DNA from: a candidate division WOR-3 bacterium
GTDB lineage: Bacteria > Hydrothermota > Hydrothermia > B15-G9 > WFZT01
Length of the DNA: 34,130 nt
NCBI GenBank assembly: GCA_027053075.1
Contig: JALUEE010000084.1
Span: forward strand, 1 to 34,130
Direction: 5' to 3'
Below are positions 1-34,130 of the stretch, in pieces; positions within the stretch are counted from its first letter, which is position 1; each line of letters opens with the position of its first letter. The notes beneath the pieces are model-generated. The model saw only the letters and a program-made list of their open reading frames with translations, had not been told where the DNA came from and did no database searches. The translations under genes and the position numbers were made by a program.

Positions 1-360
1 TGTCAAAAATCACAAAGGCAATGGAAAGCAGTGTTAAAAATATTTTACGATATCAGTAATATTAGATTTTATGACACTGTTATTATCAATCTTGACAAAT
101 ATTATTGTTATCTTCCTTGGGGAAGGAGGGGTTAGGGGAGAATGGTGAAAGGAAATTAAAGGTTGACTTAAAGCCTGCACACTAAGAGATTCAAAAGTAT
201 AAAAATGGTAATACTCAACTTTGTGGTTTATGAATTGAAAATTTCTTCCCTCACCTCAATTCACTTACAAAATCCTCGTGGGCACAGCGAGTTTTCCTAT
301 GATATCATCCTAACTTACCTCTTGTAGAGTTGACCAACTCAGCGATTTATAATTTCTTTG

Positions 361-1062
361 ATGAAACTCAGGGTGGTTCCAGAAAAATACTCAAAGCTCT
401 TTGAGGAACTTAAAAGCAGGCTGGGAGAGGGTGAAATTTTGAAAAGTGGAGGTACCACCGTCTATCGAATCAGCGGATTCACAGTCAAAATCACGAAAAT
501 CAGCAAAATAAGAAAAAGCCGCGTTTTCCCCTATTTCTTCGGCCCTTCAAAGGGGTATCGCGAGTACAAAAACATAAACATTTTACGAAAAAACGGCTTT
601 TCCACCCCACGCCCACTTTTTTACTGGGAAATCAGGGAGCACGGGATAGTGGTTGAATCTGGATTTGTGGAAGAATACTTAGAGAACCTGACCCCTGTGA
701 GAGAAGTCCTGAAGTATAAAACTGAAGTCACGGAAATTCTCAAGATGCTTGCCGATGTGTTCCGAAAACTTCACGACAAAGGCTTTTTCATGAGAGACTT
801 GACCTTCGGAAACTTTTTCATTCGCAATAACAAAATCGTGATGGTAGATGTTAGCCGTATGCTATATCTTCACCAGCCTGTTCCCCTCATCCTACGGCTT
901 GAGGACCTCTCAAAGGTGGACTCAGATGGGGATGAGCTCAAGCTCCTTTTGGATTTTTACTGGCACAATGAAGGTATGGCATCATTTGCCACAAAATATA
1001 TCACCTTCAGGAAAAAATTGAGAAGACAAAGGAAGAAAATAACCCACAGCCTCAGAATTTAA
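361..1062 (+). CDS. Lipopolysaccharide kinase-like protein (Kdo/WaaP/InaA family)
   Basis: Motifs REYKNINILRKNGFSTPRPL, LHDKGFFMRDLTFGNFF (catalytic loop) and VMVDV. ATG at 361 preferred over TTG at 358. Confidence 0.8.
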   Translation: MKLRVVPEKYSKLFEELKSRLGEGEILKSGGTTVYRISGFTVKITKISKIRKSRVFPYFFGPSKGYREYKNINILRKNGFSTPRPLFYWEIREHGIVVESGFVEEYLENLTPVREVLKYKTEVTEILKMLADVFRKLHDKGFFMRDLTFGNFFIRNNKIVMVDVSRMLYLHQPVPLILRLEDLSKVDSDGDELKLLLDFYWHNEGMASFATKYITFRKKLRRQRKKITHSLRI

Positions 1063-1645
1063 CCCGGAAAACGAGCACAGTTTGCGCGTGGATGGGGCCA
1101 AGGGGTGCCCTGGATGCCACAAGCTCAAGCCCAATTTCACCGGCACTTTTTACAAACTTCCCCGCATCGAAAAACCTTATCCCACTCTTTCGTCCGGTTA
1201 ATTTTCGCTCAAGCCTGTGCAGAAAATTTTCCCTGTAGAAGGTGAGAATGACAAACCTTTTTGATACCCTTTTGAGTTCAGAGACCGCCCTCATAGCAAC
1301 ATCAAAGTCAAGGTGCTGCATCAATCTGATGGACACAGTCGCATCAAAAGCCCTATCCCTGAAAGGCAGTGAAGTTATATCAGCGACGACCCCTGTAATT
1401 TCTGCCTTTTCTCGTGTCCTTTTCACCATTGCGTGGGAAATATCAGCCAACACGACCCTGTATCCCATCCTTAAAAGTGGAATTGAAAATCTCCCGAAGC
1501 CACAAGGAATATCTAAAATGGACGCACCCCGGGGAGGGGTGATAAACTTTAATATGGTCCGAAATTCGAGATAATGGACAAGTCTCTGGTCAAAGTGTCT
1601 GTATCTTGTTCGCTCGTATTTTAAAACTTCACCTAAGGTCTCCAA
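1052..1645 (-). CDS. Class I SAM-dependent methyltransferase
   Basis: Motif I ILDIPCGFGRF, then ADISHAM and VADITSLPFRDRAFD. TTG start abuts the upstream gene's stop. Confidence 0.85.
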   Translation of the reverse strand: METLGEVLKYERTRYRHFDQRLVHYLEFRTILKFITPPRGASILDIPCGFGRFSIPLLRMGYRVVLADISHAMVKRTREKAEITGVVADITSLPFRDRAFDATVSIRLMQHLDFDVAMRAVSELKRVSKRFVILTFYRENFLHRLERKLTGRKSGIRFFDAGKFVKSAGEIGLELVASRAPLGPIHAQTVLVFRVKF

Positions 1646-2725
1646 TCAAAATATGCCGAGGATCAGCTTTGAGCCTAAAAGCCCAAAGACTGAGCCCACA
1701 ACGATTGTAAGACCGATAAGAAATTTCATCCAGTCCTGTCCCTTAAGCGTGGCAACCAGCAACGGTTCCCTTGATAAATAGGCTGATGCCGCATAAAGCT
1801 CTTCACCAATCAGAGTATAGTCGCAAGCAGTGATAAAGAAAGGTAACTGAGTAACCGCATCAGTGCCGGCAATCTGCACAGCACCTGTTGCAGCTCCAGT
1901 TTCTGCAAGGATCAGCGACTCTGCATAAAACATACCCTGGAAAAAGTTGGCCGCTGGTTTCTCCCTGACCATAATTCCCGAAACAGCAGCCGCATACCCA
2001 AACTGACTGTCAGTGACATAAAAAACCTGATCAGGATCAAAGAGGTCCGGACGTCCAATTGAGGTGTAAGCCTCTTTAACAATCTCACGTGCAACCGTAT
2101 AAACCACAGGATTTCTATTGGGCACAATAATTTTTGTCTCGTATTCACCCGCTTTTTTCGTAACATGGGACAGGATGTTGAGAGCGGCAATGGTCGCAAC
2201 ATCACTGATTGTGGATAAACCGGGCACAAAAAGGATGGGACGACCCATTTCGGTTGCCCTACCAATTGCTTCATCCACCGCTTCAATTCCGGGAATTGGC
2301 CGGAGATAGAGTTCCTTTCCCCTGCGGGCACTCTGGATGAAATAGAGCAGGATCAGCGTGTAGAGAAGCACACCGATCAAAATGTTTACCCTTCCTGTAT
2401 GAAACCACTGGGGCTTTGCAATTCCTGGACCTGCAATGTCGGATTCGAGCACCCCTTCGGATGTGTAGAGGGCAATTTTGTAATAGTAGGGTACATGGTT
2501 TTTGAGTCCCATATCCTGAAATTTTGAGCTGTAGCCCGGAATTACCTTTATTTTCTCGAAAGGGCCACTTTTTGATGTGGAGCGATAAATGAGAACACTA
2601 TCCACACTGGCCGTGTTGCCTGAAACCGCCCATTTCACGGTCAGCGATTTTCCCGCATCATTTGGGGTATCAAATACCTTAACACTTTGAAACTGAAGGG
2701 CCGTGATTAAAAGAAGTATCAGCAT
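1646..2725 (-). CDS. Membrane protein: N-terminal fibronectin type III-like domain plus DUF6754-like domain
   Basis: Signal-like N-terminus, FN3 pattern (LTVKW..LIYRS..FQD..YYYKI), TM helix, then LRPIPGIEAVDEAIGRATEMGRP and LIGEELYAASAYLS, recalled as DUF6754 signatures. AGGAGG SD upstream. Confidence 0.7.
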   Translation of the reverse strand: MLILLLITALQFQSVKVFDTPNDAGKSLTVKWAVSGNTASVDSVLIYRSTSKSGPFEKIKVIPGYSSKFQDMGLKNHVPYYYKIALYTSEGVLESDIAGPGIAKPQWFHTGRVNILIGVLLYTLILLYFIQSARRGKELYLRPIPGIEAVDEAIGRATEMGRPILFVPGLSTISDVATIAALNILSHVTKKAGEYETKIIVPNRNPVVYTVAREIVKEAYTSIGRPDLFDPDQVFYVTDSQFGYAAAVSGIMVREKPAANFFQGMFYAESLILAETGAATGAVQIAGTDAVTQLPFFITACDYTLIGEELYAASAYLSREPLLVATLKGQDWMKFLIGLTIVVGSVFGLLGSKLILGIF

Positions 2726-2738
2726 ACAAACCTCCTAT

Positions 2739-3332
2739 TTATGGGTCGTTCCGGAGCTTTTCCCATAGCTCCTTCGCCTTCTCTTTAAGGTCCTCAATCG
2801 TTCCTGTGTTCTCAATTATAAAATCAGACCGCTCCTTTTTTGAAGAGGCTGGTATCTGAAAACTTAAAATTCTCTCTGCCATATCCCTTGGATATCCTGT
2901 TCTTTTCATAAATCTCTCGATACTCATCCCCTCGGGAGTATAGACATAGACGATGTAATCGAAATAATCCTCCATGTGGTATTCAAAAATGAGCGCTCCA
3001 TCCACCACCACGACCTTCGCCTTTGATTTTTTCACCAGGTCATCGATCAAATTGATAATGTGAGGCTTCACAATTGAATTTAATGCCTCAACCGACTCCC
3101 TGTCCTTAAAAGCCTTAAATGCGAGGGCCTTCCTGTTTATCTGGCCATTTTCATCTAAAATGTCATCACCAAACCTTTTGACAATCTGATCTCGAACCCT
3201 CCGGAGCACCTCGTGTCCGATGGAATCGGCATTTATCACATCTGCGCCAAACTCTTTTAAAAATTCTGCAAGTGTAGATTTGCCCGAGCCGAGGTTTCCT
3301 GTTAGACCGACTATAACTTTTTCTTTAGCCAT
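2739..3332 (-). CDS. coaE: Dephospho-CoA kinase
   Basis: VGLTGNLGSGKST P-loop, VINADSIGH, INRKALAFKAF, DFIIENTGTIEDL. Confidence 0.95.
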   Translation of the reverse strand: MAKEKVIVGLTGNLGSGKSTLAEFLKEFGADVINADSIGHEVLRRVRDQIVKRFGDDILDENGQINRKALAFKAFKDRESVEALNSIVKPHIINLIDDLVKKSKAKVVVVDGALIFEYHMEDYFDYIVYVYTPEGMSIERFMKRTGYPRDMAERILSFQIPASSKKERSDFIIENTGTIEDLKEKAKELWEKLRNDP

Positions 3333-5038
3333 TTTATTCTCCTCTTCAGGTATTTTTTCGATGGATCAGCCTTTAGCGCTCTTTCATACCATTTTATTGC
3401 ATCCTCAGGTTTTCCAAGCTTTTCATAAATTTCACCCATGTGCTCAAAAATATCCGGGTCCTTTGCCCCGTTATCAATGGCCTTTTTCAAAAATTCATAG
3501 GCCTTCTCATAATTCCCACGCTGGAACTCAACCCACCCTTTTGAATCGAGAAAAATGGGATTGTTGGGCTCCCTTTTGAGCGCCTCATTTATGAGACTAT
3601 CTGCAAAATCAAGCTTCACTCCGTACTTTGCCAGAAAATAGCCCCAGTTATTCATTATGACAGCAATCTCCGCTGTATCAGTTTTTGCAAGCTCTTTATA
3701 AATTTCCTCCATCTTATCGAGGTTTCTGGTCTGACCATAAAGATTCCCGAGGTTGAAAAGAATGTCACGATTGTTGGGGAATTTTTCTCTTGCCCTCTCA
3801 AGCAGTTTGATCGCGTCCTCTTTCTTACCGGTTTTGCTCATTACAAGCGCAAGGTCAACGTATCTCTTGGAATTTAAGGAGTCGTGCTGAAGGGCAATTT
3901 TGTAGTATTTGTGAGCAAGCCTGTAATCTCCTGTTTGCTCAAAGTAATATCCCGTCAGGGAATTGAGATACGCGCTCTCTGGAAACCTCTCTAAAGCATG
4001 ATAAAGCAGCTCGCGAGCATCTCTGAACCTTTTTTCACCCAAAAGCAGGTAAGCGTAAAGTGAGATATTGTCCGGCTCAGGATTTTTGGCAATGGATTTT
4101 TTGAGGAATTTTTCCGCCATCCGGTTTTCCCCGATATTTATCAAATATCGGGCAATGTAATACTGGTCCTGTGGGTTATCAGGTTCTATGGCATAGGCCG
4201 CAAGCCTTTCGGTCAGCGCGCGCTGACGGTCTCCCGATTTTTCGCTCAAAAGGGAGATGAGTTTCCGCACCCGAGTACTCGTTGGTGCAATCCTCTCAAG
4301 CTCGTTTAAGAGCTCAAGCGCCTTTGCCGTTGAATCCATTTCCATGAGAATAATCGCCATTTTCATAGGGATGGTCAGATTTGACGGCTGAAGCATGTTG
4401 GCCTTTGAATAATGAATCAGCGCCTTCTCGTAATCTTTTTTCTTCTCGTAAATGGTGCCAAGCGAGATTTCCACCCTGAAATCGGGCTCTTCTAAGGATT
4501 TCTCCACGTCAATCAAGAGGCTCTCCGCCTTTTCATAATAACCTGCCCGCACAAGCGCGCTTCCATACTGAATAATCACGTTGGTGTCCTGAGTAGCAGG
4601 CACCAGTTTCTCGTAAAATTTTATCGCCTTTTCAAGGCTGTCCATTGCGTCATAAACATTGGCCGCAAAGTGAATTACAGCAGTGTCATTTGGGAATTTT
4701 TTAATGCATTTGCCAAGATAGGAAAATGCGAACTCGTCCTTTCCAAGGCCAATGAGTGAGCGAACCATCGTGATACATGCGCCGGGCTCACGGGTCTTTT
4801 TGTAAGCAAGTTTTGCATACTTATAGGCCTTTCGGTATTGGCCGAGATTGAGGTAATCCTTAGCGATTCTCAAAAGATATTCTGGATTTTTCTCCTTTCT
4901 GTAGCCTTCTTTTAGAACTTCGATGGCCTTTTTGTAGTTGTGCGATGATTCGTAAAAATCAGCCTCTAAGGGGTAGCTTGAAAGACTCTGTGAGTGGGCA
5001 AATCCCAGAAAGACCAGAAAAATTAGTAGCCTTTTCAT
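3311..5038 (-). CDS. Exported tetratricopeptide repeat protein
   Basis: Signal peptide MKRLLIFLVFLGFAHS, many TPR helices, C-terminal NNWGYFLA..LDSKGWVEFQRG..EHMGEIY pattern. Confidence 0.88.
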   Translation of the reverse strand: MKRLLIFLVFLGFAHSQSLSSYPLEADFYESSHNYKKAIEVLKEGYRKEKNPEYLLRIAKDYLNLGQYRKAYKYAKLAYKKTREPGACITMVRSLIGLGKDEFAFSYLGKCIKKFPNDTAVIHFAANVYDAMDSLEKAIKFYEKLVPATQDTNVIIQYGSALVRAGYYEKAESLLIDVEKSLEEPDFRVEISLGTIYEKKKDYEKALIHYSKANMLQPSNLTIPMKMAIILMEMDSTAKALELLNELERIAPTSTRVRKLISLLSEKSGDRQRALTERLAAYAIEPDNPQDQYYIARYLINIGENRMAEKFLKKSIAKNPEPDNISLYAYLLLGEKRFRDARELLYHALERFPESAYLNSLTGYYFEQTGDYRLAHKYYKIALQHDSLNSKRYVDLALVMSKTGKKEDAIKLLERAREKFPNNRDILFNLGNLYGQTRNLDKMEEIYKELAKTDTAEIAVIMNNWGYFLAKYGVKLDFADSLINEALKREPNNPIFLDSKGWVEFQRGNYEKAYEFLKKAIDNGAKDPDIFEHMGEIYEKLGKPEDAIKWYERALKADPSKKYLKRRIKWLKKKL

Positions 5039-5925
5039 TTTTCAATAAGGTCAAGTAAAGCCAGTCTGGTGGCAAGGTCCTCATTTACCACCCGTGAGCG
5101 AAGGTCTGCCTCCAGCGCAACAAGCCTTCTGAAGTTTTCAAAATCCTTTGCCCTCGCAATTTTCAGATTCTTTGTAAGCTGGTTTCTGTAAACACTCGAG
5201 AGGTATGAAACCATATTGCGTGACTGGACTCCAGCGGCATTGAGGATGTCAAGCTCCTTGAGGGCACCTGCCCTGTCCTTTGCCTTCACAAGACTATAAA
5301 GCCGATAAGCGCGCGCCTCCTCGTAAGGTGTCACAACACTCAGAATATCCTCTAAAGTCAGGATTTTTTTCTCGCCGATGTAAAGGATAATCTTCTTAAG
5401 CTCATTATCAATCTCGCGGAGCCTTCTTGGCAAGATGCTAATGAGCGTATCGAGGGTTTTCTCATCAAACTTTATCTCCTCTTCGGTCAGCTTTTTCCTG
5501 ACCCATCGCCGGATGACGCCCTGGTCGAGCAGTGAAAATTCAACCACGAAGATTCTGTCCAATTTCTCCATCTTCTTGAGGCACACTCTTTTTTCTGCCT
5601 CACAGATGATTATGAGTGGAGATGATGTCCGCCAGATGCCGGCCTGAACAAGCTCTGCCAGGGGTTTAAATTTCTCAGCCTTTTTTAGAACGACAAATTT
5701 TCTCGAGGTGTCAAACAATCCTGTCTCCTGAACGCTTCGGATGATATCGTCCTTTTTTGCCTCATCCCCAAAGTAAAGGAGCTTCGTGTTACAGCCCGCT
5801 GCCTGAGCAATACGGGTGATGGCAGTATCCATCAAATAATCTTCTTCCCCGTAGAAGTAATAAACGGGCATTCTGAGGCTCTGGGGGGATTTCGTAAACT
5901 GTTTAAGGAATTCGTATCCGTCCAT
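5035..5925 (-). CDS. holA: DNA polymerase III delta subunit
   Basis: PVYYFYGEEDYL, GLFDTSRKFVVLKKAE, IDNELKKIILY. Somewhat short C-terminal domain. Confidence 0.85.
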   Translation of the reverse strand: MDGYEFLKQFTKSPQSLRMPVYYFYGEEDYLMDTAITRIAQAAGCNTKLLYFGDEAKKDDIIRSVQETGLFDTSRKFVVLKKAEKFKPLAELVQAGIWRTSSPLIIICEAEKRVCLKKMEKLDRIFVVEFSLLDQGVIRRWVRKKLTEEEIKFDEKTLDTLISILPRRLREIDNELKKIILYIGEKKILTLEDILSVVTPYEEARAYRLYSLVKAKDRAGALKELDILNAAGVQSRNMVSYLSSVYRNQLTKNLKIARAKDFENFRRLVALEADLRSRVVNEDLATRLALLDLIEK

Positions 5926-7379
5926 CAGGAGAGTTTCTCTTCTAAAAGTTTTTTCACAATACCTGCATTGGCCTTTCCACGGGTCTTTTTCATCACCTGG
6001 CCAATGAGAAAGCCGAGGACACCGGTTTTGCCCTTCTTATATTTCTCAACAATGTCAGGATTTTCGCTGATTACCTCATTGACGACTTTTTCAAGGAAAT
6101 CCTCATCGCGAACCTGCTTTAATCCCTCTTTTTCAACTATTGTTGATGCACTCTCACCTGTTTCCTGCATCTTCCTGAATACATCTTTGGCAATATTGAG
6201 GGTGATTTCTTCCTTTAAAACCAGTGAGAGAAGCTCAGCGATATCCGATGGCTTAAACTTAAATTCTTTGATGGTTTTGCCTGTCTCGTGCAGGTATCTA
6301 AGGATTTCCGTGCTCATCCAGTTGGCAGCAAGCTTTACCGCATCACCTGCCTTACCTGCCATTTTTTGCAACTTATCCACGAGGGATTCAAAGTAATCGG
6401 CAACATCTTTTTCGTGTGTCAAAACAAGTATCTGAGACTTCTTGAGGCCGTAAGTTTTCTCAAACCTCTCTTCCTTCTCCCAGGGGAGCTCAGGCAGGTC
6501 GCTCAGGGCATCGTCAATAAATTTCTGGTCAATGTAAACGGGCATCAGGTCAGGCTCGGGGAAATAGCGATAATCGTGGGCCTCTTCCTTCACACGCATA
6601 GTACGGGTTTCCCGGGCCCCTTCGTCCCATAGACGAGTTTCCTGAACTATCTGCTCGCCATTTTTCAGGGCCTCAATCTGCCTTTTTGCCTCGTAGGTCA
6701 GTGCATCTTCAACAGCTTTGAAAGAATTGAGATTTTTCAGCTCGACCTTCGTGCCAAGGGATTCCTGGCCTTTTGGCCTCACGGAAATGTTACTATCCAC
6801 GCGAAGCTCGCCCTTTTCCATGTCACAGTTTGAGATTCCAAGATACCTGAGGGTCTGCTTTAGCCTTTCAAGGAACATCCTTGCCTCTTTTGGACTTCTC
6901 ATATCCGGTCGCGTGACTATTTCAAGAAGTGGGATACCAGCGCGGTTGAAGTCAAGAAGCACATTTCCATCCTCTGTGTGAATGGACTTTGCTGCCTCAT
7001 CCTCAATATTCATGCGTTCAATCCTCACGCTTCTTGTTTCACCATCCACATCAAACTCCACAACGCCCTCAGTGGCAATGGAGCGGGTGTATTGCGTGAT
7101 CTGATAGCCTTTGGGAAGGTCCGGATAAAAGTAGTTCTTGCGGTAAAACTCCGATTCCGGGTGAATTTTTGCGTTGAATGCGTGGGCAACCTTTACAGCA
7201 AGCCGGAAGGCTTCTTCGTTGACAACAGGAAGTGCACCTGGCAGCCCGAGACATACCGGGCAGACTACAGTATTGGGCTCTTCTCCATACGTGTTTGGAC
7301 ACGAGCAGAAGAGCTTTGTTTTTGTATTTAGCTGAACGTGAATTTCAAGACCTATGACTGTTTCGAATTCTCCATTCAC
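5925..7379 (-). CDS. gatB: Asp-tRNA(Asn)/Glu-tRNA(Gln) amidotransferase subunit B
   Basis: VIGLEIHVQL, CPVCLGLPGALP, RKNYFYPDLPKGYQITQ, DYRYFPEPDL, GQVMKKTRGKAN. Confidence 0.98.
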   Translation of the reverse strand: MNGEFETVIGLEIHVQLNTKTKLFCSCPNTYGEEPNTVVCPVCLGLPGALPVVNEEAFRLAVKVAHAFNAKIHPESEFYRKNYFYPDLPKGYQITQYTRSIATEGVVEFDVDGETRSVRIERMNIEDEAAKSIHTEDGNVLLDFNRAGIPLLEIVTRPDMRSPKEARMFLERLKQTLRYLGISNCDMEKGELRVDSNISVRPKGQESLGTKVELKNLNSFKAVEDALTYEAKRQIEALKNGEQIVQETRLWDEGARETRTMRVKEEAHDYRYFPEPDLMPVYIDQKFIDDALSDLPELPWEKEERFEKTYGLKKSQILVLTHEKDVADYFESLVDKLQKMAGKAGDAVKLAANWMSTEILRYLHETGKTIKEFKFKPSDIAELLSLVLKEEITLNIAKDVFRKMQETGESASTIVEKEGLKQVRDEDFLEKVVNEVISENPDIVEKYKKGKTGVLGFLIGQVMKKTRGKANAGIVKKLLEEKLS

Positions 7380-7387
7380 AGTGATTG

Positions 7388-7417
7388 ACTTTAAAGCCGT
7401 TTATGTCAGGTTGTCAA
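7388..7417 (-). promoter_or_regulatory. Putative sigma70 promoter of gatB operon
   Basis: TTGACA (7417-7412), 18 nt, TAAAGT (7393-7388); 8 nt before the GTG start. Confidence 0.55.
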
Positions 7418-7440
7418 TATCTGACTTATGGCTTGATAAT
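7411..7440 (+). promoter_or_regulatory. Putative sigma70 promoter of the Nif3 gene
   Basis: TTGTCA (7411-7416), 18 nt, GATAAT (7435-7440). Confidence 0.45.
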
Positions 7441-7479
7441 AAAGAGGAAATCAAGACCCAAAACCTGAAAGGAGAGACC

Positions 7480-8226
7480 ATGAAAGTTAGCGAAATTGTA
7501 TCTTATCTTGACGAGTTACTCAATATCAGGAGCATCGAAGACATAAGTTTAAATGGACTACAGGTGGGAAGCGACCACGAGGTTAAGAGAGTAGCAGTTT
7601 CAGTGGATGCCTCATTAGAGGTTTTTAAAGAGGCAAAGGATGCCGACATGCTCATAGTCCACCATGGCCTTTACTGGGGTAAGCCCATTCCCATTGTTGA
7701 TGCCATGTTCGAGCGGATAAAGTTTTTGATAGAAAATAACGTGGCCCTTTACGCGGCCCATCTCCCCCTTGATTTGCACCCGGAATATGGCAATAATGTC
7801 GAAGGGATAAGGCTTTTGGGAGTTGAACCCTCAGGAGAATTTGGAAACTACCACGGAATCAATATTGGATACGAGTTTGAATTCGAAAGGCCGGTTAAAT
7901 TGGACGAGTTGAAGGAAAATTTTGATAAGGCTCTTGGAACAGATTCCATTCTCTGGGATTTTGGGCCGAAGGAAATCAAACGTGGATCCTATGTTTCAGG
8001 GGATGCCATTTCTCTCCTCCCCGAGGCTATTGAGAAAAAGCTGGATATCTACATCACAGGTGAGCCAAGGCACAGCTACTACTGGAATGCTTTTGAAGCA
8101 GGGATCAATGTTTTGTTTGGTGGGCACTACAAAACCGAGACCTTGGGGGTCAGGGCACTTGGAAAGCACCTTGAGGAAAAATTTGGGCTTGAGGTTTATT
8201 TCATAAACAAACCCACAGGCTTTTGA
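7480..8226 (+). CDS. Nif3-like dinuclear metal centre hexameric protein (YbgI/DUF34)
   Basis: NGLQVG, IVHHGLYW, LYAAHLPLDLHPEYGNN, GHYKTETLG. Start moved to ATG 7480 behind an AAGGAG SD. Confidence 0.93.
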   Translation: MKVSEIVSYLDELLNIRSIEDISLNGLQVGSDHEVKRVAVSVDASLEVFKEAKDADMLIVHHGLYWGKPIPIVDAMFERIKFLIENNVALYAAHLPLDLHPEYGNNVEGIRLLGVEPSGEFGNYHGINIGYEFEFERPVKLDELKENFDKALGTDSILWDFGPKEIKRGSYVSGDAISLLPEAIEKKLDIYITGEPRHSYYWNAFEAGINVLFGGHYKTETLGVRALGKHLEEKFGLEVYFINKPTGF

Positions 8227-8238
8227 GCATGTATCCGG

Positions 8239-8934
8239 GTGGGAGAAATGCGTGGATTTAAGAGAATATTCTATTTAAGCCTTTTTGCAGTGGCAATGGC
8301 CTATGTTGAGGCAGCGGTGGTCGTTTATTTAAGGGAGCTTTATTACCCTGCGAATATTCTGGACATATTCCCTGCGAAGGTGTTCACCATGTTTGATTAC
8401 TACATCGAGCTTGGAAGGGAGCTTGCCACGCTGGTGATGCTCTTTGCCGCTGGAATGCTTTCCACAAAGAATCTAAAGCAGGGATTGATGGGATTTCTCT
8501 ATGCATGGGGAGTCTGGGATATTTTCTATTATGTCTGGCTCTATGTCACCATCGGATGGCCACGTAGCTTATTTGAATGGGATATCTTGTTCCTGATTCC
8601 TCTTCCGTGGTTTGGGCCCGTGATTACCCCGGTTTTGATTGCGATTCTCTTTGTTATCGTGCCGGGAATTATCCTGATGAAAGATTCGGAGCCGACTTTT
8701 TCGCCCAAAGCAGTTGCAACAATTTTGATAGGTGGGCTTTTTGACCTGTACGCATTTCTCGAAATTTCCATCAATACGGTGAGGATTGAGGGGAAAGAGG
8801 GATTTATTGGCCTTGTGCCGCAGAAGTTCAACTGGCCTGTGTACCTGATCGGTCTGATGCTGATGGCCTATGGATTTTTTGCATTGCTTGAGAAGAAAAA
8901 GAGGAAGAAAAAGCGTGCGAAACAGTCTTCTTAA
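8239..8934 (+). CDS. Conserved hypothetical integral membrane protein
   Basis: About 6 hydrophobic segments; AMAYVEAAVVVYLR, ELGRELATLVML, GVWDIFYYVWL, WDILFLIPLPWFGPV; basic C-terminal tail. Start may be ATG 8248. Confidence 0.75.
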   Translation: MGEMRGFKRIFYLSLFAVAMAYVEAAVVVYLRELYYPANILDIFPAKVFTMFDYYIELGRELATLVMLFAAGMLSTKNLKQGLMGFLYAWGVWDIFYYVWLYVTIGWPRSLFEWDILFLIPLPWFGPVITPVLIAILFVIVPGIILMKDSEPTFSPKAVATILIGGLFDLYAFLEISINTVRIEGKEGFIGLVPQKFNWPVYLIGLMLMAYGFFALLEKKKRKKKRAKQSS

Positions 8935-9304
8935 TTTGATCATAGGGCTCATCTGGTTTCCGCTGTGGGGATTTCACTTTTACAGGTGGTACTATGTCAA
9001 GGGAATGCTATTTGAAGGGATTCTTGAGCTAATTGTGCTTTTGCCCCTTGGAGTTGCTTTTCTCTATGATTGGTTTAAGTTTGGCATGAGAAAGCTTCCC
9101 AATTTCCTTGAGCAGAAAACCTGGAATTTCGGGGATTACAGTTTCTGGGCTACGGGGGTGGGTGGTGTGATTTCAATTGTTCTTGCGGGAATATTTCTTG
9201 ATTTTGCCGAGGACCCTGTGCTCACCGGGGCAATCGGTATAACCCTTGCCGTCATCCACACTATGCGACGCCGGGTCATCATGGGCAAACCCCCAATACC
9301 GTGA
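8915..9304 (+). CDS. Hypothetical membrane protein (about 4 TM)
   Basis: Hydrophobic ORF overlapping the upstream stop. GTG at 8915 chosen as the start. Confidence 0.6.
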   Translation: MRNSLLNLIIGLIWFPLWGFHFYRWYYVKGMLFEGILELIVLLPLGVAFLYDWFKFGMRKLPNFLEQKTWNFGDYSFWATGVGGVISIVLAGIFLDFAEDPVLTGAIGITLAVIHTMRRRVIMGKPPIP

Positions 9305-9567
9305 GGGAATTGTGTTTCTTGGGGGTGTGGATGGAGGTATTGGGGAAAGTTTTTGATACATGGAATTTCCTGAGAGATTTTATTTTTGAGAGACTGAGAG
9401 GGTTTTTAGCGTTAGCTTTTTTCTGCCATTTTCGGAGCGCGAGTCAAAAATTTTCAAAAATCCATTTCCTCGCAGTCAAATCCTGTCGGAGGAAAGAAAT
9501 TACCCCTGAAGCCAGGAGACAAATATGCATACAAGTTCCATTTTCAGCAAATACCTTTGGAATTTAT

Positions 9568-9608
9568 CCCTCCCCCGCGCTTTGCGCGGGGGAGGGTGTG
9601 GGAGGGGG
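9568..9608 (+). repeat. REP-like palindrome copy 1
   Basis: Perfect 13-bp stem CCCTCCCCCGCGC-TTT-GCGCGGGGGAGGG followed by the purine tail TGTGGGAGGGGG. Confidence 0.8.
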
Positions 9609-9644
9609 CTTTCCGCTAAAATTCTTTAAAGATGTAAATCCTAA

Positions 9645-9686
9645 CCCCATTCCACCCCGGCCCTCCTTTCCGGAGGGAAAGGAGGG
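9645..9686 (-). repeat. REP-like palindrome copy 2 (opposite orientation)
   Basis: 11-bp stem CCCTCCTTTCC-GGAG-GGAAAGGAGGG (9661-9686) with a C-rich tail on its left. Confidence 0.75.
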
Positions 9687-9790
9687 GGCTTTTGTCAAGG
9701 ACTGCTTTCCCACAAAGGAAACATGAAACTTTGACCTATAAGTAAAAGCTACTCTCTACACAAGCTTTGCTTGCGGGGCAAAAAATCTTT

Positions 9791-9812
9791 CCCTCCCCCG
9801 CGCTTCGCGCGG
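9791..9812 (+). repeat. Truncated REP-like copy 3
   Basis: CCCTCCCCCGCGC-TTC-GCGCGG matches copy 1 at 21 of 22 nt, then breaks off. Confidence 0.7.
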
Positions 9813-9969
9813 ACCGGGCGGTATTCCTGAAGTTTTTGAGCTCACAGGCTCCTCTTATTGGAGAAATGGATTTTGGTGTTCCGGACGCATAAACTTGAAT
9901 AGCGGAAAAAATCATCAAAATTTGAGCAAACTTTGTAGGTTCAATAATTTGAGATGATTCAAGAAATCT

Positions 9970-10014
9970 CCCTCTCCCCGCATATATACTTGCGGGGAGA
10001 GGGTAGGTGAGAGG
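9970..10014 (+). repeat. REP-like palindrome copy 4
   Basis: 13-bp stem CCCTCTCCCCGCA-TATATACT-TGCGGGGAGAGGG plus tail TAGGTGAGAGG. Confidence 0.8.
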
Positions 10015-10057
10015 TTACAACTAAAATTCATGTCCAGAGAAGTCCTAGTCACCCACC

Positions 10058-11020
10058 TTAATCGACCCACAAAACCGTATTCCAGGGCTTCTCTCCGTAT
10101 TTCAGATATTTTATCACTGCCTCTGCTGCTATTTCGGACATCTTGTTGCGTGTCCAATACGTGGCACTTCCTATGTGAGGCAAGAGTACCACATTGTCGA
10201 GCTTTTTTAGCTCATCTGGCACCTCAGGCTCCCTCTCATACACGTCCAGTCCAGCTCCCCATATCCAGCCCTCTTTCAGAGCCTTTATCAGAGCCTTCTC
10301 ATCCACCACGGGCCCACGGGCAACGTTGACTATAATCGCGTTGGACTTCATCATCTTTAATTCTCTTTCTCCAATCATGTGATAGGTTTCCCTTGTAAGT
10401 GGGGTATGGAGCGTCACATAGTCTGATTCCTTAAGTAGTTCATCAAGTCCGGAAAATTCAGCACCAAGCTCCTTTTCCTTCTCAGGTTTCCTGGTTCTGC
10501 TGTAATAAAGTACTTTCATGTCGAAGCCTTTTGCCCTCTTTGCCACGGCCTGACCGATTCGTCCAAAGCCTACAATTCCCAGTGTTCTTCCCACAAAATC
10601 CTGGCCGAGGAACAGGAATGGTCCCCAGCCTTTGAATTTACCCTCCCGAACAAATCTGTCTGCCTCCACAATGCGCCTTGCCACGGCAAACATCAGGGCC
10701 CACGTAAGATCTGCTGTTGCGTCAGTCAGGACATCAGGTGTGTTGGTCACCACAATTTTTCTTTCCTTTGCCGCCTCAAGGTCAATATTGTCATAACCCA
10801 CAGCGTAGTTGGCAATAATTTTGAGCTGGGGAGCGGATTCGATTATCTCTCTGTCGAATTTCATGGAAAGAAGCGGAATAACTGCGTCAGCGTCCTTGAT
10901 TAATTTCTTGAGCTCCTCTTTGCTCTGCGGGGGATTTTCAGGGATAACTACTTCAAAACCCTCATCCCTTAGAAGTTTGATTCCGGCATCTGGAATCTTT
11001 GCAGGAATAACAACCTTCAT
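10058..11020 (-). CDS. gyaR: D-2-hydroxyacid dehydrogenase, glyoxylate/hydroxypyruvate reductase type
   Basis: [57 protein letters not shown]. Confidence 0.88.
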
Positions 11021-12691
11021 CTAAAACACTCCAAGAATTTCTCCGTCATCTGTGAGGTCAACGTTGACTGCAGCGGGAACCTTTGGAAGTCCTGGCATTG
11101 TCATTATATCACCTGTGATGGGAATGACAAATCTTGAGCCAGCGGCAAGCCTTACCTCACGGACGTTGATTTTGAATCCCGTAGGTCGCCCAAGGAGCTT
11201 CGGATTGTCGGAAAGTGAATACTGGGTTTTTGCCATACAGATGTATGCATTTCTGAACCCCATCTTTTCATAGCGTTCAAGAGCCTTGAGGGCTTTGCTT
11301 GTGTATTCCACTCCATCAGCGCCATAAATCTCTTTTGCAATACGCTCTATCTTCTCCTTAAGTGGCATGTCAATCTCATAAATGGGCCTGTAATTGGGTT
11401 TTTCGTTTTCGAGGGCATCCAGGACCTTTTCTGCCAGTTCCACTCCGCCTTCACTTCCCTTTGCCCAGACCTCTGAGAGTGCGAAGCGGACACCTTTCTT
11501 TTCTAATAATTCGCTCAATTTTTTGATCTCGGCATAGGTATCAGTGGGGAATCGGTTGATGGCAACAACTGAAGGAATGCCGAATTTTGCTATATTTTCT
11601 ATATGTTTTTCCAAATTTCCAAATCCGCGCTCGAGGGCTTCCACATTTTCCTCAGCAAGCTGATCTTTTGGAACACCTCCGTGGAATTTCAACGCCCTGA
11701 TTGAGGCAACAATGACTGTTACATCCGGTGAGAATCCACCGATTCTTGAAACAATGTTGAGGAATTTCTCAGCCCCAAGATCAGCTCCAAATCCAGCCTC
11801 TGTGACGGTAATTTCAGCGAGTTTTAATGAAAGTTTTGTTGCAAGGATGGAATTTGTCCCGTGGGCAATATTACCAAATGGGCCAATGTGAACAAATGCA
11901 GGTGTATTTTCAATGGTCTGAACGAGATTGGGCTTCAATGCATCCCTCAGGAGTGCTGCCATAGCTCCGTTGGCTTTGAGGTCTTTTGCAGTAATGGGCT
12001 CTCTTTTTCTCGTGTATGCGGCAATGATGTTCCCAAGCCTTTCTTTAAGGTCCCGGTAATTTAGAGAAAGGCCAAGGATTGCCATAATTTCTGATGCAGG
12101 GGTGATATCGAATCCATCTTCGCGCGGGAATCCGTTGGATACACCACCAAGTCCAACAACAATGCTCCGCAGGGCACGGTCATTCATATCAATAGCGCGT
12201 CTCCAGGCTATTCTTCGAGCATCTATGCCGAGTTCGTTGCCCTGGTGAATGTGGTTGTCAATCATCGCAGAGAGGAGGTTATGTGCAGAATTGACCGCAT
12301 GAAAGTCTCCTGTGAAATGGAGATTTATGTCCTCCATGGGTAACACCTGGGAGTAACCACCGCCAGCCGCGCCGCCTTTTATACCAAAAACAGGACCGAG
12401 AGAGGGTTCTCTGAGGGTGACTATTGATTTTTTGCCGAGCCTGTTCAGAGCCATGCTCAGGCCAATTGAGGTAGTGGTTTTGCCTTCTCCTGCAGGAGTT
12501 GGATTGATGGCAGTCACAAGGATGAGTTTTCCATCCTGCTTCCCCTCCAGTTCGTCAAATATAGATAGGTTGACTTTTGCCTTATAATTTCCGTAAAGCT
12601 CCAGATATCCTTCGGATATTCCGGCTTTTTTTGCAATTTCTCTGATATCTTCTAATTTTGCCTCATGTGCAATTTCGATATCGGATTTCAT
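11021..12691 (-). CDS. fhs: Formate-tetrahydrofolate ligase
   Basis: [68 protein letters not shown]. Confidence 0.98.
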
Positions 12692-12722
12692 AGAGCGCCT
12701 CCTTCAAGGTTTATTCACGAAA

Positions 12723-12751
12723 AATATAATGGAAAAACTGCATATTGTAAA
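12723..12751 (-). promoter_or_regulatory. Putative sigma70 promoter of fhs-gyaR
   Basis: TTTACA, 17 nt, TATATT; AAGGAGG SD at 12704-12698. Confidence 0.55.
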
Positions 12752-12958
12752 ATTTTATACGGTCTGGATGCTCGGGGACCGGAATCTCTGGAGTAGCAGG
12801 AAATATGGAATTTTTGAAATTTTACAGTGGAATGCCCTCTTCCGTCGATTTCCTCCGTGTAAAATGTAGGGGGAGTGTTTTTGCCGTATTGTGAAAAGAA
12901 ATTTTTTCTACGTAAGCTGGTCTCGATTGTGTATCTGCATACAAAAATCAGTAATGCT

Positions 12959-13489
12959 TCAGTCGGACGATCTAAAATACCAGTTTTCGTTGAAGAATGG
13001 CACAAGGGCCATGATGATGCCGCTCTCGTATAGTTTTGAGCAGTTTATAACGCCCTTCGACAGGTAGCCTATTGCCCCCTGCTTTTGCTTTGAATTGTGG
13101 TCGTTTAAAAGTTCGTCCATAACATCACCCAACTCGACCCCCGAAAGGAGTTTCTCAACAATGAAATCAGGTAATGTAAACATGGGAGATGTTCCCCATC
13201 CAACACGTGAATATTTATCAACAATACAGACAGCACCAAAAGAAAACCATACACCGGAGATTTTCGAAACTCCTCCCTCAATTCCTACGAAGAAATCACC
13301 TTCTACGGAATTTTTGAGTGTCATCGCTCGGTTATAAGCACCCTTAAAAGTTTCGTCTCCAACGGGCTGGTGGGATACTCCTGATTTAACTTCTACCCCC
13401 ACCACCTCAACATTCTCAAAATAATGAGAGAAAGCGTTCTTTGTGGCAAAAATCTTAACCGGATTTTTTGAGCCTACAACGACCTTCAC
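12959..13489 (-). CDS. yjjX: Inosine/xanthosine triphosphatase (DUF84)
   Basis: [43 protein letters not shown]. Confidence 0.92.
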
Positions 13490-14208
13490 AGAATCTTACT
13501 CATGAAGAGTTTTGTTCTTGGATGGTCTGGATTTGTAAATATTTTCGAGGCGGGTCCCTCCTCCACTATCCGGCCATCGTCCATGAAAATAACGTGAGTC
13601 GCCACTTCCCTCGCGAATCCCATCTCATGAGAAACCACAATCATGGTCATTCCTTCTTTAGCAAGGGCAATCATCACGTCCAATACCTCTTTAATCATTT
13701 CCGGATCAAGTGCGCTTGTTGGCTCATCAAAGAGCATCACTTTGGGTTTCATTGCAAGTGCTCTCGCAATGGCCACCCTTTGCTGCTGACCACCTGAAAG
13801 CTGGGAAGGGTAGCTGTTAGCCTTATCCCCGATTCCCACTTTTTCCAGTAATTCAAGAGCACGTTTTCTTACAACATCTTTGGGCTCTTTCTTTACTACT
13901 ACAGGTCCAAGCATGACGTTTTCGAGGGCAGTGAGGTGCGGGAATAGATTGAAGTGCTGAAATACCATGCCAACTTCTGCGCGAATCTTATTTTTATCCA
14001 CCTTTTTGTCTGCAATATCCTGACCCTCGATGTAAATATGACCTTCATCTATTTTCTCAAGAGCATTTATGCACCGCAACATGGTGCTTTTTCCAGCTCC
14101 AGAGGGTCCGACGATTACCACGACCTGACCCTTTTTTACCTCAAAGGATATTCCTTTCAAAACGTGTAGATGCCCGAATCTTTTATGAACGTTAACTACT
14201 TTTACCAT
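13486..14208 (-). CDS. Polar amino acid ABC transporter ATP-binding protein (GlnQ family)
   Basis: [47 protein letters not shown]. Confidence 0.95.
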
Positions 14209-14953
14209 TGACTCTCATCCTTCTTTCAAGATAGTGTGTGAAAACCGAAAGGGTTGTGGTCATAACGAAATAAAGCGCCGCCACTGTAAACCATACCTCA
14301 AAGGGCCTGAATATTCTTGAATTGATCTGTCTTCCCGTGAGTGTAAGCTCGGGTAGGGACATGACAGATACCAGTGATGAATCCTTGATGAGTGAAATAA
14401 ACTGCCCTGCAAGGGGAGGAATCACGATTCTGAAGGCCTGTGGAAGAATGATGTGTCTCATCACCTGAAAATAGTTCATGCCAAGTGAATATGCCGCTTC
14501 CCACTGGCCCTTTGGAATACTCTGAATCCCGGCCCTGATAATTTCTGTAACGTAGGCACCCTCAAATACGGATAGTGCAAAAACTGCTGCCTGGAACGCG
14601 GTCAATCGGAAGATGGTGGCAACAAAGAAGTAAACGATGAAGATCTGTATGAGGAGAGGAGTATTTCTGATGGACTCGACATAGATACCGGCAAGGAGCC
14701 TCAGAGCGGGTTCACTTGATATCTTCATGAGTCCTGCGACGACACCGATTATGATAGCAACTATAGTGGAGACAGCAGAAACCTCAAGAGTAAGAAGTGC
14801 CGCTTTGAGGAAAACAGGCATAACTGGTGGAATGTCCTGCCAGTGCCAGTTGTATATCTGCTTGGCCTGAACAAGATAGGCACCAAGGAAAAGGATAACA
14901 AAAAATACACCAAGTATAATAAATGACCTCAGGGTAAACTTTGATTCACTAAT
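14192..14953 (-). CDS. Polar amino acid ABC transporter permease (HisM/GlnP family), probable ATT start
   Basis: [38 protein letters not shown]. The frame stays open 44 codons upstream of ATG 14821, adding a TM helix and YNWHW, up to an ATT 9 nt after GGAGG. Confidence 0.9.
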
Positions 14954-14979
14954 GGTATACTACCTCCCTGTTTTTAAGG

Positions 14980-15025
14980 TTTTGTGTGGGGGGCGTCAGG
15001 CGAAGCCTGACGCCCCCACACAAAA
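14980..15025. promoter_or_regulatory. Intercistronic stem-loop between binding protein and permease genes
   Basis: TTTTGTGTGGGGGGCGTCAGGC-GAA-GCCTGACGCCCCCACACAAAA: 21-bp stem with one bulge, no U-tract in the transcribed (minus) direction. Confidence 0.75.
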
Positions 15026-15029
15026 TTCA

Positions 15030-15857
15030 TTAATCTTTCACCTTCTCTAACCAGGGCATATCGATAAACCACTTCTTGAAGAGCTTATCATAAGTGGTTT
15101 GCCCTGGAGGTCCGTCATGCTTGATCTGGAAAATAAACTCATTAATCCACCTTAAAAAGTCCACATCTCCCTTTCTGATTGCAAATCCGAAGTACTCGTA
15201 AGTAAATGGCTCAAGGATTGCTCTGACCTGTTTCTTATGTCTTCCAGCCCAGATAGCAAGGAACGGCTGGTCAAACACCATAAGGTCAGCCTTACCCTGT
15301 GTCACAGCCATTGCAGCTTCCACTTCTTTTTCATACCTCTTAAACTTTGCCTTCGGGAACATCTTTGTAGCGGCAAAATCACCTGTTGTCCCTGTCTGCA
15401 CAGCAATTACGTAACCTGAACCATCGCCCAGGTCTTTGTAGCTTTTAATGTGAGCCGCCTTCCTCTTCAAATTGACCATGATCGCCTGACCAGTTTTGAA
15501 GTAAGGGTCAGAGAAATTAACGGCAAGAGCCCTCTTTAATGTAATCGTCATTCCGGAGGCAATGATGTCAAATTTTCCTGTATTGAGCGCAGGAATAATA
15601 CCGTCCCAGTCGGTATTTACTATCTTGAGCTTAACGCCCATTTCTTTCGCCATCAGTTTTACGATATCTATATCAAAACCAATGATGCTACCATCTTTCG
15701 CCACCATTTCAAAAGGTGCGTATCCAGCATTCAATCCAACTCTGAGCTCACCCCTTTTTAGAATCTGCTCAAGGTATGAATTTCTGGCAATATCCTCAGG
15801 CGATATTGCCATCAATAGCATAGGTACAACTGCCAGTACGAGTAGCAGTTTCTTCAT
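15030..15857 (-). CDS. Amino acid ABC transporter substrate-binding protein (SBP family 3)
   Basis: Signal peptide MKKLLLVLAVVPMLLMA, LRVGLNAGYAPFE, GFDIDI, WDGIIPAL, ASGMTITLKRA. ATG 15857 follows GGGAGG. Confidence 0.93.
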   Translation of the reverse strand: MKKLLLVLAVVPMLLMAISPEDIARNSYLEQILKRGELRVGLNAGYAPFEMVAKDGSIIGFDIDIVKLMAKEMGVKLKIVNTDWDGIIPALNTGKFDIIASGMTITLKRALAVNFSDPYFKTGQAIMVNLKRKAAHIKSYKDLGDGSGYVIAVQTGTTGDFAATKMFPKAKFKRYEKEVEAAMAVTQGKADLMVFDQPFLAIWAGRHKKQVRAILEPFTYEYFGFAIRKGDVDFLRWINEFIFQIKHDGPPGQTTYDKLFKKWFIDMPWLEKVKD

Positions 15858-15952
15858 ACTACACCTCCCTTTGGGATTTTTTGATAATTGATGAGTTTCA
15901 AGTGGATTGGAAATATCTGATTTGACATTAAAAACCCAGCCAAAGTGAATAA

Positions 15953-15981
15953 ATTTTAATCCCCACTGAAAAATTTTGCAA
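15953..15981 (-). promoter_or_regulatory. Putative sigma70 promoter of the ABC operon
   Basis: TTGCAA, 17 nt, TAAAAT. Confidence 0.5.
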
Positions 15982-16056
15982 ACAGAGTTGTATTTATACA
16001 TCAGATTACATATATAATAAAGCAATTTCTAATTCGAACAATTTCATCCCAAATTA

Positions 16057-16542
16057 CTAATTACTCACCCTTCGTAAGAAATTCAAAAGATCTTTGAGGA
16101 GATTAGGCAAATTGTTCCAATCTATAAGTTCGTTCACAATATACCGTATGAAAGCACCGTCATCGCTGTACTTATAATCATTTTGAATTTCCTTAAATGT
16201 AGACTTGGGATTATTAAACTCGTAACCAAGCCAAGATAGCAAAAATCCTTCACAATTATTGGGAGTTAGCACAAGTGTATAATTTCCCCACAAAAGTTGA
16301 GTTGCAATGTTTTTAATTTTTGGCAAATCGATTTTTACTCTGTCCTCATCAACAATAATTAATTCACCATTAAAAAATATGCTTCTGTCATCTTGAAGTC
16401 TTACTTGTTCTTCTAATTTCGGCAAAACATTCCCCTTACTAATAAGTTTTTCAGTACGAATCCGAATCCCCGTTTTTTGTAAAATTGCCTCAATTAGAAC
16501 AATATGGCACTTGTCTTCTCCAAGTATTTTTACACTTTTCAA
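16057..16542 (-). CDS. Small TOPRIM-like protein (DUF4276/DUF3226/RloB-like), putative nuclease
   Basis: Strand plus Glu (ILGEDK), DxD after a hydrophobic strand (LIIVDED), NCEGFLL, NPKSTF. TTG start overlaps the ATPase stop (TTGA); GAGGAG SD. Confidence 0.55.
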   Translation of the reverse strand: MKSVKILGEDKCHIVLIEAILQKTGIRIRTEKLISKGNVLPKLEEQVRLQDDRSIFFNGELIIVDEDRVKIDLPKIKNIATQLLWGNYTLVLTPNNCEGFLLSWLGYEFNNPKSTFKEIQNDYKYSDDGAFIRYIVNELIDWNNLPNLLKDLLNFLRRVSN

Positions 16543-17831
16543 ATTAACTCCTCAACTTTCTTTGCATATTCAGGAAATTCTTTTATAATTGCCCCCTCAC
16601 CTGTGTCCTGGACAAGCCACCAATACTCTCTGGGGACAGATTCCGAAATCATTGGAGAATGAGTGGCAAGGATTATCTGAATCCTGTCATCTTTAGCTTC
16701 ATTTACAAGATTTTCAATCCACCAAGCGAGTCTCCCAGGGTGAAAGCCATTTTCAGGTTCGTCTATTGCAATAATCGAGGGTTGTTCAGGCAAATTTAAA
16801 AAGGATAGATACGCAAGAATGCGCAGTGTTCCATCTGAAACAGTTGCAGCAGGATGTAACCCTTTGTTGTCTTTTATTAGCAGTTTCACATTATGGATTC
16901 CTTCCAGCTCGTAAAGTTGTAGTTGAATATCCTCAACTTCGCTAACATAAACCTGAAGGCTATATAAAATCTTCTTGAATTTTTCAGGATGTGAATTCTT
17001 AAGCCACCACAAGAAGGAAGGCAGGTTCTGGCCATCTTCCTGTAATTCTTTTTTATAACGCTGTGATGGTGATTTAAGGACATCAATGTTAAGCTTAAGA
17101 ATTTTTATGCCTTTCCAAATATCCATCCAATCATTGTAGTTCCCTTGATAGCTAACCATTTCTTCTGCCTGCTGATAAAATGTATATTTATCTTCTTTGT
17201 CATAAGTGCCGCTACCAAGGGTTATCCATTTACCATCTTTGGTCCAATGCAATGACATATAACCTTTGAATTCATGATTTCCATTTTGGGTGAAATTTAC
17301 CTCTATTTCAATTTTATCACATCCCGTGGACACAATTGCAGCAGGATTTGTGGCATATCGATTGATTTCCTCAAGAAAGGCTTCTGGGTTCCCGATATGA
17401 GCAAGTTTTATCAATTTGAGAGCCTCAAGAATCGCAGTTTTCCCTGATGCATTAGCACCAAATATTGCGTTAAATTTTTTTACATCCTTCCATTCAAAGT
17501 TTATAAGATTTTTATAGCCCCTAACTTTTATGTTGTTGAGGCGCCAGATTTTTGGCCTTGTTTCGAGAAAATTCATTAATTCATGCTTCCATTCAGGAAG
17601 CATGAGATTGGTAAATTCAAAAAGCTGAGGGTTCTTAAAGTTTTTGGGTAATTTCCCGAAGGCTTCATCAACAAAACTTGTGGTCAGGACTTCAATACCT
17701 TCGAGATCTAAACAAATTTTTTTATCCCCTTTCTTTAAGATTTCAACAACTTTTCGGTTTAAAAGTTTACCTTTATCTCTTGTATTGGCAAATGGACTTT
17801 TTATTATCTCTTTAACCTTGATGACCTTCAT
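16539..17831 (-). CDS. Fusion: STAS-like (DUF4325) domain plus AAA_21/AAA_15-type ABC ATPase
   Basis: aa 1-90: TRDKGKLL..LDLEGIEVLTTSFVDEAFGKL. Then IKVRGYKNL, Walker A GANASGKT, signature VSDGTLR, Walker B/D-loop IDEPENGFHP, H-loop ATHSP. Confidence 0.85.
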   Translation of the reverse strand: MKVIKVKEIIKSPFANTRDKGKLLNRKVVEILKKGDKKICLDLEGIEVLTTSFVDEAFGKLPKNFKNPQLFEFTNLMLPEWKHELMNFLETRPKIWRLNNIKVRGYKNLINFEWKDVKKFNAIFGANASGKTAILEALKLIKLAHIGNPEAFLEEINRYATNPAAIVSTGCDKIEIEVNFTQNGNHEFKGYMSLHWTKDGKWITLGSGTYDKEDKYTFYQQAEEMVSYQGNYNDWMDIWKGIKILKLNIDVLKSPSQRYKKELQEDGQNLPSFLWWLKNSHPEKFKKILYSLQVYVSEVEDIQLQLYELEGIHNVKLLIKDNKGLHPAATVSDGTLRILAYLSFLNLPEQPSIIAIDEPENGFHPGRLAWWIENLVNEAKDDRIQIILATHSPMISESVPREYWWLVQDTGEGAIIKEFPEYAKKVEELI

Positions 17832-17832
17832 T

Positions 17833-18624
17833 TTAAGCCCTCTTAAAAAAGAATCCTGTGCTTGTTCCTTTCCAGTATCCTTTCACCTTACCAGCAGTCT
17901 CAGCCCACGGATACGCCATGTAAAACCCATTGCCAGACCATAGCCAGAAGTTACCACCCATTTCTGTTGCAAAAGTCTTAACTCTCCATAATCCATTACC
18001 GCTGAACCTCTTTTTATCTCTTGTAACTCCTCTCTTAGCAGCCAATTGAACAGCAATAGAATCAAAAGGGACATGATAATCCTTATTTTGCGATAGACTC
18101 TCCCTTATACCAATTCCTCTGTCGCTTATGGCAACTTCTATGTTGGTTCTGTATTTTTGAGCCATTGCCACACACCATGACGATTCACCTGCATGAATTA
18201 ACACATTTTCGAGTAGTTCAGATGTGGCTTCTAATATGTTTACCAGCGTGCTTTTTTCGATTTCATTTTCAAACACTACTTTCAAATTTTTCATAAATTT
18301 ATCCATGTCTTCTTTCGATTTTATCAGAGAAAGTTCTACAAATCTACCTTCCGGAGGATTCCGCCTTTGCTGAAAGTTAAACTCAATTCCTGAAATTTTG
18401 TCAAAGTTCATTCGTTTCAGGTAACCCAAAAGTTCACTACTTTGTGGCAAAATTACTTTAGGCTTATGTTCTCTTTTCTCATAGAGAAAGGTGGCCAGTG
18501 GAACAAGTGCTGAAGGGTATATAAAGTGCACATCTCTAATATTGATTTCCTTTATTAATCCCAGATTAAAATGGGCTAAGACAAGGTCTTCAATCCTTAA
18601 ATCACCTGAAAAAACCAATTTCAT
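17833..18624 (-). CDS. GHKL/HATPase_c protein, RsbW/SpoIIAB-like Ser kinase type, with degenerate STAS-like N-terminus
   Basis: N box SELLENVLIHA, G1 ISDRGIGI, G2 SGNGL, terminal WKGT. N-terminal VHFIYPSALVPL..YLKRMNF. No TM segments or DHp helix pair. Confidence 0.82.
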   Translation of the reverse strand: MKLVFSGDLRIEDLVLAHFNLGLIKEINIRDVHFIYPSALVPLATFLYEKREHKPKVILPQSSELLGYLKRMNFDKISGIEFNFQQRRNPPEGRFVELSLIKSKEDMDKFMKNLKVVFENEIEKSTLVNILEATSELLENVLIHAGESSWCVAMAQKYRTNIEVAISDRGIGIRESLSQNKDYHVPFDSIAVQLAAKRGVTRDKKRFSGNGLWRVKTFATEMGGNFWLWSGNGFYMAYPWAETAGKVKGYWKGTSTGFFFKRA

Positions 18625-18630
18625 TTAAAA

Positions 18631-18660
18631 ATTATAATGGCATTTTGGAAGACAAAACAA
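18631..18660 (-). promoter_or_regulatory. Putative promoter of the kinase-STAS/ATPase-TOPRIM operon (leaderless)
   Basis: TTGTTT, 18 nt, TATAAT; -10 lies 6 nt before ATG 18624; no SD. Confidence 0.45.
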
Positions 18661-18762
18661 TTATAGGGGGAATCTGAAACAATGAAGAAATTTTTCCAAT
18701 TCTAAAAATTGTTTGTAAGCGAAATGAAATAGGCAAAATCTTCCGTACGAGTGCCCGAACAC

Positions 18763-18791
18763 TTGACTCAACAAATGGTCCCCAAAATACT
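18763..18791 (+). promoter_or_regulatory. Putative promoter of the pilin locus (leaderless)
   Basis: TTGACT, 17 nt, AATACT; 6 nt before ATG 18798; no properly spaced SD. Confidence 0.45.
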
Positions 18792-18797
18792 TTTGGA

Positions 18798-20177
18798 ATG
18801 AAGAAAATTCTACTCGCAGAAGATGATTTGAAGATGGAAAAGTTGTATTCCGGAGCCCTTAAGTCTCTGGGGTACGAAGTAATCCCGGTGAGAACCCTGA
18901 AAGAACTTAAAAAACTATCACGGGATAAATATTCACTTGTACTTCTAAACAGGAATTTTGACGGCGCACACACGGATGAACTTCTCAAAAAAGGTGAGCT
19001 ACAATTCGAATCTCCTGTCGTCCTGATCTCAGCAATGACAGATGCAGAAAGAGCGGCCGAGCTCATAGAAAAAGGCCTCATCCTTGACTTCTGGCACAAA
19101 GCTGAGGGACCCGAAGGACTGGTACTCGAGGTCAAAAAGATAGAGCGCGAAGTTAAGGATATTCGCCCGCAGCTAATGGAATTTTACAACGGTATATTTG
19201 ACCTACCTCATATGAGTAGACGGCCTGTTAAGAGGAAAATCATCGCCTATTCCCCAAACATGGTAGACGTTCTGAGGAAAGCCATCGGATTCGCAAAGAG
19301 TAAGAATCTCAACGTTCTCATTGTAGGAGAACCGGGCACGGGCAGAAGCGCTCTCGCTGACTATCTTGTTGAACAAATGGAGGGCAAACCAGAAACCATC
19401 AAAATCCCGCCGGGACAGTGGGGGATGCTTTCCGAAATAGAAGAGACACGTATTAAAGTAGGCTATGGCCAGGAAGCTGAAAAGACCGAGGAAATAGTTG
19501 TCATTATTGATGGAATTGAAGAAATGCCACGTGACGAGCAGGTTTACATCCTGGGGCTTGCTAAAGAGGGTGTCGCAAGGTTTGTTAGCATTGCCAGCAC
19601 TAACATCTTCAGAAAACTTAAAGAAGGCTCATTTTCACAGGAGCTTTATCAATACATATCCGGTGGACTTCTCATGATTCCTCCCCTCAGGGAGAGATTG
19701 AAAGAAGAAATAGCCCTTCTTATTGAGCATTTTCTGCGCCTTGAGGAGCATGAGAGGAAGCTAAAATTGGGATTGTCGGAAGAGGCTTACAGGATTCTCA
19801 CGTCTTATCCGTGGCCCGGCAATGTGGTAGAATTGAGACTAAAGCTCAAGAGTTCAATTGCCACACTGTTACCCGGAAGGAATATTATTCAATCCATCAA
19901 TCTTCCACAGGAGATAATGCAGTTTGTCCAGCAGGGCAACGATGTTGTATTCAACAAGTTTCTTCAGAGTTTCATAACTTCCATTGACTACGCAAGTATC
20001 AGCTATGATCAGATCGAGAAATGGGCCTTTAACTTGAAGTATACTCTTTTAAAACTCATCATCGAACAGGCGGGATACAATTTGGAGCTTGTGAAAAAGT
20101 TTTTGAAGACCAACAAAAATATCGAAAAAGACGAGGTAGTGGCGAAAATTCTTGCGGAGAAAGATGAGAAAAGATAG
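18798..20177 (+). CDS. Degenerate NtrC/PilR-like regulator (receiver plus sigma54-activator-like AAA domain)
   Basis: KKILLAEDD receiver, NVLIVGEPGTGRS, IPPLRER, SYPWPGNVVEL. Key catalytic residues are substituted. Confidence 0.8.
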   Translation: MKKILLAEDDLKMEKLYSGALKSLGYEVIPVRTLKELKKLSRDKYSLVLLNRNFDGAHTDELLKKGELQFESPVVLISAMTDAERAAELIEKGLILDFWHKAEGPEGLVLEVKKIEREVKDIRPQLMEFYNGIFDLPHMSRRPVKRKIIAYSPNMVDVLRKAIGFAKSKNLNVLIVGEPGTGRSALADYLVEQMEGKPETIKIPPGQWGMLSEIEETRIKVGYGQEAEKTEEIVVIIDGIEEMPRDEQVYILGLAKEGVARFVSIASTNIFRKLKEGSFSQELYQYISGGLLMIPPLRERLKEEIALLIEHFLRLEEHERKLKLGLSEEAYRILTSYPWPGNVVELRLKLKSSIATLLPGRNIIQSINLPQEIMQFVQQGNDVVFNKFLQSFITSIDYASISYDQIEKWAFNLKYTLLKLIIEQAGYNLELVKKFLKTNKNIEKDEVVAKILAEKDEKR

Positions 20178-20697
20178 GGGGATGACTTTACTCGAGCTGG
20201 TTATTGCCATTTCAATAATCGCAATTCTGATAGCTCTCGCCATCAATCAATACCAGAAATACCTTTACCGTGCAAGATCTGTTGAGGCCATTATAAATCT
20301 TGACAGTATCAGGAACCTTGAGGAAGTCTATTCTGCTGAGCATGGCTTCTACATTCTAACCGACAGAGTTCCCGATGAGCCCCCACATCCCTGGGCTGTG
20401 GAATGGAGTGATCCTCGAGGGGAGTTTGCAACCATTGGGTTTATTCCCGAGGGGAAAGTATTCTACAGGTACAAAGTTTCTCGATATTTCTCAAACGACC
20501 TCAAAAAAGAATTTTTCACGGGGACGTTTGACTCCACCTTAGCCAGAGACGGTATAATTGATATAATGATTGTAGCTGCAGGAGACCTTGATGGTGATGG
20601 GGAGATAAATGGTAAGATTGATGTAAACAACTACTCGTATTATGGCACAACAGATGAAAATACAAAAATAATAGGGCCTCAGTATGATGACTTCTGA
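20164..20697 (+). CDS. pilA: Type IV pilin
   Basis: Prepilin cleavage motif MRKDRG|MTLLELVIAISIIAILIALAI with E5; C-terminal GDLDGDG. Confidence 0.88.
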   Translation: MRKDRGMTLLELVIAISIIAILIALAINQYQKYLYRARSVEAIINLDSIRNLEEVYSAEHGFYILTDRVPDEPPHPWAVEWSDPRGEFATIGFIPEGKVFYRYKVSRYFSNDLKKEFFTGTFDSTLARDGIIDIMIVAAGDLDGDGEINGKIDVNNYSYYGTTDENTKIIGPQYDDF

Positions 20698-21634
20698 AAT
20701 TATAAAAACAGAAAATCTGACCAAAGTATATTACAGGAGTTCGGTAGGTAAAAAGCAGGAGATTGAGGCCGTTAAGGACCTAAATCTCCTTGTAAACAGA
20801 GGCGAAATATTCGGCTTTCTGGGACCGAATGGAGCCGGGAAAAGTACAACGATAAAGATGCTGATGAACCTGATTCTTCCGACAAGTGGCAAGGCTTTTC
20901 TTTTTGGTCAACCTGTGAGCCAGACCTCCGTTCGGGCAGGAGTTGGATTTCTCCCCGAAAATCCCTATTTCTACGATTATCTATCGGCTGAAGAATTCCT
21001 GAAATTGAACGCTGATCTCTTTGATATCCCTGGCAAGGAGGCGAAAAAGAGAATCGGAGAGCTATTAGAGTTTGTTGGACTCACTAATTTCAGGAAGACA
21101 AAACTAAAGAAATTCTCCAAAGGAATGCTTCAGAGAATCGGTCTGGCTCAGGCACTGATAAACGATCCAGAGCTCATTGTTCTGGATGAGCCGACATCTG
21201 GACTCGATCCCATAGGCAGGAAGATGGTACTGGACCTCATAAAAACCCTTGGTGAACGTGGCAAAACGGTCTTTTTTAGCACCCACATATTAAACGACGT
21301 GGAATCGGTTTGTAACAGAGTGGGAATCATTATTAAAGGTCGATTGAGAAAGACTGGAAACATAAAGGACCTGCTTGAGATTGAGGATAAATACAGGGTG
21401 GTAGTTGAGGGTGTGATCCCAGAAGATTTCAGGAATTTCGAGGTAAACCAAGAAGACGGACAACTGATTTTAACCGGGCTAACCGAAAAGGAGTTAAGGG
21501 ATTTACTGAGTGCTCTTTTATCCAGCAGTGATGTAAAGATTCTGGAGATTTCTAAAGAAAGAAAGACACTGGAGCAGGTATTTCTGGAGGAAGTTGAAAA
21601 AGTAAAAAGAGAGGAAGGGTATGAAGCGGATTAA
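20684..21634 (+). CDS. ABC-2-type ATP-binding protein (myxobacterial PilH-like)
   Basis: GFLGPNGAGKSTT, GFLPENPYFYDYL, FSKGMLQRIGLAQAL, LDEPTSGLDP; directly after the pilin. Confidence 0.9.
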   Translation: MMTSEIIKTENLTKVYYRSSVGKKQEIEAVKDLNLLVNRGEIFGFLGPNGAGKSTTIKMLMNLILPTSGKAFLFGQPVSQTSVRAGVGFLPENPYFYDYLSAEEFLKLNADLFDIPGKEAKKRIGELLEFVGLTNFRKTKLKKFSKGMLQRIGLAQALINDPELIVLDEPTSGLDPIGRKMVLDLIKTLGERGKTVFFSTHILNDVESVCNRVGIIIKGRLRKTGNIKDLLEIEDKYRVVVEGVIPEDFRNFEVNQEDGQLILTGLTEKELRDLLSALLSSSDVKILEISKERKTLEQVFLEEVEKVKREEGYEAD

Positions 21635-22385
21635 AACACTTGCCTTTGGAACATTTAAAGAAGGTGTAAGAAGTAAACAATTCTTGAGTGTGGCGGTGTT
21701 TGCTGTCCTGATGCTTTTATCGGCTCTGGTGATGAGCGAGATGTCCTTCGCTGAAAGAAAGAAAATCGTTGAAGATGTTGGACTTTCCTTCATGACCCTC
21801 TTTGGCTTGCTGGTTACACTTTACGTTGGAATGGAGCTGATTTACAAGGAGATAGACAGAAGGACTATCTACATTATCCTTTCAAAGCCTGTCTCAAGAC
21901 GCTCCTTTATTGTGGGGAAATACTTTGGACTTCTGTTGCTTATCTTTACGCATCTGTTGCTGATGATTGTAACGCTTTCGGTGCTATTCTTTTTCTATGT
22001 AGGGAGCTTTGAGGTCCATCTTTTTAAGGCTGTTTACATGATTTTCCTGGAGCTCTCAATAATTGCCGCTATCACAGTATTTTTCTCAAGCTTTACAACA
22101 CCGGCGGTGGCAGCGTTCTCTGCACTTTCATTTTACATTATCGGATATTCCACGTCCATCATAAACGCATACCTTGCCAAACAGGCAGGAATATTTAAAC
22201 TCCTGATGGGCATTGTATTTGGCATCTTTCCAAAACTTGGCTATCTTGACATAAAGATGGAAGTGGTTCACAAGCTCCCGATACAGGGCAGCCGATTTTT
22301 GTACGGGACTCTTTACTCTGTAGCCTATATTTTTGTGGTTATTGTTCTTTCCATTCTGGTCTTTGACCGGAGGGAGTTTAAGTGA
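21621..22385 (+). CDS. ABC-2-type permease (myxobacterial PilI-like)
   Basis: Six TM segments; KEIDRRTIYIILSKPVSRRSFIVGKYFG; terminal FDRREF. Confidence 0.88.
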   Translation: MKRIKTLAFGTFKEGVRSKQFLSVAVFAVLMLLSALVMSEMSFAERKKIVEDVGLSFMTLFGLLVTLYVGMELIYKEIDRRTIYIILSKPVSRRSFIVGKYFGLLLLIFTHLLLMIVTLSVLFFFYVGSFEVHLFKAVYMIFLELSIIAAITVFFSSFTTPAVAAFSALSFYIIGYSTSIINAYLAKQAGIFKLLMGIVFGIFPKLGYLDIKMEVVHKLPIQGSRFLYGTLYSVAYIFVVIVLSILVFDRREFK

Positions 22386-23248
22386 GACGCGGGATACTAT
22401 TGCTGCTCGTCATTTTTGGCATTGCAGTCGTCGCCTTCTCGACCGAGAAACTTTCAGATATTTACAAAAAACGACCTCCGCTTGAATCAGTCAGGTATGT
22501 CCCAAAACCTTCACTTCTAAAGGCAGTTTCACTTGAATATAAGCCCCTTGTAGCCGATTTTTTCTGGATGAAAGTTACCCTTCTTTATGGTGAGCCTAAT
22601 TTCAGAAAAAAAGCTACACCGGAAGACTGGGACTATATTCAAAAAACCGTTGAGCTTGTAACCGAGCTTGACCCATATTTCTTCATTCCCTATTACTTCG
22701 CAGGGATCGTTTTGCCTATGGAGGCCAACAGAGATCAGCCTGCCATCAAAATTCTCAAAAAGGGGATGAAGTATCTAAAAAAGGAGTGGAGAATTCCATT
22801 TCTTATTGGATTCACTTATTACTACTATGAACACGAGTATCTTGAAGCTGCGAAATACTTTGAAAAGGCAAGCAAGCTTCCGGGAGCTCCGGAGTATTTA
22901 CCAAAGCTGGCTGCAAGACTTAGATACGAGGCCGGGGATATCAGGGATGCAATAGCATTTTTACTCACAATCTACAACAATACAGACAACCTGGAACTAA
23001 AGAAATCTCTTGCTATGAGGATCAAGGCACTGGAGGATATTCTTTATCTCACACAGGCAGTAAATTTATACAAGAAACGTTTCGGTCATCCACCTAAAAA
23101 CCTTGAAGATCTTGTAAAAGTGGGCATAATAAGAGCAATACCGAGAGACCCTTATGGTGGTCATTACTATTACGACAAAAAAGATGGCAAGGTAAAAACA
23201 ACATCAAATTTCAGACCGGTGGCAAAGAATGGCAAAAAGCAAAGTTAA
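22382..23248 (+). CDS. Membrane-anchored TPR-like pilus accessory protein (myxobacterial PilG-like)
   Basis: N-terminal TM, ADFFW, TELDPYF, WRIPFLIGFTYYY, C-terminal GspG-like PKNLEDLV..PRDPYGGHY. GTGA overlap with the permease. Confidence 0.7.
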   Translation: MRRGILLLLVIFGIAVVAFSTEKLSDIYKKRPPLESVRYVPKPSLLKAVSLEYKPLVADFFWMKVTLLYGEPNFRKKATPEDWDYIQKTVELVTELDPYFFIPYYFAGIVLPMEANRDQPAIKILKKGMKYLKKEWRIPFLIGFTYYYYEHEYLEAAKYFEKASKLPGAPEYLPKLAARLRYEAGDIRDAIAFLLTIYNNTDNLELKKSLAMRIKALEDILYLTQAVNLYKKRFGHPPKNLEDLVKVGIIRAIPRDPYGGHYYYDKKDGKVKTTSNFRPVAKNGKKQS

Positions 23249-23687
23249 ATTTGAATACTCAGCTGGCGGTGTGGTTTTCAGAGTTACGGAAGATGGAAGA
23301 ATTCAGGTTCTCCTCGTTGCCGTGAAAAATGGAACTGTATGGACGATTCCCAAAGGGTTGATAGAGAAGGGAGAATCAAAGGAGAGCACGGCTTTGAGAG
23401 AGGTGAAAGAAGAGGGTGGAGTGGATGGCGAGATTGTGGATTTTATTGACAAAGTCGAATACTGGTATATATGGCCAGATGAGACCGGTGAGAAGATCAA
23501 ACGCCATAAAACTGTTTACTATTACCTCATTAAATACAAAAGTGGCGATCCTGCCATGCACGACTACGAGGTTGATGAGGCAAGGTGGTTTGATATCGAT
23601 GAGGCAATCAAAATTGCAAAGTATTCGTCTGACAGGAAAATCCTCAAAAAAGCCAAAGAGTTAATAGAGAAACACATAAATCAATAG
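23229..23687 (+). CDS. NUDIX hydrolase (Ap4A hydrolase-like)
   Basis: SAGGVV, WTIPKG, Nudix box GLIEKGESKESTALREVKEEGG. Confidence 0.92.
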   Translation: MAKSKVKFEYSAGGVVFRVTEDGRIQVLLVAVKNGTVWTIPKGLIEKGESKESTALREVKEEGGVDGEIVDFIDKVEYWYIWPDETGEKIKRHKTVYYYLIKYKSGDPAMHDYEVDEARWFDIDEAIKIAKYSSDRKILKKAKELIEKHINQ

Positions 23688-23692
23688 AGGTC

Positions 23693-24306
23693 ATGGTCCG
23701 GTTTGTAACCATAGGAATGCCTTTAGCCCTTTTTATCTGGTTTTCCATTGCCTACTTTTTGAAGATTGACCTCGATAACCCTGGGTTGCCCTTGTTTTAG
23801 TAGACGCAAATACCCTGCTATGGTTTGCAATTTCTCTTTATGGTATCAGGAAAAGTTATGGATTTCATATACTAAAATTTCATGAGCCTGTAAAAACGCT
23901 TATTTATGCTTTGATCATAGCGATTTTAATAGGTGTATTGAACTTTATTTCCGACTTCTGGAAAAGCTCTTGATACTCTTACCTGCGCCCATATTCTTCA
24001 CTCATTGTATTTGTCTCCTTTTTTTTAATTGGTTCTATTCTCGAAGAGGCGATCTGGAGAGCTTACGTTCTGAGGGGATTGGAATTTTGATTGTCTGGAC
24101 TTCTTATATCTTTGCTATTTCTCGGGCTTCATCACATATCCTTAAGTATAAAAAACTTTGTCTATGCTACACTGACCGGAATCATTCTGGGATATGTTTA
24201 CATGGAGACCTCCTTATTCTGGGCAGTTGCACTTGGACACGTCCTCTACAACCTCGCCTTTATGCAAATATCCAGCAAACTCTTCTCTATCATATTCAAT
24301 CGATGA
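23693..24306 (+). pseudogene. Disrupted CPBP (CAAX/Abi) intramembrane protease
   Basis: Motifs EEAIWR, LFLGLHH and GHVLYN lie in one frame interrupted by TGA at 23971 and 24088. The N-terminal part from ATG 23693 is in another frame (shift near 23779-23797). Confidence 0.75.
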
Positions 24307-24575
24307 ATGAGACACCCTGTAAGGCAGTGCTCTCTAAAGGGCAAAAAGATGGATGTGAGCTGAACAAATGTCACAGTCGTCGAAAACCCATGTTTCGCAA
24401 ATTCCATCAAGGATACAAAACCTCTTCAGAAATTTCCAGACTGCAAATTCGATAAACAATAATTGCTTAAATTAATCGAGCTACCTTTGTTAACCTACCC
24501 TTTAGGTTCGCTTTTCCCAAAATCAACGAACTTATATTGGTTTCAACTTTCATCATCTTGCAGATATACGAGCAC

Positions 24576-26189
24576 CTACCATCTTTTCGAGATTCTCATT
24601 GTGGCATAGAGTTCCTTTGAGACACTGGTGGAGCTGATCTTTGTCAATGTCGTCTGAAAGCTAAAATTAAACTTATATGGAAGTGAAACGTAGAGATTGA
24701 AATTACCAGAAATAGACCTGACACCAGCCCCATTAGTGTAATTTACACCTGCCCCTGGTTTAAACTTCCCGGCTGTGTATGAAAGGTTTAGTCCCGCGTT
24801 TTGCTGGCTCTGTTTGCCCATAACTGTCTCGAAATTGCTATGGCCCAATGTGGCCGTAAAGCTCAATGGAAATGGAAAAGAAAAAGTCTCACTCAACGAC
24901 AATGTGTAGAATTTTGAGGAGTTGTGTAAAGTATCAGGAAGGTTGGACGATTGATAGCTAATCGTTAGCTGGCTCGTTATGCTCGTTGAGCCCAGATATT
25001 TTGAATAACCGATATTTGCCCCCACCAGTAGTGTAGTGTTCTCCGAAATGCTTTTCTGCTCGCTGTTATTAACGTAAAGCGTGAAATAAGGAAGACTATA
25101 AGATATGAAGCTCACATCAACATGGGTGGTTTTAAGCTCTGTTGTTACCTCCTTTGTCTGGAGTAGATTATCATGCTCCTCATGATAGGAAACCCCCAAT
25201 CCGAGTCTATTATGCCAAATCCGCGTTCGCGTTTCTATGGTGTACTTGAGGAGGTCTTTTCTCGTGGAGTACAAACCAAATGAGACGAAGCCTGGGCCAA
25301 TCATCGTAGCCCTGAGCTTCACCTGTGTTGCCCCTGTTTTAAAACTCGCTGTCCCTCGCGCAGCATAGTCAACATGGGTTGAGACACGAGGCTTAAACTT
25401 TTTCTCCGCCCAGTCAGGAATTCTATCATCGTGAACAAGCGGAGCGGTAACATCGCTCGTCAATTCACTAACTGCCACCTCTCCCCTTATATTCATCCTT
25501 CCTTTATAAGTGAATCCAAAGTCTGTTCCTAAAATGAAGTTTTCCATGGGCGCAACGGAGAGTGTGGATTCGACAACATTGGTATCTGGCTGAAAATATG
25601 TAAAAGGTGGGTTAATTGAAAGGGTATCATCCCACGAGTGCATGAAAGTCAGGTGAAAATGGGTGGCACTCTTCTTGCCAATCCCGACGCTGATCCCTCG
25701 TATTGCTCTCTTATACTGCGCGTTCAAAGAGTCGGTTCTGTATGCTGGACTGATTGCTCCACCGGTGTAAGAGAAATAAAAAACTCCCAGTGTGTATTTG
25801 ATTGTTAATCCCCTCACCCGAATTCCAGATATGGTGAACTGGGAAAACACAGGGAAGGCATCTCCAATGGTGATTCCCGGAAAAGACAGCAGGAAATTCG
25901 GAATCCCCGGAATAGCGGGAATCAGCCTCTGGGGACTGAATTTCATTGCGAATTGGTTTAGCCACTCTTTTAGTCTTTCTTTTGCGCTACCGATTGAAAA
26001 ATGAAAGAAAACTGGCATTCCATAGATATAAAATTGGGGTGAAAAATTCAATCGGAATGTTCTCACGGGAGTGGTTTTTGAGCTATCGAACAGGGTATCC
26101 ACCACAAACTGAACTTCAAAGTACCCGGATGTTTTAAAAGGGCCTTTGCCAACGGTACTTATTAAAAGCAGCAATATGGGCAGTTTCAT
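24576..26189 (-). CDS. Putative outer membrane beta-barrel protein
   Basis: Signal-like N-terminus, alternating amphipathic strands, C-terminal YATMRISKRW ending in an aromatic residue. Confidence 0.7.
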   Translation of the reverse strand: MKLPILLLLISTVGKGPFKTSGYFEVQFVVDTLFDSSKTTPVRTFRLNFSPQFYIYGMPVFFHFSIGSAKERLKEWLNQFAMKFSPQRLIPAIPGIPNFLLSFPGITIGDAFPVFSQFTISGIRVRGLTIKYTLGVFYFSYTGGAISPAYRTDSLNAQYKRAIRGISVGIGKKSATHFHLTFMHSWDDTLSINPPFTYFQPDTNVVESTLSVAPMENFILGTDFGFTYKGRMNIRGEVAVSELTSDVTAPLVHDDRIPDWAEKKFKPRVSTHVDYAARGTASFKTGATQVKLRATMIGPGFVSFGLYSTRKDLLKYTIETRTRIWHNRLGLGVSYHEEHDNLLQTKEVTTELKTTHVDVSFISYSLPYFTLYVNNSEQKSISENTTLLVGANIGYSKYLGSTSITSQLTISYQSSNLPDTLHNSSKFYTLSLSETFSFPFPLSFTATLGHSNFETVMGKQSQQNAGLNLSYTAGKFKPGAGVNYTNGAGVRSISGNFNLYVSLPYKFNFSFQTTLTKISSTSVSKELYATMRISKRW

Positions 26190-26199
26190 TTAAAGTCTC

Positions 26200-28413
26200 C
26201 TATGGGAGTTTCCCACTTTTTGCCGCTGAAGGAACGGACCTGTTGCCACTTTTGTGCAGTGCCTGGACTTTGTACCAGTAGGTTTTGCCCTTTGTTATAA
26301 GCTTATCTTTAAAATGGTCTGACCTTATTAGCGGACTTATTTGAATATAACCTGTGGTTGGATTTTCGCTTCTAAAGACCAAAAATCCAAGAAGGGTAGA
26401 ATCGTAAGCCGGGGTCCACCAGATGATAAGGCCATCTGATGCCGGTGTTACACGTCTTATGTGTGACCTTGTCGGAAATTTGAAGCTAAAAGTAAATGTC
26501 CCCACACTGGCAGAAGGAGTGCTGACATTCCCACCAACATCCGCACATCTCACCCGATAAAAGTAGTGTTCTTTCGGTTTTGCTGTTGTATCAAGAAATG
26601 AGAAAATGGTGTCCTGATCCCAGATTGTGATAGAGGGAAGACTTTCGCATTCCACAGTTGTTGGAAATTTTAATTTTTTGCTCAGTGTATCCCAGACTGT
26701 AGTATCTGATGTATCCGCTCTCTCCACGATGAATCCAAAGAGGTCCTGAACCGGAGGTGCAACCCATTGAACAAGTATAGCTCCGTCCCTTGCCTTTAAT
26801 CCAACAATTAGCGGCGGTGGCGGGGCGACTCTTTCTCTCAACCTCTCACAAACGGTTTTCGAGGTATCGCTCAAATTCTGGCTGTTATCATAAGCTTTGA
26901 CAGTATATCGGTAGCATACAGGTGATCCGGATGGAACCGTTCTATCAATAAAGGATGTCGAGTCCTCATTATCTACAGTCCCCACAAGATGCATGGAATA
27001 AATCATACGTATTTTTTCTCTCAATAATGTGTCTCCACAAATTCCACGGTAAATCAGGTATCCTGCGACATCAGGAGTGGATACCTTTCTCCACTCGAGA
27101 GCAATACTATTGGTGCGGCCGTGTGCTCGTAAGTTTGTTGGTGGCGGAGGTGGTGTTTTATCCTTTATCACTCCTCCAACGTGGGCACTCAGGTTACTTT
27201 CATTTCCCCAGTTGTCTATGGTCTTTATCCTGTAGAAGTACCCTTTGTCTTGATATGGAGAACCGAGTCCGTGGGTTGTATCTTTGTACGAGACGTTCAG
27301 GATCGTAGTATCGGTTGGCTGAGGGACCAATGAGGTTACGAGTGTGCCTATTGTGTCGTCAATTGAAGTGTACCTGTAAATTTTATAGCCTTTAATTCCG
27401 GAGATATCTATGTGGCCATCGTAGTCTTTTAATACCTTTTCCCATGTTATGTTAAGGCTGTCTCCAATGGCGGCCACGTGGATACTGGTAGGGCTTCGGG
27501 GAGCTGTAGAATCGTAAGAAGTACCCGATACCGTTATACTCGGTGGACTGAAACGACCTGAAATATCGAATGCCTTAACCCTATAGACATAAGTTGTGCC
27601 CGGGAATGGCCCTTTAAAGTGGACTCCATTTACAACATTATTGCTGGGCTTTGATCGATACCAGTACATCTGGTCCAGGAAACAGAGTTTCGTAGTATCT
27701 GAAAGGGTATCACCAGATGGACCAACCACACATTTGGACATTGTTGTCGGAAAATTAATTCGGATGAAAGTCCCTGTTCCTGCCTTTTTGCGCTCGACTA
27801 TATAACCCGAGGCACCAGTGACTGGCCTCCATCTTATCATTATCGAGGCGTTTCCAGGGATAAGCTCAACTCCAGCGGGTCGTGCAGGCGGTGTTATATT
27901 TCCTGCTACCACTGAAGTCTGGCATAATATCTCTGTTTCCACCCCTGAAGAATCGATACCTCTTAATGCGTAAAAATATCGCGTACCGTTTACGACAGAG
28001 GAATCAATAAACCCCTGTCCAATAGCAATGGCTATATAGATTTTCTGGAATGCGGCAGCTTTGACAGCGTATCTTCGTCGGTCCCTTTTGGACGCCATAA
28101 TTTGGGGTATGTCACACATTTCAGGTACAACCGACCATAAGCGCCTATACGCGGAAGAATCCTTGTGTAAGAAGTTACGAAAACTTGTACAGTCCTCTAT
28201 TATCCTTATGGTATCGTCATTCACCCTAATGAAATCTGTCCCAGATGTCCTTCGGTACAGGTTGTATCCGGGGTAGTAATCTGAAGTGTTCCAGATAATG
28301 AGTATGCGATTTGTGTCTGGAACAGCGACAATTACGTTGTGTTCCTGTGCCATTAGCCTCAATGGGCTTACAAACAAAAGTATTCCAATAAATGCAATGA
28401 TTTTTTTATTCAA
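26200..28413 (-). CDS. Exported multi-fibronectin type III protein (about 6 repeats)
   Basis: Repeated PPxxP..W..GYxIYR..D..YxYRVxAxDxxGNxS. TTG 28413 gives the signal peptide MNKKIIAFIGILLF and overlaps the upstream stop. Confidence 0.85.
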   Translation of the reverse strand: MNKKIIAFIGILLFVSPLRLMAQEHNVIVAVPDTNRILIIWNTSDYYPGYNLYRRTSGTDFIRVNDDTIRIIEDCTSFRNFLHKDSSAYRRLWSVVPEMCDIPQIMASKRDRRRYAVKAAAFQKIYIAIAIGQGFIDSSVVNGTRYFYALRGIDSSGVETEILCQTSVVAGNITPPARPAGVELIPGNASIMIRWRPVTGASGYIVERKKAGTGTFIRINFPTTMSKCVVGPSGDTLSDTTKLCFLDQMYWYRSKPSNNVVNGVHFKGPFPGTTYVYRVKAFDISGRFSPPSITVSGTSYDSTAPRSPTSIHVAAIGDSLNITWEKVLKDYDGHIDISGIKGYKIYRYTSIDDTIGTLVTSLVPQPTDTTILNVSYKDTTHGLGSPYQDKGYFYRIKTIDNWGNESNLSAHVGGVIKDKTPPPPPTNLRAHGRTNSIALEWRKVSTPDVAGYLIYRGICGDTLLREKIRMIYSMHLVGTVDNEDSTSFIDRTVPSGSPVCYRYTVKAYDNSQNLSDTSKTVCERLRERVAPPPPLIVGLKARDGAILVQWVAPPVQDLFGFIVERADTSDTTVWDTLSKKLKFPTTVECESLPSITIWDQDTIFSFLDTTAKPKEHYFYRVRCADVGGNVSTPSASVGTFTFSFKFPTRSHIRRVTPASDGLIIWWTPAYDSTLLGFLVFRSENPTTGYIQISPLIRSDHFKDKLITKGKTYWYKVQALHKSGNRSVPSAAKSGKLP

Positions 28414-31400
28414 GATAGAACCCCCTTGTTGAACTGATTCCAAAATTCAGGTCTGCACTTGCACAGAGCAACTCAAGCACGCATCCTCTGAGAGTAAGAG
28501 AACCTGATATGGCAAACGGACACGGTCCCAGAAACTCTGCCTCGGCCGAGCCGGAGGCTGAAACGACTCCCCAGAGAATTTTACCACCAAGGTATATTCC
28601 AAAATCACCGATTACGTAAGGAAGCAAAGAGCCACTACAGGCACTTGCACCGGCAGGGCCATTGACCATAGCCCCGAGGCCAAAGAAAAGCTCCATCTCT
28701 CCTGAGAAAATTCCAAGATCGAGCGAATACTGGCGATCAAGAAATGCGTAAAATCCAGTGAGGGTTGCAGGAAGATTTCTCATATCAATCCCAAATCTTC
28801 CCGTTTTGTTCTTTAAGACCCATGCTCTTTCCTGTGGAACATTTACACCCATAAAGAATCCCCCACTGATGCCCATTCCTGCTCCACTCATGCCCATTGA
28901 AAATCCGAACTTGATCTCTGCATCACCCTGAATAAACGAGTAAGTGCCCCCGGCCCTGAAGGTAAAATGTCCCTTTGCTGAAGCATTACTCGTAAATGCA
29001 AGTGGAATTCCGCCGCCCAGGTTAAACAGTCCCTCAATATCTCCTTCAAACCAGTGCTCCTGTCGGTTATTGGTGAACTTCGCATAAGCTTCTACCTCTA
29101 TGCCAGCAATGTGCTTGAAAATGAATTTGCCCTGGACAGTGAACTTTGATATGGTGGGAGTGATAGAAAGTGTCATTCGAGCGGCAAGTCCTGTCCTTGT
29201 GGTAAAAAATCCGTTTGCCGAAGGTGATACCATCCCTCCGATTACCAGTCTTTTGAGTGAGTCTCCTTCGATGTACGCGCATCCCCAGAGGTCCTTCACA
29301 TTGGCAAGGTCCATGTAAGCAGTTCCCACACCTTTATTGGAGGTCTCGGTCACACAGATAGCCGAGTAAGCACTATCTATCTTCACCGACGCTTTCGCAT
29401 CTGAGCCGTTAAGATACCAGACTCCCTCGATTTTCCCGGTGCCCTGAAATGCGTACTGATTGATGGTGTCATAATACACAGTATCGAAGTCGAATGTTGC
29501 TGTGTTATGTCCCCAATCTCTCTTGAGGCCGAAAGTTTTCGGGTCTTTGATATAGACAAATCTTCCGTAGTAGGGATTTGACGTGGAATCAAATTTGTGA
29601 TCAAAAATAGTGATTGCAGTGTCCGCTTCACCGAAGAATTTAAAATGCATCTGAGACCGTACTACGAGAGCTCCGTACCTTGGACCTCTGGCAGTGGAGT
29701 CGTATCTCGATAGGGCAGCCGAGTCCAGAGTGATCGGGAATCCATCGAACTTTTGAAAGGCTGAATTTTTGTTGAAATACAATTTCCCAACACGACCATC
29801 AGCGAGAAATTCGCCCCATTGGAGGTTAAAGGGACGGGAAAAGTGTCTGTTTTCTGAAATATCGGCATCGGTAAAAACCACCTCACCCTGATGAGCACTC
29901 ACATAGCCTGACCTTGATGTAATTTTCACACCCCAATAATCGAGCTCCTGTGGAGTGGAGAATCTCACCTCACCACCTACTATATAACCCAAGGATGTGA
30001 TTCCCATTTTTATGAAGGGAAATTCGATGCTGCTGGGACGCGGCACTTTTTTGATCTTTCCATCCATTCGAGCGTCAAAAACAGAATTCCCGGCAAATCT
30101 TATGAAAAATCTACTCGTATCCTTTGGTGAACCTTTGATTTCTACGTCAAAATACTTGGATGCAAGATATCCTGCTTCACCAATACGTCCCATCTTCTTT
30201 CGGATAACAGTCATGCTTTCCCGAAGCTCAAAGTTTGCAGTCACTCCTTGCTCGTCCAGGATTACCCAGGCTCTCAAATTTCCGCAGGGTATCTTTGCCC
30301 TTCTTCCCTTTAAGTCTGGTGAGATAATGCTGAGAGTGTCCCTGTGCCTGCCTCCGGGCTTGATAACCATTCCTACAAAGGTGTCGAGAGCCGTAGAGCT
30401 CGGATTGATGAGTGAATCACCGCTAATTAGAGAGAAGTATCGTCTTGGTGGTGCTGTAAATCGAAACTTTACTTCACCTTCGTGAATGAGGACGAATTGT
30501 CCCCAGAAAATGCGAGTCTTGCTTATGTGTCCTGTTGCAGTTAACGTCAGATTGGAATCTACCGTTATGTTGTGGGATGTCACATCAAGACTATCTGTGG
30601 CAGAGGCAACCATGATTCCATTCTCGCCTGCAGGAACACGGATGCGTCCTGCGAAGTTACCTGAATCAACTCTGCATCTGGTAATTTTTAGCGTGCCTGT
30701 TTGTGCCTTGATACTGAAGCCATAAGGAGCGACCGTCCTGAAATTCATCGGTTGACTGAGATGGAGATCAACACTCAGACCTGAGTCGCTCAAGGTTGCA
30801 TTTGAAAACGTATATCTTCCATAAAGAAATCCTGTATTTGAGACCAGCAACGCATTTCTCTTGATAGTATAACCACTGTCAAATTTTATTCCCGTCCAGG
30901 CAAAAAGAGCAGGTGGGATAAAAATATGCCCGCCAGGAGGTTTGATTCCATGTGGGGGCAGTGTGCCTCCACCTCCGTGTGGTGCTGCTCCACCACCTGA
31001 GAAAGTTTTTATGGTGATATCACCCACCGGCTTTATGAATATGTCGTAAGTACCCAGTCTAAAAGGTGCCACTGATGACCCTGAAACAATCTTGTAAAAA
31101 CCACCGAGGGTATCAATGGATGTGGTAAAGGGGCCGAGCTGCCAGAAATCGGGTGAGCCCGTGTCGTGCAGACAGGGATGAGTCACAAAAAGTGTAGCTT
31201 TTGACGAATCGGGCCAGAGCATCACCTGCGTAACATGAAGCTTCATTCCTGACCTTGAAAATACGATCGGATGACCTGGAGTGACAGTAATTTGCCCTGT
31301 GTCTATAAACGCTGTATCTCCAAGGGAGCTGTCCGAGTGAAGATGAGTGAATGTAAGATTGAACCATACCCTGGAGCCAGAAGATTCATCTTTGAAGAAG

Positions 31401-32308
31401 GATCTTCCGCTTCCTGAAAGCGAAGATAAAGAAGAACCGGTGGAATAAGATGACACTCTCACGAGGAAATTACCGATTTTGAGATAATTCGGGAGCAAGA
31501 CTATCATGTGAAACCTCGGTATCACGGTGAATTTTCTTATCTCGCTTTTTCCGTTGTTCTCACCTATAGGATTGCCTCTCACATCAATTGCCTGTACCTG
31601 CCAGATGTAGTTATGATTAACGTGCAACGCTGTGTATCTTCGAGAGTAAATGAAGTTCGTAGCTGGTGTGACTTCAGATAAAACCGGCCGCCTTGAAGTT
31701 GCCGTATTGAAGTCCTCACCTGGAAACAATTCCCAGATCTTTATTCTGTACCTTACAGAAACACCAGGTGGCACCGTTACTGGAGTCCATCTAAAAACGA
31801 GTCCAAATAACATGACACTATCCTGATCCTCTGGATGGACCAGTTGAGGTGGTGAGGGTGCAACAATCAAAAATCTCGCGCAGGTATGCGCAAGTGATGG
31901 ACCTCCAGAGGCAGGAATTACATCAACACAAACTCTGTATTCACCCTCGGGAATATTTCCTGTTCGCCGTATTCTCTCTGCCATAATAGAACTGTAACTT
32001 ACAGAGGACCAGTCAACCAACTCTGTATTTGTAATAAACATTGTTTGTCCGGGAGAAAATTCGAGGACGCGACTCCTGCCCTGAAGAATGACCCCATGCC
32101 TCGTCTGGGTCAGAGTGGCATTAAGGTAAACTCTGACTCTCTCTGTTCCTGTGTAGGTTATTCTGAGTGCAACAATGTTTGGTATGGTGCGCCACTGGTT
32201 TATCTGCTGTGGTGGCCTTGGTAAAACATTTAAGGTCACTCTCCAGAATGGCGAGGCATTAAGGGATGAAGAAAAGACAATTGCAAGCACTAAAAGAATT
32301 TTTTTCAT
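28406..32308 (-). CDS. 1300-aa exported beta-rich protein with TANFOR-like/FN3 N-terminus
   Basis: Signal peptide ending SLNA; GNIPEGEYRVCV..C..PPQLVHP..FRWTP..YIWQVQA..NGKSEIRKF, recalled as the TANFOR-protein pattern; long Gly/aromatic beta-strand body; GGAGG SD. Confidence 0.7.
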   Translation of the reverse strand: MKKILLVLAIVFSSSLNASPFWRVTLNVLPRPPQQINQWRTIPNIVALRITYTGTERVRVYLNATLTQTRHGVILQGRSRVLEFSPGQTMFITNTELVDWSSVSYSSIMAERIRRTGNIPEGEYRVCVDVIPASGGPSLAHTCARFLIVAPSPPQLVHPEDQDSVMLFGLVFRWTPVTVPPGVSVRYRIKIWELFPGEDFNTATSRRPVLSEVTPATNFIYSRRYTALHVNHNYIWQVQAIDVRGNPIGENNGKSEIRKFTVIPRFHMIVLLPNYLKIGNFLVRVSSYSTGSSLSSLSGSGRSFFKDESSGSRVWFNLTFTHLHSDSSLGDTAFIDTGQITVTPGHPIVFSRSGMKLHVTQVMLWPDSSKATLFVTHPCLHDTGSPDFWQLGPFTTSIDTLGGFYKIVSGSSVAPFRLGTYDIFIKPVGDITIKTFSGGGAAPHGGGGTLPPHGIKPPGGHIFIPPALFAWTGIKFDSGYTIKRNALLVSNTGFLYGRYTFSNATLSDSGLSVDLHLSQPMNFRTVAPYGFSIKAQTGTLKITRCRVDSGNFAGRIRVPAGENGIMVASATDSLDVTSHNITVDSNLTLTATGHISKTRIFWGQFVLIHEGEVKFRFTAPPRRYFSLISGDSLINPSSTALDTFVGMVIKPGGRHRDTLSIISPDLKGRRAKIPCGNLRAWVILDEQGVTANFELRESMTVIRKKMGRIGEAGYLASKYFDVEIKGSPKDTSRFFIRFAGNSVFDARMDGKIKKVPRPSSIEFPFIKMGITSLGYIVGGEVRFSTPQELDYWGVKITSRSGYVSAHQGEVVFTDADISENRHFSRPFNLQWGEFLADGRVGKLYFNKNSAFQKFDGFPITLDSAALSRYDSTARGPRYGALVVRSQMHFKFFGEADTAITIFDHKFDSTSNPYYGRFVYIKDPKTFGLKRDWGHNTATFDFDTVYYDTINQYAFQGTGKIEGVWYLNGSDAKASVKIDSAYSAICVTETSNKGVGTAYMDLANVKDLWGCAYIEGDSLKRLVIGGMVSPSANGFFTTRTGLAARMTLSITPTISKFTVQGKFIFKHIAGIEVEAYAKFTNNRQEHWFEGDIEGLFNLGGGIPLAFTSNASAKGHFTFRAGGTYSFIQGDAEIKFGFSMGMSGAGMGISGGFFMGVNVPQERAWVLKNKTGRFGIDMRNLPATLTGFYAFLDRQYSLDLGIFSGEMELFFGLGAMVNGPAGASACSGSLLPYVIGDFGIYLGGKILWGVVSASGSAEAEFLGPCPFAISGSLTLRGCVLELLCASADLNFGISSTRGFYLE

Positions 32309-32317
32309 TGTGACCTC

Positions 32318-33793
32318 CTACCTGTTTCTTGAGAAGCTGAATAAAGCCCCGTCCCAGGATATAGGGGCAAGAACCACATACTGCTTGCCAGATAACAGGG
32401 ATTTTCTGGTCTCGATGAGTTCACTTTCACCGGAGGTGTATTTAATGAAATTTACCGTTACATCCTGCGGAAATTCGCTCATCAGGGTAACGGCCTCACC
32501 TTTTTCATCAAAGGTAGCTGCAAATTTTTCATTCTGACCAAGTTGGATGGGGGAGATTTTGAATGAATTTATATCGTCTCTATCAAAGATGTGATGGAGT
32601 GTAAGTCTTGCATAAACTGAGGAATTTTCAGAATTAAGTTCGACCATCTGGTAAGGGGAACCTAATCCGTTGACGGTCAACGAAAATGTTCCTCCGCCAG
32701 ATTCAGCTTCTAATTCGATGGCATGGTCTCCATCTGAGGAAACAAGGTACAGGGAGTCTTTTGCAGGCTTTATTGTGAATGTAAAATTGTGATTGTTGCC
32801 TCCTTGTATGATAAGCATATCCCCACCAGCATTATCACCGTTTATCGGCAGCCATCTGACGATAGCCGTACCATTCTTTTCAACAAAAAGATCATTTGGC
32901 CCAAGCGTGAGACCAGTGGTGTTATCAGTAACTTCCACGATGCGCCCTTTGTTCATAAAGAAAGTGGTAACGAGAGAAGCAAGGTCTGAGAGTAACAGAG
33001 GATTAGATGTGGGAAGAAGTACTCTTCTTGCTGGCACAGTGTATATAAATCCTTCAAAACGCTTTACTGGTGTCGTAGGCCAATCATAATGCCAGGAATC
33101 AACAAACGCATTTATGCTCACATAATTGCTATCATTGTCATAATAGCTTTTTGTTGAGAAATAAGGAAACGATGGGTCATAGACGTAAAGTAGCCATTCA
33201 TGGGCATGCTTGATGAGTTTGTATGGATAGATCGCGTGCATGCCGCCAAACCCACCTGGAGATGATGATTCACTAATGCAAACAACAGGTATTTCCTGCG
33301 AGGATAAATAGTAATCAGCCTTTTCCGCTGCCATCTGTGGGTCTGTGAAATAATGGTGAGATATAGCTTCAACTATTATACGAAGAACTTCAGTGGAATA
33401 TTGTCTTGCATAGAGAACCATTATTGCACGCTTCATCTGTGGCCAGTAGGCACCGAGTGTGTCCATTCCAGGTGCTGTATTATTTGGGGTGTACATTGAT
33501 AGCGGCGAGCACATCCCCATATAACCGCCCTCATCATAGACCACACCAGCGAGTGCGCTCATACCAAAGCAGACACCTCCTGTTGAATGGGACCTTATGA
33601 TGTTGTACAAAGAATTATCGAGGGGATTTGACGGCTGGACACCTATAAAGGCCTCTTCGAAATAATCCCAGGTCATTTCGAGTCCATAGTTATCAACGGG
33701 TAGTCCATGACGAGCAGGGAAGTTATCCTGTGAGGGGAGAATGTTTATAAACAACAGCATCCCCATTAATACCAACAACCAAGGCGATCGCAT
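32318..33793 (-). CDS. Exported papain/transglutaminase-fold thiol peptidase-like protein
   Basis: Signal peptide; candidate triad GGVCFGMS / HAIYPY / YVYDPSFP; beta-rich C-terminal half; GAGGAGG SD. Confidence 0.65.
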   Translation of the reverse strand: MRSPWLLVLMGMLLFINILPSQDNFPARHGLPVDNYGLEMTWDYFEEAFIGVQPSNPLDNSLYNIIRSHSTGGVCFGMSALAGVVYDEGGYMGMCSPLSMYTPNNTAPGMDTLGAYWPQMKRAIMVLYARQYSTEVLRIIVEAISHHYFTDPQMAAEKADYYLSSQEIPVVCISESSSPGGFGGMHAIYPYKLIKHAHEWLLYVYDPSFPYFSTKSYYDNDSNYVSINAFVDSWHYDWPTTPVKRFEGFIYTVPARRVLLPTSNPLLLSDLASLVTTFFMNKGRIVEVTDNTTGLTLGPNDLFVEKNGTAIVRWLPINGDNAGGDMLIIQGGNNHNFTFTIKPAKDSLYLVSSDGDHAIELEAESGGGTFSLTVNGLGSPYQMVELNSENSSVYARLTLHHIFDRDDINSFKISPIQLGQNEKFAATFDEKGEAVTLMSEFPQDVTVNFIKYTSGESELIETRKSLLSGKQYVVLAPISWDGALFSFSRNR

Positions 33794-33934
33794 AACCTTA
33801 CCTCCTCGCCTGCGGATGCAGGCAGTTTTAATGAGGAGAGGAAGCTTTTCGGTGCTCTGAAAAGTCCCCGCCTTTTAAATTAAAACCCTGGTTGTCGGCC
33901 CAAAATTTCAAATAGTGACATTTTAACGCAATAA

Positions 33935-33963
33935 ATACTAAAGAAAAAGAAAAATTTTGTCAA
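33935..33963 (-). promoter_or_regulatory. Putative sigma70 promoter of the exported-protein operon
   Basis: TTGACA (33963-33958), 17 nt, TAGTAT (33940-33935). Confidence 0.6.
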
Positions 33964-34130
33964 ATAATCAAGATTTGATTAATGGGAAAGTATTGCAGTG
34001 TAGAAAAGATGAATATATGAGGGAAGGGAAGGATTTTTGAGGATGCAATTCAGAGTATTTGTGGAGTTTAACATGGATCGGGATGACTTGCTTTATTTAA
34101 AAATGAATTCTTAAAGGGTGGCCCGCGCAC

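Follow-up and report, generated by a model that had tools for sequence, protein, structure and literature searches.

A rare gene cassette of uncultured bacteria joins a putative VapK/CapK-type kinase to a STAS-ABC ATPase fusion and a predicted TOPRIM nuclease

Introduction

In two phage defense systems, CapK/CapS and VapK/VapS/VapC, a kinase of STAS-GHKL layout phosphorylates a STAS protein, and in both this phosphorylation turns the output on (Chambers et al., EMBO J 2026, PMC13373217). Activation by single-stranded DNA (ssDNA) was observed in vitro for CapK and was inferred for VapK. In CapS, a repressor of a separately promoted immune operon, phosphorylation of the serine directly before a phenylalanine splits the STAS-STAS dimer. 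VapS is a stand-alone STAS protein ending in a helix that inhibits the PIN toxin VapC, and F54, S48, and the nuclease site are all required for the protection of about 2 logs that VapKSC gives against phage Bas42; the authors of that study see an overlap between stress and defense.

A second group of systems pairs an ABC ATPase with a TOPRIM protein. In PARIS (AriA/AriB, PMC11464382) and P2 OLD (bioRxiv 10.64898/2026.07.10.737580), an AAA_15/21 ABC ATPase controls a TOPRIM nuclease and acts as the sensor (of phage proteins or ssDNA hairpins), and both AriB and P2 OLD are reported to cut tRNA. HEC-01 (Payne et al., bioRxiv 10.1101/2024.01.29.577857; PADLOC), which consists of an ABC ATPase and a DUF4276-like TOPRIM protein, was not protective in the single screen published for it.

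We analyzed a locus in which these two modules meet, within a stretch of 34,130 nucleotides (the window). A preliminary description of the locus had proposed a partner-switching kinase that gates an ATPase-TOPRIM pair and had recognized no named system with this architecture. The fusion was indeed not found in the literature, but kinase-gated STAS defense is already known. Both halves of the cassette have known counterparts (VapKS/CapKS on one side, HEC-01/PARIS/OLD-like pairs on the other), and what is new, as far as the literature was searched, is the output, an ABC ATPase plus TOPRIM reached through covalent coupling. The combined kinase-STAS/ABC ATPase-TOPRIM arrangement is undescribed in the literature covered, with bioRxiv supplements and most subscription papers outside that scope and a brief prior mention therefore possible; 12 of the 14 supplementary files of PMC13373217 gave no relevant match for TOPRIM, AAA, or DUF4325. 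The cassette is a rare variant of known parts.

Results

ORF calls, domain searches, and structure confirm a triad of minus-strand genes encoding a kinase, a STAS-ABC ATPase fusion, and a TOPRIM protein. Gene 1 (18624-17833) encodes the kinase of 263 residues and gene 2 (17831-16539) a protein of 430 residues, in which the STAS part (17556..17831) takes up residues ~1-92 and the ABC ATPase part (16539..17555) residues about 93-430; gene 3 (16542-16057) begins with TTG and encodes the TOPRIM-fold protein of 161 residues. Genes 1 and 2 are separated by 1 nt (17832) and genes 2 and 3 share 4 nt, TTGA (16542-16539), in agreement with the tight co-directional packing first described, and ribosome sites of the AGAGG/GAGGAG type lie ahead of genes 2 and 3. 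The locus is AT-rich, as had been noted, with a GC content of 36.5% against 43.9% for the genome; among 2209 genome windows of the same size, 1.3% have a GC content as low. The cassette had also been credited with a promoter of its own. By eye, a candidate can be placed at 18631..18660 on the minus strand, with TATAAT placed 6 nt ahead of the gene 1 start codon (ATG) and TTGTTT at −35 across an 18-nt spacer, and a −10-like hexamer is found 6-10 nt before the kinase start in four of four copies compared (in the three others TATAAT or TATACT, 9-10 nt ahead; TTGTCA-17-TATACT in G009). However, the −35 box is weak (3/6), gene 1 has no ribosome site, and a consensus scan listed no site on the minus strand upstream of gene 1 (8 sites found versus 10.4 expected by chance). 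Judged from these letters, the cassette probably has a promoter here whose leader is very short. The placement between an amino acid ABC operon and a pilin locus holds on the left, where the neighbor is a polar amino acid ABC binding protein, but on the right a divergent response-regulator/sigma54-type ATPase gene (18798-20177) stands before the pilin-like gene. A proposed check for a defense island came out negative, with no further defense genes recognized among the scanned ORFs of the window.

The STAS-GHKL layout and key residues of gene 1 suggest a VapK/CapK-type kinase without an HTH and not a plain RsbW. HATPase_c is matched at residues 131-231 (28.2 bits against a Pfam cut-off of 26.4), and alignment with the VapK-like kinases of kinase-STAS-PIN loci places a STAS-like domain at about residues 1-100; an AF2 model built from three sequences (pLDDT 43) was of too low quality to bear out this fold and was set aside. 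At 263 residues the protein is too short to include an HTH. The GHKL motifs are intact (N-box E139/N140; G1 box D168-x-G170-x-G172; G2 box G209-x-G211-L212), and F34, K157, and R159 are predicted ssDNA-groove residues; these key residues are invariant in the three aligned copies and also in the five triad kinases compared. F34 aligns with a phenylalanine of the VapK-like kinase L011, and its spacing of 106 to N140 equals that between F54 and N160 of VapK, with the local motif shared, residues having been matched to VapK by eye and through L011 as a proxy rather than by direct alignment to the published sequence. The basic K157/R159 lie near the positions of VapK K180/K181 and CapK K237/K239. 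The position of the ssDNA-contacting W68 of CapK is Arg10 in gene 1 (lysine in L040), which makes the two grooves differ.

As for the RsbW-like partner switch originally proposed, the GHKL kinase stands, but the nearest model is CapK/CapS and VapK/VapS/VapC. Matches to SpoIIAB-type models are weak and under cut-off (HATPase_c_2 E 0.091, spIIAB E 0.0063), and the likeness to SpoIIAB/SpoIIAA and RsbW/RsbV is that of a GHKL serine kinase with a STAS substrate. Unlike in those systems, the kinase carries its own N-terminal STAS-like domain, the STAS partner is of the DUF4325 type and fused to an ATPase instead of free, and the cassette holds no sigma factor, phosphatase, or PP2C gene. Gene 1 had no sequence match in the PDB. 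Its closest distant relatives are kinases adjoining STAS or STAS-wHTH genes, two of which precede ubiquitin-like (Bub-type) operons. A quick tree separates the triad kinases from the VapK-like clade and groups them in a deep clade of their own; long branches meet in this tree, so that it does not settle their placement relative to CapK-like kinases.

The STAS-ABC ATPase fusion claimed for gene 2 is borne out by DUF4325 at residues 24-75 (E 8.5e-11) followed by AAA_21 (E 2e-25; AAA_15 also matched) in Pfam. A profile built from four fused STAS domains alone had VapS (9Z7O) as its top PDB match (E 3.8e-4), and by sequence the N terminus is a VapS/CapS-type STAS domain, with only a few linker residues between it and the AAA_21 ABC ATPase, which is intact. 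STAS runs directly into the ATPase in all five copies. Ser52, singled out earlier as a candidate phosphosite, is invariant in five of five fused copies, and Thr51, in the column of VapS S48, is present in four of five, with methionine in G001. The register of Ser52 is that of CapS (serine immediately before phenylalanine), one position after the VapS serine. The C-terminal helix with which VapS blocks VapC has no counterpart in gene 2, where the ATPase begins at that point. Values of dN/dS between G001 and L040 are 0.14 for STAS, 0.12 for the ATPase, and 0.10 for the kinase; the STAS value indicates purifying selection, and ratios involving the window copy are undefined because synonymous sites are saturated. 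Even among copies at this degree of saturation, the fusion, the gene order, and the shortness of the linker persist. Among the copies of the cassette examined, none has an intact ATPase without kinase and STAS. Kinase and STAS pairs with no adjacent effector gene do occur (L037, L065).

The ATPase carries Walker A (G125-K131), signature (S332-D-G-T), Walker B (D357-E358), and H-loop (H391) motifs, all invariant in three of three copies. A PADLOC check had been proposed, with the lack of a full-system match counting toward novelty; gene 3 matches no model, and the best model for gene 2 is HEC-01A (E 4.8e-37), with the AriA model weaker (E 1.1e-26) and the ATPase also MAD3-like; PDB sequence matches were OLD (6P74) and AriA. 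Among 83 plasmid records of unfused ATPase relatives, the five inspected are all followed by a HEC-01B-matching gene; one of these pairs is part of a type I restriction operon, and another belongs to a prophage.

Gene 3 is modeled as a stand-alone TOPRIM-fold protein and is a predicted nuclease effector, in line with the TOPRIM-like assignment made at the outset. Its AF2 model has a pLDDT of 91.4, and a VIA fold search gave PH0156 with Z 12.5 (rmsd 2.8, 157 aligned) and OLD TOPRIM domains with Z 9.9 and 9.8. The acidic residues E9, D65-x-D67, and E98 are invariant in five of five copies. Foldseek also gave PH0156 the best TM-score (0.59), yet at rank 20; PurE was ranked first with an rmsd of 13-15, and the VIA result was preferred. 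Structures of AriB, HEC-01B, and DUF4276 were absent among the fold matches, which excludes nothing. No Pfam or PADLOC model (PIN, AriB, or HEC-01B) matched gene 3, and the sole NCBIfam match was a transporter model under its cut-off. Homologues of gene 3 match HEC-01B weakly (E 1.5e-4 to 0.026), a profile comparison with five HEC-01B-matching proteins gave a probability of 7.5% (E 0.0046), and in one Atlas cluster, at 0.94, DUF4276 is assigned to 14% of the members. A repetitive protein of 776 residues (P0075) was discarded from the matches. TOPRIM is the most diverged part of the cassette between two close strains (81% versus 90-93% identity). In G007, which has lost the kinase, the STAS domain, and the initial half of the ATPase, the TOPRIM frame is still open and retains its acidic residues.

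The cassette is not confined to this assembly and is not a chimera, the two outcomes that the preliminary description would have counted against it. The fusion recurs at 43-47% identity in two other genomes and one metagenome contig, all independent assemblies, and a copy of about 93% identity is found in other runs, on contigs of two other studies. It is rare: intact kinase copies occur in 3 of 272 genomes of the phylum, and every intact copy found belongs to a single order of uncultured bacteria. A pattern scan of the genome collection gave 1 fusion locus (G001) among 73 matches, and 2 of 465 metagenome matches qualified, one a true fusion and one a free STAS. A word search with the STAS region returned self alone among 34 candidates, DUF4325 was found on 2 of 69 whole-protein matches (self and the G001 protein), and it was listed on none of the best 8 of 30 Atlas rows, where up to three families are given per row. 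None of 83 plasmid records covered 80% of gene 2, and STAS and gene 3 were unmatched there; among viral contigs, genes 1 and 3 were unmatched and two matches were to the ATPase only; the RNA search listed no holder. These searches depend on shared words or patterns, and a distant independent fusion would escape them.

The cassette sits in a replaceable low-GC segment (15992..18746) whose flanks, at 94-95% DNA identity to the sister species G004, end near 16000 and 18747. In G004 the site is occupied by an FG-GAP repeat protein and an NmrA-like oxidoreductase, a cargo that is not defensive. Runs X2, X4, and X9 show loose ends at 15988 and 18747 that carry G004-type letters. The borders show no att-like or terminal repeats. 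In the reading favored below the cassette is mobile, and patchy, low-GC, site-variable occurrence is typical of defense cargo.

Set beside VapKSC, the locus has the same order of kinase, STAS, and nuclease (a toxic one there, a predicted one here), an HTH-less STAS-GHKL kinase with equally spaced Phe and Asn, and a STAS domain homologous to VapS with a conserved Ser/Thr on helix 2. It differs in its ATPase-fused STAS, in a TOPRIM effector with no PIN match in place of VapC, in an invariant serine one position later, and in a kinase outside the VapK-like clade of the quick tree. With CapK/CapS (PDB 9Z71-9Z73) it shares a STAS-GHKL kinase, similar in its N-terminal motif and N-box, upstream of a STAS fusion protein with serine directly before phenylalanine; the kinase HTH, W68, and the wHTH on STAS are missing here, and the output would be an enzyme complex instead of the transcription of an operon lying downstream. 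With HEC-01 it shares the type of ATPase, a small separate TOPRIM gene directly downstream, and its unfused relatives, which are HEC-01 pairs, but HEC-01 has two genes and an unfused ATPase, whereas every intact copy here adds an N-terminal STAS and an upstream kinase, and gene 3 itself has no HEC-01B model match. In contrast to PARIS and OLD, sensing here would pass from the ATPase to the kinase; gene 3 is about half the size of AriB and does not match its model, and the ATPase and TOPRIM that form one chain in OLD are encoded by separate genes.

Discussion

The domain identities, intact catalytic motifs, recurring fusion, purifying selection on STAS, and variable genomic site are observed, and the reading that we favor, with roughly even confidence, is that ssDNA activates the kinase, Ser52 is phosphorylated, and the TOPRIM nuclease is released, arresting the infected or damaged cell. 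By analogy with its homologues (PMC13373217), the VapK/CapK-type kinase would sense ssDNA and phosphorylate Ser52 of the ATPase-fused STAS domain, phosphorylation being the trigger. The resting ATPase would hold TOPRIM inactive, as AriA holds AriB, until phosphorylation breaks the inhibitory contact and TOPRIM is freed or unlocked; its target may be tRNA, as for AriB and P2 OLD. DNA damage or infection would in this manner switch on a predicted toxic nuclease and halt the cell. The gating by phosphorylation predicted in the preliminary description fits the evidence. Since Ser52 is in the CapS register, where phosphorylation splits a STAS-STAS dimer, we prefer a version in which STAS contacts would keep an ATPase-TOPRIM oligomer shut, akin to the inactive OLD tetramer that must come apart, to the alternative of a direct STAS-TOPRIM contact as in VapS-VapC.

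Several observations speak against release of the nuclease by an ssDNA-activated kinase. HEC-01, the closest ATPase-TOPRIM pair, was not protective in the single screen published; no other defense genes were recognized in the scan of window ORFs, and the G004 cargo at the same site is nondefensive; the ssDNA groove differs from that of CapK, the VapS inhibitory helix is missing, and effector-less kinase and STAS pairs exist. The open TOPRIM frame of G007, which has no full ATPase, also sits badly with a TOPRIM protein that is lethal when free, unless it is unexpressed.

Somewhat more tentatively, the cassette may add a third output to the Cap/Vap kinase-STAS switch and may encode the first ABC ATPase-TOPRIM immune complex to be triggered by phosphorylation. 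If so, STAS would be a modular phospho-lock, one that can be attached to a repressor, as in CapS, to an antitoxin helix, as in VapS, or to an entire ATPase machine, and the CapK/VapK family would reach beyond transcription and PIN toxins to machines of this kind. Sensing delegated to a kinase would give a handle on how the ATPase keeps TOPRIM off and on what change frees it, and a single S52E or S52A change could toggle the complex without a phage trigger. A missing trigger may also explain the inactivity of HEC-01-type pairs in tests. The importance of the cassette is limited by its rarity.

Coupling of the two halves could be only apparent: a kinase-STAS pair may have been fused to a HEC-01-like pair whose ATPase senses a phage protein or DNA structure itself, with phospho-STAS tuning stability or having no effect on the nuclease. 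The effector-less pairs would fit, as would the common unfused ATPase-TOPRIM pairs that need no kinase, the complete set of motifs in an ATPase whose AriA and OLD relatives sense on their own, and the restriction of the fusion to one order. We nevertheless consider such uncoupled modules unlikely, given that the fusion, linker, and gene order have been kept despite saturated synonymous sites, that STAS is under purifying selection with S52 invariant, and that no intact ATPase was found without kinase and STAS.

Next in order of probability, and a little more doubtful, is a general stress or dormancy module in which DNA damage from heat, metals, or vent radicals would trip the same switch and the nuclease would slow growth or trim DNA intermediates. 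The lack of antiviral activity of HEC-01 and of a defense island at the locus favors it, as do the overlap seen by the VapKSC authors (PMC13373217) and an archaeal OLD-family ATPase reported to function in the cell cycle and not in defense (PMC12796447). A core stress function would not be expected to show patchy presence, replacement at the site, and the decay seen in G007, and the marked divergence of TOPRIM between close strains also counts against it.

The polarity of the switch could also be reversed, which we rank just below the stress module. The kinase would then be an antidote whose steady phosphorylation of S52 keeps the ATPase-TOPRIM complex off, and its loss through a phage inhibitor, a fall in ATP, or loss of the cassette would turn the complex on, the ATPase activating the nuclease as in single-chain OLD. 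A TOPRIM protein harmless without its ATPase would suit the open frame of G007, the 4-nt ATPase/TOPRIM overlap resembles a split OLD, and kinases forming a deep clade apart from VapK-like ones in the quick tree need not have inherited their polarity. Against this, phosphorylation activates output in both characterized relatives, and conserved predicted ssDNA-groove residues are expected of an inducible kinase. Finally, an assembly artifact or decaying accident with no function, to which the 114 contigs of the genome assembly and the decayed G007 copy might point, is very improbable and largely refuted by the same fusion in independent assemblies, by the contigs of two other studies that span it, and by purifying selection.

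Components of the cassette

The three open reading frames of the preliminary description were recovered on the minus strand with the spacing that it gave: a kinase gene (gene 1, 17833..18624), a 1-nt gap, a STAS-ABC ATPase gene (gene 2, 16539..17831) and, through a TTGA overlap, a TOPRIM-fold gene (gene 3, 16057..16542). The segment is AT-rich, as had also been noted, with a GC content of 36.5% against 43.9% for the genome, among the lowest 1.3% of 2209 windows. The suggested promoter of its own is only partly borne out; a -10-like hexamer lies 6-10 nt ahead of the kinase start in the four of four copies compared (TTGTCA-17-TATACT in G009, a genome of another family), but a promoter scan of the window listed no site before gene 1. 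Judged from these sequences, the transcript is likely to be nearly leaderless. To the right of the cassette lies a divergent response-regulator/sigma54-type ATPase gene, followed by a pilin-like gene.

Pfam assigned residues 24-75 of gene 2 to DUF4325. A few residues separate this domain from an AAA_21/AAA_15 ABC ATPase, in which the Walker A and B motifs, the H-loop and the SDGT signature do not vary among the aligned copies. A profile of only the four fused STAS domains gave VapS (9Z7O) as the top PDB match (E 3.8e-4), and a wider STAS profile with VapS-like rows also weakly reached CapS (E 0.31). VapS Ser-48 corresponds to column 51 of the gene 2 motif T50-T51-S52-F53, and CapS Ser-54 and Ser-58 fall on column 52 because both directly precede Phe (PMC13373217). 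Because Ser-52 is invariant in five of five fused copies and position 51 is Met in G001, a relative of the same genus, Ser-52 appears the better phosphorylation-site candidate. The ATPase scored best with HEC-01A (PADLOC). Unfused relatives are found on plasmids (83 records), and in the five inspected the next gene always matches HEC-01B models, three times with a DUF4276 annotation; no kinase or STAS gene is annotated within 3.5 kb in these five. In one Meiothermus plasmid (L068, 1-7516), the hsdS and hsdR genes of a type I restriction operon enclose a HEC-01 pair and a DUF4433/macro domain pair.

Gene 3 has no Pfam or PADLOC match, and its family is tiny, with three matches among 31 candidates and four in a search of 1.84 billion representatives, including one repeat protein that is a spurious match. 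The structure model is confident (pLDDT 91.4), and a search of 48,161 chains with the predicted fold placed PH0156, presumably a DUF3226 member, first (Z 12.5, rmsd 2.8, 157 aligned), followed by two OLD TOPRIM domains (Z 9.9 and 9.8) and then by Argonaute MID domains (Z 9.0 and lower). The sequence tie to HEC-01B/DUF4276 is weak. Glu-9, Asp-65-x-Asp-67 and Glu-98 are invariant in five of five copies; the TOPRIM catalytic pattern is described as Glu after strand 1 and DxD after strand 3 (PMC12065111).

Residues 131-231 of gene 1 match HATPase_c over the Pfam cut-off, and the N-box, G1 box and G2 box are all intact in alignments. The GHKL part of the earlier RsbW-like assignment holds, but RsbW/SpoIIAB models score far under cut-off. 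In the report on CapKS and VapKSC, CapK is an HTH-STAS-GHKL kinase, activated by ssDNA in vitro, that phosphorylates the STAS-wHTH repressor CapS; VapKSC has an HTH-less kinase, VapS phosphorylation and PIN toxin release being inferred there, and protects by ~2-log against one phage (PMC13373217). Gene 1 shares the HTH-less layout of VapK. Phe-54 to Asn-160 of VapK (counted in the appendix sequence, numbered 5 lower than the paper's text) and Phe-34 to Asn-140 of gene 1 both span 106 residues, in the contexts F-L-R-P-N-A and E-I-Y-A-N for VapK and F34-I-Y-P-S-A and N140 for gene 1; Phe-34 also aligns with a Phe of the VapK-like kinase L011. Lys-157 and Arg-159 lie at or adjoining the positions singled out as basic in CapK and VapK, and the CapK Trp-68 motif is found, although Arg-10 replaces the Trp. 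The best distant matches of a triad-kinase profile (L037, L038, L033 and L039) are kinases adjoining STAS or STAS-wHTH genes, two of which precede ubiquitin-like operons. The five triad proteins group in a single well-supported clade, outside the VapK-like one, in a quick tree built from 26 kinases. Residues 62-235 of gene 1 (encoded by window 17836-18624) also match positions 71-245, in the N-terminus, of the 1750-position PADLOC model PDLC02567 for DISARM DrmA (E 6e-20), a hint that in some DrmA helicases a CapK/VapK-like kinase is fused.

Recurrence and genomic site

The triad is not unique to this assembly, a possibility raised at the outset, since G001 holds all three genes. The kinase is present in 3 of 61 relatives, with strong matches in 3 of 272 genomes of the phylum and two further weak matches that are VapK-like. 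G009 has kinase and fusion, preceded by a different gene than in the window, and its contig ends early in gene 3; the metagenome contig L040 has kinase and fusion, running to the contig end. Identities to the window are 57-58% for the kinase, 43-47% for the fusion and 45-48% for TOPRIM (G009 through the proxy P0076). Comparison of G001 with L040 gives dN/dS values of 0.10 (kinase), 0.14 (STAS) and 0.12 (ATPase, as far as sequenced). Contigs from two other studies (runs X2 and X4) cover the cassette at ~93% identity; P0083, P0080 and P0002, each from a contig of 3199 bases, probably represent the copy of that strain, in which TOPRIM is the most diverged part (81% versus 90-93%). The copy of the relative G007 (L010, 9384-10543) is decayed: neither kinase nor STAS remains, the ATPase lacks its first half and is frameshifted in the rest, and the TOPRIM frame is open. 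It is flanked by a chromate-transporter-like gene on one side and a tRNA-thiolase-like/XerC-like pair on the other. A GC-richer stretch with repeated units (L004, 3073-3651) lies downstream of the cassette in G001; it is known solely from peptide patterns that recur in spurious ORFs.

The sister species G004 has flanks 94-95% identical to the window, but in place of ~15992 to 18746 it carries an FG-GAP repeat gene and an NmrA-like gene. Loose ends at 15988 and 18747 (runs X2, X4 and X9) show G004-type letters, indicating that both alleles coexist in X2 and X4. A second loose end at 18759 (X1, X2 and X4), with letters that differ from both window and G004, may mark a third allele. In G001, G002, G003 and G005 just one of the flanking genes is found, or the two are non-adjacent. 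The cassette borders carry no att-like repeats, and the replacement is most simply explained by recombination in the flanks. A defence-island setting was not found: Pfam recognised no further defence gene among the 18 other window ORFs, several of which lack a family. Four long minus-strand ORFs lie at 24576-33793 (537, 747, 1300 and 491 aa); of these, the 747-aa ORF alone matched a Pfam family (fibronectin type III, E 0.001).

A candidate kinase-gated circuit

The cassette is real, selected and rare, and is a new coupling of two known defence modules. Its upstream half would work like VapKSC and its downstream half like HEC-01, PARIS or OLD, yet it could be assigned to none of these. Literature searches on the combination or its parts returned no description of a STAS-ABC ATPase fusion with TOPRIM, nor did the searchable supplements of PMC13373217.

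STAS serine phosphorylation in CapKS and VapKSC breaks a protein contact and switches the output on (PMC13373217), the PARIS ATPase holds its TOPRIM nuclease until triggered (PMC11464382), P2 OLD is activated by its tetramer coming apart (bioRxiv 10.64898/2026.07.10.737580), and both PARIS and P2 OLD cut tRNA (same sources). Joining the kinase-STAS relatives with this PARIS/P2 OLD behaviour yields the most likely circuit, to which we give about even chances and of which, beyond the anatomy, we infer every step. ssDNA from phage replication or repair would activate gene 1, which would phosphorylate Ser-52; a STAS-held contact within the ATPase-TOPRIM complex would open, TOPRIM would cut, probably tRNA, and growth would stop. 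Counting against this, HEC-01 gave no protection when tested (bioRxiv 10.1101/2024.01.29.577857), and the circuit is weakened by the lack of a defence-island context and by G007, where the TOPRIM frame is open and tolerated although no working ATPase accompanies it. That the modules are uncoupled, the ATPase sensing by itself, we consider unlikely; a non-phage, stress function is less probable than that, and opposite polarity, with the kinase as antidote, is the least probable of the three.

Other DUF4325 loci

Across 272 genomes of the phylum, DUF4325 turned up at 26 places in 21 of them, and three of these places are the fusion. Among 11 of the other loci, four have STAS and PIN (Pfam-confirmed for one), with an adjoining kinase in three; two have kinase and STAS with no effector seen, three a single HTH-GHKL-DUF4325-type protein, and two look spurious. 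Of the 26 kinases in the tree, 12 are of the single-chain type and form a separate clade, and the window's own genome encodes one (L035, 1429-2523, contig C27) whose STAS domain is without the serine (G-Q-G-F-L-D-E). Kinase-STAS-PIN loci resembling plain vapKSC occur in other families of the phylum (L013, L017, L023 and L024), L017 and L023 lying between or beside restriction-modification-like genes. The metagenome contig L041 (151-609 and 708-1112) encodes a free STAS protein that shares the S-F-x-D-E motif and is preceded by a long N-terminal extension; its gene converges with one that by eye is Fic/Doc-like.

Follow-up and report, generated by a model that had tools for sequence, protein, structure and literature searches.

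The window analysed here, a stretch of 34,130 nucleotides from a candidate division WOR-3 bacterium that seems to originate from hydrothermal vents, carries on its minus strand a gene in which a DUF4325 STAS domain is fused in frame to an ABC ATPase. The fusion is real and is not an assembly slip. It is the middle gene of a three-gene cassette (16057..18624, minus strand), recognized as an accessory locus by GC content and genome comparison, with the order kinase, fusion and TOPRIM-like gene. As a whole, it is about an even chance that the cassette works as a switch, in which the kinase phosphorylates Ser52 of the fused STAS domain, probably on ssDNA, and the predicted TOPRIM partner of the ATPase is switched on, likely in a stress or anti-phage response. 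The switching of effectors by a kinase and a STAS protein is already published for CapK/CapS and VapK/VapS/VapC (PMC13373217). No description was found of the output seen here: the predicted switch sits on a HEC-01/AbiL/PARIS-like ATPase of the ATPase-TOPRIM kind.

The fusion gene (16539..17831, minus strand) was defined by ORF translation and Pfam. The frame from 17831 to 16539 contains no stop and is translated into 430 amino acids. DUF4325 (PF14213) was matched at amino acids 24-75 (E 8.5e-11, 41.9 bits against a cut-off of 23), and AAA_21 was matched on the C-terminal part (E 2.1e-25, 90.8 bits against a cut-off of 27). The earlier note, made from the letters alone, had described a DUF4325/STAS domain running in frame into an ABC ATPase, and this is borne out by the open frame and the two Pfam domains. 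The ATPase starts at about amino acid 96, and the alignment of the three full-length orthologues shows no Met near this point that is common to all three.

A joining of two genes by an assembly error, or by the loss of a stop codon in this strain alone, was weighed as the artefactual explanation, and its chance is negligible. In its favor, the window itself is backed by a contig of run X1, possibly the sample from which it came; this single contig covers 15000-18788 with 0 differences. However, the same fusion was found in two other species, on one metagenome contig and on strain contigs from two separate studies. The 430-aa fusion is present in genome G001, of the same genus as the window (47% identity), and in G009, of the same order and another family (44%). 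At the metagenome locus L060, the fusion is present and runs off the end of the contig. One contig each of runs X4 and X6, which belong to these two studies, spans 17443-17900, with 24 and 21 substitutions, respectively, and no gaps. At the 21 listed places of variation, which leave 3 differences per contig outside the list, 18 codons were altered, 11 of them non-synonymously; none became a stop, and amino acids 50-56 were untouched. The stop or frameshift between the domains that the earlier note wanted sought is absent across the junction in the contigs of X1, X4 and X6, all of which are assembled contigs and not raw reads. Because independent genomes carry the fusion, the artefactual explanation is already refuted.

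The STAS domain (amino acids 1-90; 17562..17831, minus strand) was identified by Pfam, profile search and modeling as a homologue of the STAS domains of VapS and CapS. The model, built from 84 sequences, has a pLDDT of 91, and the best 13 folds among 48,161 chains searched by VIA-align were without exception entries for STAS domains, RsbV and SpoIIAA among them. These 13 matches have Z of 5.4-6.8 and rmsd of 2.6-4.3 over about 80 residues, where a Z below 8 can mean a common fold. The STAS fold proposed earlier for the N-terminus is supported by this model. No match was returned by Foldseek with the same model at E <= 0.001, and nothing significant was found in the PDB by phmmer with the single domain. 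With STAS profiles that include the query, a single PDB sequence out of 177,635 was significant, VapS of Escherichia (9z7o_A), with E values of 6.7e-11 and 1e-10.

Amino acids 41-59 of the fusion read LDLEGIEVLTTSFVDEAFG. Ser52 is encoded by AGT at 17676..17678 (minus strand), and its reading from 17678 to 17676, as first noted, is confirmed by the translation. It opens the helix 51-59 (helix 2) of the model, and its proposed place as phosphoacceptor gains support from this position and from its conservation. Among 58 aligned domains, position 52 is Ser in 33, Gly in 20 and Ala or Pro in 5. The 33 Ser carriers are 4 orthologues of the fusion (4/4), 8 phage or plasmid proteins that had trained the profile, L058, P0019 and 19 kinase-DUF4325 fusions. 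All 19 of these kinase-DUF4325 fusions, which were chosen by kinase similarity alone among 149 relatives, carry Ser52. In twenty single-chain HATPase-DUF4325 proteins, mostly led by an HTH, this position is Gly. Proteins with this Gly are the most frequent DUF4325 type in the phylum, and phosphorylation at position 52 would not take place in them. The Gly form also occurs in the window's own genome (G000), where the second DUF4325 gene (L002:1429-2523, contig C27) encodes a 364-aa HTH-HATPase-DUF4325 single chain with Gly at the Ser52 position.

Thr51 (17679..17681, minus strand) was identified by alignment as an alternative candidate acceptor. It is present in three of the four orthologues and is Met in G001. 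In a gapless alignment, VapS Ser48 falls on Thr51, one position before Ser52. Five VapS-like proteins, two of which precede PIN genes, have Ser or Thr at 51 and Ala or Pro at 52. CapS Ser54 aligns with Ser52, and both stand directly before a Phe (by eye, Appendix Table S2 of PMC13373217). From these alignments, Ser52 is the better phosphoacceptor candidate.

The gene directly upstream (17833..18624, minus strand) encodes a VapK/CapK-like kinase of 263 amino acids with an N-terminal STAS-like domain and a GHKL (HATPase_c) domain, as found by Pfam and hhalign. Its stop codon is followed after 1 base by the ATG of the fusion. HATPase_c was matched with E 2.8e-6, and the kinase motifs are E136, N140, H144, D168-x-G170-x-G172 and G209-x-G211. 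E136, N140, H144, D168 and G170 are invariant in 149/149 relatives. Pfam returned neither a histidine-acceptor domain nor an HTH for this protein, which starts with the STAS-like domain. Comparison with four VapK-like proteins of the phylum by hhalign gave a probability of 97.4% and E 1.6e-11 over 215 columns. The earlier suggestion that the fused STAS domain is paired with an adjacent kinase thus holds, the upstream gene being an anti-sigma-type GHKL kinase and a VapK homologue. The kinase profile collected 2,548 clusters at E <= 0.001 and 1 at 1e-30, so the orthologous kinase clade is tiny. No orthologue was found among 72 candidate stretches of viral contigs.

The same kinase could also be read as a classical anti-sigma factor, with the fused STAS domain as its antagonist and transcription as the output. 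The fold of the STAS domain is like SpoIIAA and RsbV, and a weak SpoIIAB match of the kinase (E 0.006, far below the cut-off) would agree with this; SpoIIAB/SpoIIAA and RsbW/RsbV likewise pair a GHKL serine kinase with a substrate of STAS fold. However, the cassette kinase is much more similar to CapK/VapK, whose additional N-terminal STAS-like domain it shares, the domain that it would phosphorylate is joined to an enzyme, and no sigma factor was seen in the cassette when the ORF list was read by eye. Partner switching of this kind is very improbable.

A trigger by ssDNA is modestly favored from the kinase sequence. F34 is a candidate ssDNA-stacking residue; position 34 is F, W or Y in 122/149 relatives, and F34 aligns with the Phe that was mapped by eye to VapK F54. 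This mapping uses Table S2, where the VapK sequence as printed lags the numbering of the paper by five; with this offset, F54 falls by eye in the F34-aligned motif, and VapK K180/K181 fall beside K157/R159 of the kinase. In the part of PMC13373217 that was available, phosphorylation of CapS Ser54 by CapK is ssDNA-dependent, and phage protection by VapKSC needs VapS Ser48 and VapK F54. Two observations count on the other side. The available part of that paper holds no biochemical demonstration of VapK activation by ssDNA, which counts against an ssDNA trigger here, and the position of CapK W68 is Arg10 in the cassette kinase, not an aromatic residue (by eye), which counts against the proposed switch.

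The ABC ATPase domain (amino acids 96-430; 16542..17546, minus strand) was classified by Pfam and PADLOC as HEC-01A/AbiLi/AriA/MAD3-like. Its Walker A (17436-17459), signature SDGT (16827-16838) and Walker B DE (16758-16763), all on the minus strand, are invariant in 3/3 full-length orthologues, as are the D-loop and H-loop. The best PADLOC matches were HEC-01A (E 4.8e-37), then AriA and AbiLi. MAD3 was matched with E 4e-29, but at 102 bits against a cut-off of 420. A full-length model of the fusion, built on 3 sequences, was of low quality (pLDDT 52) and was used for coarse fold matches only; these gave Rad50/PtuA-like folds for the ATPase.

The third gene (16057..16542, minus strand) encodes a TOPRIM-like putative nuclease of 161 amino acids, assigned by orthologue matches and conserved residues, and its TTG start overlaps the ATPase stop. 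Residues E9, D65-x-D67 and E98, a candidate E and DxD metal site of a TOPRIM protein, are invariant in 3/3 orthologues. The window's own protein has no match in Pfam, PADLOC or the PDB. Its orthologues have weak PADLOC matches to AbiLii (E 2.7e-4) and HEC-01B (E 0.002-0.03), and the atlas search with the protein leads to RloB and DUF4276 clusters. From this sequence evidence, the product is likely a TOPRIM protein. No PIN match was found in the third gene, and the true VapC-like genes of the phylum do match PIN.

In HEC-01, AbiL, PARIS (AriA/AriB) and MADS MAD3-type pairs, a small TOPRIM-like gene comes after an ABC ATPase gene, and the cassette shares this arrangement. It differs from the HEC-01/AbiL type in that its TOPRIM-like partner matches weakly and through orthologues only. 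For ABC ATPase-TOPRIM systems, the sensing of phage is otherwise ascribed to the ATPase. In the available part of its description, HEC-01 is an ABC ATPase and TOPRIM pair that gave no phage protection when tested (10.1101/2024.01.29.577857). A defence role of the cassette is somewhat favored.

The closest arrangement to the cassette as a whole is that of VapKSC (Chambers et al., EMBO J 2026, PMC13373217; VapS structure PDB 9Z7O). Both have the order kinase, STAS and nuclease effector, the nuclease being predicted here. In both, the gene immediately before the STAS gene encodes a kinase with STAS and GHKL domains and no HTH. Both also have a STAS domain of VapS homology (E 6.7e-11), an aromatic residue at the VapK F54 position and a post-translational output, which for the cassette is itself predicted. 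The effector differs, being an ABC ATPase with a TOPRIM-like protein in the cassette, whereas VapC is a PIN RNase. The cassette STAS domain runs into a 335-aa ATPase and has no inhibitory C-terminal helix, whereas VapS is a stand-alone antitoxin with such a helix. The hydroxyl residue also stands one position later in the cassette, with x-S-F-x-D-E against S/T-x-F-x-N. CapK/CapS (PDB 9Z71-9Z73, PMC13373217) resembles the cassette in another way: a GHKL kinase lies directly upstream of a STAS domain that is carried on the output domain, and the Ser is on STAS helix 2, Ser52 being in the register of CapS Ser54 (position only, by eye). Unlike this system, the cassette kinase has no HTH, its STAS protein has no wHTH, and the output domain is an ABC ATPase. 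The lack of an HTH on the kinase and of a wHTH on the STAS protein indicates that there is no transcriptional repression in the cassette.

In the preferred reading, the kinase would sense ssDNA from damage or infection and would then phosphorylate Ser52. On the analogy of CapS and VapS, the face of unphosphorylated Ser52 would be buried in a STAS-STAS, STAS-ATPase or STAS-TOPRIM interface that holds the complex shut. Phospho-Ser52 would break this interface, by the same analogy, and the ATPase-TOPRIM complex would open. The released predicted nuclease would then arrest the cell. Phosphorylation of Ser52 by the upstream kinase is, by sequence homology, highly probable as a prediction. That this phosphorylation controls the ATPase-TOPRIM complex is fairly probable.

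If there is such control, phosphorylation is likely to activate rather than inhibit. The opposite sign was weighed, in which the kinase, by keeping Ser52 phosphorylated, would restrain a toxic ATPase-TOPRIM complex that is freed when the kinase is lost or inhibited during infection. A regulator-first, effector-last layout with tightly coupled genes fits an antitoxin kinase equally well, and no sequence feature gives the sign of the control. However, both characterized relatives, CapK/CapS and VapKSC, release their output on phosphorylation, as given in the available part of PMC13373217. The kinase also keeps an aromatic residue that matches the VapK site needed for protection, and the opposite sign requires phosphate removal or protein turnover. 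This inverted polarity is distinctly improbable.

The distribution of the cassette bears on whether the ATPase is controlled at all. The order kinase, fusion and TOPRIM-like gene is common to G000, G001 and G009. The full fusion was found in 3/272 genomes of the phylum, the window's own included, and the third gene in 4/272. The fusion is confined to one order. The GC content of the cassette is 36.5% against 43.9% for the genome, and 9/892 same-sized genome windows are as low. In G004, the flanks match at 94-95% identity, and the site of the cassette holds two unrelated ORFs. The cassette is absent beside the copy of the left flank in G001, and the cassette neighbours differ in G009 and G007. 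The cassette is probably a mobile accessory element of one order. G007 holds a decayed copy (L203:7383-8543) with a frameshifted C-terminal half of the ATPase and an intact TOPRIM-like frame, in which the kinase and the STAS domain are missing. No convincing operator or terminal repeat was seen at the cassette, and matches to promoters and terminators were about as many as expected by chance (8 against 9.6 and 2 against 2.0, respectively).

Outside the cassette, positions 18798-20177 of the window encode a sigma-54-type response regulator whose receiver domain is below the cut-off; at its expected phosphoacceptor Asp it has Asn (by eye), and the G001 orthologue has Asp. Four large proteins of 537, 747, 1300 and 491 amino acids, all apparently secreted, are encoded one after another at positions 24576-33793 (minus strand).

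Searches for other fused forms gave little. A word-index search returned only the query among 165 candidates, and another, with 7,990 candidates, returned 6 other proteins, each of which carries DUF4325 annotation together with HATPase, HTH or both families; both searches are weak evidence of absence. An atlas search with amino acids 1-150 of the fusion returned ATPase fragments only, under 0.9. No plasmid match was found for the STAS domain alone.

The fusion could also be a passenger arrangement. An autonomous kinase-STAS pair would have landed before a HEC-01-like ATPase-TOPRIM pair, and a stop codon would have been lost once; the kinase may still phosphorylate Ser52, without effect on the ATPase. 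The best argument for this is that the fusion is limited to one order, and because of this confinement (3/272 genomes), all orthologues may stem from one event. Kinase-STAS pairs commonly occur without an effector, the decayed copy of G007 lacks kinase and STAS, and 21 other related ABC ATPase loci of the phylum have no STAS or kinase within about 1.5 kb. The last observation also enters the best argument against, together with the conservation of the STAS part, which is nearly that of the ATPase (38-45% against 47-48% identity among orthologues). Moreover, the fusion is kept at 430 amino acids with a short linker despite divergence to 44-47% identity and different genomic sites, and no unfused version of its clade was found in the 272 genomes. 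A fusion without control of the ATPase is on balance unlikely.

The earlier note had also suggested that kinase-DUF4325 pairs are general switches for adjacent effectors. The switch idea stands, with CapK/CapS and VapKSC (PMC13373217) as examples; the word general is too strong, for most sampled pairs have no adjacent effector. Ser-containing DUF4325 motifs were scanned, and at least 133 loci were found, at least 119 from genomes and 14 viral. From the loci listed, 6 without a host ORF and 4 that were not STAS were removed, and 123 were left. The scan motif carries a bias and would miss the fusion gene of the window itself. None of these 123 listed loci extends more than 110 amino acids past the motif. 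Among those listed, 85 have long flanks: in 44 a kinase precedes the STAS domain in the same chain, in 21 a kinase gene of its own precedes it, and in 20 no kinase was detected. A matching ABC ATPase downstream was found in 0/85 of these long-flank loci, and none lies directly downstream of 9 phage or plasmid kinase loci. After one duplicate among 29 downstream genes of the listed loci was dropped, 28 were scanned by Pfam; 2/28 are defence-type, 15/28 are housekeeping or phage genes and 11/28 have no match. The pair can therefore stand alone, with most sampled pairs lacking an effector, and the fusion could be incidental.

The kinase-DUF4325 module was also observed on other enzymes. In P0086, it is fused to DISARM DrmA, and the protein spans the 1,750-position PADLOC profile with Ser at position 52; it is a single sequence in its cluster. 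This DrmA variant (PADLOC profile PDLC02567) is like the cassette in that a kinase-DUF4325 module is joined to a defence NTPase. It differs in that kinase, STAS and helicase form one chain, whereas in the cassette the kinase has a gene of its own and an ABC ATPase is the NTPase. No discussion of the DrmA-linked module was found in the literature searched. P0121 is a putative fusion of kinase-DUF4325 to a DEAD/MZB helicase and P0123 a putative fusion to pPIWI_RE Y and REase domains; both have Ser at 52 and are the lone members of their clusters.

A wider reading is put forward tentatively. The cassette may show a third way in which the ssDNA-sensing kinase-STAS switch delivers its output, with a phospho-switch acting in cis on a defence NTPase and the ABC ATPase-TOPRIM pair firing on DNA damage via one serine. 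The DrmA, DEAD helicase and pPIWI_RE nuclease chains would be further cases, and the module would be a portable activation tag for immune enzymes. If true, the CapK/VapK switch extends from repressors and antitoxins to direct enzyme control, one fusion gives an ABC ATPase-nuclease defence pair a new trigger, and Ser52 is a single-residue handle for turning the complex on and off. Such a handle could make the activation of HEC-01/AbiL-like systems testable, HEC-01 having been inactive when tested without a known trigger. The importance is limited by the published concept of the switch and by the rarity of the fusion.

The kinase, STAS-ABC ATPase and TOPRIM architecture was not described in the literature searched, subscription papers and the ABC ATPase classification being outside its reach, and no paper combining STAS with TOPRIM, ABC ATPase and phage was found by the literature search. 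DUF4325 is linked to PIN genes in the available parts of earlier literature. The words 'ABC', 'TOPRIM' and 'fusion' are absent from the main text of PMC13373217, and 'ABC' and 'TOPRIM' are absent from 13 of its 14 supplements, file 14 being outside the search. In the same 13 supplements, HEC-01 comes up solely as lying near 2 vapKSC loci, at a distance of up to 10 kb.

Related loci were observed in other genomes. Intact vapKSC-like operons with kinase, STAS and PIN genes are present in two other genomes of the phylum (L043:867-2642 and L054:571-2300). Two VapS-like genes have surroundings with a type III restriction-modification look (by eye) and no PIN gene seen, one with a methylase tail upstream (L047:1393-3191) and one with a helicase-like gene downstream (L053:152-1909). 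Two-gene kinase-STAS pairs with no obvious effector were found in phage genomes (L038:3399-4538, L039:3396-4585, L040:3300-4653 and L037:3381-4594). Three of these four phage pairs lie near integrase genes, and the pairs may represent a prophage accessory module.
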